DNA from: Nitrospirota bacterium
GTDB taxonomy: Bacteria > Nitrospirota > Nitrospiria > 2-01-FULL-66-17
NCBI GenBank assembly: GCA_049325335.1
Contig: JBMOMC010000002.1
Location: forward strand, 320,001 to 384,000
Reading direction: 5' to 3'
DNA: 64,000 bases
The translations under genes and the position numbers were made by a program. This document shows positions 1 through 64,000 of the stretch, piece by piece. How positions within the stretch are numbered: position 1 is the stretch's first letter; every line of letters starts with the position of its first letter. Under the pieces are notes generated by a model, which was given only the letters and a program-made list of their open reading frames with translations, was not told where the DNA came from and made no database searches.

Positions 1-141
1 GTGTCGTACCAAACCGCGGTGATCGTGCGGATGGGCGGGACGGATCACGAAAGTTGGTTGGCCGTGGATCATGTGGCCGTTCCGACGTTCCCGGATGAGG
101 AGCGCAAGATCGAAGATGTGCTCAAGGGCATTGCGCCGTGA
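1..141 (+). CDS. 3' end of a hypothetical protein (partial)
   Basis: Frame 1 is open from base 1 (VSYQTAVIVRMGG...EDVLKGIAP) to TGA at 139-141, which overlaps the next GTG start (GTGA). Confidence 0.6.
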   Translation: MSYQTAVIVRMGGTDHESWLAVDHVAVPTFPDEERKIEDVLKGIAP

Positions 142-881
142 TCCGTGCGGCCGGAATGGCGGCGGTCCTGTTGCCGCTGGCCCTGGCGGTCCCGCCGGCG
201 GTCGCGGCGCCGTCCGTGTCCTTCGGCATTGAACTGGGCGTGGTCTCTCGGGACATCGAAGAAGAGGGCGGCCTGCAAGGAGGGACGGTGTCGAGTATCG
301 TCGACTCGACGCGGTTGACGGCGCGGGTCTCCGTGGCGTTGGCGCCGGGGGTGACGTTGTTCGGCGAGGCGGGGGGAGCTGATCTCGCGATGACCGACGA
401 GGGGTATCGGTCGGATATGCACCTATCGTATGGCGGAGGGATTCGGCTCGCGTCGGGCGATCCGGCGTACCCTCGCCACCCATCGGTCTTCGCTGATCTC
501 AGGGTGAACCGGGTGGCCACCGACGATCAACTCATGCTGGATTGGTGCGACGACTCGACGTGCGCGACCTCGACCGCGCGTCTTTCCGAAGAAGATCTGT
601 CGTGGACCGAATACGCGGTCGGGCTCGGCGTGATGGGCCGCGTGCAGGGGCTACGACCGTTCGGCGGCGTGCAGTTTTCCAAACTCGACGGGGCCGACCG
701 TGCGCGCGCGATCGACGGGAGCGCCAATGAAGCGCGCCTGGACGTTCGAGAATCGAACAGCGTGGGGTTCTTTTTCGGCGCGGATCTGCCGCTCGATCGG
801 AGTGAACGCAGGCTGATTACCATTCGGTTTTCCGGAATCGACGACAATGCGTTCCGTGTGGCGTATACCGTGGCGTTCTGA
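138..881 (+). CDS. Putative outer-membrane beta-barrel protein
   Basis: Signal peptide (…PPAVAA), alternating amphipathic strands, C-terminal YTVAF resembling a BamA beta-signal. Confidence 0.65.
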   Translation: MIRAAGMAAVLLPLALAVPPAVAAPSVSFGIELGVVSRDIEEEGGLQGGTVSSIVDSTRLTARVSVALAPGVTLFGEAGGADLAMTDEGYRSDMHLSYGGGIRLASGDPAYPRHPSVFADLRVNRVATDDQLMLDWCDDSTCATSTARLSEEDLSWTEYAVGLGVMGRVQGLRPFGGVQFSKLDGADRARAIDGSANEARLDVRESNSVGFFFGADLPLDRSERRLITIRFSGIDDNAFRVAYTVAF

Positions 882-885
882 CCGA

Positions 886-1296
886 GTGGTGACGGGGAGG
901 CGCGTTGCTGGTGCGTTTGCCGCGTTCTCCGTGGCCTGTCTCGTGGGCGGTTGCGAATACGGGTACAGTCGCAGCGCCCTGGAGGGCGGCGGTCCCGGCG
1001 TATACGCCGCGCCGAGCGGCTCGATCAGCGTCGGCTATCAGACCGGTTGGGTCTCTCCATGGTTGGTGGGTGTCTCGTATCCGTATCCCTATGCGCCTTA
1101 CTGGTACCCCCATTTTTACTATCCGTATGATCCGTGGTGGCCCTATTTGCCGCGGTATGCGTACTCGTGGCACCCGTACCCCCATGTATATGCGCCGTAC
1201 GTTGTGCCACCCCCGCCGCGCCGAACGTTTCGTTCGAACTCCGTGACTCCGGCTCCGCCGAGTACATCAAAGAAACGCCGATTGAATTTTCCGTAG
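886..1296 (+). CDS. Pro/Tyr-rich putative lipoprotein
   Basis: Basic N-terminus, hydrophobic core and lipobox-like LVGG-C. YPYPYAPYWYP low-complexity body. Start at GTG 886 or 889 is inferred. Confidence 0.55.
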   Translation: MVTGRRVAGAFAAFSVACLVGGCEYGYSRSALEGGGPGVYAAPSGSISVGYQTGWVSPWLVGVSYPYPYAPYWYPHFYYPYDPWWPYLPRYAYSWHPYPHVYAPYVVPPPPRRTFRSNSVTPAPPSTSKKRRLNFP

Positions 1297-1318
1297 GAGC
1301 GCACGGCCGTGCGCCCAC
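1293..1318. repeat. GTAG-type REP-like palindrome, copy 1
   Basis: GTAGGAGCGCACGGCCGTGCGCCCAC, near-identical to the copy at 4520. It includes the TAG stop of the upstream ORF. Confidence 0.7.
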
Positions 1319-1393
1319 GATTGGATCCCCTGGGCCGAAGTGCCTAGACCGAGTTAGGCCCATTTTGGTAGGGGTGGTGGGTCTTTTCGGGGC

Positions 1394-1422
1394 TTGCACG
1401 GTCCGCGTGATCTTCATATAAT
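1394..1422 (+). promoter_or_regulatory. Sigma70-like promoter for aclBA
   Basis: TTGCAC-17nt-TATAAT. Confidence 0.6.
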
Positions 1423-1466
1423 AAGGCTCTTTTTCCGTTGTTCATTCCTAACATTGGAGTCTGGTG

Positions 1467-2669
1467 ATGGCGAAAGTGCTTGAAGGCCCGGGAATGGCAT
1501 TGTTCCACAAGTGGGGCATGGCCGTGCCCAATCACGTCGTCCTGACGTCCACGGATCAGTTCGACCCGCTAGCGCAGGTCAATGCGTGGATGCGTAACAG
1601 TAAGCTCGTGGTGAAGGCGCACGAGGCGATCGGGTCGCGCATGAAGCTCGGCCTGGTCAAAATCGATCTCGACCTGGCGGGCGCGAAGAAGGCCGTGACC
1701 GAGATGCTGGGCAAGAACGTGGGTGCCGGCCTCACCGTGAGCCAGGTGATCGTCTCCGAAATGGTTCCGCACAGCGCCGAGTATTACATTGCCGTGAAAT
1801 CTACCCGCGAGGGCGCGGAGCTCATGATGGCGAGCGTGGGCGGGATCGAGATCGAGTCGCAGTGGGACAAGGTCCAGCACGTAACCATCGAGGTCGGCGA
1901 GTCCGCGTCCGCCTCCGCGATCGAGGCCGCGGCCAAGAAAGCGGGTTTCTCGAAGGACCTGGTGCCCAAGGTCACGGAGTTCGCGCAGAAGCTGTTCCAG
2001 TGTTTCGATCAGGAAGACGCGCAGTATCTGGAGATCAACCCCTTGGTGCTCAATGCCGCGGGCGATTTGGTGGCGCTTGACGCGGTGACCCTGCTGGACG
2101 GGGACGCCAAGTTTCGGCACCCGGATTGGAACTTTACGTTTGCCTCGGAGTTCGGCCGTCCGTACACGGACGACGAGCGCCAGATCATGGAGATCGACAG
2201 CCGCGTCAAGGGCTCGGTGAAGTTCATCGAGATCCCGGGCGGCGATACCGCGTTGCTGCCCGCGGGCGGTGGGGCCAGCGTGTTCTATTCGGACGCGGTA
2301 GTGGCGCGCGGCGGCACCCTGGCCAACTACTCCGAATACTCAGGCGATCCGCCGGACTGGGCGGTGGAAGCGTTGACCGACAAGGTCTGCAGCCTGCCCG
2401 GCATCAAACGGATCATCGTGGGCGGGGCCATCGCCAACTTCACCGACGTGAAAAAGACCTTTACCGGCATCATCGCCGGGTTCCGTCGCGCCAAGGCCGA
2501 CGGCAAACTCAAGAACGTGAAGATCTTCGTGCGGCGCGGCGGTCCCAAAGAAGCCGAGGGTCTGGCCGCGATGCGCGCGTTGGCCGACGAGGGGTTCGAC
2601 ATTCAGGTGTATGACCGGTACACCCCGCTGACGGATATCGTAGATTTCGCGATCCAGGGGAAAGGGTAA
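1467..2669 (+). CDS. aclB: ATP-citrate lyase beta subunit
   Basis: MAKVLEGPGM start, ATP-grasp region (LEINPL), citrate-binding motifs AGGGASVFYSD, NYSEYSGDP, GGAIANFTDV, VRRGGP. Confidence 0.95.
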   Translation: MAKVLEGPGMALFHKWGMAVPNHVVLTSTDQFDPLAQVNAWMRNSKLVVKAHEAIGSRMKLGLVKIDLDLAGAKKAVTEMLGKNVGAGLTVSQVIVSEMVPHSAEYYIAVKSTREGAELMMASVGGIEIESQWDKVQHVTIEVGESASASAIEAAAKKAGFSKDLVPKVTEFAQKLFQCFDQEDAQYLEINPLVLNAAGDLVALDAVTLLDGDAKFRHPDWNFTFASEFGRPYTDDERQIMEIDSRVKGSVKFIEIPGGDTALLPAGGGASVFYSDAVVARGGTLANYSEYSGDPPDWAVEALTDKVCSLPGIKRIIVGGAIANFTDVKKTFTGIIAGFRRAKADGKLKNVKIFVRRGGPKEAEGLAAMRALADEGFDIQVYDRYTPLTDIVDFAIQGKG

Positions 2670-2673
2670 GCCG

Positions 2674-4500
2674 ATGAGTATCGTCGCCAACAGTGAAACG
2701 AGAGTGCTCATCATGGGCGGACCCGCAGGGGTCAGCGCCGCCAAGCGGATGGGGGAGTTCTGCCACCTCATTAAGAAGCCCCTCAACGTGGTGGCGTTCG
2801 CGTTCCCGCCGGACGCGGGCAAAACCGTGGAAGTGCCGTGCGGCGCGCAGATCAATTCGTTGCCCGTGTACCGCACCGTGGCCGAAGCCACCGCGAATCA
2901 CCCCGAGATCAACGCCACATTGATCTACGTGGGCGCGGACCGCGCTACCAAGGCTGCGATGGACGCCTTGGCCGACCCCAAGATCAAACTGGTTTCGATG
3001 ATCACCGAAGGCGTGCCGGAGAAAGACGCGAAAATCCTGACCAAGGAAGCCAAGAAGCGTGGCAAGGTGTTCAACGGCCCGTCGTCGATCGGCATCCTGT
3101 CCGCCGGTGAAGCGCGCCTGGGCGTGATCGGCGGGGAGTTCAACAACCTTGTACTCAGCAAACTCTACCGCCCCGGGTCCTTCGGCGTGATCACCAAGTC
3201 CGGCGGGCTGTCCAACGAGATCATGTGGATCTGCAGCCAGTTCGCGGACGGCGTGACCACCGCGATCGGGATCGGCGGCGACGCCTATCCCGGGACCGAC
3301 TTCGTCTCCTATCTGGAAATGTTCGAGCAGGACCAGAAGACCAAAGCGGTCGTGATCGTCGGGGAGATGGGCGGGAATCTCGAAGAGCAGGCCGCGGCCT
3401 GGTACGGGGCCAAGAAGCGGCGCATCAAACTTATCGGCGTCATTTCCGGCTTTTGTCAGGAACATCTGCCCAAGGGCATGAAGTTCGGGCACGCGGGCGC
3501 GAAAGAGGGACTCAAGGGCGAAGGCAGCGCCCGGTCCAAGACCGACGCATTGCGCAGGGCTGGCGCCATTGTCCCGGACACGTTCGGGGCGCTGGGTCCC
3601 GCGATCGAGAAGGCCTACCGGGAGATGGTGGAGTCAGGCGTGATTGCGCCGGTGGCTGACGCGGACGCGGCGGCATTGCCTAAACTGCCCAAGAGCGTGG
3701 ATCAGGCGATCAAGAGCGGCGACGTGATGATCGAACCCTTGATCAAAACCACGATCTCGGACGACCGCGGCGACGAGCCCTGTTACGACGGCTACCCCGC
3801 GTCGGAATTGATCAAGAATGGCTATCAGATCCCACACGTGATCGGCCTGTTATGGAACAAGAAGCTCATGTCCGCGCAGGAAGCCGAGATCATCAAACGC
3901 ATCATCATGCTCTCGGCGGACCACGGCCCCTGCGTGTCGGGCGCCTTGGTGACCATCATCGCGGCGGGCGCGGGCATCAATATGGCGCAGGCCGTGGCCG
4001 CGGGCATGATGATGATCGGGCCGCGTTTCGGCGGCGCGGTCACGGACGCGGGCAAGTGGTTCAAGTACGCCATCGATCAGAAACTGACCCCGGAGGCGTT
4101 CCTGGAGTACATGAAGGCGAACGTGGGCCCGGTGCCCGGTATCGGCCATCGCGTCAAGAGTGTGAAGAATCCGGACAAGCGCGTGTCCGAATTGGTCTCG
4201 TACGTGAAGAGCCTGAGCATTCCCATGCCGCACTTGGATTTCGCGCTGCAAGTGGAAAAGATCACCACCGCGAAGAAGGACACGTTGATCCTGAACGTGG
4301 ATGGCACGATCGCGGCGGTGCTCGTGGATCTTGGGTATCCGGTGGAAAGTCTGAACGGGTTCTTCATCTTGTCCCGTACCATTGGGTTTATCGGTCACTG
4401 GGTGGATCAGAAGCGGCAGGGCAGCCGGTTGATCCGTCTCTTTGATTATTTGGTCAATTACGCGACTCCAAAACGGCGCGAAGTGCCGCCGCTGGGCTAA
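2674..4500 (+). CDS. aclA: ATP-citrate lyase alpha subunit
   Basis: CoA-binding/ligase domains with phospho-His motif FGHAGA, plus citrate-synthase-like C-terminus (ADHGPCVSG, IGPRFGGA, GIGHRVKS, LNVDG). Confidence 0.96.
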   Translation: MSIVANSETRVLIMGGPAGVSAAKRMGEFCHLIKKPLNVVAFAFPPDAGKTVEVPCGAQINSLPVYRTVAEATANHPEINATLIYVGADRATKAAMDALADPKIKLVSMITEGVPEKDAKILTKEAKKRGKVFNGPSSIGILSAGEARLGVIGGEFNNLVLSKLYRPGSFGVITKSGGLSNEIMWICSQFADGVTTAIGIGGDAYPGTDFVSYLEMFEQDQKTKAVVIVGEMGGNLEEQAAAWYGAKKRRIKLIGVISGFCQEHLPKGMKFGHAGAKEGLKGEGSARSKTDALRRAGAIVPDTFGALGPAIEKAYREMVESGVIAPVADADAAALPKLPKSVDQAIKSGDVMIEPLIKTTISDDRGDEPCYDGYPASELIKNGYQIPHVIGLLWNKKLMSAQEAEIIKRIIMLSADHGPCVSGALVTIIAAGAGINMAQAVAAGMMMIGPRFGGAVTDAGKWFKYAIDQKLTPEAFLEYMKANVGPVPGIGHRVKSVKNPDKRVSELVSYVKSLSIPMPHLDFALQVEKITTAKKDTLILNVDGTIAAVLVDLGYPVESLNGFFILSRTIGFIGHWVDQKRQGSRLIRLFDYLVNYATPKRREVPPLG

Positions 4501-4519
4501 CGAAGATTTTTCTGGCAAC

Positions 4520-4547
4520 GTAGGGGCGCACGGCCGTACGCCCCTAC
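4520..4547. repeat. GTAG-type REP-like palindrome, copy 2
   Basis: GTAGGGGCGCACGGCCGTACGCCCCTAC, a near-perfect 28-nt palindrome between aclA and frdB. Confidence 0.75.
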
Positions 4548-4558
4548 AACGGAATAAA

Positions 4559-5272
4559 ATGAGCAGCGAACATACGATACAGTCCCCGCATACCACTGGC
4601 GCGATGCCCAAGTTCGTGACCGTCGAAGTCATGGGCAAAAAGCACCAGGTGCCCGAGGGCATCACCGTGATCCAGGCGCTCTGGTACACGGGCCACGAGA
4701 TGATCCGAGGCATCGGGTGCCTGGGTGGGACGTGCGGCGCGTGTGCCATGGTGTACCGCATGCCGGGCCAGTATGAATTGCTCAACGGTCTGGCCTGTCA
4801 GGCCACGGTGCGCGACGGGATGTGGTTCTCCATGGTTTCGAACTACCCCGCGGCGCAGGCGCACTACCGCATTCCCGAGCTCTCCAACGCCAAGGAACAA
4901 CTCTTCGAGATGTATCCGGAGTCCGCGCGCTGCGTGAACTGCAACGCGTGCAACCGTGTGTGTCCCCAGGGCATCGACGTGCGCAGCAGCATTTGGTACG
5001 CGGTGTTCGGCGACTTTCAAAAGGTCGCGGACCTGACGATGAGTTGCAACATGTGCGGGTTGTGTATCACCCGCTGCGTGGCGGATATGCCGCCCAACCT
5101 GGTGGGGTTGTACGCCCGCCGGACGTACGGGGCGCTGTACGCGCCCGCGGCCGAGGAACTGGGGCGTCGCGTCTCCGACATCGGAGACGGTAAGTTTCGT
5201 GACGAGCTCGACGGGCTGTTAGCCATAGATACCGCCGAACTCAAATCGCGGGCGACCGCCGTCGGCCGCTAA
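4559..5272 (+). CDS. frdB: Fumarate reductase/succinate dehydrogenase Fe-S subunit
   Basis: [2Fe-2S] motif GCLGGTCGAC...LAC and two CxxCxxCxxxC motifs. Adjacent to the flavoprotein gene. Confidence 0.8.
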   Translation: MSSEHTIQSPHTTGAMPKFVTVEVMGKKHQVPEGITVIQALWYTGHEMIRGIGCLGGTCGACAMVYRMPGQYELLNGLACQATVRDGMWFSMVSNYPAAQAHYRIPELSNAKEQLFEMYPESARCVNCNACNRVCPQGIDVRSSIWYAVFGDFQKVADLTMSCNMCGLCITRCVADMPPNLVGLYARRTYGALYAPAAEELGRRVSDIGDGKFRDELDGLLAIDTAELKSRATAVGR

Positions 5273-5283
5273 GGACTCTGTTC

Positions 5284-6888
5284 GTGGATCCCATTGCCGA
5301 ATCCCGCGGCCGCGTGGACGCGACGCGTTCCACCCGCAAGGGGCAGACGCTTCCGTTGTTGCCCCAGTCCGACAAAGAGGCCCTGCTCCAGAAGTTCCAC
5401 CCCGACTACAAGGCCGAGGCGTATCGATTGGTCAAAGTCGGTCCGAACGCCGGCCACAAGACGGTTCACGAGGTCGCGGACCTGTTGGAGAGCGACAGCC
5501 CGGTGACGTCCGCGGACGTCAAATCCGAGCCGGATTACGTCACCGACGTGTTGATCATTGGCGGGGGCGGCGCGGGCTGCGCCGCCGCGTTGACGGCGCG
5601 GGCCGCGGGCGCAAAGGTGTTGTTGGCCACCAAGCTGCGCCTGGGCGATTCCAACACCGTGATGGCCGAGGGCGGGATGCAGGTGGCGGTGAAGCCCGAG
5701 GACTCGCCGGTCCGCCATTTTCTGGACACGATCAAGGGCGGGCATTTCGCCAATGATCGGACGTTGCTCAAGACGTTGGTGGAGGAAGGGCCGTCGGCCA
5801 CGCAATGGCTGCTCTCACTCGGGGTGTTGTTCGATCGCGACGAGACCGGCAATCTGAAAGTCCGCAGCGGCGGGGCCACCAGCACGCCGCGCCTGTTGAC
5901 GTGTAAGGACTATACCGGGCTTGAGTTGATGCGCGTGCTCAAGGACGCGGTGGTCAACGAAGACGTGCAGGTGGTGGAGTTCGCGCCCGCGGTGGAGTTG
6001 CTCAGCGACGGGTCGGGGCGCTGCACCGGCGCGATTCTCAAAAACCTCGACAACAACCGCCTGTTGACCGTGCACGCCAAGGCCGTGATCGTGGCCACGG
6101 GCGGCAGCGGGCGTTTGCACATCCAGGGCTTCCCCACGAGCAACCACTTCGGGGCGACCGGCGACGCATTGCCGTTGGCGTATCGGCTGGGCGCGGAACT
6201 GGCGTTCATCGACACGTTCCAGTACCACCCCACGGGCGCGATCTATCCCGAGGCCATGGCGGGCCTATTGGTCACCGAGGCCATCCGCGCCGCCGGGTCG
6301 CAACTGGTCAACCGGTTGGGCGAACGGTTCATCAACGAAACCGACACGCGCGACGTGGTGGCGGCCGCGATCATCCGCGAGTGCGTGGAAGGCCGCGGCG
6401 TGACCACGCCGTCCGGCCGTCGCGGCGTGTGGCTGGACACGCCGATGGTGGAGATGATTGGCGGTGAAGGCACGGTGGACGCGCGTTTCCCGAACATGCG
6501 TAAGATGTTCTCACGGCATGAGATCGACATCCGCGAACAGCCGGTCTTGATCCATCCCACGTTGCACTACCAGAACGGCGGCGTGAAGATCGGCGTGGAC
6601 GGCGACTCCACGGTGAAGGGCCTCTACGTGGCGGGTGAGGCGTCCGGTGGGTTGCACGGCCGCAACCGGTTGATGGGCAATTCCCTGCTCGACATCATCG
6701 TATTCGGGCGCCGCGCGGGCCAGGCGGCCGCGACGTATAGCAAGAGCGCGGCGCTGGGCGTGGTGACGGTGGAGCACCTGACCAAGTTTCGCCGCGCGCG
6801 TAAGGACGCGGGCATCGCGTCCGAGACCGTATCTCCGCGCCTGATTCCGGACTACGTGAGACGCGAAGAAACCGTCAGCCACTCGTGA
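5284..6888 (+). CDS. frdA: Fumarate reductase flavoprotein subunit (soluble type)
   Basis: GGGGAG FAD-binding motif, QYHPTG, TRDVV, HYQNGG, HGRNRLMGNSL. Located in the rTCA cluster. Confidence 0.85.
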   Translation: MDPIAESRGRVDATRSTRKGQTLPLLPQSDKEALLQKFHPDYKAEAYRLVKVGPNAGHKTVHEVADLLESDSPVTSADVKSEPDYVTDVLIIGGGGAGCAAALTARAAGAKVLLATKLRLGDSNTVMAEGGMQVAVKPEDSPVRHFLDTIKGGHFANDRTLLKTLVEEGPSATQWLLSLGVLFDRDETGNLKVRSGGATSTPRLLTCKDYTGLELMRVLKDAVVNEDVQVVEFAPAVELLSDGSGRCTGAILKNLDNNRLLTVHAKAVIVATGGSGRLHIQGFPTSNHFGATGDALPLAYRLGAELAFIDTFQYHPTGAIYPEAMAGLLVTEAIRAAGSQLVNRLGERFINETDTRDVVAAAIIRECVEGRGVTTPSGRRGVWLDTPMVEMIGGEGTVDARFPNMRKMFSRHEIDIREQPVLIHPTLHYQNGGVKIGVDGDSTVKGLYVAGEASGGLHGRNRLMGNSLLDIIVFGRRAGQAAATYSKSAALGVVTVEHLTKFRRARKDAGIASETVSPRLIPDYVRREETVSHS

Positions 6889-6908
6889 CGTCCACGAGCG
6901 GGGCTCGA

Positions 6909-6937
6909 TTGACCCTCAATCAGGAACTTGCTAGTAT
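6909..6937 (+). promoter_or_regulatory. Sigma70-like promoter for sucCD
   Basis: TTGACC-17nt-TAGTAT with extended -10 TG. Confidence 0.5.
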
Positions 6938-6976
6938 GGCGCGTCTTTTTCTCGGGATTTTTCTCTTGAGGGCTCG

Positions 6977-8149
6977 ATGAACATTCACGAATTCCAAGCT
7001 AAACAGCTCTTTACCAAGTTCAACGTGCCGGTTCCCCGTGGCCGTCGCGCGGACACGGTCGCGGAGGCGGTGGCGGTCGCCGGCGAATTGAACGCGCCCG
7101 TCACCGTGGTCAAGGCGCAGATCCACGCGGGAGGCCGCGGCAAGGCCGGGGGCGTGAAGCTGGCTCGTTCGCGCGAGCAGGTCGAACCGCTCGCGCGCGA
7201 AATCCTCGGCAAGACTCTGGTCACGCCGCAGACCGGGCCGCAGGGCAAGGTGGTCAAGAAGCTCCTGATCGAAGAGGGCGTGAGCATCGGGCACGAGTTC
7301 TACCTCTCGCTGGTGGTGGACCGCGCGTCCGCGTCAATCGCGGTGGTGGCGAGCCGTGAAGGCGGGATGGAAATCGAAGAGGTCGCGCATACACACCCGG
7401 AAAAGATCATCAAGGTCTTCATCGACCCTACGGTGGGGTACCAACCGTTTCACGGTCGGCAGGTGGCGTTCGGGCTGGGGCTGCCTAAAGAGGTGGTCAA
7501 CGGGTTCGTCAAGCTCCTCGGTTCGCTCTACGCGCTGTTCATGGCCAAGGACGCGTCGCTGGTCGAGATCAACCCGCTGGTCCTGACCACGGACCAGAAA
7601 TTCGTGGCGCTGGACGGGAAGATGAACTTTGACGACAACGGCCTGTTCCGCCAAGAGGACGTGCGCGCGTTCCGCGACCTGGACGAGGAAGAGCCGCTCG
7701 AGATCAAGGCGTCCGAGCACAACCTCAATTACGTGAAACTCGACGGCACGATCGGCTGCATGGTCAACGGCGCGGGGCTCGCGATGGCGACCATGGACGT
7801 GGTCAAACTCGCCGGCGGCGAACCCGCGAATTTTTTAGACGTGGGCGGGGGAGCCACCAAGGAAACCGTGAAAGAGGCGTTCAACATCTTGATGGCGGAC
7901 CCCAACGTCAAAGGCGTGTTCGTGAATATTTTCGGCGGCATCGTGCGTTGCGAACGCATCGCGGGCGGGATCATCGACGCGACGCGGGAAGTCAATCTCA
8001 GAGTGCCGTTAGTGGTCCGGTTGGACGGGACCAACGCAGAGGAAGGTCGAAAGATGCTGGCCTCCTCGGGGCTGAATCTTGAGGTGGCGAATACCATGTG
8101 GGAAGGCGCTCAACGGATCGTTTCCCTGTCCGGGGAGGCTGCGCGATGA
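6977..8149 (+). CDS. sucC: Succinyl-CoA synthetase beta subunit
   Basis: [46 protein letters not shown]. Confidence 0.97.
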
Positions 8150-9162
8150 GCATTCTGGTCAATAAGGACTCGCGCGTGGTGGTGCAGGGGCTCACCGGAC
8201 GCGAAGGGGGATTTCACGCGGATCAATGCTTGGCGTACGGGACCAAGGTCGTGGGCGGGGTCACGCCGGGCAAGGGCGGGAGCGTGTGGGTCGGGGAGAC
8301 CTCGGGCAAGAAGGCGCCGGTCTACGACACCGTGCGCCAGGCCGTCAACGATGTGGGTGCGAACGTGTCCTTGATCTTCGTGCCGCCGCCGTTTGCGGCG
8401 GACGCGATTCTGGAAGCGGTGGACGCGGAGGTGCCCCTGATCATCTGCATCACCGAGGGCATCCCGGTCTTGGACATGATGCGGGTCAAGCGCGCGCTGG
8501 CCGGGAAATCGTCGCGCCTGATCGGTCCGAATTGTCCGGGGGTGATCACGCCCGGGGAAGCCAAGATCGGGATCATGCCGGGCTTCATTCACCGCCCCGG
8601 ATCAGTCGGAGTGGTCTCGCGCAGCGGGACGCTCACGTATGAAGCGGTCTGGCAAGTTACGCAACGCGGTCTGGGCCAGAGCACGTGCGTGGGCATCGGC
8701 GGCGATCCGCTCAACGGCACCAACTTCATCGACTGCCTCGATCTGTTCAATCGCGATCCCGACACCGAGGCGATCGTGATGATCGGCGAGATCGGCGGCG
8801 ATGCGGAAGAGCAAGCTGCGGCGTTCATCGCGCGCTCCGTGAAGAAGCCGGTGGTGGGCTTCATCGCCGGGATCACCGCGCCGCCGGGGCGCCGCATGGG
8901 CCATGCGGGCGCGATCATTTCGGGCGGGGTCGGCAGCGCGTCCGATAAGATGTCGGCGCTGGAGAAGGCCGGCGTGACCGTGGTGAAAAACCCCGCGTTG
9001 ATCGGCGAGGCCATCAAGTCTGCGTTGGGGCGGCGGACCCGGAAGGCCCCGGCCAAAGCCAAAGCGAAGGCGCGTCCGGTGCGGCGCACGACCGTGAGAG
9101 CGCGCGCGGCGGCCCCACGCTCACGCGCCAGGGGCCGCGGGCGCGGACGAGGGACGCGATGA
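8146..9162 (+). CDS. sucD: Succinyl-CoA synthetase alpha subunit with basic C-terminal tail
   Basis: [35 protein letters not shown] overlap with sucC. Confidence 0.96.
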
Positions 9163-9731
9163 GAATGTTCACGCTGGTGGTGGCATCGGTCGTGATCCTC
9201 CTGGTCGGGGCGGGGTGGTGGTGGGTGACGTCCAGCCGGGCGGAGATGGCCCTTCCGGTTCGCGTCGGAGAAACTGCCCCGGACTTTACCCTGAACGATC
9301 AGAACGGGATGCCGGTGACGCTGAGCGATTACTGGGGGCGGCAGACCGTGGTGTTGTATTTCTATCCCAAAGACAGCACGCCGGGATGCACCAAACAAGC
9401 CTGTAGTTTCCGCGACGACTTGTCCCGGTTCGAGGCGCTCAACGCCCGGGTGCTCGGGGTCAGCGTAGACGGATTGGACTCGCATCGCACGTTCGCCGAG
9501 AAATACAAACTGACCTTCCCGATCCTCAGCGACGAAGGTCATCGCGTCAGCCGCGCGTATGGCGTATTGAGCGAACTTGCGGGGTTTCGTTACGCCAAGA
9601 GGACCACGTTCGTGATTGGCCATGACGGCGTGATCCGCCGTATTTTCACCGACGTCGATCCCAAAGACCATGCCACGGAACTCCTGCAGTATTTGAAGAC
9701 TCTGGTCCCCGACCCCCCCACTGAAGGCTAG
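9159..9731 (+). CDS. bcp: Peroxiredoxin Q/Bcp with N-terminal membrane anchor or signal
   Basis: [16 protein letters not shown] motif, hydrophobic N-terminus, ATGA overlap with sucD. Confidence 0.88.
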
Positions 9732-9975
9732 GAGCCTGTCCATGGAAGGCCATCTGCGGCGTTGTCGGTCGGCCTTGCGTGCTCACGTACGACCCAGTAC
9801 GCTGCTTCGCCAAGCGAGCGGAATGTATCATCGACAGCGCCACAAAACGGCGCAGTGCGCTTTCCGCGCTCGAGCCTTGCGACCCCCATTCGAGAACTCC
9901 GATGCCGGAAGTCCCCGAAGGGGGCATCTGACCTTCCCTGAACAGGCTCCAACTCGATATATTCGGACAGGCTCC
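9731..9975 (+). repeat. Structured MITE-like repeat, copy A
   Basis: Termini GGAGCCTGTC...AACAGGCTCC, with a second right end GGACAGGCTCC at 9965-9975. 23-nt core CTCACGTACGACCCAGTACGCTG shared with copies at 36162 and 58191. Confidence 0.8.
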
Positions 9976-9981
9976 TAATCC

Positions 9982-11151
9982 ATGTACGTCATCGGTCTAT
10001 CGTCGGGCACCTCCGTCGATGGCATCGATGCGGCGCTGACGGACATCACGGGGCGGCGGTCGCGCCTCACCATTCGCCTCATTAAGTACCGCACGATCGC
10101 CTATCCGCCCGGAGTGCGAGAGCGCATGCTCGCGTTGCAGTCCGACTCCGCGGACACATTGGTCGAACTCTGTCGTCTCAACGCGTACCTCGGAGAACTA
10201 TTCGCCGACGCTGCGATCAAACTGTCCCAGGCCGCCCGCGTTCCACTGCGTCGCGTGGGGTTGATCGGCTCCCACGGCCAAACCGTGGCTCACCAGCCCA
10301 CCCCGATCCGCGAGGGACGGTTTCGCGTGGCGGGTACGCTGCAGATCGGGGAGCCGTCGGTCATCGCGGAGCGAACCGGCGTGACCACGGTGGCGGATTT
10401 TCGTCCGCGTGATCTGGCGGCCGGCGGCCAGGGGGCGCCGCTGACGCCCCTGATCCATCACCGGTGTTTTGCCCATGCCACGCGCGACCGGCTGGTCGTC
10501 AATCTCGGCGGCATTTCGAACGTCACGTGGATTCCAGCCGGCCATCTCGCCGATATGGAGCGGATCGTGGCTTTCGACACCGGGCCCGGGAACATGCTCA
10601 TCGACGGGCTCATGGAACGCTTCAGCAAAGGCCGAGAATCCATGGATCGTTCGGGACGCACCGCCGCGTCCGGATCAATCGATGAGCGGCTGTTGCGGTC
10701 GCTGCTCCGGCATCCGTTCCTCGCGCAACGGCCTCCCAAGACCACCGGGCGGGAGACATTCGGTCGCGGGCTGGTGGACCGGGTCGCGTCCGACGCGCGC
10801 CGGCTGCGCGTCGCGCCGCGGGACGTGATGGCGACGGTCACGTTGTTCACCGCGCGCTCGATCGCCGACGCCTACGCGCGATTTCTCCGATCACGCACGC
10901 TCGCCGCGCCCGTGGACGTCATCGTGGGCGGCGGCGGCGTGTACAACGCGACGGTGATGGCCCAATTGCGGCGGGCATTCAGCCCCGCTCGCGTCGAACC
11001 CATGTCCCGGTACGGGGTGGACCCCAAAGCGATCGAGGCAATGGCGTTTGCATTGCTCGCCTATCTGACGGTTCACGGAGAACCCAACAATGTTCCCTCC
11101 GCCACGGGGGCGAAACGGGCGGCGGTATTAGGCAAAATTATCCCAAAATAG
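9982..11151 (+). CDS. anmK: Anhydro-N-acetylmuramic acid kinase
   Basis: IGLSSGTSVDGID, IGSHGQT, GGQGAPL, FDTGPGN, PPKTTGRE. Confidence 0.95.
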   Translation: MYVIGLSSGTSVDGIDAALTDITGRRSRLTIRLIKYRTIAYPPGVRERMLALQSDSADTLVELCRLNAYLGELFADAAIKLSQAARVPLRRVGLIGSHGQTVAHQPTPIREGRFRVAGTLQIGEPSVIAERTGVTTVADFRPRDLAAGGQGAPLTPLIHHRCFAHATRDRLVVNLGGISNVTWIPAGHLADMERIVAFDTGPGNMLIDGLMERFSKGRESMDRSGRTAASGSIDERLLRSLLRHPFLAQRPPKTTGRETFGRGLVDRVASDARRLRVAPRDVMATVTLFTARSIADAYARFLRSRTLAAPVDVIVGGGGVYNATVMAQLRRAFSPARVEPMSRYGVDPKAIEAMAFALLAYLTVHGEPNNVPSATGAKRAAVLGKIIPK

Positions 11152-11183
11152 AATTATTTCGTTTCCCCACTATTCCCGTTTGC

Positions 11184-11212
11184 TTGACATGGTCCCCCCT
11201 CGTCGTTAGAAT
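11184..11212 (+). promoter_or_regulatory. Sigma70-like promoter for clpC
   Basis: TTGACA-17nt-TAGAAT. SD AGGAGG precedes the ATG at 11269. Confidence 0.65.
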
Positions 11213-11268
11213 AAAAACGTACTACGAGACCGGGTTTTTCAGGCCCGGCTGATCCTCAGGAGGCACTA

Positions 11269-13698
11269 ATGTTCGAGCGATTCACCGATCGAGGCAGGAA
11301 AATCATCATCCTCGCGAGGGAGGAAGCCGAGCGTCACCAGAACGACTATCTCGGCACCGAACACCTCGTGCTTGCGATCCTTCGGGAAGGTGACGGCGTT
11401 GCGTTGGCCGTGATCAAAAAGATGGGGCTGTCGCCGGAGCAGGTGCGTCTGGAAATCGAGCGCAATCTGCCGAGCGGGGGGAGCACCATGACGTTCGGGG
11501 AAATTCCGTTCACCCCGCGCGTAAAAAAAGTCATCGAGTTTTCCATCGAAGAAGCCAAGCTCCTCGGCCACAACTACATCGGCAGCGAGCACTTGTTGTT
11601 GGGGTTGTTGCGCGAAGAAGAGGGTATGGGCGGCAAGATCCTGCGCAGCTTGGGCGCCAATTTGCTCACCGCACGACAGCTCACCATCAACCTGCTCAAG
11701 AAGAACGTTCCGCGCGAGAAGGACAAGAAGAGCAACACGCCCGCGCTGGATGAGTTCGGACGCGATCTGACGCAACTGGCGACCGAAGGCACGTTGGATC
11801 CGGTGATCGGCCGCGGCGATGAAATCGAGCGCGTGCTGCAGATTCTCTGCCGTCGTACCAAGAACAACCCGGTGCTCATCGGCGAATCCGGCGTGGGAAA
11901 GACCGCCATCGTCGAGGGCTTGGCGCAACGCATTATTGCGGCGGACGTGCCGGACAACTTGCTGAATCGGCGTGTGATCGCCCTGGACCTCGGTTCGTTG
12001 GTCGCAGGGACGAAATACCGCGGCCAGTTCGAAGAGCGGCTCAAGGTCGTGATGAAGGAGATCGTGAGCGCGGGCAACATCATCATCTTCATCGACGAAC
12101 TGCACACCTTGGTCGGCGCCGGCGCGGCCGAGGGATCGATCGACGCGTCCAACATGCTCAAGCCCGCGCTCGCCCGCGGCGAGATTCAGTGCATCGGCGC
12201 GACGACCTTGGACGAGTATCGTAAGCACATCGAGCGGGACGCGGCGCTCAAACGTCGGTTTCAGCCGATTCACGTGAATCCGCCGAGCACCGACGAGACC
12301 ATCAAGATCATCCGAGGCTTGAAGGATCGGTATGAGGACCACCACGGAATCGCCATTACGGAAGACGCGGTGGTGGAGGCCGTGCGGTTGTCGGATCGGT
12401 ACATCACGGACCGGTTCTTACCGGACAAGGCGATCGACGTGATCGACGAAGCCGGGTCGCGCGCGAAGCTCTTGAACTACGCGTTACCGGCTGAACTGCG
12501 CGGTTTGGAGCAAGAACACAAGCGGGTCGCGAAGGAAAAAGACGCGGCCATCAAAGCGCAGAATTTTGAAGAGGCCGTAAAACTCCGCGAAGAGGAAGAG
12601 CGCCTCAAGAAGATGCTCGAAGACTCCAAGCGGGAGTGGAAGCGTAATCAGGACAAACAGCGCACCAACATTACCAAGGAGGAAGTCGCCCTGGTGGTGT
12701 CCAAGATGACCGGAATTCCTCTGTATAAATTGGAGGAAGAGGAGTCGAAGAAACTCTTGCAGATGGAAGAGGCGTTGCACAAACGCGTCATCGGGCAGGA
12801 GGAAGCGATCGTGGCCGTGTCCAAGGCGATTCGTCGCGCCCGTGCCGGGCTCAAAGGCGAACATCGTCCGATCGGGTCGTTCATCTTCCTGGGACCCACC
12901 GGCGTGGGCAAGACCGAATTGGCTCGCACGCTCGCGGAGTTTCTGTTCGACGACGAGGACGCGCTGATTCGGATCGACATGTCCGAATACATGGAGCGCT
13001 TTGCCAGCTCGCGGTTGGTCGGAGCGCCTCCGGGGTATGTCGGGTACGAAGAGGGCGGCCAGTTGACCGAGAAGGTCCGTCGTCGGCCGTACTCCGTGGT
13101 GCTGTTCGATGAGATTGAAAAGGCCCATCCGGAGATCTTCAACATGATGCTCCAGGTCTTGGATGACGGTGCGTTGACCGACAGTTTGGGCCGGAAGGTG
13201 GATTTCAAAAACACGGTCATTATCATGACGTCCAACGTGGGCGCGCGCATGATCGATAAGGGCTCGTCGCTCGGGTTCCGACAGGAGTCCGAACATGGCG
13301 AGGGGCGTCGGATCAAAGACGACGTGATGAGTGAACTGAAGAAGACCTTCAACCCGGAGTTTCTGAACCGGATCGACGAGATCGTGGTCTTCCACACCTT
13401 GACCAAGGAGCACCTGGTCAAGATCGTGGATATCCTGATCGAGGGCGTCAACCGGCGGCTGGTGGAGAGAGGCCTCCACATTGAACTGAATGAGGACGTC
13501 AAGAAGTGGTTGATCGAAGAGGGTTATCAGCCCTTGTACGGCGCGAGGCCGATGCGCCGCTGCGTGCAGCGGCACATTGAAGATCCGTTGTCCGAGGAAG
13601 TGTTGCGCGGGCGGTTCAAGGACCAGAAGCGGATTAAGATCGTGCTCCGCGACAACGCGCCCGCGTTCATTGATGAGCCTGCGATGGCCGGCGTGTAA
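11269..13698 (+). CDS. clpC: ATP-dependent Clp protease ATP-binding subunit ClpC
   Basis: MFERFT Clp-N repeats, two AAA modules (GESGVGKT, GPTGVGKT), UVR-like coiled coil, LGF loop. Confidence 0.95.
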   Translation: MFERFTDRGRKIIILAREEAERHQNDYLGTEHLVLAILREGDGVALAVIKKMGLSPEQVRLEIERNLPSGGSTMTFGEIPFTPRVKKVIEFSIEEAKLLGHNYIGSEHLLLGLLREEEGMGGKILRSLGANLLTARQLTINLLKKNVPREKDKKSNTPALDEFGRDLTQLATEGTLDPVIGRGDEIERVLQILCRRTKNNPVLIGESGVGKTAIVEGLAQRIIAADVPDNLLNRRVIALDLGSLVAGTKYRGQFEERLKVVMKEIVSAGNIIIFIDELHTLVGAGAAEGSIDASNMLKPALARGEIQCIGATTLDEYRKHIERDAALKRRFQPIHVNPPSTDETIKIIRGLKDRYEDHHGIAITEDAVVEAVRLSDRYITDRFLPDKAIDVIDEAGSRAKLLNYALPAELRGLEQEHKRVAKEKDAAIKAQNFEEAVKLREEEERLKKMLEDSKREWKRNQDKQRTNITKEEVALVVSKMTGIPLYKLEEEESKKLLQMEEALHKRVIGQEEAIVAVSKAIRRARAGLKGEHRPIGSFIFLGPTGVGKTELARTLAEFLFDDEDALIRIDMSEYMERFASSRLVGAPPGYVGYEEGGQLTEKVRRRPYSVVLFDEIEKAHPEIFNMMLQVLDDGALTDSLGRKVDFKNTVIIMTSNVGARMIDKGSSLGFRQESEHGEGRRIKDDVMSELKKTFNPEFLNRIDEIVVFHTLTKEHLVKIVDILIEGVNRRLVERGLHIELNEDVKKWLIEEGYQPLYGARPMRRCVQRHIEDPLSEEVLRGRFKDQKRIKIVLRDNAPAFIDEPAMAGV

Positions 13699-13725
13699 CG
13701 CGCCCGGCCTGACGACTGTTAAAAT

Positions 13726-13760
13726 GGAGGGGCGGGGATGACCCGCCCCTCCGTGTTTGT
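13726..13760 (+). terminator. Putative intrinsic terminator after clpC
   Basis: GGAGGGGCGGG-GATGA-CCCGCCCCTCC followed by a GT-rich tail. Confidence 0.5.
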
Positions 13761-13789
13761 GCGTCCAGCGGTTCCTGCCATGTGACGAT

Positions 13790-14809
13790 GTGCTGATTCT
13801 GGGAATCGAAACCTCCTGCGATGAAACCGCCGCAGCCATTGTGCGCGACGGGTCGGTTATCGTGTCCGAGGAGTTGGCCACGCAGACCGGCGTACACTCC
13901 AAGTTCGGCGGGGTGGTCCCCGAGTTGGCGTGCCGCGGGCACGTGGAAGTCATCGACCGCGTGGTGGAGGAGACGCTCGCCAAGGCCGGAGTGACGGCGC
14001 CGGACGTGGACGCCGTGGCCGTGACCTCGGGCCCAGGACTCGCCGGGGCGCTCCTGGTCGGGGTCTCGTTCGCCAAGGGTCTGGCCTATGCGCTCGATCG
14101 CCCGCTGATCGGAATCAATCACCTCGAGGGCCACATTGTGGCGCCGGTGTTGTCCGGGCAGACCATCGCCTATCCTGCGGTGGCGTTGATCGTGTCCGGT
14201 GGGCACACGCATCTCTACGTGGTCGAAGCATTCGGGCGCTACCGGTTGGTGGGGCACACGATCGACGACGCGGCGGGCGAAGCCTTTGACAAGGCCGCGT
14301 ATTGCCTGGGCCTGGGATTTCCCGGCGGCCCGGCCATCGACCGACTCGCGAAAACCGGCGATCCAACCCGTTTTCGATTTCCGCGGCCGTTGACCGGACG
14401 CGGCGGGGGAAGCCACGTGGGGTCGCGCGGATTCGACATGAGTTTCAGCGGGCTCAAAACCGCGTTCGTCCAGGCGTTGCGTCGCGAAGGGCCAGGGGAT
14501 GGGGCCTACCCGGACTTGGCGGCGGGGTTCCAGGCGGCGGTGGTGGACGTGTTGGTGGAGAAAACCATCGCCGCGGCGAAAACCGCGGGCGTGACCGACA
14601 TCATCATCGGCGGCGGGGTGGCGGCCAACTCGCGCTTGCGGGCCGCGATGACGGCGCAGGCCGCGGAGCACGGGTTTAGACTCGTCATGCCCACGCCGCG
14701 GCACTGCACGGACAACGCCGCCATGATCGCGGCCGCCGCGTTCCACCACGTGGCGCTCGATCACACGGCGGCGATGGCGCTCAACGCGGACCCGTCGCTG
14801 GCGCTGTAG
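13790..14809 (+). CDS. tsaD: tRNA t6A37 threonylcarbamoyltransferase
   Basis: ILGIETSCDETAAA, HLEGH, VSGGHT, DDAAGEAFDK, CTDNAAMIA. Confidence 0.96.
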   Translation: MLILGIETSCDETAAAIVRDGSVIVSEELATQTGVHSKFGGVVPELACRGHVEVIDRVVEETLAKAGVTAPDVDAVAVTSGPGLAGALLVGVSFAKGLAYALDRPLIGINHLEGHIVAPVLSGQTIAYPAVALIVSGGHTHLYVVEAFGRYRLVGHTIDDAAGEAFDKAAYCLGLGFPGGPAIDRLAKTGDPTRFRFPRPLTGRGGGSHVGSRGFDMSFSGLKTAFVQALRREGPGDGAYPDLAAGFQAAVVDVLVEKTIAAAKTAGVTDIIIGGGVAANSRLRAAMTAQAAEHGFRLVMPTPRHCTDNAAMIAAAAFHHVALDHTAAMALNADPSLAL

Positions 14810-14860
14810 GTAGAGGACAGGGCGCATTTTAGGCCACGTGTCGAGCTGCGGTACAGCACA

Positions 14861-15661
14861 ATGACCATGAACATCTTCATTACCGGCGCGTCGTCCGGGA
14901 TCGGCGAGGCGCTCGCGGTGCGTTTCGCGTCGCCCGGGCGAACGCTCGGGTTGACGGCCAGGCGGGCGTCCGAGCTCGAACGGGTCGCTCTCCGCTGTCG
15001 CGAGCGAGGCGCCACGGTGTCGACGTTTCCTCTTGACGTGCGCGACGCGGAGGCGGTGCTGCGCGCGGGGTGGGCGTTTCTCGCGGAGGCGGGCCGCGTG
15101 GACGCGGTGATCGCGAACGCGGGGGTGAGTCGCCGCGACAACGACGATCGAACCGACTCCGCGCGTTCGCGCGAGATCATCGAGACGAATCTACTGGGCG
15201 TGATCCATACCTTCGAGCCGTTTATTGCTGATATGGAGCGTGCGGGCGCGGGCTCGTTGGTGGCCGTCTCCAGCGTCGCGGGATTTCGCGGCCTGCCCAA
15301 CGCGGGCGCGTACTCCGCCTCCAAAGCCGCGGTCAATACCTGGATGGAGTCGCTGCGGGTCCGGCTGCGGGGCCGGGTGCATGTGATGACGGTGTGCCCC
15401 GGGTTCGTGGACACGCCCATGACCGCCTCCAACCGGTTCCCCATGCCGTGGCTGCTCACTGCGGACGACGCGGCGGCGCGGATCGAACGCGGGATCACAC
15501 GTCGGACGCGGGTGTTAGTGTTTCCCGCGCCGATGCGATGGTTGATGGGGTGCATTCGTCTCATCCCGTCCGCGCTCTATGAACCGGTCGCCTCCTGGGC
15601 GATCCGGCGTAATCCCGATCTCTTCAGAAAGTCAGACGGGACGCCTGACACTCGGTCGTGA
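14861..15661 (+). CDS. Short-chain dehydrogenase/reductase
   Basis: TGASSGIG, NAG and YSASK motifs. Confidence 0.9.
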   Translation: MTMNIFITGASSGIGEALAVRFASPGRTLGLTARRASELERVALRCRERGATVSTFPLDVRDAEAVLRAGWAFLAEAGRVDAVIANAGVSRRDNDDRTDSARSREIIETNLLGVIHTFEPFIADMERAGAGSLVAVSSVAGFRGLPNAGAYSASKAAVNTWMESLRVRLRGRVHVMTVCPGFVDTPMTASNRFPMPWLLTADDAAARIERGITRRTRVLVFPAPMRWLMGCIRLIPSALYEPVASWAIRRNPDLFRKSDGTPDTRS

Positions 15662-15824
15662 CTGTGAGTCATGCTTTGCCTGTTATGCTTTGCCTTGACC
15701 GCGTTCCCGGCGGTGTGATACCGTAGACATCAGTTGTTTGTTCGGGTGGTTTCCGTGTTGAGCCCCGGGACTACGTCTTGGGGCTTTGTCGTATCTACTG
15801 TACTGCAGGGCAGGGGGACACGTG

Positions 15825-17681
15825 GTGAACGGTCAGATTACGGGTGTTCGGGACGACGTCAGAAATATCGCCATTATCGCGCACGTTGATCACGGGAAAA
15901 CGACCCTGGTCGATCGCATGCTGCAACAGGGCGGCGCGTTTGCCGCGCACGAGACCGTGGGCGAACGGGTCATGGATTCCAACGCGTTGGAGCGGGAGCG
16001 CGGGATCACCATTTTGGCCAAGAACACCGCGGTGCGGTACCAGCCTCCGGCCGGCGGACCGCAGATCTTGATCAATATCGTGGACACGCCTGGACATGCG
16101 GACTTCTCAGGAGAAGTCGAGCGGGTGTTGACCATGGTGGATGGCGTGTTGTTGGTGGTCGATGCCGTGGACGGGCCCATGCCCCAGACGCGGTTCGTGT
16201 TGAAGAAGGCGCTGGAACTGCGATTACAGCCGGTGGTGGTGATCAACAAGATCGATCGCGCGGATGCGCGGCCGGTGGACGTGGTCAACGAAGTGTTCGA
16301 TCTGTTCGTCGAGCTTCACGCGAGTGACGATCAGTTGGACTTCCCCGTGGTGTTCGCGTCGGCCAAGACCGGGATCGCGTCGCGCAGCGCAACCGAGCCG
16401 GGCCGGGATCTCGTGCCGTTGTTCGAGACGATTATGGAGCGAATTCCTCCTCCGCCCGGCGACGACGCGGCGCCGTTGCAACTGCAGATCACCAATTTGG
16501 ACTACGACTCCTACGTGGGCCGGATTGGACTCGGACGCATCGCGCGCGGCACCATTCGCGTGAACGGCCCGGTCGCGCGCGTGAGCGGCGACGGCCGCGT
16601 CGAACCCGGCAAGATCACGAAGTTGTTTCTGTTTCACGGGCTGCGTCGTTCCGAGGCGCAAGAGGCCCGGGCCGGCGACATCGTGGCGGTGGCCGGACTC
16701 GAATCATTGACCATCGGTGACACATTGACTGCGTTGGATCGACCGGAAGGCTTGCCGCCGTTGTCCATCGGAGAGCCCACGATCTCCATGGCGTTCATGG
16801 TGAACAATTCGCCCTTGGCGGGCCGCGAAGGCAAGTTCGTGACCTCGCGCCATTTGCGTGACCGATTGATGCGCGAATTGCGGACGAACGTGGCGCTACG
16901 GGTCGAGGAGACCGGAACGACCGACGAGTTCCTGGTGTCGGGCCGCGGGGAGTTGCACCTGGCCATTCTCATCGAGAACATGCGCCGCGAAGGATACGAG
17001 TTTGCGGTGTCGCGGCCGCAGGTGATCTTCAAGACCATCGATGGCGACACCTGCGAGCCCATGGAGAACCTGCTCCTGGACGTGCCGGAAGCCTCGGTTG
17101 GCGTGGTGATGGAGGCGCTCGGCCCCCGTCGCGCCGAGCTGGAGAACATGGTCAATGGCGGCGATGGGTGGGTCCATTTAGCCTTCATCATCCCGGCGCG
17201 CGGATTATTCGGGTACCGCAGCGAATTTCTCACCGCGACCAAGGGCGAAGGGCTAATCAACCACGCGTTCGCGGGCTATCGACCGTCCAAGGGCGACGTG
17301 CCCACGCGCAATCGTGGCGTGTTGGTGGCGTTGGAGCCCGGGGAATCGGTTACGTACGCGCTGCACAATATCCAGGAACGGGGCGCGCTATTTCTTGGTG
17401 CGGCTGAACCGATTTACGAAGGGATGATCATCGGCGAGCACTCGCGGCCCGGAGACTTGATCGTCAACCCCTGCAAGAAGAAACACCTGACCAACATCCG
17501 CTCGTCGGGCGCGGAAGACGCCTTGGTGCTCACGCCCCCGCGCCGACTCTCGCTCGAACAGGCCATCGAGTTTATCGAGGACGACGAACTGGTGGAGATG
17601 ACGCCGCAGTCGATCCGACTCCGGAAGCGGTATCTGAGCGGCGACGAACGCAAGCGCCGTCGCAACGCGGCGTCCGCTTGA
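15825..17681 (+). CDS. typA: Translational GTPase TypA/BipA
   Basis: [34 protein letters not shown], BipA C-terminal domain. Start is approximate (GTG 15822 or 15825). Confidence 0.96.
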
Positions 17682-17724
17682 CCGCATTGCGCCGAGTGTG
17701 CTACACAAACCGATACTTGCCTGA

Positions 17725-20867
<3,143 letters not shown>

Positions 20868-20868
20868 C

Positions 20869-20900
20869 AAAAAAGCCCGGGCCATGCCCGGGCTTTTTTT
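20869..20900. terminator. Bidirectional intrinsic terminator
   Basis: AAAAAA-GCCCGGGC-CAT-GCCCGGGC-TTTTTTT between convergent guaA and cspA. Confidence 0.85.
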
Positions 20901-20920
20901 ATGGGAGCAACAGACGACGC

Positions 20921-21121
20921 TTAAACTTTAACCACGTTCGCCGCCTGCAAACCTTTCGGCCCATTCACGATTTCGAATTCCACCTCTTGCCCTTCGTCCA
21001 GCGTTTTGAATCCGTCACCTTGGATGGCTGAAAAGTGCACGAAGACGTCGCTACCGGAGTCCTGGGCGATGAATCCATACCCCTTGCTGCCGTTGAACCA
21101 TTTCACTTTGCCTCTTGCCAT
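20921..21121 (-). CDS. cspA: Cold-shock protein
   Basis: [22 protein letters not shown]. Confidence 0.95.
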
Positions 21122-21313
21122 TGCCCTTCACCTCCCTTCAATAAACTCCCCGCAACCGTTTCAGGCGTTGTCGGCGTGATTTAGAAACAACAATGCCGCA
21201 GGGCTGGTCCCCTTAAAGCCTCTGCGGCATTCCCTCGTTCTATGCGTCTTGCCGACAACTCCCACCACCAACGTACCGAATAATTTGTAGCATGAGGAAA
21301 GTTATACTGTCAA
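21122..21313 (-). promoter_or_regulatory. cspA promoter and long structured 5' UTR
   Basis: Minus-strand TTGACA-18nt-TACAAA. Nested inverted repeats at 21167-21175/21251-21259 and 21192-21201/21222-21231. Confidence 0.55.
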
Positions 21314-21368
21314 GAACGCGAGTCCGGTCCCGCGTGCGTGCAAGACGGAGGGATCGTCCGGAGGGGAA

Positions 21369-22490
21369 CTACGATGTCGCGGTTCGGCGGGTCGCCAGCA
21401 TGGCGTCCACTTCTTCCCGCAAGTCTTGCCATCGGAGCGAAGACACGCCGAGAAACGTGTCGACCACCCGGGGATCGAACTGGGTGCCGGCGCACCGCTG
21501 AATTTCGGCCCGCGCGTGTTCGTACGGCAACGCCTTGCGGTACGGACGTTCCGAGGTCATGGCGTCGAACGTGTCGGCGACTACGAAGATGCGCGCGCCG
21601 AACAGAATATCGTTCCGGCTCGTTTGATTGGGATACCCGAGTCCGTCGTAACGTTCGTGGTGATGGAGGACGATCTTGGCGGCGTCGCGCAGAAACGCGA
21701 TGTCCTTGAGCATCTCATAGCCGTATTGCACGTGCCGTCGCATCTCGGTCCATTCCGCGTCGGTCAATTTCGCTGGTTTGCGGAGGATCGTGTCCGGGAC
21801 GCCGATTTTGCCGATGTCGTGCAGCACGGCTCCGCGCTTGATGGTCTCCATCTCAGCCGCGCTCACGCCCATGCGTTCGGCGAGTTCGACGGTGTATACC
21901 GACACGCGTTGCGTGTGTCCCTGGGTTTCGTTGTCCCGGTAGTCGAGCGCCATAATCAGCGCGTCGATCGTATCGGTGTACGATCGTTCGAGGAGCGTCA
22001 GGGTGTGGTTGAGTTCCTCTCGACGGCAACGTTCGAGGTGCAGGTGCTCGCGGATCTCCCGCGTTTGTTCGGCCACGCGCTCCTCGAGCGAACGATGGTA
22101 CGCGCGATTCTCCACGAGCAACTGCCGGCGCTCCAGCGCTTTTTCCACGTGAACCGCCAGTTGTTCGAGATGAAACGGTTTGGTGATGTAGTCGTACGCA
22201 CCGAGCTTCATGGCTTGGACCGCCATCTGCGTGTCGGAGGCCGCAGTCAGCATGACCACCGCGGTCTCCGGGTAGGCCTGCACCAGCCGTTTGAGCAGGT
22301 CGATGCCCGAGACGCCCGGCATCATGATGTCGCTCAACACCAGGTGGATCGGTTCGCGTTCCAAGATCGGCCATGCGCGATCCGCGCTGTCCGCGGTCCG
22401 GCACACGTAGCCTAAATGCAGAAGCTTGGCGAGCAACAGCTCCCGGATGTTGGGGTCGTCATCGACGATGAGTATGGTGGAGTGGTCCAT
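21369..22490 (-). CDS. Response regulator with HD-GYP cyclic-dinucleotide phosphodiesterase domain
   Basis: Receiver domain (IVDDD, SDIMMP, ITKPF), LHDIGK, HHHERYDGLGYP. Confidence 0.92.
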   Translation of the reverse strand: MDHSTILIVDDDPNIRELLLAKLLHLGYVCRTADSADRAWPILEREPIHLVLSDIMMPGVSGIDLLKRLVQAYPETAVVMLTAASDTQMAVQAMKLGAYDYITKPFHLEQLAVHVEKALERRQLLVENRAYHRSLEERVAEQTREIREHLHLERCRREELNHTLTLLERSYTDTIDALIMALDYRDNETQGHTQRVSVYTVELAERMGVSAAEMETIKRGAVLHDIGKIGVPDTILRKPAKLTDAEWTEMRRHVQYGYEMLKDIAFLRDAAKIVLHHHERYDGLGYPNQTSRNDILFGARIFVVADTFDAMTSERPYRKALPYEHARAEIQRCAGTQFDPRVVDTFLGVSSLRWQDLREEVDAMLATRRTATS

Positions 22491-22664
22491 GTCGAGCGCA
22501 GGCGGTTTGGTGATCCCGTCGGTTCACCGTCTGACGGCTGCGCGGATCCGACGTTGCTCCGGATCCGTACGCGGCGTCATCGCCAAGTGGACGGCAGATT
22601 ACCTTAATGACGAGGGGTTTGACAAGGGACGATTCCGCGCTCCGCCGCGTCCCGTGCCGGTTTC

Positions 22665-22693
22665 TTGACTTCGACCGGGACGCTGTCTAGAAT
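22665..22693 (+). promoter_or_regulatory. Sigma70-like promoter for the tadA/tRNA locus
   Basis: TTGACT-17nt-TAGAAT. Confidence 0.55.
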
Positions 22694-22734
22694 GGCGTGC
22701 TTTGCGGAACGCGCACGATACAACCCCCGTGTCC

Positions 22735-23250
22735 ATGAACGAGCCGTGGATGGCGCTGGCGCTTGAAGAAGCGCGGGCCGCCGCGCGCGAGGGGGAAGCC
22801 CCGGTGGGCGCGATCGTGGTGGTCGACGGCGAGGTGGCGGCTCGCGGTCGCAATCGGCGCGAGACGGACCGTGATCCTACCGCGCACGCGGAACTGATCG
22901 CCGTGCGCGACGCGGCTGAACACCTTGGCCGCTGGCGGCTCTCCGGCGCGACCGTCTACGTGACGTTGGAGCCGTGTCCGATGTGCGCGGGCGCGCTGAT
23001 TCTGGCGCGGGTTGATCGGATCGTGTTCGGGGCGTACGACCCCAAGGCCGGCGCCTGTGGGTCGGTCGTGGATCTGTTTGAATCGGGACGGTTCAACCAC
23101 CGGCCCGAGATCGTCGGCGGCGTGATGGCCGAGGCGTGCGGGCGGGTGTTGTCGGAGTTTTTTGAGGGACGACGGGGACAACAAAAGATAAAAATCGAAA
23201 GATCTGGCAGCCTCGGCACTGGGACTCGTGCCTCCGTTGCCCTACGCTAG
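22735..23250 (+). CDS. tadA: tRNA adenosine(34) deaminase
   Basis: PVGA, AHAE, TLEPCPMCAGA, DPKAGA. Confidence 0.95.
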   Translation: MNEPWMALALEEARAAAREGEAPVGAIVVVDGEVAARGRNRRETDRDPTAHAELIAVRDAAEHLGRWRLSGATVYVTLEPCPMCAGALILARVDRIVFGAYDPKAGACGSVVDLFESGRFNHRPEIVGGVMAEACGRVLSEFFEGRRGQQKIKIERSGSLGTGTRASVALR

Positions 23251-23258
23251 CGAGGATG

Positions 23259-23350
23259 GGAGAGATGGCCGAGTCCGGTCGAAGGCGTCTGACTCGAAAT
23301 CAGATGTGGGGGAAACTCCACCGGGGGTTCAAATCCCTCTCTCTCCGCCA
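23259..23350 (+). tRNA. tRNA-Ser (CGA)
   Basis: Acceptor stem GGAGAGA/TCTCTCC, anticodon arm TCTGA-CTCGAAA-TCAGA, long variable arm, GTTCAAATC T-loop, encoded CCA. Confidence 0.95.
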
Positions 23351-23553
23351 TTCCTCGCTCGCGTAGGGCAACGCAGCGCCTGATTTGCTTCGCCACCTGT
23401 AGGGACGGAGGCATGGGCATATCGCCCCTGAGCGGGGCGATGCAGGTTCCCGGCGCGAGGCTGCAAGATCAGTTTGGTTTTTTTTAGAACATAAAGATTT
23501 GGCAGCCTCGGCACCGGAAACCGTGCCTCCGTTGCCCTTCGCTAGCGCGGTTG

Positions 23554-23645
23554 GGAGAGATGTCCGAGCCCGGCTGAAGGAGCACGACTGGAAATCGTGT
23601 AGGGGGCCAAAAGTCTCCTCGGGGGTTCAAATCCCCCTCTCTCCG
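23554..23645 (+). tRNA. tRNA-Ser (GGA)
   Basis: Acceptor stem GGAGAGA/TCTCTCC, CACGA-CTGGAAA-TCGTG, long variable arm. Followed by CCG, so CCA is not encoded. Confidence 0.93.
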
Positions 23646-23739
23646 CCGAACCGCGCTTGCGCAGCGCCTGAAGTCCCGGCGCGAGGTTGCAAGGTCTTTA
23701 GGGGTTGCATTTGCTGTGTCTTTATCCAACTTCGCAAAA

Positions 23740-23842
23740 GAAGACCGGGCCCTGTGCGACAGGAGTCTTCGAACCCCGCCAGGTCCGGAAGGAAGCAACG
23801 GTAAGGAGATCCTCCTGGGTGCCGCAGACCAGCCTGGTCTTC
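23740..23842 (+). ncRNA. ffs: Signal recognition particle RNA (small, 4.5S type)
   Basis: Domain IV CCAGGTCCGGAAGGAAGCAACGG, terminal stem GAAGACC/GGTCTTC, typical position upstream of dnaX. Confidence 0.9.
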
Positions 23843-23917
23843 TTTCTTTGTTCGTGACGGGGCGCGACGCCCGCTATCGGGCGTCCGCCTCCGTCACGCG
23901 GCATTAACAGCCGACCC

Positions 23918-25687
23918 ATGACCTACCAGATTCTCTCGCGCAAATGGCGGCCCCAGGGCTTCGACGAAGTCGTGGGGCAGGAGCACGTGACGCGCACGTT
24001 GATCAACGCGATTACGTCGAGTCGTCTGGCGCAGGCGTACCTATTCTCGGGCCCGCGCGGCGTGGGCAAGACCACCACGGCGCGGATCCTCGCCAAGGCA
24101 CTCAATTGCTCGGCCGCGTCGCAGCCCACGCCCACGCCCTGCGGGGAGTGCGCGTCGTGTCGCGACATCGCGGCCGGCACGTCGGTGGACGTGCTGGAGA
24201 TCGACGGTGCCTCGAACACGGGCGTGGACGACGTCCGCGAGTTGCGCGAGCAGGTCAAATACGTCCCGTTCCAAGGGCGGTACAAGGTCTATATCATCGA
24301 TGAAGTCCACATGTTGTCCAACGCGGCCTTCAACGCGTTGCTCAAGACGTTGGAGGAGCCGCCGCCGCACCTGGTCTTCTTGTTCGCCACGACCGAGTCG
24401 CACAAGATTTTGCCGACGATTCTCTCGCGGTGCCAGCACTTTCGTCTCAAGCGGGTGGCGCGGTTGGACATGATGGGTCGGCTGGGGACGATCGCCGCCG
24501 CGGAAGGCCTGGCGATCGAAGAGCGCGCGTTGGCGTTGATCGCCAAGGTGTCCGAGGGCAGCGTGCGCGACGCACTCAGTATCGTCGATCAAGTGGTGGC
24601 CGCGAGCGGCGCTACCGTACGGGAGGCCGACGTATCCGCGCTGTTGGGCGTGGTGGATCGCCAGGGATTCTCCGCGCTCACCCGGGCGATCCGTGAGAAA
24701 GACGCGGCCGGCGCGATTGCCGCGGCGCGCGCGTTGTTCGATTACGGTCACGATGTCAAATTGTTGTGCGCCGATCTGGTCGAATACGTTCGGCACCTCA
24801 CGAGCCTCAAAGTGGGGGGGCGGGCCGCGGAGACGCTGGACCTGCCGCGGGAAGAAGTCGACGAATTGCGCGAGGCGGCGGCATCGTTCGAACTGGATGA
24901 ACTACAGCGGTTGTTCACAGTGTTTACTCAGGCGCAGGAGGACATCCGGTTCGCGATGTATCCGCCGTTTACGTTGGAAATGGCGGTGGTCAAGGCCACG
25001 CGGGTGGTGGCGCTGGAACCCATCGAGCGGTTGATCGCGCGCGTGGATGCGTTGGGTGGGGGCGATCGAGGAAGCGCCCCGCCGCCGGCGCAACGCGCGG
25101 CTCCCGCGCGACGGGAGACGGCGCCTCCGTCCGTCCACGCGGCTCCGCCCCGAACCGTCGAGCCGACGGTCGATCCGCGTTCCGCGGCGCCTCCGTCGGG
25201 CGGTCGAGGTGCGCTTGAGCCGGATCGGTTGTGGGGGCTGGTAATGCAGCGTGTCGCGGAGGAAAAACCCAATTTGGAATCGTACCTCCGCAGTGGCCGG
25301 CCGGTCGCCGCCGGGGCTGATGAATTGATTGTCGAATACGAGCCGGCGGATGTGTGGGCCGCTGACCTGGCGGCGCGGGAGGACAACCGATCGTACGTGG
25401 CGCGGGTCCTCCGCGAGGCGACGGGGTGCGAGGTGGCGTTCCGGATCCGTCGTCGTGGAGGCTCCTCGGCCGGTGGCGCGCGTCCGACCGCGGCGGCTGA
25501 ACGTCCGGCCCCGCGCGCGGGCGCCGAGAAGGTTTCATCCGGTAGCGCGAGTCCGTCGCGCCGGGCCGTGGTGGCCGATGTGGTGGCCCACCCGGTGGTG
25601 AAGGACGTGCTGGAGGTGTTCGACGGCGAGGTGATGGACGTTCGTGATTTGAACGAATCAGGGGAACGAGGGGACGGCGAAGAATGA
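23918..25687 (+). CDS. dnaX: DNA polymerase III subunit gamma/tau
   Basis: SRKWRPQ, GPRGVGKT, Zn-binding cysteines, IIDEVHML, SRC motif, Pro-rich linker. Confidence 0.96.
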   Translation: MTYQILSRKWRPQGFDEVVGQEHVTRTLINAITSSRLAQAYLFSGPRGVGKTTTARILAKALNCSAASQPTPTPCGECASCRDIAAGTSVDVLEIDGASNTGVDDVRELREQVKYVPFQGRYKVYIIDEVHMLSNAAFNALLKTLEEPPPHLVFLFATTESHKILPTILSRCQHFRLKRVARLDMMGRLGTIAAAEGLAIEERALALIAKVSEGSVRDALSIVDQVVAASGATVREADVSALLGVVDRQGFSALTRAIREKDAAGAIAAARALFDYGHDVKLLCADLVEYVRHLTSLKVGGRAAETLDLPREEVDELREAAASFELDELQRLFTVFTQAQEDIRFAMYPPFTLEMAVVKATRVVALEPIERLIARVDALGGGDRGSAPPPAQRAAPARRETAPPSVHAAPPRTVEPTVDPRSAAPPSGGRGALEPDRLWGLVMQRVAEEKPNLESYLRSGRPVAAGADELIVEYEPADVWAADLAAREDNRSYVARVLREATGCEVAFRIRRRGGSSAGGARPTAAAERPAPRAGAEKVSSGSASPSRRAVVADVVAHPVVKDVLEVFDGEVMDVRDLNESGERGDGEE

Positions 25688-25702
25688 CGCGGAGGCGTGG
25701 TC

Positions 25703-26032
25703 ATGTTGGGGAATAAGCGGATGATGGGCGATCTCATGCGCCAGGCGCAGGCGCTGCAAGAACGGATGGCCAAGCTTCAGGAGGAAGCCGGGAGCAAGAC
25801 CGTCCAAGGGTCGGCGGGCGGCGGCATGGTGACCGTGGTCGCAAATGGCCGACAGGAAGTGCTCTCCGTGAAGCTTGATCCCGAGATCGTAAAGTCCCAA
25901 GATCAGGAAATGCTCCAGGACTTGATCGTGGCCGGCGTCAACGACGCGCTGAAAAAGGCGCAGGCGATGATGGCCGAGGAAATGAAGAGCGTCACCGGCG
26001 GGATGGGGTTGAATATCCCCGGCCTCTTCTGA
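25703..26032 (+). CDS. ybaB: YbaB/EbfC nucleoid-associated protein
   Basis: [24 protein letters not shown]. Lies between dnaX and recR. Confidence 0.93.
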
Positions 26033-26042
26033 GCGCAGGCGA

Positions 26043-26636
26043 ATGGTCAACGGCGTGTTTCAACGGGTGGTCGATTCGTTCAAGCGACTGCCCGGTATCG
26101 GACAGAAGACGGCGCAGCGGCTGGGATTCTATCTCCTGAAAATGCCGGATAGCGAGGCCGCCGCGATCGCGCAGGCGATCATCGACCTCAAAGCGCAGAT
26201 TCAGTTCTGCCCGGTCTGTCAGAACATGACCGAAACGCCGTTGTGCGAAATTTGCCGAGATCCGGTCCGCGACCGCACCCGCATCCTCGTGGTGGAGGAG
26301 CCCAGCACGGTGTACGCGATCGAGCGGACCGGCGAGTATCACGGCCTGTATCACGTGTTATTGGGCGCGATTTCTCCGCTCGACAACGTCAAACCCGAAG
26401 ACATTAAAGCCAAGGAACTGCTGGATCGACTCGGGAGCGGAGACGTCCATGAGGTTATTATGGCCACGGATCCCAACATCGAAGGGGAGGCCACGGCGCT
26501 CTATCTGACGCGCCTCATCAAACCGTTGGGCATCAAGGTAACGCGCTTAGCCTACGGGATTCCAGTGGGTATTGATTTGGAGTTCGCTGACGACGTGACG
26601 TTAATCAAGTCGCTGGAGGGGCGGCGGGACTTTTAG
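26043..26636 (+). CDS. recR: Recombination mediator RecR
   Basis: LPGIGQKTAQR, C4 zinc finger, Toprim motif EGEATA. Confidence 0.96.
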   Translation: MVNGVFQRVVDSFKRLPGIGQKTAQRLGFYLLKMPDSEAAAIAQAIIDLKAQIQFCPVCQNMTETPLCEICRDPVRDRTRILVVEEPSTVYAIERTGEYHGLYHVLLGAISPLDNVKPEDIKAKELLDRLGSGDVHEVIMATDPNIEGEATALYLTRLIKPLGIKVTRLAYGIPVGIDLEFADDVTLIKSLEGRRDF

Positions 26637-26816
26637 GTTGCGATGCGCTTGGGACGGCTCTCCATTGGGCCGAGAGTCCTAGCTGAATAGCACGTTCTGG
26701 GGCTTTTTCTCCTCAACCAAGGGCTTTTGACAGGTTGACTTGGTCTTCATTTCCACGGTAAGGTGAGGCCCTCAGGAGAGGGGCGTGGAGGGCTGATCAG
26801 AACTCCTCGTATTTAA

Positions 26817-26846
26817 TTGACAATTCCAGAACCACTGCACTATCAT
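26817..26846 (+). promoter_or_regulatory. Sigma70-like promoter for the por operon
   Basis: TTGACA-18nt-TATCAT in an AT-rich intergenic region. Confidence 0.5.
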
Positions 26847-26990
26847 GGCGCTACATTATTTCCGCTTTACCCGACACGCCACGGTGCCCGGTTTGTGGTA
26901 GGATGACGTATATCAGGATATTGTCTGATTTGGGTTAATTTGAATCTGGTGGACGGGGTTGGTTCACCGCTCTTCTAAGGAGAGGGGACT

Positions 26991-28193
26991 ATGGAATCAC
27001 CGACAAAAATTGGGACTGCCAATAAGAAGGGGCAGGTCTATACCGATCCCCGCAAGCTTTTTTTCGAAGCGCCGCGTACACCGTCGTTTCTCACCGGCAG
27101 CGAGGTCATCAAGGAAGCGATTCGCCGGGCGAGCATTGACGTCATGGTGGCGTATCCTATCACGCCCCAGAGCGAGGCTGCTGCGTTGATTGGCGAACTC
27201 TTCGCGGAAGGGTATGTCGGTGATTACATGCGTGGCGAGAGTGAGTTCGCCGTGATGTCGCAGTGCGCGGGCGCGGCGTTCGGCGGGGCGCGCGTGTTCA
27301 CGACGACCGCCGGCCCGGGGACGCTGCGCGCGTACGAGAACTTTCCGATGTGGGCGGGCGCTCGTCTGCCCATTCAGGTCATCGTGACCTGCCGCGGCGT
27401 CAACTCGCCGTTGAGCATTCAGCCTGATACGCTGGAGATCGGGCTGATTATCGATACCGGAATGATGATCTGGCACGCCGAGTCGGCGCAGGATTTCTTC
27501 GATTGGATTCTGATGGGGTATATCGTGTCCGAGCAGCCGGATGTCCACCTTCCCCTCGCCCTGTGCTGCGACGGATTTTTCGTGACCCATACCAAGGATA
27601 CGGTCAATTTGACGCCGGCCGACATGACGCTCCCGCCGTACGATCCGTACCGGTCCCCGGTGCCGTGCATGGACATGGAGTGTCCCCCGGTGCGCATGAT
27701 GCGGGATCCCTTTATCATGAAGTCCAACTACATCAGCTACGCCACCCACGCGTCGTGGCAGCAAGAGGTCCGGGCCGCCTGCGAACGCTCTCGGAAACAC
27801 GCAAGCGCCTTGTTGGGCGGCTTGATCGATACCGAGAATATCGACGCCGAGATCCTGATCGTCGCGTCCGGCACCGCGGTGTCGCAGGGCCGGGAAGCGA
27901 TCCGCTTGTTGGAGGCCGAGGGGATCAAGGTGGGGTTGGTGAAGGTCAAGACCATCCGGCCGTTCCCGACCGAGGAAATTCGCCAGGCCACCAAAAACGC
28001 CAAGTGGATTATCGTGCCGGAGTTCAATGTGGTGGGGTGGATGGCCCGCGAACTCTCCGCGGTGCTTGACCGCAACGACCGCGTGGTGGCGGGACCGCAC
28101 GTGGCGGGCGGGATGACGATGCCGCCCGAGGTGATTGTCGAGCAGATCCACAAAGTCATCAAAGTCGGGAAGGGGGCTCTCGTCCATGGGTAA
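26991..28193 (+). CDS. porA: Pyruvate:ferredoxin oxidoreductase alpha subunit (Nitrospira/Hydrogenobacter type)
   Basis: AYPITPQ, ESEFAVMS, TTAGPG, RPFP. Pyruvate rather than 2-oxoglutarate specificity is assigned from recalled similarity, not computed. Confidence 0.85.
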   Translation: MESPTKIGTANKKGQVYTDPRKLFFEAPRTPSFLTGSEVIKEAIRRASIDVMVAYPITPQSEAAALIGELFAEGYVGDYMRGESEFAVMSQCAGAAFGGARVFTTTAGPGTLRAYENFPMWAGARLPIQVIVTCRGVNSPLSIQPDTLEIGLIIDTGMMIWHAESAQDFFDWILMGYIVSEQPDVHLPLALCCDGFFVTHTKDTVNLTPADMTLPPYDPYRSPVPCMDMECPPVRMMRDPFIMKSNYISYATHASWQQEVRAACERSRKHASALLGGLIDTENIDAEILIVASGTAVSQGREAIRLLEAEGIKVGLVKVKTIRPFPTEEIRQATKNAKWIIVPEFNVVGWMARELSAVLDRNDRVVAGPHVAGGMTMPPEVIVEQIHKVIKVGKGALVHG

Positions 28194-29079
28194 AGATAAG
28201 ATTCGGATCAATGAAGAGTTCTACGACATCATGCCCGTGGAATATCGGGACATGGTGGAAGATGCCACGTATGGCAAAGAAGACCGCGGGTGGAAGGACA
28301 TCGGCGTCCACAAGGAATTGATCGAAGAGCACTCGCTCTGCGCGGGCTGTCCGGAGTCCATGGCGTTCCGCTACATCCTCGCGTCGCTCCCCGCGCCGGA
28401 AGACACGGTGATGGTCGGCTCGACCGGCTGCACCAGTCTCGTGTTTCCGATGGTCGCGGTCCACAACATCCACTCATTATTCGGGAACCAGAACGCAATC
28501 GCGACGGGCTTGAAGCGTGCACTCACGGTGCGCTTCCCAAACAGGGTCAAAGACGTCGTGGTCCTGGCTGGGGACGGCGCAACCGTGGATATCGGGCTCG
28601 ACATGACGTTGCAGGCGTGGTTCCGGCAGGAGAAGTTTACAACCATCTGCTTTGACAACGAATTGTACGCGAACACCGGCGGTCAGGAGTCGGGTCTGAT
28701 GCAAAAAGGGTTCGTGGCCAAGATGGCGCCGGTTGGCAAGAAGTTCGAGAAGGTTCGGCTCCCGGAAATCGCGCGCGAATCCGGCTGTCACTACGTCGTC
28801 AATATGACGGTGAGCCAACCGGGTCGTGTGGAGAAGGTGATCAAGAACGCGGTGCACATCGCGCGCGAGATCGGCCCGACCTACCTCCAACTCTACACGC
28901 CCTGCATCTTGGAGATTGGCAAGCAGAGCATGGAGGGGTTGCAGGAGATGCGTGACTCCGAGAAGCCCACCCAGCGGTTTGCCTACAAGGAATATATCAG
29001 CGACGAAGCAAAGGCCTACCTTGCCGATCTGGACGCCAAGCGGAAAACCGCTGCGGCCCAGTTGGCGAGCAAGAACTGA
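28186..29079 (+). CDS. porB: Pyruvate:ferredoxin oxidoreductase beta subunit
   Basis: LCAGC, TGC, TPP-binding GDG...DNELYANTGGQ. Confidence 0.87.
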   Translation: MGKDKIRINEEFYDIMPVEYRDMVEDATYGKEDRGWKDIGVHKELIEEHSLCAGCPESMAFRYILASLPAPEDTVMVGSTGCTSLVFPMVAVHNIHSLFGNQNAIATGLKRALTVRFPNRVKDVVVLAGDGATVDIGLDMTLQAWFRQEKFTTICFDNELYANTGGQESGLMQKGFVAKMAPVGKKFEKVRLPEIARESGCHYVVNMTVSQPGRVEKVIKNAVHIAREIGPTYLQLYTPCILEIGKQSMEGLQEMRDSEKPTQRFAYKEYISDEAKAYLADLDAKRKTAAAQLASKN

Positions 29080-29091
29080 GGAGCACGAGCG

Positions 29092-29775
29092 ATGGCAAAA
29101 CGACTCAATATCCGGATTTCCGGCCTCGGCGGGCAGGGGGCGGTCACCTCGGCGCACCTGTTGGCGATGGCCGCCAATAAAGACGGAAAGTTTGCCATTT
29201 CCAACCCGTTTTTCGGCGCGGAAAAACGCATGGCCCCGGCTGAAAGTTATGCGCGCATCGGGTCGGAGAAGATCTACGACCGTGGCGAGATCGTCTACCC
29301 CGAGGCGATCATGATTTACCACCCGCAGGTGATTACCATGGGGAAAAGTTACACCATGCCGTTTTATTCGGGTATTCGGCGCGATGGGCTGGTGATCATC
29401 AATTCCTCATCGCCGCTGTTGCCTGAAGACGACGTCAAAAGCCTGGATAATTTAGGCGTGAGCGTGTTTTATATCGACGCCACCAACCTGGCGCTCGAAG
29501 TCGCGGGCACCGAGTTGTCGACCAATATGGCGATGATCGGCGCGCTGGCTGGGATCACGAAGGTGGTGACGATGGAAGCGATGGACCAGGCGCTCCAGGA
29601 CCGCTTTGGAAAGAAGTATGTGGCCTCCGGCGGGACCGCGACCCTGGACGAAGCGATTAAGAAGAAGTTCGCCAAAAAGGAACAGTTGTTGGCGAAGAAC
29701 TTGGCGACGGTGGTCAAAGCCTATGAACTCGGCGCTGAGTGGGCGAAGACCCACCAGGTGGCTGCGGTCGCCTAG
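29092..29775 (+). CDS. porC: Pyruvate:ferredoxin oxidoreductase gamma subunit
   Basis: ISGLGGQG, FGAEKRMAP, NMAMIGA. Confidence 0.87.
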   Translation: MAKRLNIRISGLGGQGAVTSAHLLAMAANKDGKFAISNPFFGAEKRMAPAESYARIGSEKIYDRGEIVYPEAIMIYHPQVITMGKSYTMPFYSGIRRDGLVIINSSSPLLPEDDVKSLDNLGVSVFYIDATNLALEVAGTELSTNMAMIGALAGITKVVTMEAMDQALQDRFGKKYVASGGTATLDEAIKKKFAKKEQLLAKNLATVVKAYELGAEWAKTHQVAAVA

Positions 29776-29811
29776 TCACGATCGGAACACGAGGGAACGG
29801 AGAGTCCGTGC

Positions 29812-30096
29812 ATGTATAACGTAGCGTTTGTTGAAGACGACAAGTGTGTGGCCCAGAAGGGCTGTCGGCTGTGCATCATGTATTGCCCGGAGGCCGACTG
29901 CATCATGCTGGATCAGGAGAAGATGAAAGCCTATGTCGTTGTGAACCGATGCAAGGGCTGTGAACTGTGCAAGGTCGTGTGTGACGCGGCGAAACATAAT
30001 GCCATTCTTATGGCGCCGGTGAACGGCGCGACCGGCGAGATTATTCTGGGCAAAAAAGCCGGAGAATCGGCCGGGCTGGGCCAGGCGTACCAATAA
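29812..30096 (+). CDS. porE: Ferredoxin-like (epsilon) subunit of POR
   Basis: Two 4Fe-4S motifs, CVAQKGCRLCIMYCP and CKGCELCKVVC. Confidence 0.8.
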   Translation: MYNVAFVEDDKCVAQKGCRLCIMYCPEADCIMLDQEKMKAYVVVNRCKGCELCKVVCDAAKHNAILMAPVNGATGEIILGKKAGESAGLGQAYQ

Positions 30097-30116
30097 CTGA
30101 TTGTGGAGGCCACCGA

Positions 30117-30152
30117 CCCCCATGGCGAACCGCCATGGGGGTTTGTGCTTTT
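30117..30152 (+). terminator. Intrinsic terminator after the por operon
   Basis: CCCCCATGGCG-AAC-CGCCATGGGGG followed by TTTGTGCTTTT. Confidence 0.7.
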
Positions 30153-30175
30153 AGGTCGGGAGCGGGAGACATCGA

Positions 30176-30436
30176 ATGACCGAGGATTTTCAACAGGCGC
30201 TCTTGCAAGTGGCGAAGTCGATGGACGGGTTGGCGCAGGTCTTCGAGCACCGTGTCGCGGAACTCCGCGCGCTGGGAGAGTCCGAGGAGCAGATTCGCGA
30301 CGCAGTCGGCGCGGTCCAAGCCGTCAAGGACAGTGGGGCGATCTATCTGACCTGGGCGAATCACTATGCCAAACGCGTGGCCGGTGGGGAGATGGAAGCC
30401 GAGAATGACTTGGCCGACGATGACTTTGAGAGTTGA
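30176..30436 (+). CDS. Small acidic hypothetical protein
   Basis: 86-aa ORF with SD GGGAG, helical pattern and acidic tail. Confidence 0.65.
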   Translation: MTEDFQQALLQVAKSMDGLAQVFEHRVAELRALGESEEQIRDAVGAVQAVKDSGAIYLTWANHYAKRVAGGEMEAENDLADDDFES

Positions 30437-30537
30437 GCCCATCCCGTACCAGAATGTCCGTCCGGCGTGACGGTTCCCGTTTCTTGATCAATCCCTGATC
30501 CTGTGTTATACCTACCACCGATTTCGGAGGTGTGGGC

Positions 30538-31032
30538 ATGCCCGATTCCGGTTTGGTGATGTATGAGGAAGAGTTCAAACTCATCGACGCCGAACTTTCA
30601 AAACTTCACGAGCAGGCCAACGCCAAACTTACCTTCCTCGTTGATAAAAACGGCCAACTGATTACCAGCGTGGGCGAAACCAAAGGGGTCGATACAACCT
30701 CGTTGGCGTCGTTGACCGCGGGCAATATCGCCGCCACCGGCGGGATGGCGAAACTCCTCGGTGAAAAAGAGTTTTCCGTGCTGTTTCACGAGGGCGAGCG
30801 GGACAATATCCATATTTCGGTCATCGGTCAACGCGTGATCTTAGTCGTCATTTTTGACCAGCGCTCGTCATTGGGTTTGGTCCGCCTGCGGGCCAAAAAG
30901 GCCTCCGACGTGTTGGTGAAGCTCTTCGAACAGATCTTCGCGAAAGTTGAGAAGGAGCGCGGCGTGAAGCAAGTGACCAAATCGCCGTTCGCCGAGATTA
31001 CCGAAGAGGATATTGAGAAGCTGTTCGGCTAA
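30538..31032 (+). CDS. mglB: MglB roadblock/LC7 GTPase-activating protein
   Basis: LVMYEEEF, LVDKNGQLI, DTTSLASLTAGN, SSLGLVRLR, FAEITEEDIEKLF. Confidence 0.93.
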   Translation: MPDSGLVMYEEEFKLIDAELSKLHEQANAKLTFLVDKNGQLITSVGETKGVDTTSLASLTAGNIAATGGMAKLLGEKEFSVLFHEGERDNIHISVIGQRVILVVIFDQRSSLGLVRLRAKKASDVLVKLFEQIFAKVEKERGVKQVTKSPFAEITEEDIEKLFG

Positions 31033-31047
31033 GGAGCGCGTTCGTCA

Positions 31048-31635
31048 ATGTCCTTCATCAACTATTCGGCTCGAGAGATCAATTGTAAGATCGTGTATTA
31101 CGGACCGGGGCTCTGCGGGAAGACCACCAACCTGCTCTACATTTATAAGAAGACCAATCCCGACAGCAAAGGCAAGATGATCTCGCTGGCGACCGAGACG
31201 GAACGGACGCTGTTTTTTGATTTTCTCCCGTTGTCCTTGGGCAGTATCCGGGGGTTTAAGGTCCGCTTTCATCTCTACACCGTTCCGGGACAGGTGTTCT
31301 ACGACGCCAGCCGCAAGTTGATCTTGCGCGGGGTTGACGGGGTCGTGTTCGTCGGTGATTCGCAGGTGGAGCGGATGGAAGCGAACGTCGAGAGCATAGA
31401 GAATCTCCGCAAGAATTTACAGGAGCAGGGATTTAATCCGGACACGATTCCGTTCGTGGTGCAATACAATAAACGTGACTTGCCCAACGTGGTGCCGGTG
31501 GCGGAAATGGAGAAGGCGCTCAACCCGCGTAAGGCCGCCTCGTTCGAGGCCGTGGCCATGAGCGGACCCGGCGTCTTCGAGACGCTGAAGGAAGTATCCA
31601 AACAAGTGATTCTGGAACTAAAGAAGCAAGGCTGA
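31048..31635 (+). CDS. mglA: Small GTPase MglA
   Basis: [44 protein letters not shown]. Confidence 0.96.
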
Positions 31636-31770
31636 TTGTCGGTCCCTGCTGCTTCGTGCAGGGGATGCACTCGCCGTGTACTTTCAGGTATAATCCCACC
31701 CACACGTTTTGCTGCGCCATGGGTAAGGTGGATACGTTTTAAAGTTTGCGCCGTTGGCGCAATACCTATT

Positions 31771-31843
31771 TCCCCGGTAGCTCAGCTGGCAGAGCGGTCG
31801 GCTGTTAACCGATTGGTCGCTGGTTCGAATCCGGCCCGGGGAG
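31771..31843 (+). tRNA. tRNA-Asn (GTT)
   Basis: TCCCCGG/CCGGGGA acceptor stem, TCGG-CTGTTAA-CCGA, GGTTCGAATCC. CCA is not encoded. Confidence 0.95.
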
Positions 31844-31875
31844 CATCTGATGCCGGTTAACCCGGCGTCATTCTT

Positions 31876-31922
31876 GAGGGCCCGCCCGATCCGATGTTCC
31901 GGGCGGGCCCTCTTGTGTGTTG
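31876..31922 (+). terminator. Putative terminator after tRNA-Asn
   Basis: 13-bp stem GAGGGCCCGCCCG/CGGGCGGGCCCTC with a T/G-rich tail. Confidence 0.55.
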
Positions 31923-32052
31923 TTCCGGCGAGCAACCTTGCGGCAGGGATTGAGACTCGACGGAGAGCCGTTCGCGGGATCCCGGGACTCCTCGGCCCAT
32001 CGTGTGACCGACCGGCTTGTCGGGCTCTCGCGGGCCGTGGTATCGTCCAGGC

Positions 32053-32556
32053 GTGGCACCGTTCGAGACTAATCGTTCCGTGGCGCGCGCGTTCATCAAG
32101 ATGGCCCAACTCCTGGAACGCCAGGGGGAGAATCCGTACCGCGCGCGCGCGTACCGTCGGGGCGCCGGGGCGGTGTGGGCCTGCCGCGAACCCATCGAAC
32201 GCCTGGCCGCGCTCGGAAGGCTTGAAACGTTGTCCGGCATCGGGGAGGACTTGGCCGCCAAGATCCATGAAATTTTGGACACCGGAACATTCGCGGGGTA
32301 CGAGTCCCAGGTTCGCCAATCCGACCCTGCGGTGCACGCCCTGGTCCAAGACGGCTTGACGCCGGACCTGGCGTTACTGGTCGACGCGTACCGGCGCCGG
32401 GGAGCGATGGACGAGTTGCGGGGACTGGCAGCCTCCCATCTGCTTCGGAGCCTGCCCGGGGTGACGCGGGATGCCGAACAGCGATTGCTGGCCTGGATCG
32501 CGGGACCGCACGCTTCGCAAGCGTCGGGGAAAGGTCCCCACCGCGTGACGGATTAG
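32053..32556 (+). CDS. Stand-alone DNA polymerase X N-terminal HhH-domain protein
   Basis: NRSVA...MAQLLERQGENPYRARAYRRGA...LSGIGEDLAAKIHEILDTG matches the PolX 8-kDa domain. No catalytic or PHP domain follows. Confidence 0.75.
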   Translation: MAPFETNRSVARAFIKMAQLLERQGENPYRARAYRRGAGAVWACREPIERLAALGRLETLSGIGEDLAAKIHEILDTGTFAGYESQVRQSDPAVHALVQDGLTPDLALLVDAYRRRGAMDELRGLAASHLLRSLPGVTRDAEQRLLAWIAGPHASQASGKGPHRVTD

Positions 32557-32732
32557 TCGGATACTTATGAGTCGGTTGGACGGACTCAACGAAAGACGGT
32601 GTGCGCCGTGGGTCGGTGTGTGTTGCGAACAACGAACACCGGAACCAGCCACACGTTTGTTGACGCCGCCACATTAACCACATATTAAAGCGACTACGCC
32701 ACACTCGGTAGCGTTCGTCCCATCGGGAATTC

Positions 32733-32761
32733 TTGTCAAGGACCCCGCCCCTTCCTATAAT
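32733..32761 (+). promoter_or_regulatory. Sigma70-like promoter
   Basis: TTGTCA-17nt-TATAAT, ending 7 nt before GTG 32769. Confidence 0.6.
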
Positions 32762-32768
32762 CAGGCGC

Positions 32769-33548
32769 GTGAGCGTGTTTCGGTTGGTTGGAGGGGTTGC
32801 CTCGTTGCTCGTCATCGCGTCGGGCATCGGATCGTCGGCGTTCGGAACATCGCCCGTGCCGTTCGGTCACGGCGAGCGCTTGGTGTACTCGATCGGGTGG
32901 TACAACGTGGTCGGGGGCACCGCGACCCTGGACGTGGACGAGGCGGAATATCAGGGTGTCCCGGTATACCGGGTGCGGTCGCTGGCCAAATCCAATGCAT
33001 TCGTGTCCGTGTTTTTCCCGGTGGAAGATCGGATCGAGAGTTTAATCGACCGCGACACGTTGAGCGCGCTGCGGTTGGACGTCAAACAACGGCAGGGCAA
33101 ACGGAAACGCGACCGGGTCACGGAATTTGATCAGGTCAACCACACCGCGACCGTGGTCAAGAACGGGCAACAGAAAGTCTTCGAGATTCCGCCCGATGTC
33201 CAGGACTCCTTGTCCTGTTTGTATTATTTCCGGAGTTTGCCGGCGATTCGCGTGGGGGAGACCGTGACGATCGACGTGCACGAGAGCAACAAGAACTGGC
33301 GCCTGGGCATTGAGGCGCAAAAGCGGGAGCGGATCAGGACAGAGGCCGGGGAGTTTATGACGATCCGGGTCAAGGCGAAGGTGGAGTTCGAAGGGGTGTT
33401 TTTAGATCGCGGCGACGTGTACGTGTGGTTTACGGACGACGAGCGGCGGCTGCCCGTGCGCATGGATAGTCAAATCAAGGTCGGACGCATTTCAGCCAAA
33501 CTGATCAAGTACCGCCCGCCGGCATCGGTCGAGGCGCGATTGCAGTGA
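32769..33548 (+). CDS. DUF3108-like exported protein
   Basis: Signal peptide, PFGHGERLVY, QDSLSCLYYFR, VWFTDDERRLPV. Confidence 0.8.
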   Translation: MSVFRLVGGVASLLVIASGIGSSAFGTSPVPFGHGERLVYSIGWYNVVGGTATLDVDEAEYQGVPVYRVRSLAKSNAFVSVFFPVEDRIESLIDRDTLSALRLDVKQRQGKRKRDRVTEFDQVNHTATVVKNGQQKVFEIPPDVQDSLSCLYYFRSLPAIRVGETVTIDVHESNKNWRLGIEAQKRERIRTEAGEFMTIRVKAKVEFEGVFLDRGDVYVWFTDDERRLPVRMDSQIKVGRISAKLIKYRPPASVEARLQ

Positions 33549-33745
33549 GCGCGCCCGCGCCGTGCCCCATCTGTCGCACGCGGACCGCCGACCCTGCGCA
33601 CGCCCCGTTTTGCGGGGCGCGGTGTCGTGATGTGGACATGGGCCAGTGGTTGTCAGGCACCTACCGTGTGCCAAGCGAAGAGCCGGCCCAGCCCGACGCG
33701 TCGGATCCGTCCGATGGGGCCGAACATGGCGGCCCCGACCATTAA
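33545..33745 (+). CDS. yacG: DNA gyrase inhibitor YacG
   Basis: CPIC...PFCGARCRDVDMGQWLSGTYRVP. Confidence 0.9.
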   Translation: MSAPAPCPICRTRTADPAHAPFCGARCRDVDMGQWLSGTYRVPSEEPAQPDASDPSDGAEHGGPDH

Positions 33746-33819
33746 GAGACCGCAGTTGCGCTTGTGTTTCCAGCCAGCCTTCGCTAGAGTAACCCAACGC
33801 GCGAACGGTGTGGACGGCT

Positions 33820-34242
33820 GTGACGGAACCCATCACGTATCGAGTAGGCGGTCCGTTCGACTTGGACCAGGTCCAGCGGTTGTTAGATCAGACGCCCTGG
33901 GCGCGCGGACGCTCAAAGGACGGGTTGTCGCGGATGCTCGCGCATTCGGATTTTGTGTTTACCGCGTGGGACGGGCCGACGGTCGTCGCGTTCGCGCGGG
34001 TGTTGACCGATCAAGTCTACCGCGCCACGTTGTGGGACGTGGTGGTGGACGCGTCGTATCAGGGGCGCGGGGTCGGCGAGGGGTTGCTCTCGTTCATGCT
34101 GGCGCATCCCGTGCTCTCGCGCGTCGAGAAATTTTGGCTCAACACGCGCGACAAGCAGAAGTTCTACGAGCGATTCGGATTCGTCTCGAGCAATCAGGGG
34201 ATGGTGTTGGAGCGGCCGCGCAACGACGAGGCCGGAGCGTGA
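33820..34242 (+). CDS. GNAT family acetyltransferase
   Basis: FARVLTD, YQGRGVG, FYERFGF. Confidence 0.9.
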   Translation: MTEPITYRVGGPFDLDQVQRLLDQTPWARGRSKDGLSRMLAHSDFVFTAWDGPTVVAFARVLTDQVYRATLWDVVVDASYQGRGVGEGLLSFMLAHPVLSRVEKFWLNTRDKQKFYERFGFVSSNQGMVLERPRNDEAGA

Positions 34243-34264
34243 CGAGGATCGGAGGCGCGCGGCG

Positions 34265-35419
34265 GTGCACGCGGTGCTGAACCACGAACGGCTTATCGAC
34301 TATTTCATGGACCTGGTCCGGATCGACAGTCTCTCGCGCCGCGAGGGAGCGATCGCCAGCCGGTTGACCGCTGATCTGGAGGCGCTGGGCGCCAAGGTCC
34401 GTATCGACGAGGCCGGGGAGCGCGTCGGGGGCGAAACCGGAAACGTCATCGCTTCGATCCCCGGGACCGCACCGGGGCCGTGGTTGTTGCTCTCCGCGCA
34501 CATGGACACCGTCGTGCCCGGCGAGGGGGTCGTCCCGATTCGACGCGGCGACCGCATCACCAGCGACGGGCGGACGATCTTGGGCGGTGACGACAAGTCG
34601 GGCCTGGCCATCATCGTGGAAGTGCTCCGTACCTTGGCCGAGCGCCGTATTCCGCACGGCGGGATCGAGATCGCGTTTACGATCTGCGAGGAAATGGGGT
34701 TGATGGGTGCCAAACATCTGGACGCGGACGCACTCACTGCGCGGCACGGGTTGGTGTTGGATTCGGAAAACGCCAATTTCCTGTTCACCAAAGGGCCGGC
34801 TGCGGACAAGATAGAGTTTACCGTGACGGGGCTTGAAGCTCACTCCGGAATCGCTCCGGAGCGGGGCATCTCCGCGATCAAGGTCATGAGCGAGGCGATC
34901 GCGGCCATGCGGTTGGGCCGCATCGATGACGAAACCACCGCGAACCTTGGCGTGATGCGCGCTGGTTCCCTGACCAATATTATTCCGCGGGACGCTACGG
35001 TAGCGGGCGAAGCGCGCAGCCTCGACGAGGCGAAGTTGGACGCGCAGACCGCGCACATGCGACGCTGTATGTACGAGGCGGCCGAACGCCATTCTGTGAA
35101 CGTGGACGGGGTGACGCATCACGCGCGGGTGGCGGAACGCATCGAACGGGATTTCCCGCGCCTCGACGTGCCGGACGATGCGCCGATCGTGCGCGCGGTG
35201 CTGGCCGCGGCCGGGGCGGTGGGGTGGTCGGTGAGCACGCGTTCGACTGGCGGCGGGTGCGACGCGAACGTGTTCAATCACAAGGGCCTACGCGTGGCCA
35301 ATTTAGGGACGGGCATGCGCGCCATTCACACGGTGAACGAGTACTTGTTGCTCGATGAGTTCACGCGGGCGGGCGAGGTGGTGCTGGAGACCGTCCGGCG
35401 GCACGCCGGGTCGAGGTGA
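34265..35419 (+). CDS. M20 family metallopeptidase (peptidase T-like)
   Basis: SAHMDTV, GGDDKSG, CEE, GGGCDAN, IHTVNE. Confidence 0.9.
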   Translation: MHAVLNHERLIDYFMDLVRIDSLSRREGAIASRLTADLEALGAKVRIDEAGERVGGETGNVIASIPGTAPGPWLLLSAHMDTVVPGEGVVPIRRGDRITSDGRTILGGDDKSGLAIIVEVLRTLAERRIPHGGIEIAFTICEEMGLMGAKHLDADALTARHGLVLDSENANFLFTKGPAADKIEFTVTGLEAHSGIAPERGISAIKVMSEAIAAMRLGRIDDETTANLGVMRAGSLTNIIPRDATVAGEARSLDEAKLDAQTAHMRRCMYEAAERHSVNVDGVTHHARVAERIERDFPRLDVPDDAPIVRAVLAAAGAVGWSVSTRSTGGGCDANVFNHKGLRVANLGTGMRAIHTVNEYLLLDEFTRAGEVVLETVRRHAGSR

Positions 35420-35451
35420 CCACGGAGTAGGACGCGCAAGGAGGGACGGCG

Positions 35452-36162
35452 ATTCGACTCAAGGACAAAGTGGCGTTGGTGACGGGCGGGGGGCGCGGCA
35501 TCGGTCGGCAGATCGCGTTGGCGTTCGCGGCCGAAGGCGCGCACGTGGCGGTGGCCGCGCGGACGGAGCGAGAAATTAAGCCGGTGGCCGAGCGGATCGC
35601 CGCGTTGGGACGGCGCGCGTTGGCGGTGCCGACCAACGTGACGGATGAAACGCGGGTGGCGGAGTTGGTGGCGGAGACGGAACGCGCGTTCGGACGGATC
35701 GATATTTTGGTGAACAGCGCGGCGGTCGCCATCATCGAACCGCTGGCCAATACCACGGCGGATCAGTGGCGCCGAACCCTGGACGTGAACGCGACCGCCG
35801 CGTTTTTGACGATCCGGGCCGCGATGCCCGGCATGTTGAAGCGCAATGACGGCCGGATCATCAACATCGCGTCCACCGCCGGCCTTGAGGGGTTCGCGAA
35901 CTTTTCCGCGTTTTGCGCGTCCAAGTTCGCGTTGATCGGCCTGACCCGTTCGTTGGCCAAGGAGTTGGAGGGCACCGCGGTGACCGCCAACGCATTGTGC
36001 CCGGCGCTGGTGGGCACTAAACGCGCGGCGCCGACAGGACCCAAAACTCGCGCGAGCGCGCCGGAACCGTTTTCCGAGATCGCGGACGTCGCGGTGTTTT
36101 TGGCCGGGGATCGGGGGAGGGCGGTCTCTGGCGCGGCCATCGAAATCTCCTGGCGCACATAG
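35452..36162 (+). CDS. Atypical SDR oxidoreductase (probable ATT start, catalytic Tyr replaced by Phe)
   Basis: SD AAGGAGGG followed by ATT-CGA-CTC-AAG (xRLKDKVALVTGGGRGIG). FCASK in place of YxxxK. Confidence 0.8.
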   Translation: MRLKDKVALVTGGGRGIGRQIALAFAAEGAHVAVAARTEREIKPVAERIAALGRRALAVPTNVTDETRVAELVAETERAFGRIDILVNSAAVAIIEPLANTTADQWRRTLDVNATAAFLTIRAAMPGMLKRNDGRIINIASTAGLEGFANFSAFCASKFALIGLTRSLAKELEGTAVTANALCPALVGTKRAAPTGPKTRASAPEPFSEIADVAVFLAGDRGRAVSGAAIEISWRT

Positions 36163-36287
36163 GCGCCCGTTGATCAGGGGCCATCTGCGGCGTTGTCGCT
36201 TCGGAATCCCTCCTCACGTACGACCCAGTACGCTGTGGGGGGATTCCTCGCTCCGCCTTGCATCTGGCCCGCTGCTGAACGGGCGCC
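36162..36287 (+). repeat. Structured MITE-like repeat, copy B
   Basis: GGCGCCCGTT...AACGGGCGCC termini. Identical 23-nt core at 36213-36235. Confidence 0.8.
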
Positions 36288-36321
36288 GATTCCGCGGAGG
36301 ATCAACAGAAAAAATCATGAG

Positions 36322-36981
36322 ATGATCAAGGCAAAGTCGTTGACGATCGACCTACTGTTGTTCGATTTGGATGGCACGCTGGCGGATACCAAGGAGGATT
36401 TGGCGACCGCGGTGAACCTCACGTTACGCGACTACGGCGTGCCCGAGCACCCGCGGGAACGGATCTACGAGTTTGTGGGCGACGGGGTGCGGCCGCTGCT
36501 GGCGCGCGCGTTTGAGAGCCGCGGGGCGCAGGTGTTCGACGAGGCGCTGGGCGTGTTCCGGCGGCACTACTTAGAGCATTTGCTCGACGCGACGCGGTTG
36601 TATCCCGGCGTCGAAGCGGTATTGACCCATTTTGCCGGAAAGAAAAAGGGCGTGGTGACCAATAAGCCCATCGAATACACGATCAAATTGATCGAAGGTC
36701 TCGGCGCGCGCGCGCGCTTCGACGTGATCGTGGGCGGGAACAGCACGCCGCACCTCAAACCCCATCCGGCCATGATCGAGCGGGCGTTGGGCACGGTGGG
36801 GATCAAACCCGAGCGGGCCGTGATGATTGGCGACAACGTCAACGATATTCACGCGGCTCGCGCGGCGGGTGTGCACTCCGTGGCGGTCGGCTACGGCCTG
36901 GGCAATCCTGCCGTGCTCAAAGCCGCGGGACCTGATTTTTTTTGCGAGCGTCTTGAAGAGGTGATCGACCTTTTTTCGTGA
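36322..36981 (+). CDS. HAD hydrolase, phosphoglycolate phosphatase-like
   Basis: FDLDGTL, VTNK, KPHP, IGDNVND. Confidence 0.88.
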   Translation: MIKAKSLTIDLLLFDLDGTLADTKEDLATAVNLTLRDYGVPEHPRERIYEFVGDGVRPLLARAFESRGAQVFDEALGVFRRHYLEHLLDATRLYPGVEAVLTHFAGKKKGVVTNKPIEYTIKLIEGLGARARFDVIVGGNSTPHLKPHPAMIERALGTVGIKPERAVMIGDNVNDIHAARAAGVHSVAVGYGLGNPAVLKAAGPDFFCERLEEVIDLFS

Positions 36982-37670
36982 GGCGTGGCATGCGTCCTCG
37001 AACCATGATGATCGTCCTGGGAGTGTTGTTCGCCTGCGCGGGTTGTGCCACGCCCCGGCAGTCCGCCGACGAGGTCAATTCCGGGTTGCTGTGGTTCGTC
37101 CCGTTGGACGATGCGGCGGGGTGGGCGCTTGCGGACCCGGGGGCCATGCGGTTGGAGCGATCCCCCACGGTCGTGCTCGCCTGGGGCCCATCCGCGTCGG
37201 ACGGCCCACGCGTGCCGACATTGATCCGCTCCGATCGGGAACAGTGGATTGCCGCCATTAAATCCAAGCTGGAGGGCAGCGGGTGGGTCACGCGCGTGGA
37301 GGGTAGCGCCCCGGAAACGTTTGAAGGCGGGGTCACCGTGAACGGGTTGCGGACGCTAGCCAGCGCTCGGGACGCGGATTTGATCGTGCTGTTCGGGCGC
37401 GACGTGTCGGAGCGGCGGTACCACGTGTCGTGGCCGACCCGGCCCGTGTACGTGGTGGACGTCATCGAAATCCGGACCACGGCGCGGGCGGTGGGAGTGA
37501 CGTCCGCGGGGCGTCCGGTGTTCGCCGAAGCCCAGACCGGTTTCGAGGAGGGGCGGACGTTGTTTGAGTCGGAGGTGCGTGAAGCCTCGAGCCGGTCGGC
37601 CGTGAACGCATTGGCCGACGCCATTGTGCGGCGGCTCAAGCAGATCGCGCCTCAACAAGGCGCGCCGTGA
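36978..37670 (+). CDS. Hypothetical lipoprotein
   Basis: Lipobox-like LFACAG-C. Overlaps both neighbouring genes (GTGA). Confidence 0.65.
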   Translation: MRRGMRPRTMMIVLGVLFACAGCATPRQSADEVNSGLLWFVPLDDAAGWALADPGAMRLERSPTVVLAWGPSASDGPRVPTLIRSDREQWIAAIKSKLEGSGWVTRVEGSAPETFEGGVTVNGLRTLASARDADLIVLFGRDVSERRYHVSWPTRPVYVVDVIEIRTTARAVGVTSAGRPVFAEAQTGFEEGRTLFESEVREASSRSAVNALADAIVRRLKQIAPQQGAP

Positions 37671-39175
37671 GCCGGTTGGTTCGAGGCGCCGCGCTGGCTG
37701 CGTGGTTGGTGAGCGTGCCGCTCGCGGCGGACGCGGCCTCACTGCTGGAGGGCCGCGTCGTGGAACGCACGCTGGCGAACGGCTTGCGCGTGTTGATCGT
37801 GAAGCGCGCCGCGGTGCCCACCGTGTCCTACAACCTCACCGTGCGGGTGGGATCGGTGGACGAGCCGGGCGGGAAGAGCGGTCTGGCGCATCTCTTCGAG
37901 CACATGGCGTTTAAGGGCACGGAGACGATCGGGACCGCGGATTTTTCCCGCGAACAGCCGTTGTTGGAGGAGGTGGATCGGCTCGAAGCCGACCTGCGAC
38001 GCGCGGTGAACGCGCCCAGTGTGCACGACGAGGAACGGACCGCGGACCTGCGTCGGCGGTTCGACGAGGCGCAGGCGCGAGCCCGATCGTTGGTGGCGCC
38101 GAACGAATACGGCGCGCTGTATGATCGGCACGGCGCGGTCGGGTTCAACGCGACCACGGGTGCGGACCTGACGCGGTACACGGTCAGCTTGCCGGCCAAT
38201 CGGTTGCCGCTGTGGACGGCGTTGGAGGCCGATCGGTTCAGTCGGCCGGTGTTCCGCGAGTTTTACACCGAGCGGGACGTGGTGCTGGAGGAGCGGCGGA
38301 TGCGGGTGGAGAACAACCCGGGAGGCAAACTCTACGAAGCCTTGTTATCCACGGCGTTCTCCACGCATCCGTATCGCGTGCCCACGATCGGGTGGGGTTC
38401 GGAAGTCGCGGCGTTGGCCGCGCCGGACGCCAAGGCGTTTTTCCGCGGCCACTACGGCCCGGGAAACTCGGTGATCGCCATCGTGGGCGACGTGGACGTC
38501 GACGACGCGTTACGGCGAGTGGCGGACGCGTTCGGCTCGATTCCCGCGCGACCGTCGCCCGAGCCTCTTGCCACGCGCGAGCCGTCCCAAGAGGGGGAAC
38601 GGCGGGTCGAAGTCGAATACGACGCGCAACCGCAATTGCTCATTGCGTACCACCGGCCCGGAATCGAGGACCCCGACGATCCGGTGTTCGACGTGATCGA
38701 GTCCCTACTCTCGTCCGGGAGACGATCGCGCTTGTACGCCGAGTTAGTGAGCGCGCGTCAGGTGGCGGTGGCGGCTTCCGCCAACGCGAGCGCGCCCGGC
38801 ATCCGCTACCCGACGTTGTTCGTGGTGGATGCGGTTCCGCGAGCCCCACACACGCTGGACGACGTCGAGTCCGCGTTGTTGGAGCAGATCGAGCGCCTAC
38901 GACGCGAGCCGGTGTCCGAGCGCGAACTGACGCGGGTGGTGAACCGGCTCGACGCGGACCTGGTTCGCTCGCTGCAGTCCAACGCGGGACTGGCCTCCCA
39001 ATTGGCGTATTTTCAATCCGTCATCGGCGACTGGCGGTACGTACTCACGATTCGAGATCGGGTGGCCGCGGTCACGCCCAAGGATATTCAACGCGTGGCT
39101 GCGAAGTGGTTCGTCAAATCCAATCGGACCGTGGCGCGGTTGGTCAAGCCCTCCCCCCCGGGGGAGACGCCGTGA
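37667..39175 (+). CDS. M16 zinc peptidase, catalytic subunit
   Basis: Signal peptide, AHLFEHMAFKGT (HXXEH), FNATT, VLEERRMR. Confidence 0.92.
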   Translation: MSRLVRGAALAAWLVSVPLAADAASLLEGRVVERTLANGLRVLIVKRAAVPTVSYNLTVRVGSVDEPGGKSGLAHLFEHMAFKGTETIGTADFSREQPLLEEVDRLEADLRRAVNAPSVHDEERTADLRRRFDEAQARARSLVAPNEYGALYDRHGAVGFNATTGADLTRYTVSLPANRLPLWTALEADRFSRPVFREFYTERDVVLEERRMRVENNPGGKLYEALLSTAFSTHPYRVPTIGWGSEVAALAAPDAKAFFRGHYGPGNSVIAIVGDVDVDDALRRVADAFGSIPARPSPEPLATREPSQEGERRVEVEYDAQPQLLIAYHRPGIEDPDDPVFDVIESLLSSGRRSRLYAELVSARQVAVAASANASAPGIRYPTLFVVDAVPRAPHTLDDVESALLEQIERLRREPVSERELTRVVNRLDADLVRSLQSNAGLASQLAYFQSVIGDWRYVLTIRDRVAAVTPKDIQRVAAKWFVKSNRTVARLVKPSPPGETP

Positions 39176-40644
39176 CGCGCTACTCGCTCGCGGGGCTCAT
39201 GATCGCGCTGATTGCGTCGGCTGCGTTGGCCGCGACCGGCCCGTCCGCGTCCACGCCGGTTGATCCGCGCGCGATGGCGTTTCCGACCGAGCCGTTTACG
39301 CCGCCCAAGGCCGAACGGATCAGGCTTTCCAACGGGATGATCGTCTATCTGCTGGAAGATCACGAACTCCCCTTGGTCAGCCTGAGCGCGATGATTCGAA
39401 CCGGGAGCATGTACGACCCGGCGGACAAGGTGGGGCTTGCGGAATTGGCCGGGACCGTGATCCGCACCGGGGGCTCCGCGTTGCGTTCCGGCGACGAGTT
39501 GGACGATGCGCTCGAGTTCGTGGGCGCGGAAATGAGCTCGTGGGCCGGCCTGGATTCCGCGGGCGCGTCGTTAAACGTATTGACCAAGGATTTGCCGAGC
39601 GGTCTGGAGATGTTCGCCGAGATGTTGATGCGCCCGGCGTTCGCCCCAGAGAAAGTGGACCTCGCGAAAAACCAGATGATCGAGGCCGTGCGTCGGCGCA
39701 ACGATCATCCCGGCTCGATTGCGGCGCGGGAATTCAGAAAACTGTTGTACGGAGCGGACCACCCGTACGGCCGCGAGAGCACCGAGGCCACGATCCGCGC
39801 CGTGACGCGCGAGGACCTCACGGCGTTTCACCGGCGGTACTACCATCCCAACAACATCATGTTGGCCGTGACCGGCGATATTCGCCGCGACGACCTCCTG
39901 GCGTTGCTGCGGCGCGGGTTCCAGGCGTGGCCTCGGGCCGCGGTGACATGGCCGTCGGTGCCGCCCGTGGGCGAACCGCGAAACGCGCCGGTCAATTTCA
40001 TCAGCCGAGACGTTACTCAAACGCAGGTGCGGATGGGATGGCTGTCGATCAAACAGTCCGATCCGGATTTTTTCGCCCTCTCGTTGCTGGACGACATCGT
40101 GGGTGGGCAGGCGTTCACCAGCCGGCTGTTTCAGGAGGTGCGCACCAAGGCCGGGTTGGCCTATTCCGTCGGTAGCGCGCTTAACGCGGGACGGTTCGAT
40201 CGCGGCTCGTTTGTGTTGTTCGCGCAAACCAAGGCCGAGTCCACCACGCGCGCCATCGAGGCGATCCGCGCGGAGATCAACCGCGTGGCGAGTGAACCGG
40301 TGTCGGAACGGGAGTTGGCCGACGCCAAACAGGCGTTCGTCAATTCGTTCGTGTTTTCGTTTTCCAGCCCGGCACAAATTACCAACCGACAGATGTCGCT
40401 CGAGTACTACGGGTTGCCGGCCGATTTTTTGGATCGATTCCGCGCCAACGTCGAGAACGTGACCGCGCGGGATCTCCTGCGGGTGGCGAAACGTCACCTG
40501 GATCCTGGACGGCTCGTGGTGCTCGCGGTGGGGGATGATCAGCGGTTTGACAAACCCCTTGCCACGGTCGGGCGCGTTCGAACCTTGACTGTCAGCGAAC
40601 CGGGCGGACCGTCCCCGTCGCCCGGCGCGACGGACGCTCAGTAA
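39172..40644 (+). CDS. M16 peptidase, non-catalytic partner subunit
   Basis: Signal peptide, LLEDHELP, SRLFQEVRTKAGLAY, no HXXEH. GTG start overlaps the upstream stop. Confidence 0.9.
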   Translation: MTRYSLAGLMIALIASAALAATGPSASTPVDPRAMAFPTEPFTPPKAERIRLSNGMIVYLLEDHELPLVSLSAMIRTGSMYDPADKVGLAELAGTVIRTGGSALRSGDELDDALEFVGAEMSSWAGLDSAGASLNVLTKDLPSGLEMFAEMLMRPAFAPEKVDLAKNQMIEAVRRRNDHPGSIAAREFRKLLYGADHPYGRESTEATIRAVTREDLTAFHRRYYHPNNIMLAVTGDIRRDDLLALLRRGFQAWPRAAVTWPSVPPVGEPRNAPVNFISRDVTQTQVRMGWLSIKQSDPDFFALSLLDDIVGGQAFTSRLFQEVRTKAGLAYSVGSALNAGRFDRGSFVLFAQTKAESTTRAIEAIRAEINRVASEPVSERELADAKQAFVNSFVFSFSSPAQITNRQMSLEYYGLPADFLDRFRANVENVTARDLLRVAKRHLDPGRLVVLAVGDDQRFDKPLATVGRVRTLTVSEPGGPSPSPGATDAQ

Positions 40645-41720
40645 CGTTTTTGGATCAGCAACGCGGCCGCGACCGCGACGAACAATCCGTTGGCCAGCCA
40701 GGCGGCCAACGCGGGGTGGAGCGCGCCACCTCGTCCCAGCGAGATCGAGAGCGAATACACCATCCAGTACGCCAACGCGACCAGCAACCCGATGCCCACC
40801 GCCATACCCCACCCTCCGCGTCGCGAGTCCATGAGTCCGAAGGGAATCCCGATGATGGACATGACGATCGTGATGAAGGGCACGGAAAATCTGGACGCGG
40901 CGTCCACCGCGTACCGCCCAGGTTTGATACCCGAGGCATCCAAGTCCTCCACGTACGCCCGTAACTGGGGGTAACTGAGGAACTCTTCCTTGACCTCGAT
41001 CTGCCCGAAGTCGTCGGGCATCTTGGCCAGATCGAGCGGGCGTTCGGCGAATCGCTCCACGCGCACGGAACCGTCGTCGAGAAATCGACGCTCGATCCCG
41101 TCGAACGCGGTCCACGCGCCGCGATCGAACGTGACGCGAGCGGCGTTGATCTCGCGATCGAGGGTGAATCCCGTCCCCACCTCATACAGCCGGACGCCAT
41201 ACAGGGAATTGGACGCGGGGTCGGTCATCCGGACGTTCAGGAAGGTTCGGCGCTCCAGTCGGACCCAGACGCGGTTGCGTTGAAGAGCGGACGGGCTCGG
41301 ACGGCCATCGATCCGGACGTTTTTGACGTGTTGCGCGCTTGCGAACGCGGCGGGGATCAGCGACCAGTTGGCTGCGAACGCAGCCCCGGCCAAGACCGCT
41401 GAGGCGAGCACGATGGGGGTCACGATGCGTGAGAGCCCGACGCCGCATGCGCGCAGGGCGGTGACCTCGTGTTGGCGAGACAGGAGGCTCACGGTCAACA
41501 CGCCGGCGATCAGTCCGGCCAGCGGCAACACTTCGTACGCGGCGCGCGGCATTTTGAGCGCCAGATACGCGGCCAACGCGGTCAGCTCCGGTTGGTGGTC
41601 GGCGGCCTTTCCCGCCTTACTGAAGATTTCCGTGATCGAATAAATCAACACCAGCGCGGCGAGCGCGAGGCCCGCGACGCGGAGGTATTGCCGGGCGATA
41701 TATCGAAAGAGGATCGGCAT
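40638..41720 (-). CDS. lptG: LPS export ABC permease LptG
   Basis: ILFRYIAR, LSRQHEVTALRACGV, six-TM layout, AAWLAN. Confidence 0.85.
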   Translation of the reverse strand: MPILFRYIARQYLRVAGLALAALVLIYSITEIFSKAGKAADHQPELTALAAYLALKMPRAAYEVLPLAGLIAGVLTVSLLSRQHEVTALRACGVGLSRIVTPIVLASAVLAGAAFAANWSLIPAAFASAQHVKNVRIDGRPSPSALQRNRVWVRLERRTFLNVRMTDPASNSLYGVRLYEVGTGFTLDREINAARVTFDRGAWTAFDGIERRFLDDGSVRVERFAERPLDLAKMPDDFGQIEVKEEFLSYPQLRAYVEDLDASGIKPGRYAVDAASRFSVPFITIVMSIIGIPFGLMDSRRGGWGMAVGIGLLVALAYWMVYSLSISLGRGGALHPALAAWLANGLFVAVAAALLIQKRY

Positions 41721-41742
41721 GGTCGGCGGCGGTCCGCTCACG

Positions 41743-42849
41743 TCACCCGGCGGCTCGATCCAACCGCCAGAGGAGGATCACCACGCCGGCGGCCAACACC
41801 GCGTTCGGCAGCGCCGCCGCCGCGAGGGGCGGGAGCCACCCGCGGGCGGCCGCGTCCGCCGCGATCATCAACACATAATACGCCCCGATCGCGAGCACGC
41901 CGAACGCAAACCCGCTGAGGCGCCCGGTCCGGCCGGTCGAAAGTCCGAGGGGCACGCCGAGCACGCCCAACCAGAACGTGGCGAGGGGGAACGCCAGGTC
42001 TTTGTATGTTGTAAACAGCGCGTGGGTGGTCTCGGCGGACACCGACCCGGTGTCACGGCGTTCGGCCCGGGCGCGCGCGCGCAACGCGGGTAGGGACTCC
42101 TGATCGGGCTCGACCCGCGCGCCTGATTGCAGGCGCGACGGGTCCAGTTTGACCTCGTAACTCTGAAACTTGGCGAGTTGATACCGGTCGGGGTCGTGAC
42201 CGCCCGGTGCGCGGTGCAGGCTGCCCTGGTGCAGGCGCAGGCTGAACGCGGACTCGCCGTCGTTGAGGAATGCGCCGTGATCCGCCAAAATCAGCCATTC
42301 CGAACCCTTTACGCGTTCGTCCACGATCAGCACGCCTTCCATCCGATTCGGTTCCGGCACCCGCTCGACGTACAGGGTCATCCCGGCGAGGCCGTCGTTG
42401 AACGCGCCTTCCGTGACCGCGAGCGTTGCCTGTTGCTTGAGCAGATCGCCGGTTAACCCGCGAAAGGACCGCCCGCTCCAGGGTTCACCCACCAACGCGA
42501 TGGCGTAGACGGCCGCGCAGAGGACGGCGGAAAAGACCGCGGCCGGCCAGACCAGGCGGCGGGTCGGACAGCCGGTGGCGCGCAAGGCCAGGATTTCACG
42601 GTCCGCGGCCAAGCGATTAAACGCGCCGATCGTGGCCATCATGGCGGCGATCGGCACGGTGACCACGAAAAACGCGGGCAACAGGGCGGCGAAGATGCGG
42701 AGCAGGGTCCCCGAATCCACGCCGCGGTTCACCAACAGGTCCACCAGCCGCAACGCCTGTTGCGTGACCAGTAAAAAAGCGAGCGCCGCCACGCTTAGCG
42801 CGAAGGGGAACAGCAATTCCTTGACCAAGTACCGGGAAAGAATCGTCAC
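41743..42849 (-). CDS. lptF: LPS export ABC permease LptF
   Basis: ILSRYLVKE, RLAADREILALRATG. Paired with lptG. Confidence 0.85.
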   Translation of the reverse strand: MTILSRYLVKELLFPFALSVAALAFLLVTQQALRLVDLLVNRGVDSGTLLRIFAALLPAFFVVTVPIAAMMATIGAFNRLAADREILALRATGCPTRRLVWPAAVFSAVLCAAVYAIALVGEPWSGRSFRGLTGDLLKQQATLAVTEGAFNDGLAGMTLYVERVPEPNRMEGVLIVDERVKGSEWLILADHGAFLNDGESAFSLRLHQGSLHRAPGGHDPDRYQLAKFQSYEVKLDPSRLQSGARVEPDQESLPALRARARAERRDTGSVSAETTHALFTTYKDLAFPLATFWLGVLGVPLGLSTGRTGRLSGFAFGVLAIGAYYVLMIAADAAARGWLPPLAAAALPNAVLAAGVVILLWRLDRAAG

Positions 42850-43023
42850 GCACGCTCTCGATGGCCGGCTCACTATATCGAAAGGCCGCCGACCGCGCAA
42901 TCCACCGGGCCGACCGACGTGGCCCAACGGGCCGCCGCGGCCGGAAGTCTTGACACGAACTCACCCTCTGTTACAGTTTGGTCCAGGTACCGTCGCCGTG
43001 AGCGGCCATCTCCCGGAGGATCC

Positions 43024-45204
43024 GTGGCATCCGATAAGAATTCGATTATTCTCAACGCGCAGCGTTTAACGGCCAAGGGGGAGATCGATAAGGCGATCGA
43101 GGCGTGGAAGTCGCTGATCGCGGAAACCCCGAACGACGGCAATATCTACAACACGATCGGCGATCTGTATCTGAAGAAAAACGCCGGCGCCAAGGCGATC
43201 GAGGCCTTTCTCAAGGCCGGCACCACGTTCCAAGACGCCGGGTTCGCGCTCAAAACCATCGCGGTCTACAAAAAAATCATCAAACTCGACCCGTCCCGCA
43301 TGGACGTCGTGTTAAAACTCGCCGACGTCAACGCGGAGCGCGGCATCGTGGGCAACGCCATCGAGGATTACCTCAAGGTGGCCCGTCACGAGCTCAAGGA
43401 AGGGCGCGGCAAGTCTGCCATCGACGTGTACCGCAAGATGGCGGCCTTGGATCCCGGTAATCCCACGATCGGCGTAAAGCTCGCGGAACTCTGCCAAAAG
43501 GAAGGCATGGTTCGCGAGGCGAAGGAAGAACTCACGCGCGTGGCCAGCCATCTCGAGGCCGCGGGCAAAACCGAGGGGTTGTCGGAAATCCGCGCGAAGT
43601 TGGCGGAGCTTGGCGGGGGAGCGGAACCGGATCCGGCTCCCGATCCGGCCCCGGCGGCCGCCCACGTGAGCGGGTCCGGGCCTTCCATGAGCGCCGAAAC
43701 CACGCTCATGAGCGAAGCCGCGCCTCCGCGCGTTGAACCGTCAGGCCCCGCGCCGGTCGTTCCCGAAGCGGAGCCGATGTTGGAGCCGACGCGATTGCGC
43801 ACGGCGCAGGAGTTCGACGAAACCACCCACGAACGGTTGCGCGACGCCCTGACGGAAACGGACGTGTACATCAAGTACGGGATGATGGATAAGGCCATCG
43901 CCCACGTCAAAGCGTTGGCTCAGCGCGATCCCAATGATATCAACGTCCAACTGAAATTAAAGGACCTCTACGTCGCGCAAGGCGACACCCAAACCGCGGC
44001 CGACACGTGCCGACGCTTGGCGGAGATCTACGGCGTGATGGGGCAGGAGGCGGAACGCGAAGCCGTCCTTCGCGAGGCGGAAGAATTGTGTCCGTCGTCC
44101 GCGGCGAGTGAGCCCGTTCGGGTCGAGCCCGTTGCGGATCCGATAGATGTGATCGCGGATCCGCCCGGGGAAGCCGCGCCGGCGGCCGGGGATGCGGTCA
44201 GCCCGCAAGACTCCTTGGAGCAGGATCTGGCTGAAGCCGACTTCTATTTTCAACAGGGTTTCGACGACGAAGCCAGGAAACTGTTCGACGCGATCTTGGC
44301 CAAGTCCCCGGGGCACCTCACGGCAAGCCAGCGGCTCAAGGAATTGCAGGCTCGCGCGCCCAGCAACCGACCGGCGGAGGCGTCGATCGCCCCGGCGCCT
44401 GTCGGCGCCGAACCCGAACCCGAACCCGAGGCGGCGACGCTCCAGCAGTCGGCCGTGGAGGAAACGAGTCTCGGCGCAAGCCTGACCGTCAACGCACCCG
44501 TGGTGGAACGTCCGCTCGCCGCATCCAGTCTGCCGCCGCGGTCCGCGGAGACCACCAAGGAAGAAGAGTACATCGACCTGGTCGAGGCGTTGAAGGAAGA
44601 CATGGAGCGCAGTCTTCCGCCGCCCGAGGACGCGGAACTAAGCCAGGAGTTGTCGGCCGAGCGCGAGTTGGAAAACGTGTTTCGCAAATTTCAAAAGGGG
44701 ATCCAAGACCAGTACGGAAAAGAGGATTACGAAACCCACTACAACCTCGGAGTCGCCTACCGGGAGATGGGGCTGCTCAACGAGGCGATCGGGGAATTTC
44801 GTCTGGTGCTCAAATCCCCGGATCGCGCGATCGCGGCCGCGGCCATGATCGCGGCCTGTTATCGCGCCAAGGGGGCGTTGCCGCGCGCCGAAGAAATATT
44901 GTTGGAGATCTTGAACGACCCGCGGTATGCCTCGGCTCAAGGTCTCGGCGGTCTGGCGTTTGAGCTGGGACAGATCTTGGAGGTCCAGGGCCGACACGAT
45001 GACGCCTTGGCGCAGTATTACCGCGCCAAAGAATTGGAGCCCGATCATCGGGAGGCGGCGGGGCGAATCGCGCAGCTCGAGCGACCGCGCATCGCGGTGG
45101 GGCAGTCGCCGGTCGCGGCGCCCGGCGTCACCGGGCGGCCGGCGACCCCGCAACCCGCGAAACAAGACACGCGAGCGGACCGAAAGAAAGTGTCGTACTT
45201 GTGA
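43024..45204 (+). CDS. Large TPR protein, SgmX-like
   Basis: N-terminal TPRs (DKNSII...GFALKTIAVYKKIIKLDP), ETDVYIKYG, low-complexity linkers, DYETHYNLGVAYREMGL, C-terminal KKVSYL. Confidence 0.75.
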   Translation: MASDKNSIILNAQRLTAKGEIDKAIEAWKSLIAETPNDGNIYNTIGDLYLKKNAGAKAIEAFLKAGTTFQDAGFALKTIAVYKKIIKLDPSRMDVVLKLADVNAERGIVGNAIEDYLKVARHELKEGRGKSAIDVYRKMAALDPGNPTIGVKLAELCQKEGMVREAKEELTRVASHLEAAGKTEGLSEIRAKLAELGGGAEPDPAPDPAPAAAHVSGSGPSMSAETTLMSEAAPPRVEPSGPAPVVPEAEPMLEPTRLRTAQEFDETTHERLRDALTETDVYIKYGMMDKAIAHVKALAQRDPNDINVQLKLKDLYVAQGDTQTAADTCRRLAEIYGVMGQEAEREAVLREAEELCPSSAASEPVRVEPVADPIDVIADPPGEAAPAAGDAVSPQDSLEQDLAEADFYFQQGFDDEARKLFDAILAKSPGHLTASQRLKELQARAPSNRPAEASIAPAPVGAEPEPEPEAATLQQSAVEETSLGASLTVNAPVVERPLAASSLPPRSAETTKEEEYIDLVEALKEDMERSLPPPEDAELSQELSAERELENVFRKFQKGIQDQYGKEDYETHYNLGVAYREMGLLNEAIGEFRLVLKSPDRAIAAAAMIAACYRAKGALPRAEEILLEILNDPRYASAQGLGGLAFELGQILEVQGRHDDALAQYYRAKELEPDHREAAGRIAQLERPRIAVGQSPVAAPGVTGRPATPQPAKQDTRADRKKVSYL

Positions 45205-45228
45205 ACCGAGAGGACGTGAGGGGACGCC

Positions 45229-46062
45229 GTGAGCTACCTTGACTACTACCAACTTCGCGAGCAACCGTTTTCCATCACCGTGGACCCTAAATTCTACTAC
45301 AGCAGCCAACAACATAACGACGCGCTTGTGCGCTTGATGTACGCGGCCAGCGAGCGCAAGGGGCTGGCGGTGCTGGTGGGAGAGGTCGGGGCGGGGAAAA
45401 CCACGGTGGCGCGCCGCCTGCTCGATCAGTTGGATGAGACGCAGTTCGAATCGGTCTTGATGATCATCGTCCATGCGGCGATTACGTCGGAATGGTTGCT
45501 GAAAAAAATCGCGACGCAGTTGGGCGTGGAGCAGCCCGCGGAGGATTCGCCCGGCATTCTCTCGCAACTGTCGCAGCGGTTGGTCGACTTGTTCGAGCAG
45601 GGCAAGAAAGTCGTGGTGTTGATCGACGAAGCCCAAATGCTCAACAGCCGCGAGATCATGGAAGAGTTTCGCGGGATTCTCAACATGGAGATGGACGGCC
45701 AGAAATTGATCACGTTTGTGTTGTTCGGATTGCCCGAACTCGATCAAACGTTGTCCCTGGACGGACCGCTCGCGCAGCGGGTAGCGATTCGGTACCAGTT
45801 GCGCGCGTTTACCGAAGCGATCACCCGCGATTACATCACGTTCCGGCTCAAGGTCGCGGGCAGCACGCAGAGCCCGTTTACGTCCGGCGCGGTCGCCGCG
45901 ATTCATCGCGTCACCGGCGGGACGCCGCGTCTGATCAACACATTGTGCGACAACGCGCTGCTCGAAGGGTTCCTACGCAAGCTCACGCCGATCGACGAAT
46001 CCCTGATCCGGGAAATCGCGGTCGGGTTAAAACTGGACGAACCGCTCGCGTCCGCGGCCTGA
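45229..46062 (+). CDS. ExeA/GspA-family AAA ATPase
   Basis: YLDYYQLREQPF, GEVGAGKT, LIDEAQ, GTPRLINTLCDNALL. Confidence 0.9.
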   Translation: MSYLDYYQLREQPFSITVDPKFYYSSQQHNDALVRLMYAASERKGLAVLVGEVGAGKTTVARRLLDQLDETQFESVLMIIVHAAITSEWLLKKIATQLGVEQPAEDSPGILSQLSQRLVDLFEQGKKVVVLIDEAQMLNSREIMEEFRGILNMEMDGQKLITFVLFGLPELDQTLSLDGPLAQRVAIRYQLRAFTEAITRDYITFRLKVAGSTQSPFTSGAVAAIHRVTGGTPRLINTLCDNALLEGFLRKLTPIDESLIREIAVGLKLDEPLASAA

Positions 46063-46188
46063 TTCCGCGCGGGTTTCGCGCGCGTCGGCTTGCAATTTAT
46101 TCCGTCTTTCGCTAGGGTAGCCCCCGCTCGCCCGCGCCGTCCGCCTGAGGGCTCGGCGGCGCGCGATCCGCGAGGACGGGGTTTTCGA

Positions 46189-47502
46189 ATGTCGAAACGC
46201 GTGTTCATCAAGACGTGGGGATGCCAGATGAACGAGCATGACGCCGAACGCATGGCGGGGCTCGTGGCGCCCTTGGGGTACGAGGTGACGTCCGAGGCTC
46301 ACGACGCGGACCTCATCCTGCTCAACACGTGCAGCATCCGCGAAAAGGCCGAACAAAAGGTCTACAGCGATTTGGGCCGGTTGGCCGAACTCAAGGCGGT
46401 GCGGCCTCACGTGGTGATCGGGGTGGCCGGGTGCGTGGCCCAGCAGGAAGGCGAGGCCCTTATTCGCCGTTCGCCCGCGGTTGATCTGGTCTTCGGCTCC
46501 AAGGGCATCGAGAAGCTGCCCGATCTGCTCTCCGAGGCGCTGACCACGCGGCGGAAAATCGTTTATACCGACGATCCGATCGGCATCGCGCCCACGTTGC
46601 CGGCCGACCGGCGGGAGACGGTGCGCGCGTGGGTGTCGATCATGGAGGGCTGCGACAACGCGTGCAGCTTTTGCGTGGTGCCCGCGACGCGCGGCCGCGA
46701 GCGCAGCCGCCTGAGTCGCGAAATCTATGACGAAGTGGCGGGGTTGTGCGTCGCAGGGTGCCGCGAAGTGACCTTGCTCGGGCAGAACGTGAATTCGTAC
46801 GGGCGGACGTCGTCGGAGGGCGTGGACTTCCCTGACCTCCTCGACCGACTGCATCCCATCGACGGACTGGCGCGGATTCGGTTCACCACGTCGCACCCGA
46901 ATGCCATGACGCCCAAGTTGATCGACGCGCTGGCTCGGCTTCCGAAGGTGTGTCGGCATCTGCATCTTCCGTTACAGGCCGGGTCGGACCGTACCTTGGC
47001 CCGGATGCGACGCGGCTATACGCTGGCGGAGTATGTTTCGATCATCGAGGCGCTGCGACGGCGAATCCCGGAATTGACCTTGACCACGGACATCATCGTG
47101 GGGTTCCCCGGTGAGACCCAGGAAGATTTCACGGAGACGGTTCGCGCGCTTGACGACATCCAATTCGACAACATCTACGCGTTCAAATATTCTCGCCGTC
47201 CCCGCACCGAAGCGTTGTCGTTGGACGACCACGTCCCGGAGCCCGAGAAGGACCGGCGTCTCCAGGAAACCTTGTCGGCGCAACGGCCCATCGCGCGGGT
47301 GAAGAACGAGCGCTACCAAGACCGCATCGAGGAGGTCTTGGTAGAAGGCCCTAGCAAGACGGACCGAACGCGGTTAGCGGGACGCACCTCATGTAATCGG
47401 ATCGTAAATTTTGACGGCCCGTCGTCGCTCATCGGCTCGCTTCTCTCGCTACGGGTGACGCGGGTGAAGGCCAATTCGTTGGAGGGGAGCCTGTTGGTTT
47501 GA
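46189..47502 (+). CDS. miaB: tRNA-i6A37 methylthiotransferase
   Basis: TWGCQMN, NTCSIRE, CDNACSFC radical-SAM motif, TRAM domain. Confidence 0.95.
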   Translation: MSKRVFIKTWGCQMNEHDAERMAGLVAPLGYEVTSEAHDADLILLNTCSIREKAEQKVYSDLGRLAELKAVRPHVVIGVAGCVAQQEGEALIRRSPAVDLVFGSKGIEKLPDLLSEALTTRRKIVYTDDPIGIAPTLPADRRETVRAWVSIMEGCDNACSFCVVPATRGRERSRLSREIYDEVAGLCVAGCREVTLLGQNVNSYGRTSSEGVDFPDLLDRLHPIDGLARIRFTTSHPNAMTPKLIDALARLPKVCRHLHLPLQAGSDRTLARMRRGYTLAEYVSIIEALRRRIPELTLTTDIIVGFPGETQEDFTETVRALDDIQFDNIYAFKYSRRPRTEALSLDDHVPEPEKDRRLQETLSAQRPIARVKNERYQDRIEEVLVEGPSKTDRTRLAGRTSCNRIVNFDGPSSLIGSLLSLRVTRVKANSLEGSLLV

Positions 47503-47930
47503 GCCACGAGGCGAACCGGTCCCGCCTGGTCCGTCGGATCATGGCTGCGGGGAGCGCCGCGTGGTGGACTGCATCCGGCGCGTACGCGGTGGCGATCTTC
47601 GTGTTCTCGTCCCAATCCACTCCGTTGGGTGTCGAGCACCTGCCCCCCTTCACGGACAAACTCATTCACGCATTGGTGTTCGGCGGATTGTCGTGGTGTC
47701 TTTGCATGGCGTGGCAACGTTCGTTTCCGGGGTGTCCCGCAGCCTGGCCGGTGATCACCATGACCGCGTTGTACGGTCTGTCTGACGAGATTCACCAGTC
47801 GTTCGTTCCCGGCCGTTCGATGGATACGTGGGACCTTGCGGCGGATACGGTCGGGGCCTGTGCGGTGCAATGGGGAATGGCGACGCGTCGGTTGGTGTCC
47901 TCATGGGAGGCGGCACAGCGCGCACGATGA
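47499..47930 (+). CDS. VanZ-family membrane protein
   Basis: DKLIH, YGLSDEIHQSFVPGR, DLAAD. Confidence 0.85.
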   Translation: MSHEANRSRLVRRIMAAGSAAWWTASGAYAVAIFVFSSQSTPLGVEHLPPFTDKLIHALVFGGLSWCLCMAWQRSFPGCPAAWPVITMTALYGLSDEIHQSFVPGRSMDTWDLAADTVGACAVQWGMATRRLVSSWEAAQRAR

Positions 47931-49369
47931 CGAATCAACACGTCTACGCGGTTATTCTCGCGGGCGGGAGCGGGACGCGGTTTTGGCCGCTCTCGCGCCG
48001 GTTGGCCCCGAAACAGCTCTTGTCGTTGACGAGCGACCGGACCATGCTGCAGGAGACGGTGCTGCGGGTCGTGCCCACCGTGGCGGCCGACCGGATTTGG
48101 GTCGTGACGGGTCGGGATTTGGCGGACGAGACGAACCGACAGTTGCGCGCGGTCGGCATGCAGGCCACAGTGCTGGGCGAACCGGTGGGGCGCAACACGG
48201 CTCTGGCCATTGCCGTGACGGCCCGGCGGTTGGCCCACCGCGATCCGGACGCCGTGATGGTGGTGTTGCCGGCCGACCACGCGATCGCCAAACCCGAGGG
48301 ATTTCGCGCGTGCCTGGACGGCGCGATCGCGGTGGCGCGCGCGGGCTACCTGGTGACGATGGGGATCGTGCCGCATCGGCCGGAGACCGGCTACGGGTAC
48401 ATCAAACGCGGAGACGCGCTGGCGGTGGAGACAGGGGGGCGAACGGCTCCTCCCACGGTGTTTCGCGTCGAACGGTTCGTGGAAAAGCCCGACCGCGCGA
48501 CCGCGGAACGCTACGTGACGGACGGCTCATACGCGTGGAACTCAGGGATGTTCGTCTGGCGCGCCGCCGCGATTTTGGAGGAACTGAGTCGTCACGCGCC
48601 GAACGTGGCCGCGGCGGGTGACCGAATCGCAGCAGCGATGGCCGCCGGCGACAACACCGCGGTTCGGAATCTGTACGAGGCGGCCGAGTCCGTGTCCATT
48701 GATTATGCCGTGATGGAGCGTTCCACGCGGGTCGCGGTGATCCCGGCGGACTTCGGATGGAACGACGTGGGAAGCTGGGCTGCGCTGGATGACGTCGCCA
48801 CCAAGGACGCGCGGGGCAACGTGGTCAGCGGGCGGGTGGTGGACGTGGACAGCCGCAATTCCATCCTGTACGCGCAAGACCGCGTGGTCGCCGCCATTGG
48901 GCTGAATGATCTGGTCGTGGTGGATACGCCGGATGCCACATTGGTGTGCGCCAAGGAACGCGCGCAGGACGTGCGCAAGGTGGTGGACGCGTTGGAGGCG
49001 CAACGCGCCCAGGAACACGTGGTGCACAAGACGGTCCAACGTCCGTGGGGCACGTACACCGTGCTCGAGGAGGGGCCGGGGTACAAGATCAAACGCATCG
49101 CGGTGAGCCCCACGTCGCGACTGAGCCTGCAAATGCATCACAAGCGGAGTGAGCACTGGGTGGTGGTGGCCGGGACCGCGCGGGTCACGTGTGGGGATAA
49201 GGTGTACGACGTGAAGACCAACGAGAGCACCTACATCCCGCCGCAGACCAAGCATCGTCTGGAGAACGCGGATCCGTCGGTGACATTGGAGATTATCGAA
49301 GTACAAAACGGTCCCTACCTGGGCGAGGACGACATCGTGCGGTTCGACGACGATTTTGGAAGGAAGTGA
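47927..49369 (+). CDS. manC: Mannose-1-phosphate guanylyltransferase/mannose-6-phosphate isomerase
   Basis: ILAGGSGTRFWPLSR, FVEKP, SIDYAVME, cupin motifs RPWG...LSLQMH. Confidence 0.95.
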   Translation: MTNQHVYAVILAGGSGTRFWPLSRRLAPKQLLSLTSDRTMLQETVLRVVPTVAADRIWVVTGRDLADETNRQLRAVGMQATVLGEPVGRNTALAIAVTARRLAHRDPDAVMVVLPADHAIAKPEGFRACLDGAIAVARAGYLVTMGIVPHRPETGYGYIKRGDALAVETGGRTAPPTVFRVERFVEKPDRATAERYVTDGSYAWNSGMFVWRAAAILEELSRHAPNVAAAGDRIAAAMAAGDNTAVRNLYEAAESVSIDYAVMERSTRVAVIPADFGWNDVGSWAALDDVATKDARGNVVSGRVVDVDSRNSILYAQDRVVAAIGLNDLVVVDTPDATLVCAKERAQDVRKVVDALEAQRAQEHVVHKTVQRPWGTYTVLEEGPGYKIKRIAVSPTSRLSLQMHHKRSEHWVVVAGTARVTCGDKVYDVKTNESTYIPPQTKHRLENADPSVTLEIIEVQNGPYLGEDDIVRFDDDFGRK

Positions 49370-49391
49370 AGAAGGGCTGCGTGGCGAGATC

Positions 49392-50789
49392 ATGAGCATT
49401 TACCGTGAATACGATATCCGGGGCGTGGTCGGCCGGGACCTCACGTTCGACGTGGTGGAGCGGATCGGTGTGGCGTACGGCACTACGGTGCGCCGATCCG
49501 GCGGATCCAAGGTCGCGATCGGCCGTGACGTGCGCGACCACTCCATGCCGATTCGGGATCGCCTGGCCGCTGGGATTACGTCCGCCGGAGTCCACGTGGT
49601 GGACCTAGACGTGTGCCCCACGCCGCTGCTCTACTACTCGCTCTTTCACCTCGCGGTGGACGGCGGGGTGATGATCACGGGCAGCCATAACCCCCCGGAG
49701 TTCAACGGCCTGAAGATGTGCGTGGGCCGCGAGGCGATCTACGGCGACGCGATCCAATTATTGCGTCGACTGGTTGAGAGCGGGGAGCGCGAACGCGGGC
49801 AGGGAACGCGGTCGGACTACGCGATCATCTCCCCGTACCTCAAGGAGGTCACCGGTCAGTTCGTCGAGCGCGTGAAGGCGCACGATCGCAGGCCGCTGCG
49901 CGTGGTGGTGGACTCGGGGAATGGGGTGGCCGGCTTGGTTGCGCCCGCATTGCTCCGCGCCATCGGGTGCGACGTCATCGAACTGTACAGCGAGCCGGAC
50001 GCGCGTTTTCCGCACCATCATCCCGATCCCACCGTACTGGACAACCTCCGGGATCTGATCGCAGCGGTCGCCCGCCATCGAGCCGATCTCGGCATCGCGT
50101 ACGACGGGGACGCGGATCGGATCGGGGTCGTGGACGAGCGCGGGGACGTATTGTGGGGCGACCGATTGCTGGCATTGCTCGCAGGGCCGGTGTTGGTGGA
50201 TCATCCCGGCGCGCCGGTGATTGCCGAGGCCAAGTGCTCGCAGGTGCTCTACGACGAGATCGCCAGGCGGGGCGGAAAAGCTGTGATGTGGAAGACCGGA
50301 CACTCGTTGATCAAAGCACGGATGAAGGAGTTGGGTGCGCCGCTCGCGGGAGAGATGAGCGGCCACCTGTTTTTCGCGGACCGGTATTACGGGTTCGACG
50401 ATGCGATGTACGCGTCGTGCCGTGTGGTCGAGTTGCTCGTGCGGGAAGGCAGGCCCTTGTCGGCGCTCGCGGCCGCATTGCCGACGACCGTGGTGACCCC
50501 CGAAATTCGCATGGACTGCCCCGACGAGCAGAAGTTCGGCGTGGTCGCCCGCGTGCAGACATTCTTCCGAGACGCGCGCACGAAGCCCGGTGCGTTTCCG
50601 CTGCCGATCCTCGATGTGATCGACGTGGATGGGGTGCGCGTGCGCATGCCCCACGGGTGGGGACTGGTCCGGGCCTCCAATACCCAGCCGGTCTTGGTGC
50701 TCCGATTCGAATCGGACACCGAAGCGCACCTTTCGGAGATCCGATCCGCGATGGAATCACGGGTCAAGGAGTGTTGGTCCGCCTCCTGA
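49392..50789 (+). CDS. manB: Phosphomannomutase/phosphoglucomutase
   Basis: YDIRG, TGSHNP, DGDADR, GEMSGH, VRASNT. Confidence 0.93.
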   Translation: MSIYREYDIRGVVGRDLTFDVVERIGVAYGTTVRRSGGSKVAIGRDVRDHSMPIRDRLAAGITSAGVHVVDLDVCPTPLLYYSLFHLAVDGGVMITGSHNPPEFNGLKMCVGREAIYGDAIQLLRRLVESGERERGQGTRSDYAIISPYLKEVTGQFVERVKAHDRRPLRVVVDSGNGVAGLVAPALLRAIGCDVIELYSEPDARFPHHHPDPTVLDNLRDLIAAVARHRADLGIAYDGDADRIGVVDERGDVLWGDRLLALLAGPVLVDHPGAPVIAEAKCSQVLYDEIARRGGKAVMWKTGHSLIKARMKELGAPLAGEMSGHLFFADRYYGFDDAMYASCRVVELLVREGRPLSALAAALPTTVVTPEIRMDCPDEQKFGVVARVQTFFRDARTKPGAFPLPILDVIDVDGVRVRMPHGWGLVRASNTQPVLVLRFESDTEAHLSEIRSAMESRVKECWSAS

Positions 50790-52327
50790 TTCTTGCGGCG
50801 CTCTTGGCCGGGGCGTGCCGAGCTCCGGCGAGTTCCGACAACACGTTCCGCATGGTCTTGTCCAACGAGCCGCCCACGCTCGATTGGTCGCTTGCCACTG
50901 ACAGCGTCTCGATCACGGTGATCGAAAACCTGATGGACGGGCTCACGCGGTTCGACCGGGATTTGCGGCCCGTGCCTGCGGTGGCCGCAACCTGGGACGT
51001 GTCGGACCAGGGCCGGCGGTACGTGTTCCATCTGCGTCCCGAGGTGCAATGGTCCGACGGCGCTCCAGTGACCGCTGGCGACTTTGAATACGCTTGGAAG
51101 CGCCTGCTCGATCCCAAGACCGCGGCGCAGTACGCGTATTTTCTCTACCCAGTGGCCAACGCCAAGGCGTATAACACCGGGGCGCTGGCCGATGCGTCAA
51201 CAGTCGGGGTTCGGGCGCTCTCCGCCACGGAGTTGGAGGTGCTACTCGATCGACCTCTGGCGTATTTCCCGAGCCTGACCACGTTCATGGTGACGTTCCC
51301 GCAGCGTCGGGACCTCATCGAGCGATACGGGGATCACTGGACCGATCCCGGCCGCTTGGTGACCAACGGCCCGTTCCGGCTCGACTCGTGGCGGCACGAA
51401 TACCGCCTGCTGCTGTCGGCCAATCCTACGTATTACGGGGGTAAGCCCGCAATCGATCGCGTGGCCATGTACGTGGTCAATGAACGGACGACCGAACTGA
51501 CCCTGTACGAAACCGGGGACCTCGACTACGCGCAATTGCCGCCCGAAGCGATCCCGTCATTCGAAGGCGCGCCCGAGCACAGGCGGTTGCCGATTTTGCG
51601 CGGCTATTACGCGGGGTTCAACGTGACCAAGCCGCCGTTTACCGACGCGCGGGTTCGGCAAGCGTTCGCGCTGGCCATCGACCGCGAGGAGTTCCCCAAT
51701 ATCTTGCGGGGCGGGGAGCGCGCGGCGCGCGGGTGGGTGCCGCCCGGTATGTTCGGGTACGAGCCGGACGTCGGCTTGCCGTACGATCCGGATCGCGCGC
51801 GGCGATTGTTGGCCGAGGCGGGATTTCCCGAAGGCCGAGGGCTACCCCCCGTCGAGTATGTGTTCAACACCGGGCCGGTCAACACGTTAATCGCGGAGAA
51901 TCTCCAGGCTCAATGGAAACGGAACTTGAACGTGGACGTGCGGTTGGACAATGTGGAGTGGAAGGTGTATTTGAAGCGCCTGGAGCAGGACGCGCCTGCG
52001 ATATTCCGCTTGGGGTGGGGCGCGGACTATCCTGATCCGGATAATTTTCTCGCGCTCTTTACCAAGGATTCGGGCAACAACCACACGCGGTGGGCGAACG
52101 CCCATTACGACGCGCTGATCGCGGACGCGGCGAGCGAGTCGGACTCGAACCGCCGACTGACCATGTATCGCGAGGCGCAGCGATTGTTGACCGAGCAAGA
52201 CGTGCCGATCATCCCCTTGTTCACCCACGTTCAAAACATGCTGGTCAAACCGTGGGTCCGAGGCCTCGATGTCAACGCCATGGAAATCATGTCACTACAA
52301 GGCGTCAGTATGGGCGGTCGCCGGTGA
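50771..52327 (+). CDS. oppA: Oligopeptide ABC transporter substrate-binding lipoprotein
   Basis: Lipobox LAGA-C, WSDGAPVTAGDF, TNGPF, WGADYPDP. Start at GTG 50771 follows AAGGA. Confidence 0.9.
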   Translation: MLVRLLILAALLAGACRAPASSDNTFRMVLSNEPPTLDWSLATDSVSITVIENLMDGLTRFDRDLRPVPAVAATWDVSDQGRRYVFHLRPEVQWSDGAPVTAGDFEYAWKRLLDPKTAAQYAYFLYPVANAKAYNTGALADASTVGVRALSATELEVLLDRPLAYFPSLTTFMVTFPQRRDLIERYGDHWTDPGRLVTNGPFRLDSWRHEYRLLLSANPTYYGGKPAIDRVAMYVVNERTTELTLYETGDLDYAQLPPEAIPSFEGAPEHRRLPILRGYYAGFNVTKPPFTDARVRQAFALAIDREEFPNILRGGERAARGWVPPGMFGYEPDVGLPYDPDRARRLLAEAGFPEGRGLPPVEYVFNTGPVNTLIAENLQAQWKRNLNVDVRLDNVEWKVYLKRLEQDAPAIFRLGWGADYPDPDNFLALFTKDSGNNHTRWANAHYDALIADAASESDSNRRLTMYREAQRLLTEQDVPIIPLFTHVQNMLVKPWVRGLDVNAMEIMSLQGVSMGGRR

Positions 52328-53244
52328 TCGTTGCATTGGTGCTGCGCCGGGCGGCGTGGGGGATCGGCGTGCTCTGGCTCGTTGCCACCATCACGTTCGT
52401 CTTGTTGCGCGTGGCGCCCGGCGGGCCGTTCGATTCGGAGAAACAGTTGCCGCCGGAAATCCTTGCCAACGTCGAAGCCAAATATCATCTGGACGAGCCG
52501 CTGTGGCGTCAGTACGCGCGCTACATCGGCGGCCTGGTCCGCGGGGATCTGGGGCCGTCGTTCAAGTACCTTGGGCGCGACGTGGCGACGATTCTGATCG
52601 AGACGTTCCCGGTGTCGTGCGCGTTGGGAGTGGTGGCGCTGGGCATTGCGTTGCTCGTGGGGTTGGCTTTCGGCATCGCGGCGGGAAGTCGCGCGGACGG
52701 GTGCGTGGATCGCGGCGGCATGTTGCTCGCCACCGCGGGCGTGGCGCTGCCGAACTTCGTGCTGGGCGTGGCGCTGGTGCTGGTTGTGTCGCACCGGCTG
52801 CACTGGCTGCCGCCCGCGTTGTGGGAGGGCCCGCGGTACGTCCTGCTCCCGGCATTAACCTTGGGGCTTGGGCCCGCGGCCTACATCGCGCGCTTGACCC
52901 GGGCCAGCTTGCTCGACGTGGCCCGGCAAGATTATGTGCGAACCGCCTATGCCAAGGGGTTGAGCCACCGTGCGGTGCTGTTCACCCATCAACTGCCCAA
53001 CGCCTTGCTGCCGGTGGTGGCCATCGTCGGCCCGTTGACCGCCGCGCTGATCACGGGCTCGTTCGTGGTGGAATATTTGTTCGCCATTCCCGGTATGGGA
53101 CGATTTTTCATCACTGCGGTCACCAACCGCGACTACCCTTTGATCATGGGCGCGACCCTGCTGTATGCGGCGCTGTTAGTGATCGCCAATTTGGTGACGG
53201 ACGTGGCGGCATCACGCCTCGATCCCAGGATTCGCTTGGAATGA
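52324..53244 (+). CDS. oppB: Oligopeptide ABC permease
   Basis: APGGPF, GDLGPSF, DYVRTAYAKG, RDYP, LDPRIR. Confidence 0.92.
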   Translation: MIVALVLRRAAWGIGVLWLVATITFVLLRVAPGGPFDSEKQLPPEILANVEAKYHLDEPLWRQYARYIGGLVRGDLGPSFKYLGRDVATILIETFPVSCALGVVALGIALLVGLAFGIAAGSRADGCVDRGGMLLATAGVALPNFVLGVALVLVVSHRLHWLPPALWEGPRYVLLPALTLGLGPAAYIARLTRASLLDVARQDYVRTAYAKGLSHRAVLFTHQLPNALLPVVAIVGPLTAALITGSFVVEYLFAIPGMGRFFITAVTNRDYPLIMGATLLYAALLVIANLVTDVAASRLDPRIRLE

Positions 53245-54062
53245 CGGTGCGTCTCATGACCGGGGTGAACGTGATCGTCTTGATCGTGGTCGCGGTCGCT
53301 GCCGTGTTCGCCCCGGCTCTTGTGCCGTTTCCGTACGATGCGCAGGACACCGCGGCCATTTACGCGTCACCGTCGTCCGCGCACTGGATGGGCACCGATC
53401 GCCTTGGCCGCGATCTCTTGTCGCGGATCATCTACGGGACGCGCACGTCGTTGTTGATCGGGCTGGTCTCCGCCGTGATCGCGCTGGCCGTGGGCACGGC
53501 GTACGGCGCGATCTCCGGGTACGCGGGCGGGCGGACCGATCAGGTGATGATGCGGAGCCTGGAGGCATTGTACGCGTTGCCCGACCTGTTGGTCATTATC
53601 CTACTGAGCACGGTCCTGGGACGCGGCATCGTCAGCATGGTCGCGGCGATCAGTCTGGTGGGGTGGATGACCGTGGCGCGCTTGGTGCGGGGCGAAGCGT
53701 TGCGGTTACGCGAGCAGCCGTTCGTGGAAGCGGCGAGGGCGTTGGGAGCGGGCCACGCGAGGATCATCCTGAGGCACCTGCTGCCCCAGACCATGGGCCT
53801 GCTCATTGTCACGCTCACGTTCCGCATCCCGGCCGGCATCTTGGCGGAATCCACGCTGAGCTTCGTGGGCCTCGGCATCGCCCCGCCGCAAGCCAGTTGG
53901 GGCAGCCTGGCCGGCGAGGGCTGGTCCGCGATCAAGTTCTACCCCCACGTGATTTTGTTTCCGAGCCTGGTGATCTTCGTCACCATGCTGGCGTTCAATC
54001 TGCTCGGGGATCGGCTGCAGGACGTCATGGCCCCGGCGAGAAGCCGACGACCGGTCGGGTAG
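53241..54062 (+). CDS. oppC: Oligopeptide ABC permease
   Basis: HWMGTDRLGRD, FVEAARALGA, ESTLSFVGLG, FNLLGD. Confidence 0.92.
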   Translation: MTVRLMTGVNVIVLIVVAVAAVFAPALVPFPYDAQDTAAIYASPSSAHWMGTDRLGRDLLSRIIYGTRTSLLIGLVSAVIALAVGTAYGAISGYAGGRTDQVMMRSLEALYALPDLLVIILLSTVLGRGIVSMVAAISLVGWMTVARLVRGEALRLREQPFVEAARALGAGHARIILRHLLPQTMGLLIVTLTFRIPAGILAESTLSFVGLGIAPPQASWGSLAGEGWSAIKFYPHVILFPSLVIFVTMLAFNLLGDRLQDVMAPARSRRPVG

Positions 54063-54086
54063 GGGCGCCCGGCCGGTCGACCTTAC
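54059..54086. repeat. GTAG-type REP-like palindrome, copy 3 (degenerate)
   Basis: GTAGGGGCGCCCGGCCGGTCGACCTTAC spans both convergent stop codons. Confidence 0.55.
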
Positions 54087-55273
54087 GGGGTGATCTTCAG
54101 GATCTCGCCCGCGTAGTCCACCACGTACAATTCCCGTTGCTCGTCCTCGCCAAACGCGGAAATCCGGTGGTCGGTGTCGAGGAGTTTTTGCTGTTCGATC
54201 ACGGTCGCGCCGTCATAGTGTAACGCCCAGATGCGACCCGTTCCGAAGTCGCCGTAGACATAGGCGCCGCAGAGTGCGGGGATGGCGCTCCCGCGGTACA
54301 CGCGGCCGCCGATCACGGTCGTGCCGTCCGATCGGGGGTAGTCGAAGATCGGAAGATCGAATCCTGACTTTTTGCACTTCGGATTCACACCCGGCGTGCA
54401 AATGGCCCCCTCCATCACGTTCCACCCGTAGTTGCCGCCCTTGCGGATCACGTCGATCTCTTCACGCGCGTTCTGGCCCACATCTCCGGCAAAGAGCCGG
54501 CCCGTGGCCGGATCGAACGCGAACCGCCAGGGGTTGCGCAGACCGTACGCCCAGATTTCCGGCGCCGCGCCTTTTCGCTTCACGAATGGATTGTCCGCTG
54601 GAATCCCGTAGGCCGTGGCGTCTCCGCCGTGGTCCACGTCGATGCGAAGGATCTTGCCGAGCAAGGTGGAGAGTTTTTGTCCATTACCGAGCGGGTCGTT
54701 CCCGGATCCGCCGTCTCCCAAGGCGATGTACAACATGCCGTCCGGGCCGAAGGCGACGTCTCCGCCGTTGTGGTTGGCGTAGGGCTGGGGGATCGTCATC
54801 AGGATCCGTTCGATGCGGGGATCGACTTCATCCGGTTTCGCGCCGACCTTGAATTCCGAGATTACGGTGTGCAGGCCGCCCTTGCGCGACGTGTAGTTGA
54901 CGTACAGTCGGCCGGTCTCAACAAAGTTTGGGTGGAACGCGAGCCCCAGGAGTCCCAGCTCGCCGCCCGACGTGACGCGATCGCGAATATCCAAAAACGT
55001 TTTCGATCCGGCCTGGCCCGGCTTGCGAACCTGAATCGTCCCCCGTTGCTCGACGATGAAGACGCGGCCTGTCCCGTCCCCGGCGGATTGGAAACCGACC
55101 GGCGATTTGAATCCGCTCAACGCGGGTGCGAGCCGGACCTCGGGAAACGACGGCGCGGGGTCCGGGGTGGAACAGAATAGCGCGGCGTGGGCCGGAGCCC
55201 ATGCCGTCATCAAGAACGCGATTAACGGAAGGCCGAAGCGGGTGGCCAGGCCGTGGCGGGTTGTGCGAGACAT
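54083..55273 (-). CDS. PQQ-dependent sugar dehydrogenase (GSDH family beta-propeller)
   Basis: Signal peptide, GLLGLAFHP, NHNGG, GDGG, YGLRNPWR, DVGQ. Confidence 0.9.
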   Translation of the reverse strand: MSRTTRHGLATRFGLPLIAFLMTAWAPAHAALFCSTPDPAPSFPEVRLAPALSGFKSPVGFQSAGDGTGRVFIVEQRGTIQVRKPGQAGSKTFLDIRDRVTSGGELGLLGLAFHPNFVETGRLYVNYTSRKGGLHTVISEFKVGAKPDEVDPRIERILMTIPQPYANHNGGDVAFGPDGMLYIALGDGGSGNDPLGNGQKLSTLLGKILRIDVDHGGDATAYGIPADNPFVKRKGAAPEIWAYGLRNPWRFAFDPATGRLFAGDVGQNAREEIDVIRKGGNYGWNVMEGAICTPGVNPKCKKSGFDLPIFDYPRSDGTTVIGGRVYRGSAIPALCGAYVYGDFGTGRIWALHYDGATVIEQQKLLDTDHRISAFGEDEQRELYVVDYAGEILKITP

Positions 55274-55477
55274 GGCGGTTCCTTTCAGGTCGAGTGATAC
55301 GGTGTTTTGTGCCGCCCATCATGGCAGAGTTTCGTGCAGAGGTCCAGTGGGGGGCCGGAACAAATGGCGTTCTGATGGGAACGGACGGGGTGTCGGTGGA
55401 GCCGGAAGCAGGTCCACGTCCGATGCCTGTGACACCGAGGAGAACTCCTGTGGTGAACTCGACGATTGCCCGGGAGA

Positions 55478-55514
55478 TTGCGTAAGATATCTGATCTGTG
55501 GTATCTTGATATCT
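55478..55514 (+). promoter_or_regulatory. vapBC promoter with overlapping operator-like repeat
   Basis: TTGCGT-18nt-TATCTT overlapped by two GATATC palindromes (55486-55491 and 55508-55513). Confidence 0.5.
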
Positions 55515-55533
55515 GTCTTTTGGAGGCAAGCAC

Positions 55534-55749
55534 ATGAAGACGTCCGTCGAGGTTGATGAAAAACTCTTGGGGCGGGTTAGGCGCCTTCTGGGGACCGAAA
55601 CCATTCGAGACACGATTCGCAAAAGCTTTGAGGCGGTGGTCCGACAGAAGGCGCTGGAGGAATCAGCGCGCCTCATGGGGACGATCGACGTGGACCTGAC
55701 TCCCGAGCAAATCCTAGCCCAGCGCCGCGCGCGTCGTGTACCTCATTGA
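55534..55749 (+). CDS. vapB: VapB antitoxin
   Basis: MKTSVEVDEKLL ribbon-helix-helix-like start. Overlaps the PIN gene. Confidence 0.85.
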   Translation: MKTSVEVDEKLLGRVRRLLGTETIRDTIRKSFEAVVRQKALEESARLMGTIDVDLTPEQILAQRRARRVPH

Positions 55750-56137
55750 CACCTCTGTGTGGGTCCATGTTCTTCGCCCGCACGGCGATTCCGCGACTCA
55801 AGAGCGCCTTCGGCCACTTCTCATCGGTGGTCAAACCGCGCTGATCGATTGGGTGATCCTTGAACTCATGACCGGTATTCGATCGCGGGAAGATGACGCA
55901 ACTCTCCGCACGTTTCTCGGACCTCTACCAAAACTTCCGGTGGATGAGCGCTGTTGGGAGGCGGCGTTCGACTTGGCCGTTGTGCTCAGAAGACGCGGCG
56001 TCACGCCCTCGGCCGCCGACTGCCTCATTGCGGCTTCCGCCATCAGACACCGCGTTCCCTTGATTCACATGGATGGGGATTTCACGGCGATTGCGCGCCA
56101 CAGCCGTCTCAAGGAATTGAGCTGGATCCGTGGATAG
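55736..56137 (+). CDS. vapC: VapC PIN-domain toxin
   Basis: LIDTSVW, ILEL, ADCLIAASA, DGDF acidic tetrad. Confidence 0.9.
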   Translation: MYLIDTSVWVHVLRPHGDSATQERLRPLLIGGQTALIDWVILELMTGIRSREDDATLRTFLGPLPKLPVDERCWEAAFDLAVVLRRRGVTPSAADCLIAASAIRHRVPLIHMDGDFTAIARHSRLKELSWIRG

Positions 56138-56156
56138 AGATACAGACGGGGCGGAT

Positions 56157-57233
56157 TTACTTGAACTTGGGCGGCGGAATCACCACCACCGGGTCGCTGC
56201 TTAAGGCGCGGATGAAGGCGAGTAGATCCATCTTGTCTTGTTCGGTGAGCAGATCGAGCGGCGTGATCAACGGATGGCGGTGGGCTGGGTGTCCTTCGGC
56301 TTTCACGTAAAAATCCAAGACCTCTTCCAGCGTGGCGAACATGCCGTTGTGCATGTAGGGCGCGCTGTCAGCCACTTGCCGCAGGGACGGGGTGCGGAAC
56401 GTTTCCATGTCGTCGTCATTGAGCGTGACCTTGAATCGGCCCGGGTCGTCCGGGACACCGTCGCGCTTTGGCAGGCCCAAGGCATGGAACTGGTTGTCGG
56501 TGAAATTGGGGCCGTTGTGGCACGTCACGCACTTGGCGCGCTCGTTGAAGATTCGCACGCCGCGTTTGGCTGACTCGGACAATGCCGCGTCATCGCCGGC
56601 CATGAAGCGATCCCACGGGGAGTTGTCCGAGAGAATGGTGCGTTCGAACGCGGTCAGGGCTTGGGCAATGCCGTCCGCGCTGGGGCCGGTGCCGAATACG
56701 GAACGAAACGCCTTCACGTAACCGGGGACCGCATTGAGTTCGGCGACCAGTTGGGAGAGATCCTGGTCCATCTCGATCGGATTTTGAATCGGCTCCAGCG
56801 CCTGTTGTTCGAGCGACGTGGCCCGTCCGTCCCAGAAGAACTGGGTGCGGTACGCGACGTTATAGAGCGACGGCACGTTCCGGGTCCCCAATTGTCCCTT
56901 GACGCCCTTGGCCACGGATTGGCCGTTGGAAAATCCAAGCGCCGGGACGTGGCATGAGGCGCAGGCCAAGGTGTTGTCTTTGGACAGACGCGGGTCGAAG
57001 AACAATGTCTTGCCTAGTTCGATTTTCGCCGGTGTCTGCAAGTTGAACGCCGGAGTCGGCGGCGCGAGCAACGGATACAGGTGGAACGGCGGGCTGGGCA
57101 ACGTGTCGAACAAGGTCTGCGGCGGGTAGGCGTCGGACTTCTTGGGCCGGGCCGCCTCAACGGGCGCGGACGCGAATGTCGCGGCGAGGGTCAGGAGGAA
57201 CAGGGTGATGAATAGTACGACGCGACGTGTCAT
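56157..57233 (-). CDS. Di-heme cytochrome c peroxidase/MauG-family protein
   Basis: Signal peptide, LFFDPRLS, CASCH, FWDGRA, CVTCH, PYMHNG. Confidence 0.9.
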   Translation of the reverse strand: MTRRVVLFITLFLLTLAATFASAPVEAARPKKSDAYPPQTLFDTLPSPPFHLYPLLAPPTPAFNLQTPAKIELGKTLFFDPRLSKDNTLACASCHVPALGFSNGQSVAKGVKGQLGTRNVPSLYNVAYRTQFFWDGRATSLEQQALEPIQNPIEMDQDLSQLVAELNAVPGYVKAFRSVFGTGPSADGIAQALTAFERTILSDNSPWDRFMAGDDAALSESAKRGVRIFNERAKCVTCHNGPNFTDNQFHALGLPKRDGVPDDPGRFKVTLNDDDMETFRTPSLRQVADSAPYMHNGMFATLEEVLDFYVKAEGHPAHRHPLITPLDLLTEQDKMDLLAFIRALSSDPVVVIPPPKFK

Positions 57234-57250
57234 GGTGGAAGATGGTCCGG

Positions 57251-58114
57251 CTAATAAATCAGGCGAGCGAGTTTTTCGCGGTACTCCTCCGCGAGTGGAC
57301 TTCTCATGCCGATCACTTCGAAAATTTGAAGCATCAGCTTGCGTGCCGCGTCGTCTTTGAAGTGCCGGTCTTTACCGAGAATCGCGACGTACGCGTCCAG
57401 CGCGTCGCGATAGCGCTGTGCCGCCGCGTACTGGGCGGCCAGTTCGAATCGCGTGTCCAGATCGCCGGGATTCTCGTTGACGGCAGCCTCCAGATCTGCG
57501 ATCGACGGCGCTCCCGCGTTGACTGCCGCCATGTCCATCCTGGCTTTGAGCGCGGTGACCTCGTCCTGCACCTGCACCTGACCCGGTAAACGATCATACG
57601 CGGTCCGGGCCTCGTCCCAGCGCGCCAGGAGCACCAACATCCGGAGTTCGCCGAGTCCGGCGCCGGCGTGTTTTGGGTCCTGGCCCAGGGCATCGCGGTA
57701 CGCGGCCAAGGCGTCGTCCCATCGCTGTTCGCGCTCGAACGTTGCGCCCTGGTCCACCAATTCATCGGCTTTGGTCGGGATCAATCGTTGGAGGAAGGCT
57801 TTGATGGCGGGCTCGGGAAGCGCGCCCACGAACTCGTTGACCACCTTGCCCTTGAAAAAGGCCTTCACATTGGGAATGGTCTGAATCCGGTACCGCTGCG
57901 CCAAGTTCAGATTGCGGTCGGTGTCCACCTTGGCCATGACGACTTTGCCCTGGAAGTCCTCCACCGCGTCTTCGAGGACCGGCCCCAGATACCGGCACGG
58001 CCCGCACCACTCCGCCCAAAAATCCACCACCACGGGGACCGTGTGCGAGCGTGCGATCACCCGCTCCTCAAACGTGGCCTCGTCCGCGTTAAACACCCAT
58101 TCATCATCGGTCAT
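57251..58114 (-). CDS. cnoX: Thioredoxin-TPR chaperedoxin CnoX/YbbN
   Basis: VDFWAEWCGPC followed by TPRs, C-terminal YREKLARLIY. Confidence 0.88.
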   Translation of the reverse strand: MTDDEWVFNADEATFEERVIARSHTVPVVVDFWAEWCGPCRYLGPVLEDAVEDFQGKVVMAKVDTDRNLNLAQRYRIQTIPNVKAFFKGKVVNEFVGALPEPAIKAFLQRLIPTKADELVDQGATFEREQRWDDALAAYRDALGQDPKHAGAGLGELRMLVLLARWDEARTAYDRLPGQVQVQDEVTALKARMDMAAVNAGAPSIADLEAAVNENPGDLDTRFELAAQYAAAQRYRDALDAYVAILGKDRHFKDDAARKLMLQIFEVIGMRSPLAEEYREKLARLIY

Positions 58115-58190
58115 AAGGCCAGCAGTCTAATTCAGTCGTTCGATCGGTAGCAAGGGAGATTTTTGATCTGGTCTGTGATCCCCGCGAAGC

Positions 58191-58361
58191 GGAGCCTGTT
58201 GAGGAACGCGTCAGACGCCCCCTTCGGGGACTTCCGGCATTTGAATTCTTGGCGGTGGGTCGCAAGGCGGAGCGAGCGCCCGCACCGCAGCGTACTGGGT
58301 CGTACGTGAGAAGCGGACGCGCAGGGACAACGCTGCGTATGACCGTTCATCGACAGGCTCC
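58191..58361 (-). repeat. Structured MITE-like repeat, copy C
   Basis: Minus strand GGAGCCTGTC...AACAGGCTCC. Identical 23-nt core at 58288-58310. Confidence 0.8.
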
Positions 58362-60724
58362 TACAGCGAGGTGCGGCGGAGGCGGAGGGAGTTGGCAATG
58401 ACCGACACCGAGCTAAAACTCATCGCCGCGCTGGCCCAAATCGGACTGATCAGCGGCCCCCCGAACGGCACCAGCAGCCCGGCCGCCACCGGCACGCCGA
58501 TCGCGTTGTACACGAACGCGAAGAACAGGTTCTGCCGGATCGTACGCATGGTGGCGCGGCTCAAGCCGCGCGCCCGTGCGATCGCGCGTAGGTCGCCTTT
58601 GACCAAGGTGACGCCCGCGCTCTGCATAGCCACGTCCGTGCCCGCGCCCATGGCGATGCCCACGTGCGCTTGGGCCAACGCGGGCGCGTCGTTGATCCCG
58701 TCACCGGCCATGGCTACGATCCGTCCCTCGGCCTGCAACGCTTGAACGATCTCGCGCTTTTGCGCTGGGAGGACTTCCGCGCGCACATCGTCGAGGCCGA
58801 GGGTCGATGCTACGGCCTGCGCGGTGACGCGCGAATCGCCGGTGACCATCACCACGCGCAGTCCGGCGCGGTGCAGGAGCGCAATGGCTTCGGGCGTGGA
58901 CGGTTTGACGGGGTCGGTCACGGACAACAGGCCCGCGGGCCGGCCGTTCATGGCGAGCCACACCACGGTGGCGCCTTTGCGGCGGTGCTCATCGGCCCGG
59001 ACCGCCAGATCGCCGAGCGCGACGCCTTGCCCGTCGAGAAAGGTTTGCGTGCCGAGCGACACGCGCGCGCCGTCGACCACGCCGCTTACGCCTTGGCCAG
59101 TGACGGAGTGAAACTCCTGCGTGTCCGAGAGTCCGAGCTGGCGGGCCTTGGACGCGGCGACGATGGCGGCCGCGAGTGGGTGTTCGCTGGCGCGTTCCAA
59201 GCTCGCGGCCACGCGCAGGATCTGATCGCCGGTAAACCCCGGCGCGGCCTCGATGCCGGTGAGCGCGGGCTTGCCCTCGGTCAATGTGCCGGTCTTGTCC
59301 ACCACCAGCGTGTCCACGCGTTCGAGAATCTCCAACGCCTCCGCGTTCTTGATCAACACGCCGGTCTCCGCGCCGCGGCCCACGCCCACCATCACGGCCA
59401 TGGGCGTGGCCAGGCCGAGCGCGCATGGGCACGCGATGATCAACACGGCCACGGCATTGACCAAGGCCAGAGCCAAGCGGGGTTCCGGGCCCCAGAGCCA
59501 CCAGCCAATGAACGCGAGCGCGCTGACGGCCATCACCAGGGGGACAAAGTAGCCGGACACGGTGTCGGCCACGTGTTGGATCGGCGCGCGGCTGCGCTGC
59601 GCGTCGCTCACCATGCGGACGATCTGGGCCAACAACGTGTCGGCTCCCACGCGGTGTGCTTTCATGATCACGGAGCCGGTGCCGTTGATGGTCCCGCCGA
59701 CCACGGCCGAACCCGCGGTCTTCTCGACCGGGATGGGCTCGCCGGTAATCATCGACTCATCGACCGACGTGCGGCCCTCGACCACCACGCCGTCCACCGG
59801 GACTTTTTCACCGGGCCTGACCCGTAAGACGTCGTCGCGCTGCACCCGTTCGATCGGGACATCTTCTTCGCGGCCGTCGCGTATCAGGCGCGCGGTTTTG
59901 GGGGCAAGGCCCAGGAGCGCGCGGATCGCGGCGCCGGTGCGGCCGCGCGCGCGAAGCTCCAGCACTTGGCCCAGCAGCACCAGGACGGTGATCACCACCG
60001 CACTGTCGAAGTACGGCTCCACCGCGCCGTGCACGCGAAAGCCTTCCGGGAACAGGCCGGGCGCGATCGTGGCTGCCGCGCTGTAACCGTACGCCGCGCC
60101 CACGCCCACCGCGATCAATGTGAACATGTTGAAATTGCGGCTCACCAACGAGGCCCAGCCGCGCTCGAAAAACGGTTTCCCGGACCAGAGCACCACCGGC
60201 GTGGCCAGGAGCAACTGGAACCAGCTCGAGACGCCCATGGGGACGGCGTGGCGCAGGGTTCCGCCGACCAACATATCGGCCATGGCCAGGGCAAATACCG
60301 GGAATCCGACGATTAAGCCGACCCAGAATCTGCGGGTCATGTCGAGCAACTCGGGATTCGGTCCTTCTGTGATCTGTACGGTGCGGGGCTCCAGCGCCAT
60401 GCCGCAGATCGGGCAGGGCCCCGGTTTATCGCTCAGCACCTCGGGGTCCATCGGGCAGATGTATTCGATCTTGGCGCCGGGCGGCGTAATCGGTGCCGGA
60501 GGAGGCTCCGGTCGTTTGACTGTGAGCGGCGCGCCGATCGTCACGAGTTGCGGCTTCCGTGGTGCGAGGTAGCGAGCCGGGTCGGCGGCGAATCGTTCCT
60601 GACAACTCGGGTTACAGAAATAGTAGGTCGTGCCGTCGTGGACGTGCGTACCACCCTTGGGATTGGCGGTCGGTACGGTCATACCACAAATAGGATCAAT
60701 GGCGGTCTGGGAACGTTCAGCCAT
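58361..60724 (-). CDS. copA: Cu+/Ag+-translocating P1B-type ATPase with YHS domain
   Basis: YHS domain (DPICGM...YYFCNPSC), YICPM...CPICGM, TGE, CPCALG, DKTGT, SEHP, GDGIND, YN and MSFSS. Confidence 0.93.
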
Positions 60725-60820
60725 AAGAAGGGCTCCGAATGCTCCGCAGCCTATCGCATCGCCAGAGTCTATTCAAGGCGCGACCTGGGCCGTTGTTACC
60801 AACACTACGAAAGAAAAGGC

Positions 60821-60850
60821 TTGACCTCTTTGTTAAAAGTGTGCTACGAG
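60821..60850 (+). promoter_or_regulatory. Possible sigma70 promoter for the large surface-protein gene
   Basis: TTGACC-18nt-TACGAG with TG extension, in an AT-rich divergent region. Confidence 0.4.
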
Positions 60851-61052
60851 TGAGACTCCAACGACACGCTGGTTGTTTCAACTGAGGAGCCGCATGGGCT
60901 CATCTCACGTTCCGGAGTATCGGATTCCTCGCGCGGAGGAACTATCCGCCACGCGAGCCCATCCGTGTCCGTCTTCAAATTTCTCGGTTCCTTCCGCGAC
61001 GCGTGTTACGGTCAAAAATTTTCCTTCCCACGATTCAACTCAGAGGGCGACG

Positions 61053-64000
61053 ATGAAATCACAATGGTGGTGGCGCGCAGCATTGGTCGGGTTGGTGTTG
61101 GTTGTGTTGGGAACAGGCGCGTCAATGCTCGCGCCGTCGGCAGCGCAGGCCGCCTCGTGTGCCGGCGCCACGGCGCCGTGCGCGGAAGACCCCGCGCTCG
61201 ACGCCTGCAATCAGTGCCATAGTATGACGATGACAACCGGGAACCGTAATGGCACCGACCGCCCCATCACGCTCAGCAACGGGTCTGATCGCCACATTTT
61301 AGGGCCGCGGGAACCCGATTTCACGGCGACCGTGGCCGGGATGTTGTCAAAGGGCGCCGCCGGCATCGCGGCACGGATCACCGCGTACCTGAACACAAAT
61401 TATTGCACGACCTGCACCGGGCCGATCCTTTCGAGCGCGTCGTTGTCCAATATCGTGTCGAATGGGGTGACGATAAGCTGGACGACCTCGGCGAATGATT
61501 TTGCCGACTCGATGGCCACGAGCTGCGTCTTGTACGGCACGTCGACGTCGTCGCTCACCGGTAATACGTGCGATACAGGCGACCCCAACTATGATCCGAA
61601 CAGCGCGACGCTGGTCGCCAGCCATCAAGTGACGTTGACGGGGCTGGACTCGTTGACTGAGTATTTTGTCGTGCACCAATCCACCTCGGGCGCACAGACC
61701 ACCAGCTATTCCTTGGCCTCGTCGTTTACCACCCCGCCGCCTGATGGTGGCGGTGGAGGAGACGGCGCCCTGGGGACCATCATTTCGCTCGCGGTTGGGA
61801 ATTATGACGCCGGGACTACGTTGGACTTGGGCATTGGTGTGAGCAGTAAGAATCATGTGATCGCGTACCTCGGCGTCGGGAACGGAACGTTCACCGAAGG
61901 TCAGACGCTGGCGAACGTCGGGACAACCCCGGCGGGAATTACCACCGGCGGGGTGAAGGGCGATTTCAACGAGGACGGGTTGGACGACCTTGCGGTCGTG
62001 AATTTTGCGGACGGGTCCAAGGACGTCAAAGTGTTTCTGGGCACCACGCCGTCAGGCTTTGAAACGGTCGAGGTATCACGCAAGGCGTTTGTGGATCCAC
62101 CTACCAGCGTGGTGACCGGTGACTTTACCGGGGATGGGATATTGGATCTGGCCGTGGCGACGGTGCACACGCCCGCCCCGGCGATGGGTCATGTGTTGAT
62201 TCTGCCCGGCATTGGGGTGGGGGGGAGTGGAACCGGGAGTTTCGGAGACCCGATCTTTACGATCGACGTGCCGATTTCAGTCGGCTTTGCGCCGACCATC
62301 ACGTCGATTACCCCAGGATCGGTGGACTGTCTTGGATTACCGTCCGAGATCACGATTACAGGCAACCTCTTGCTGAATGGCTCGCCCGTGTATTTAGACG
62401 GGACAACTCCCTTGACCGTCATTTCGTACTCCGCGAACGCGTCGATTGTGGCGCGGATTCCAGCAGGAACCTCGGCCGGCACGCATCTGGTGACGGTCCA
62501 GGTCGGCGCTGCCGCGGCGACGGCTTCATTCAGCGTGACGCCCAGAGGCGTGAGTATTTTCAGCGTCACCCCCTCGTCCAAACTCTATGGAGTGGACCCG
62601 TCCGGCGAGGTCATCATTTCCGGGGACGGTTTCACGGTGGGCGGAACCGTGTCGATCGGTCCCTACACCGGGACCACCGTGGCGGGATTGAGTGCGTCCT
62701 CGTCCGTGCCCTTCGTCTTTGTCAACAGCACGACGATTCGAGTGTTCCTGCCCAGTACGCAATTCCCCGTGGGTCAATATAACGTCTATGTGCTCAACCA
62801 AGACGCATGTGGCGGCACCGTGACGTTAAACAACGGCTATACCGTCGCCGCTCCCCAGCCCACCATCAGCGACCTGTCAGACCCAAACGTAACGTATGGC
62901 GTGAGCACCAGCCGATCGATTCGGGTCAACGGCACGGGATTCGTCGTCGGCGCGCAACTGACCGTGGGCGGACTCTCCGGAACCGTGGTGCAAGGAACCC
63001 TTGCCACCGCCGCTCAGCCATTCGTCTTTATTTCGAGTTCAAGCCTGGCGTTTTATTGGGGGAATACCTCATTGCCCGTGGGATCATATGGCGTCACGGT
63101 GACGAATCCAACCGCGGCCGGTGGGTTAAGTACCACGCTGGCCGGCGGGTTCGTGGTCATGGCTCCACAACCGCAGGTATCCTCGGTGTCGATCAGTCCC
63201 GTCACTTACGGGGTGACGCCGAGTCTAGCCGTGATGATCGAGGGGTCCGACTTCCTCCCCGGAGCCGTGATCACGGTGTCAAACTTGACCGGCACTACGG
63301 TCCCGGGGTCGTCGGCCACTGCCGCGGTTCCATTCGTGTTCGTGAGCAGTAGCCGACTGAGTTTCTACTGGGCCAACACGTCGCTGGCTCCGGGAACCTA
63401 TCACGTCCGCGTGGACAATCCTTCGGCCGGTGGGGGGTTGTTCGGCATCCTGACCAATGGGTTTGTCGTGAGCGGCGCCGTGCCACAGTTGTCGTACCTT
63501 ACGCCGGATCCGGTCACCTATGGGGTCAGCGTCAGCTCGCAAGTCACGATTTTCGGATCGGATTTTGTGGTCGGGGCCACGATTACCGTGGGATCAATCA
63601 GCGGCCAGACCGTGAGTGGGACGACCGCAACGTCGTCGGTGCCGTTTGTCTTTGTGTCGAGTGGGGTTCTGAGGTTTTACTGGAACAACACATCGTTGCC
63701 GCCAGGCGCGTACACGGTACAGGTCACGAATCCATCGGCGGCGGGTGGGGGATCTTCCAGCTTGGTAGCCGGCTTTACGGTGATGGCTCCCCAGCCGCAG
63801 ATTATTAATCTCACTCCGGAATCAGTAACCCACTCGATTACCCCAGGAATGTCCATCTCCGTGTTCGGGAGTGACTTCATGGTGGGTTCGACCATTACGG
63901 TCGGAGCGTTGTCCGGAGTGACCGTGGCTGGAAGCGTGGCGACGGCCGCCACACCGTTTGTGTTTACCAGCAGCGGGATCGTGAGATTCTACTGGGCCAA
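61053..64000 (+). CDS. Large secreted protein with cytochrome c domain, FN3-like domain, FG-GAP repeats and tandem IPT/TIG-like repeats (3' partial)
   Basis: Hand translation is open from ATG 61053 to the window end (over 980 aa). Signal peptide MKSQWWWR...AAQA, CNQCH at 61206-61220, GDFNEDGLDDLAV, GDFTGDGILDLAV, repeated PFVF motif. Confidence 0.88.
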   Translation, partial: MKSQWWWRAALVGLVLVVLGTGASMLAPSAAQAASCAGATAPCAEDPALDACNQCHSMTMTTGNRNGTDRPITLSNGSDRHILGPREPDFTATVAGMLSKGAAGIAARITAYLNTNYCTTCTGPILSSASLSNIVSNGVTISWTTSANDFADSMATSCVLYGTSTSSLTGNTCDTGDPNYDPNSATLVASHQVTLTGLDSLTEYFVVHQSTSGAQTTSYSLASSFTTPPPDGGGGGDGALGTIISLAVGNYDAGTTLDLGIGVSSKNHVIAYLGVGNGTFTEGQTLANVGTTPAGITTGGVKGDFNEDGLDDLAVVNFADGSKDVKVFLGTTPSGFETVEVSRKAFVDPPTSVVTGDFTGDGILDLAVATVHTPAPAMGHVLILPGIGVGGSGTGSFGDPIFTIDVPISVGFAPTITSITPGSVDCLGLPSEITITGNLLLNGSPVYLDGTTPLTVISYSANASIVARIPAGTSAGTHLVTVQVGAAAATASFSVTPRGVSIFSVTPSSKLYGVDPSGEVIISGDGFTVGGTVSIGPYTGTTVAGLSASSSVPFVFVNSTTIRVFLPSTQFPVGQYNVYVLNQDACGGTVTLNNGYTVAAPQPTISDLSDPNVTYGVSTSRSIRVNGTGFVVGAQLTVGGLSGTVVQGTLATAAQPFVFISSSSLAFYWGNTSLPVGSYGVTVTNPTAAGGLSTTLAGGFVVMAPQPQVSSVSISPVTYGVTPSLAVMIEGSDFLPGAVITVSNLTGTTVPGSSATAAVPFVFVSSSRLSFYWANTSLAPGTYHVRVDNPSAGGGLFGILTNGFVVSGAVPQLSYLTPDPVTYGVSVSSQVTIFGSDFVVGATITVGSISGQTVSGTTATSSVPFVFVSSGVLRFYWNNTSLPPGAYTVQVTNPSAAGGGSSSLVAGFTVMAPQPQIINLTPESVTHSITPGMSISVFGSDFMVGSTITVGALSGVTVAGSVATAATPFVFTSSGIVRFYWA

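Follow-up and report, generated by a model that had tools for sequence, protein, structure and literature searches.

A conserved, predicted monohaem head on variable tails, and its propeller-haem cassette, in Nitrospirota

Where would an exported protein with a single haem-attachment motif near its N-terminus and a long run of Ig-like repeats behind it hold its haem, and what would that haem serve? The question is raised by a gene at the end of a 64,000-nucleotide stretch of a Nitrospirota genome (the window; positions 320,001 to 384,000 of contig JBMOMC010000002.1, contig C2 of genome G000 below). The original prediction read it as an open reading frame of more than 980 codons running off the window end. 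The frame opens at ATG 61053 on the + strand and meets no stop before that end; the open reading frame track missed it because frames without a stop have to be allowed for it to appear. On the genome contig the gene continues to G000:C2:385042 and encodes a product of 1,329 aa, called here the haem-headed protein, whose homologues start with the same MK in alignment. A promoter and terminator scan at the gene gave matches at chance level only. The features are as follows.

61043..61047, +, ribosome-binding site GAGGG, 5 bases 5' of the ATG (sequence)
61053..64000, continuing to G000:C2:385042, +, gene of the haem-headed protein (sequence)
61053..61151, +, Sec-type signal peptide, aa 1-33, without a lipobox; cleavage between AQA and A placed by eye
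61152..61403, +, predicted monohaem c head domain, aa 34-117 (alignments, AF2 model, SorB and PF09098 profile matches)
61206..61220, +, haem attachment motif CNQCH, aa 52-56, conserved in 45/45 heads
61341..61343, +, Met97, predicted distal axial ligand, in FTATVAGMLSKG; present in 45/45 heads
61404..61415, +, CTTC pair (sequence); CxxC kept in most heads
61416..61736, +, FN3 domain with a C158-C173 insert, aa 122-228 (fold comparison)
61737..61772, +, Pro/Gly linker, beyond which the tails of relatives diverge
61773..62282, +, three FG-GAP blades (partial beta-propeller), aa 241-410 (PF13517 and PF01839 above the Pfam cut-off)
62286..62852, +, repeats 1 and 2, divergent IPT/TIG, one conserved Cys each (sequence, fold)
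62853..64000, +, repeats 3 to 6 of the 104-aa CoaZ/IPT array; repeats 6-9 finish past the window
G000:C2:385059-386423, next after the haem-headed gene, partner BNR-propeller/monohaem gene

The N-terminal elements named in the original prediction (Sec signal, CNQCH, candidate Met, AYLN helix and CTTC pair) are all present. The head domain comprises a C36-C43 pair, an invariant E45, the CxxCH motif, a conserved beta-hairpin insertion, a [WF]-x3-[VI]-x2-M helix that supplies Met97 and a YL helix, the AYLN helix found after Met97. By the composition of the protein one CxxCH is expected 0.0006 times. Cysteine pairs lie at 36/43, 118/121, 158/173 and 426/586; that of CTTC is likely a disulfide at the joint between head and FN3. 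A second haem site at CTTC was ruled out, there being no His.

A search with aa 30-235 returned 25 proteins, the named ones from Nitrospirota or Nitrospiria. CxxCH is found in 23 of them; in the other two the called start lies downstream of it. When the head profile was run against 1.84 billion representatives, 32 matches were obtained. They comprise 25 heads, two spurious matches without CxxCH (P0043 and P0055), which were discarded, and five distant multi-repeat proteins (P0050, 51, 53, 54 and 57), which match PF09098 (QHNDH alpha haem-binding) and stand outside all head counts. In the set of 45 whole heads, which omits P0022, P0023, P0047 and P0049 as truncated in the head, the predicted conservation of CxxCH holds throughout, as does that of the distal Met of the [WF]-x3-[VI]-x2-M helix. 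The Trp of that helix is kept in 44/45, the G000 protein alone having Phe.

To what family does the head belong? Alone it matched no Pfam, NCBIfam or PDB cytochrome entry in single-sequence and head-only profile searches, which agrees with the original impression that the architecture is not that of a characterised family. A profile pooled from haem domains matched SorB (2blf_B) over positions 5-70 of 71 with an E value of 0.0068, the best full-length PDB match, although the match is weak and the pooled profile is dominated by partner haem domains. In this profile alignment Met97 falls on the Met of SorB. PF09098 was matched, below its cut-off, by 9/24 members of the pooled alignment. The head and the haem domain of the partner propeller aligned at 93.9% in hhalign and the distal Met is invariant in all three haem-domain subtypes; judged by these profile comparisons, the head and cassette-partner haem domains are homologous. 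The head shares with SorB and the PF09098 class I cytochromes c the CxxCH motif, a W-x3-V-x2-M helix and a YL terminal helix. Unlike them it has a conserved beta-hairpin insertion of ~20 residues and further Cys pairs, is fused to FN3 and a large tail, and has no SorA-type or CTQ-subunit neighbour among those seen. Our reading is that the head represents a new subfamily among SorB-type His/Met monohaem domains, with haem binding predicted.

An AF2 model of head plus FN3 (pLDDT 85.9, pTM 0.84) places three helices where expected, together with the hairpin insertion, and makes the two domains one rigid unit. In fold searches the matches were filled by FN3 and IPT domains, so that residues 1-90 were barely probed. 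Look-alikes of the head retrieved from the Atlas scored under 0.9 and are generic CxxCH proteins, to be taken as leads only.

Behind the head, the predicted FN3-like domain was recovered by fold (Z ~9; the Pfam match to Pur_ac_phosph_N, E 2.7e-4, is below cut-off), and the glycine-containing linker follows it. The FG-GAP/VCBS repeats that had been proposed exceed Pfam cut-offs, but there are only three blades, in the model and in the family consensus alike, and a complete propeller within one chain is absent. This part has 12-15 strands in the model and aligns to parts of propellers with Z ~11; to close a propeller it would probably have to oligomerise. The proposed stalk proved to be nine Ig-like repeats (aa 412-1329; NCBIfam CoaZ_rpt_PGGG, E 3.7e-43), the first of which has an IPT/TIG fold in fold searches (Z 12.9-13.1). 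The repeats of the 104-aa array share 47-59% mutual identity, 4.5% of residues over the array are charged, and the final residue of the protein closes a repeat.

This anatomy bears on the geometry first proposed, in which the protein is held to the cell by its C-terminal repeats and presents its haem at the distal end, where it would touch minerals or partner cells or sense redox state. A tip domain followed by an Ig stalk is the usual order in adhesins, the CoaZ repeats match at E 3.7e-43, and such apolar repeats could self-associate or bind a scaffold, for example the CoaZ protein encoded on contig C43 of G000. However, no transmembrane helix, barrel, lipobox or NCBIfam sorting signal was found anywhere in the protein. 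Its signal peptide is the sole strongly hydrophobic stretch (KD 2.2; runner-up 1.5), and a scan of 13 further head proteins or controls likewise gave no C-terminal anchor or sorting signal. At ~4 nm per domain the nine haem-free domains would span ~35 nm, against ~2 nm for tunnelling. A lone haem in front of this array could not serve as a wire, and no recognisable anchor fixes the far end. Neither a signalling output domain nor an adjoining sensor gene was seen, and in the C43 protein, which is haem-free, the same CoaZ repeats form the N-terminus. We therefore consider it quite improbable that an anchored stalk carries the haem at its tip.

The relatives give a further argument against that geometry, for the tail is the part that changes. 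At least five tail types stand behind the same head, mostly with FN3 retained: FG-GAP plus CoaZ repeats in the source genus and in G269; two YncE-type propellers with no stalk at all (P0024, P0035); YncE with up to nine CARDB domains; LamG; and FN3 with BNR or TolB-type propellers and MopE repeats. In one organism, tandem arrays (L036-L038, L060) contain five head genes. In a set of 20 FG-GAP-type proteins, itself collected by searching with the head region, mean identity is 70% for the head and 54-60% for the repeats. A head tree of 78 columns requires 5 changes for 4 tail groups, with resolution too weak to order the events. As far as these alignments allow it to be read, the head is a portable module that has stayed constant while tails were swapped.

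What, then, does the constant part meet? The original prediction looked for porin and multihaem genes downstream, but no such gene adjoins any head gene examined. The next gene instead encodes a BNR/sortilin-type propeller with one C-terminal monohaem domain, and such a propeller-haem partner lies directly downstream in 7/7 FG-GAP/IPT-type loci with downstream DNA. Four further monohaem propeller genes lie at C7:46.6-55.0 kb of G000, and in G269, G313 and G008 monohaem propeller genes surround the head gene; at L056, the DNA fetched around the head gene contains no cassette. Signal peptides are present in every cassette protein inspected and lipoboxes in several, and the cassettes often adjoin surface-polysaccharide genes. 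The haem-headed protein is thus one part of a multi-gene system. The head profile and a profile of the C-terminal haem domain, both built from genomes that they match, identify the same 8/401 Nitrospirota genomes, which span 5 families and 2 classes and are in part related and so not independent; the other 393 match neither.

The cassette could be a multi-subunit periplasmic or surface enzyme resembling quinohaemoprotein amine dehydrogenase or hydrazine synthase, in which propellers carry the active sites and monohaem domains remove electrons, possibly to the multicopper oxidases nearby. The PF09098 matches point this way, as do weak matches of YncE-type tails to the QH_beta and hydrazine_beta models, a weak QH_alpha match in the IPT part of P0016 (E 0.0014), and the invariant E45 and Arg/His residues close to the haem. 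In genus g1, moreover, the second cassette lies upstream of multicopper oxidases of ~1,600-1,700 aa. Yet every match is far below cut-off and there is one haem, not two. The QHNDH alpha subunit (TIGR03908) has a dihaem N-terminal domain whereas the head has one CxxCH, and the full-length TIGR03908 model gave no match for P0001 and 17 bits for P0016 against a cut-off of 274. Among annotated neighbours there are no gamma-subunit or radical-SAM genes and no qhpC or qhpD maturation genes. The oxidase link is missing from the G269, G313 and G008 clusters and an oxidase model found nothing in G008, although the same threshold also missed the copies of G000 itself. An obligate link to a large multicopper oxidase was rejected, the synteny being at genus level only. 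Finally, stalks of nine IPT or nine CARDB domains suit the outside of the cell better than the periplasm. We judge the enzyme reading unlikely.

If the protein acts outside the cell, how does it get there? It has a Sec signal, G000 has a T2SS, and GspD is above cut-off in 5/5 carriers tested. Four organisms (G313, G008, L040 and the organism of L036/L037/L060) have within the cluster a GspC-like gene, with matches to NF041515 at E 1e-5 to 1e-16 that stay below cut-off; in the last of them, one such gene follows each of three head arrays. None was found near the head gene in G108, G171, G231, G269, L054, L056 or L065. In G000 itself the only gspC is the canonical one in the T2SS operon, and a dedicated paralogue is lacking. 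Shewanella MtrC and OmcA are exported by T2SS (PMC3279761) and, in the available text of PMC12369372, the PDZ domain of Vibrio GspC picks a subset of cargo via an Ig fold. Because of the GspC-like neighbours in other carriers, the GspD of the carriers and these MtrC/OmcA and PDZ precedents, the haem-headed protein is likely secreted through T2SS.

Another possible role is that the head serves chiefly as a tag by which adhesins and matrix proteins are exported or assembled, or as a local redox buffer on them, and takes no part in respiratory electron transfer. A conserved head on unrelated tails is what such a tag would look like, and the organism with five head genes, where a GspC-like gene comes after each of three arrays, fits this reading. 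So do the surface-polysaccharide genes beside many cassettes and the finding, as given in the available text of PMC6929479, that cytochromes can carry cargo through T2SS. What tells against it is the invariance of the distal Met, which electron-transfer haems keep, in all three haem-domain subtypes, and the nesting of carriers inside genomes that have a multihaem conduit. We give it little credence.

The original prediction of a chemolithoautotroph capable of extracellular electron transfer stood in part: ATP-citrate lyase is present in 5/5 carrier genomes tested, and a beta-barrel-like (porin-like) gene lies in the multihaem cluster in 5/5. Its suggestion of Mn, Fe or nitrite oxidisers was not borne out. 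G000 has no narG/nxrA match, and none of the 75 genomes that make up the largest family in the class matched the head profile. Nitrite oxidation or dissimilatory sulfite reduction as a common trait was rejected, the narG/nxrA model being above cut-off in 1/5 carriers and dsrA in 0/5. In G000 the conduit cluster (C1:236-247 kb) encodes cytochromes with 5, 4 and 11 CxxCH motifs, an NHL protein and the beta-barrel-like gene, and so lies away from the head gene on C2. A large multihaem cytochrome is found in 28/401 genomes, which include all 8 head carriers. By a rough estimate, such nesting would arise by chance with probability 4e-4 over 44 families and 0.07 within the class, both at family level and with kin that are not independent. 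Since the head-cassette system is missing from 20 of those 28 genomes and the nesting is weak within the class, the cassette is an accessory of the conduit at most.

Taken together, these results lead us to favour, tentatively and with slightly less than even confidence, a model in which the secreted haem-headed protein and its propeller-monohaem partners form an outer electron-relay layer linked to the porin-multihaem conduit in these uncultured kin of nitrifying bacteria; haem, export and docking are all predicted. Sec export would be followed by haem attachment in the periplasm (CcmF-like and CcsA-like motifs occur in G000). The folded protein would then be secreted by T2SS, with the GspC-like neighbour, where present, as cargo selector. 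The conserved head may dock at the cell surface on cassette partners, some of which have lipoboxes, or on the conduit; we place it at the base because the lineage-conserved part should meet conserved partners. The variable tail would face outward and bind mineral, polymer or cell surfaces, and electrons would move between haems in one-electron hops. A variant of this model would have the protein act as a tethered or released shuttle. A more ambitious form of the relay model is possible but on balance doubtful. It would join portable monohaem heads on swappable tails, exported by T2SS with a GspC-like adaptor of their own, to four to five propeller-monohaem proteins in a modular haem network that feeds the conduit of non-nitrifying, rTCA-autotrophic Nitrospirota. 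The tail would select mineral, polymer or partner cell, and the whole would be a new extracellular electron-collection system.

How early-branching, non-nitrifying Nitrospiria gain their energy is an open question, on which the system bears. The haem head, the propeller-haem cassette and the GspC-like gene make up a compact marker set, confined to multihaem-conduit genomes, that offers concrete proteins with which to approach this question. The head, of ~200 residues, is small, confidently modelled and simple to express, which makes haem type, potential and partner binding directly accessible. If the head does direct T2SS export or docking of unrelated tails, it would be a natural modular redox-adhesin built from monohaem rather than multihaem units.

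By the family comparisons made here, the haem-headed protein is not a QHNDH alpha subunit, not a subunit of a porin-cytochrome complex and not an anchored adhesin. We found no publication describing it or the cassette in a search of mostly open literature with largely title-level matches; the system is real, conserved and undescribed in the literature searched. Its closest functional parallels, as far as the available text of PMC8981238 and PMC10916295 describes them, are Cellvibrio Cbp2D and Teredinibacter X183 proteins, which are likewise large, secreted and modular, with a His/Met monohaem domain, an extra disulfide, FN3 and binding modules. In contrast to these, the haem domain here is N-terminal and single, X122 is lacking, and CBM2 and YceI/X158 modules are absent from P0001 and relatives in Pfam searches. 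The host is an autotroph, not a cellulose degrader, and a propeller-haem cassette lies alongside. Solved X183 and Cbp2D domains were not among the PDB sequence matches listed for the head, although short domains can escape. The FG-GAP and CoaZ repeats above cut-off and the IPT/TIG fold recall FG-GAP/VCBS and IPT/CoaZ surface proteins, but with only three blades, no sorting signal and a haem head in front. Like MtrC and OmcA, in the available account of PMC3279761, the haem-headed protein would be matured in the periplasm and exported folded alongside a porin-multihaem conduit; unlike them it is monohaem, has no lipid anchor and is encoded away from the conduit. Carriers resemble Ca. Manganitrophaceae, with their porin-cytochrome complexes (PCC_1; PMC9040806), in owning a porin-like and multihaem cluster, and G000 also has two large multicopper oxidases, but the head gene is not encoded with porin or multihaem genes as a component of such a complex would be. 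The available main text of PMC9040806 makes no mention of propeller or monohaem proteins. Its Table S6 gives BNR genes of strain Mn1, entered there without sequences.

In a subgroup of heads, the N-terminal predicted monohaem c domains, the C36-C43 pair is replaced by a His residue near the mature N-terminus, within the motif x-H-T-x-x-G-A-[WF]-x-E. This subgroup comprises the heads encoded at L021:1573-4611 (genome G313) and L022:7014-14190 (genome G008) plus those of proteins P0031, P0037, P0038, P0040-42, P0045, P0046, P0048 and P0052. The His residue is possibly a metal site or an alternative haem ligand. The G008 interval carries two head genes, both encoding 1,067-aa proteins in which the heads and tail ends are identical and the middles differ, a sequence pattern that suggests duplication with tail diversification.

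Small exported proteins of 117-118 aa, having no Pfam or NCBIfam family, are encoded directly upstream of head genes in these two genomes:

L021:1253-1606 (G313), exported protein, head gene directly downstream
L022:10316-10672 (G008), exported protein, head gene directly downstream

A different exported protein of this kind, 140 aa long, is encoded directly upstream of a head gene in L036 and L056. Some cassettes of propeller-monohaem genes also include genes for GspC-like proteins:

L060:12301-13092, GspC-like protein
L036:5720-6643, GspC-like protein
L040:2508-3296, GspC-like protein

Rather than the usual membrane anchor, their N-termini seem to have cleavable or lipoprotein signals (LAAGC in the L060 protein), and these proteins may be soluble cargo adaptors.

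Elsewhere in the genome containing the window (G000), a second cassette and other repeat and haem proteins were found:

C7:28466-55024 (L026, L027), second cassette, with monohaem propellers encoded by four genes, plus two further propeller lipoproteins
C43:180644-187634, giant haem-free protein, sequence broken by an assembly gap (181752-181851)
C43:350783-357935 (L043), tandem pair of exported five-CxxCH proteins of 1,100 aa, propeller-DUF3105 gene next
C44:140007-142952 (L032), DHOR-like di-haem protein fused to a BNR propeller

One of the four C7 monohaem propeller genes is a fusion with an FGE-sulfatase-like domain. The propeller genes are followed by two large multicopper oxidases (frames of 1,739 and 1,605 aa) accompanied by carboxypeptidase-regulatory-like genes, and G108, G171 and G231 have a resembling gene order. 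The giant protein begins with the same CoaZ repeats that the 1,329-aa window-end protein has, followed by IPT and FN3 domains. The tandem five-CxxCH proteins gave almost no family matches.

Within the window, opposite-strand genes lie upstream of the head gene:

54083-60724, opposite strand, Cu-type P1B ATPase, thioredoxin-TPR protein, CCP/MauG di-haem protein and GSDH-family propeller

This set is not conserved next to the head gene in the three sister genomes. Window positions 1452-2666 matched the ATP-citrate lyase citrate-binding family, an rTCA marker, over the cut-off in an open frame.
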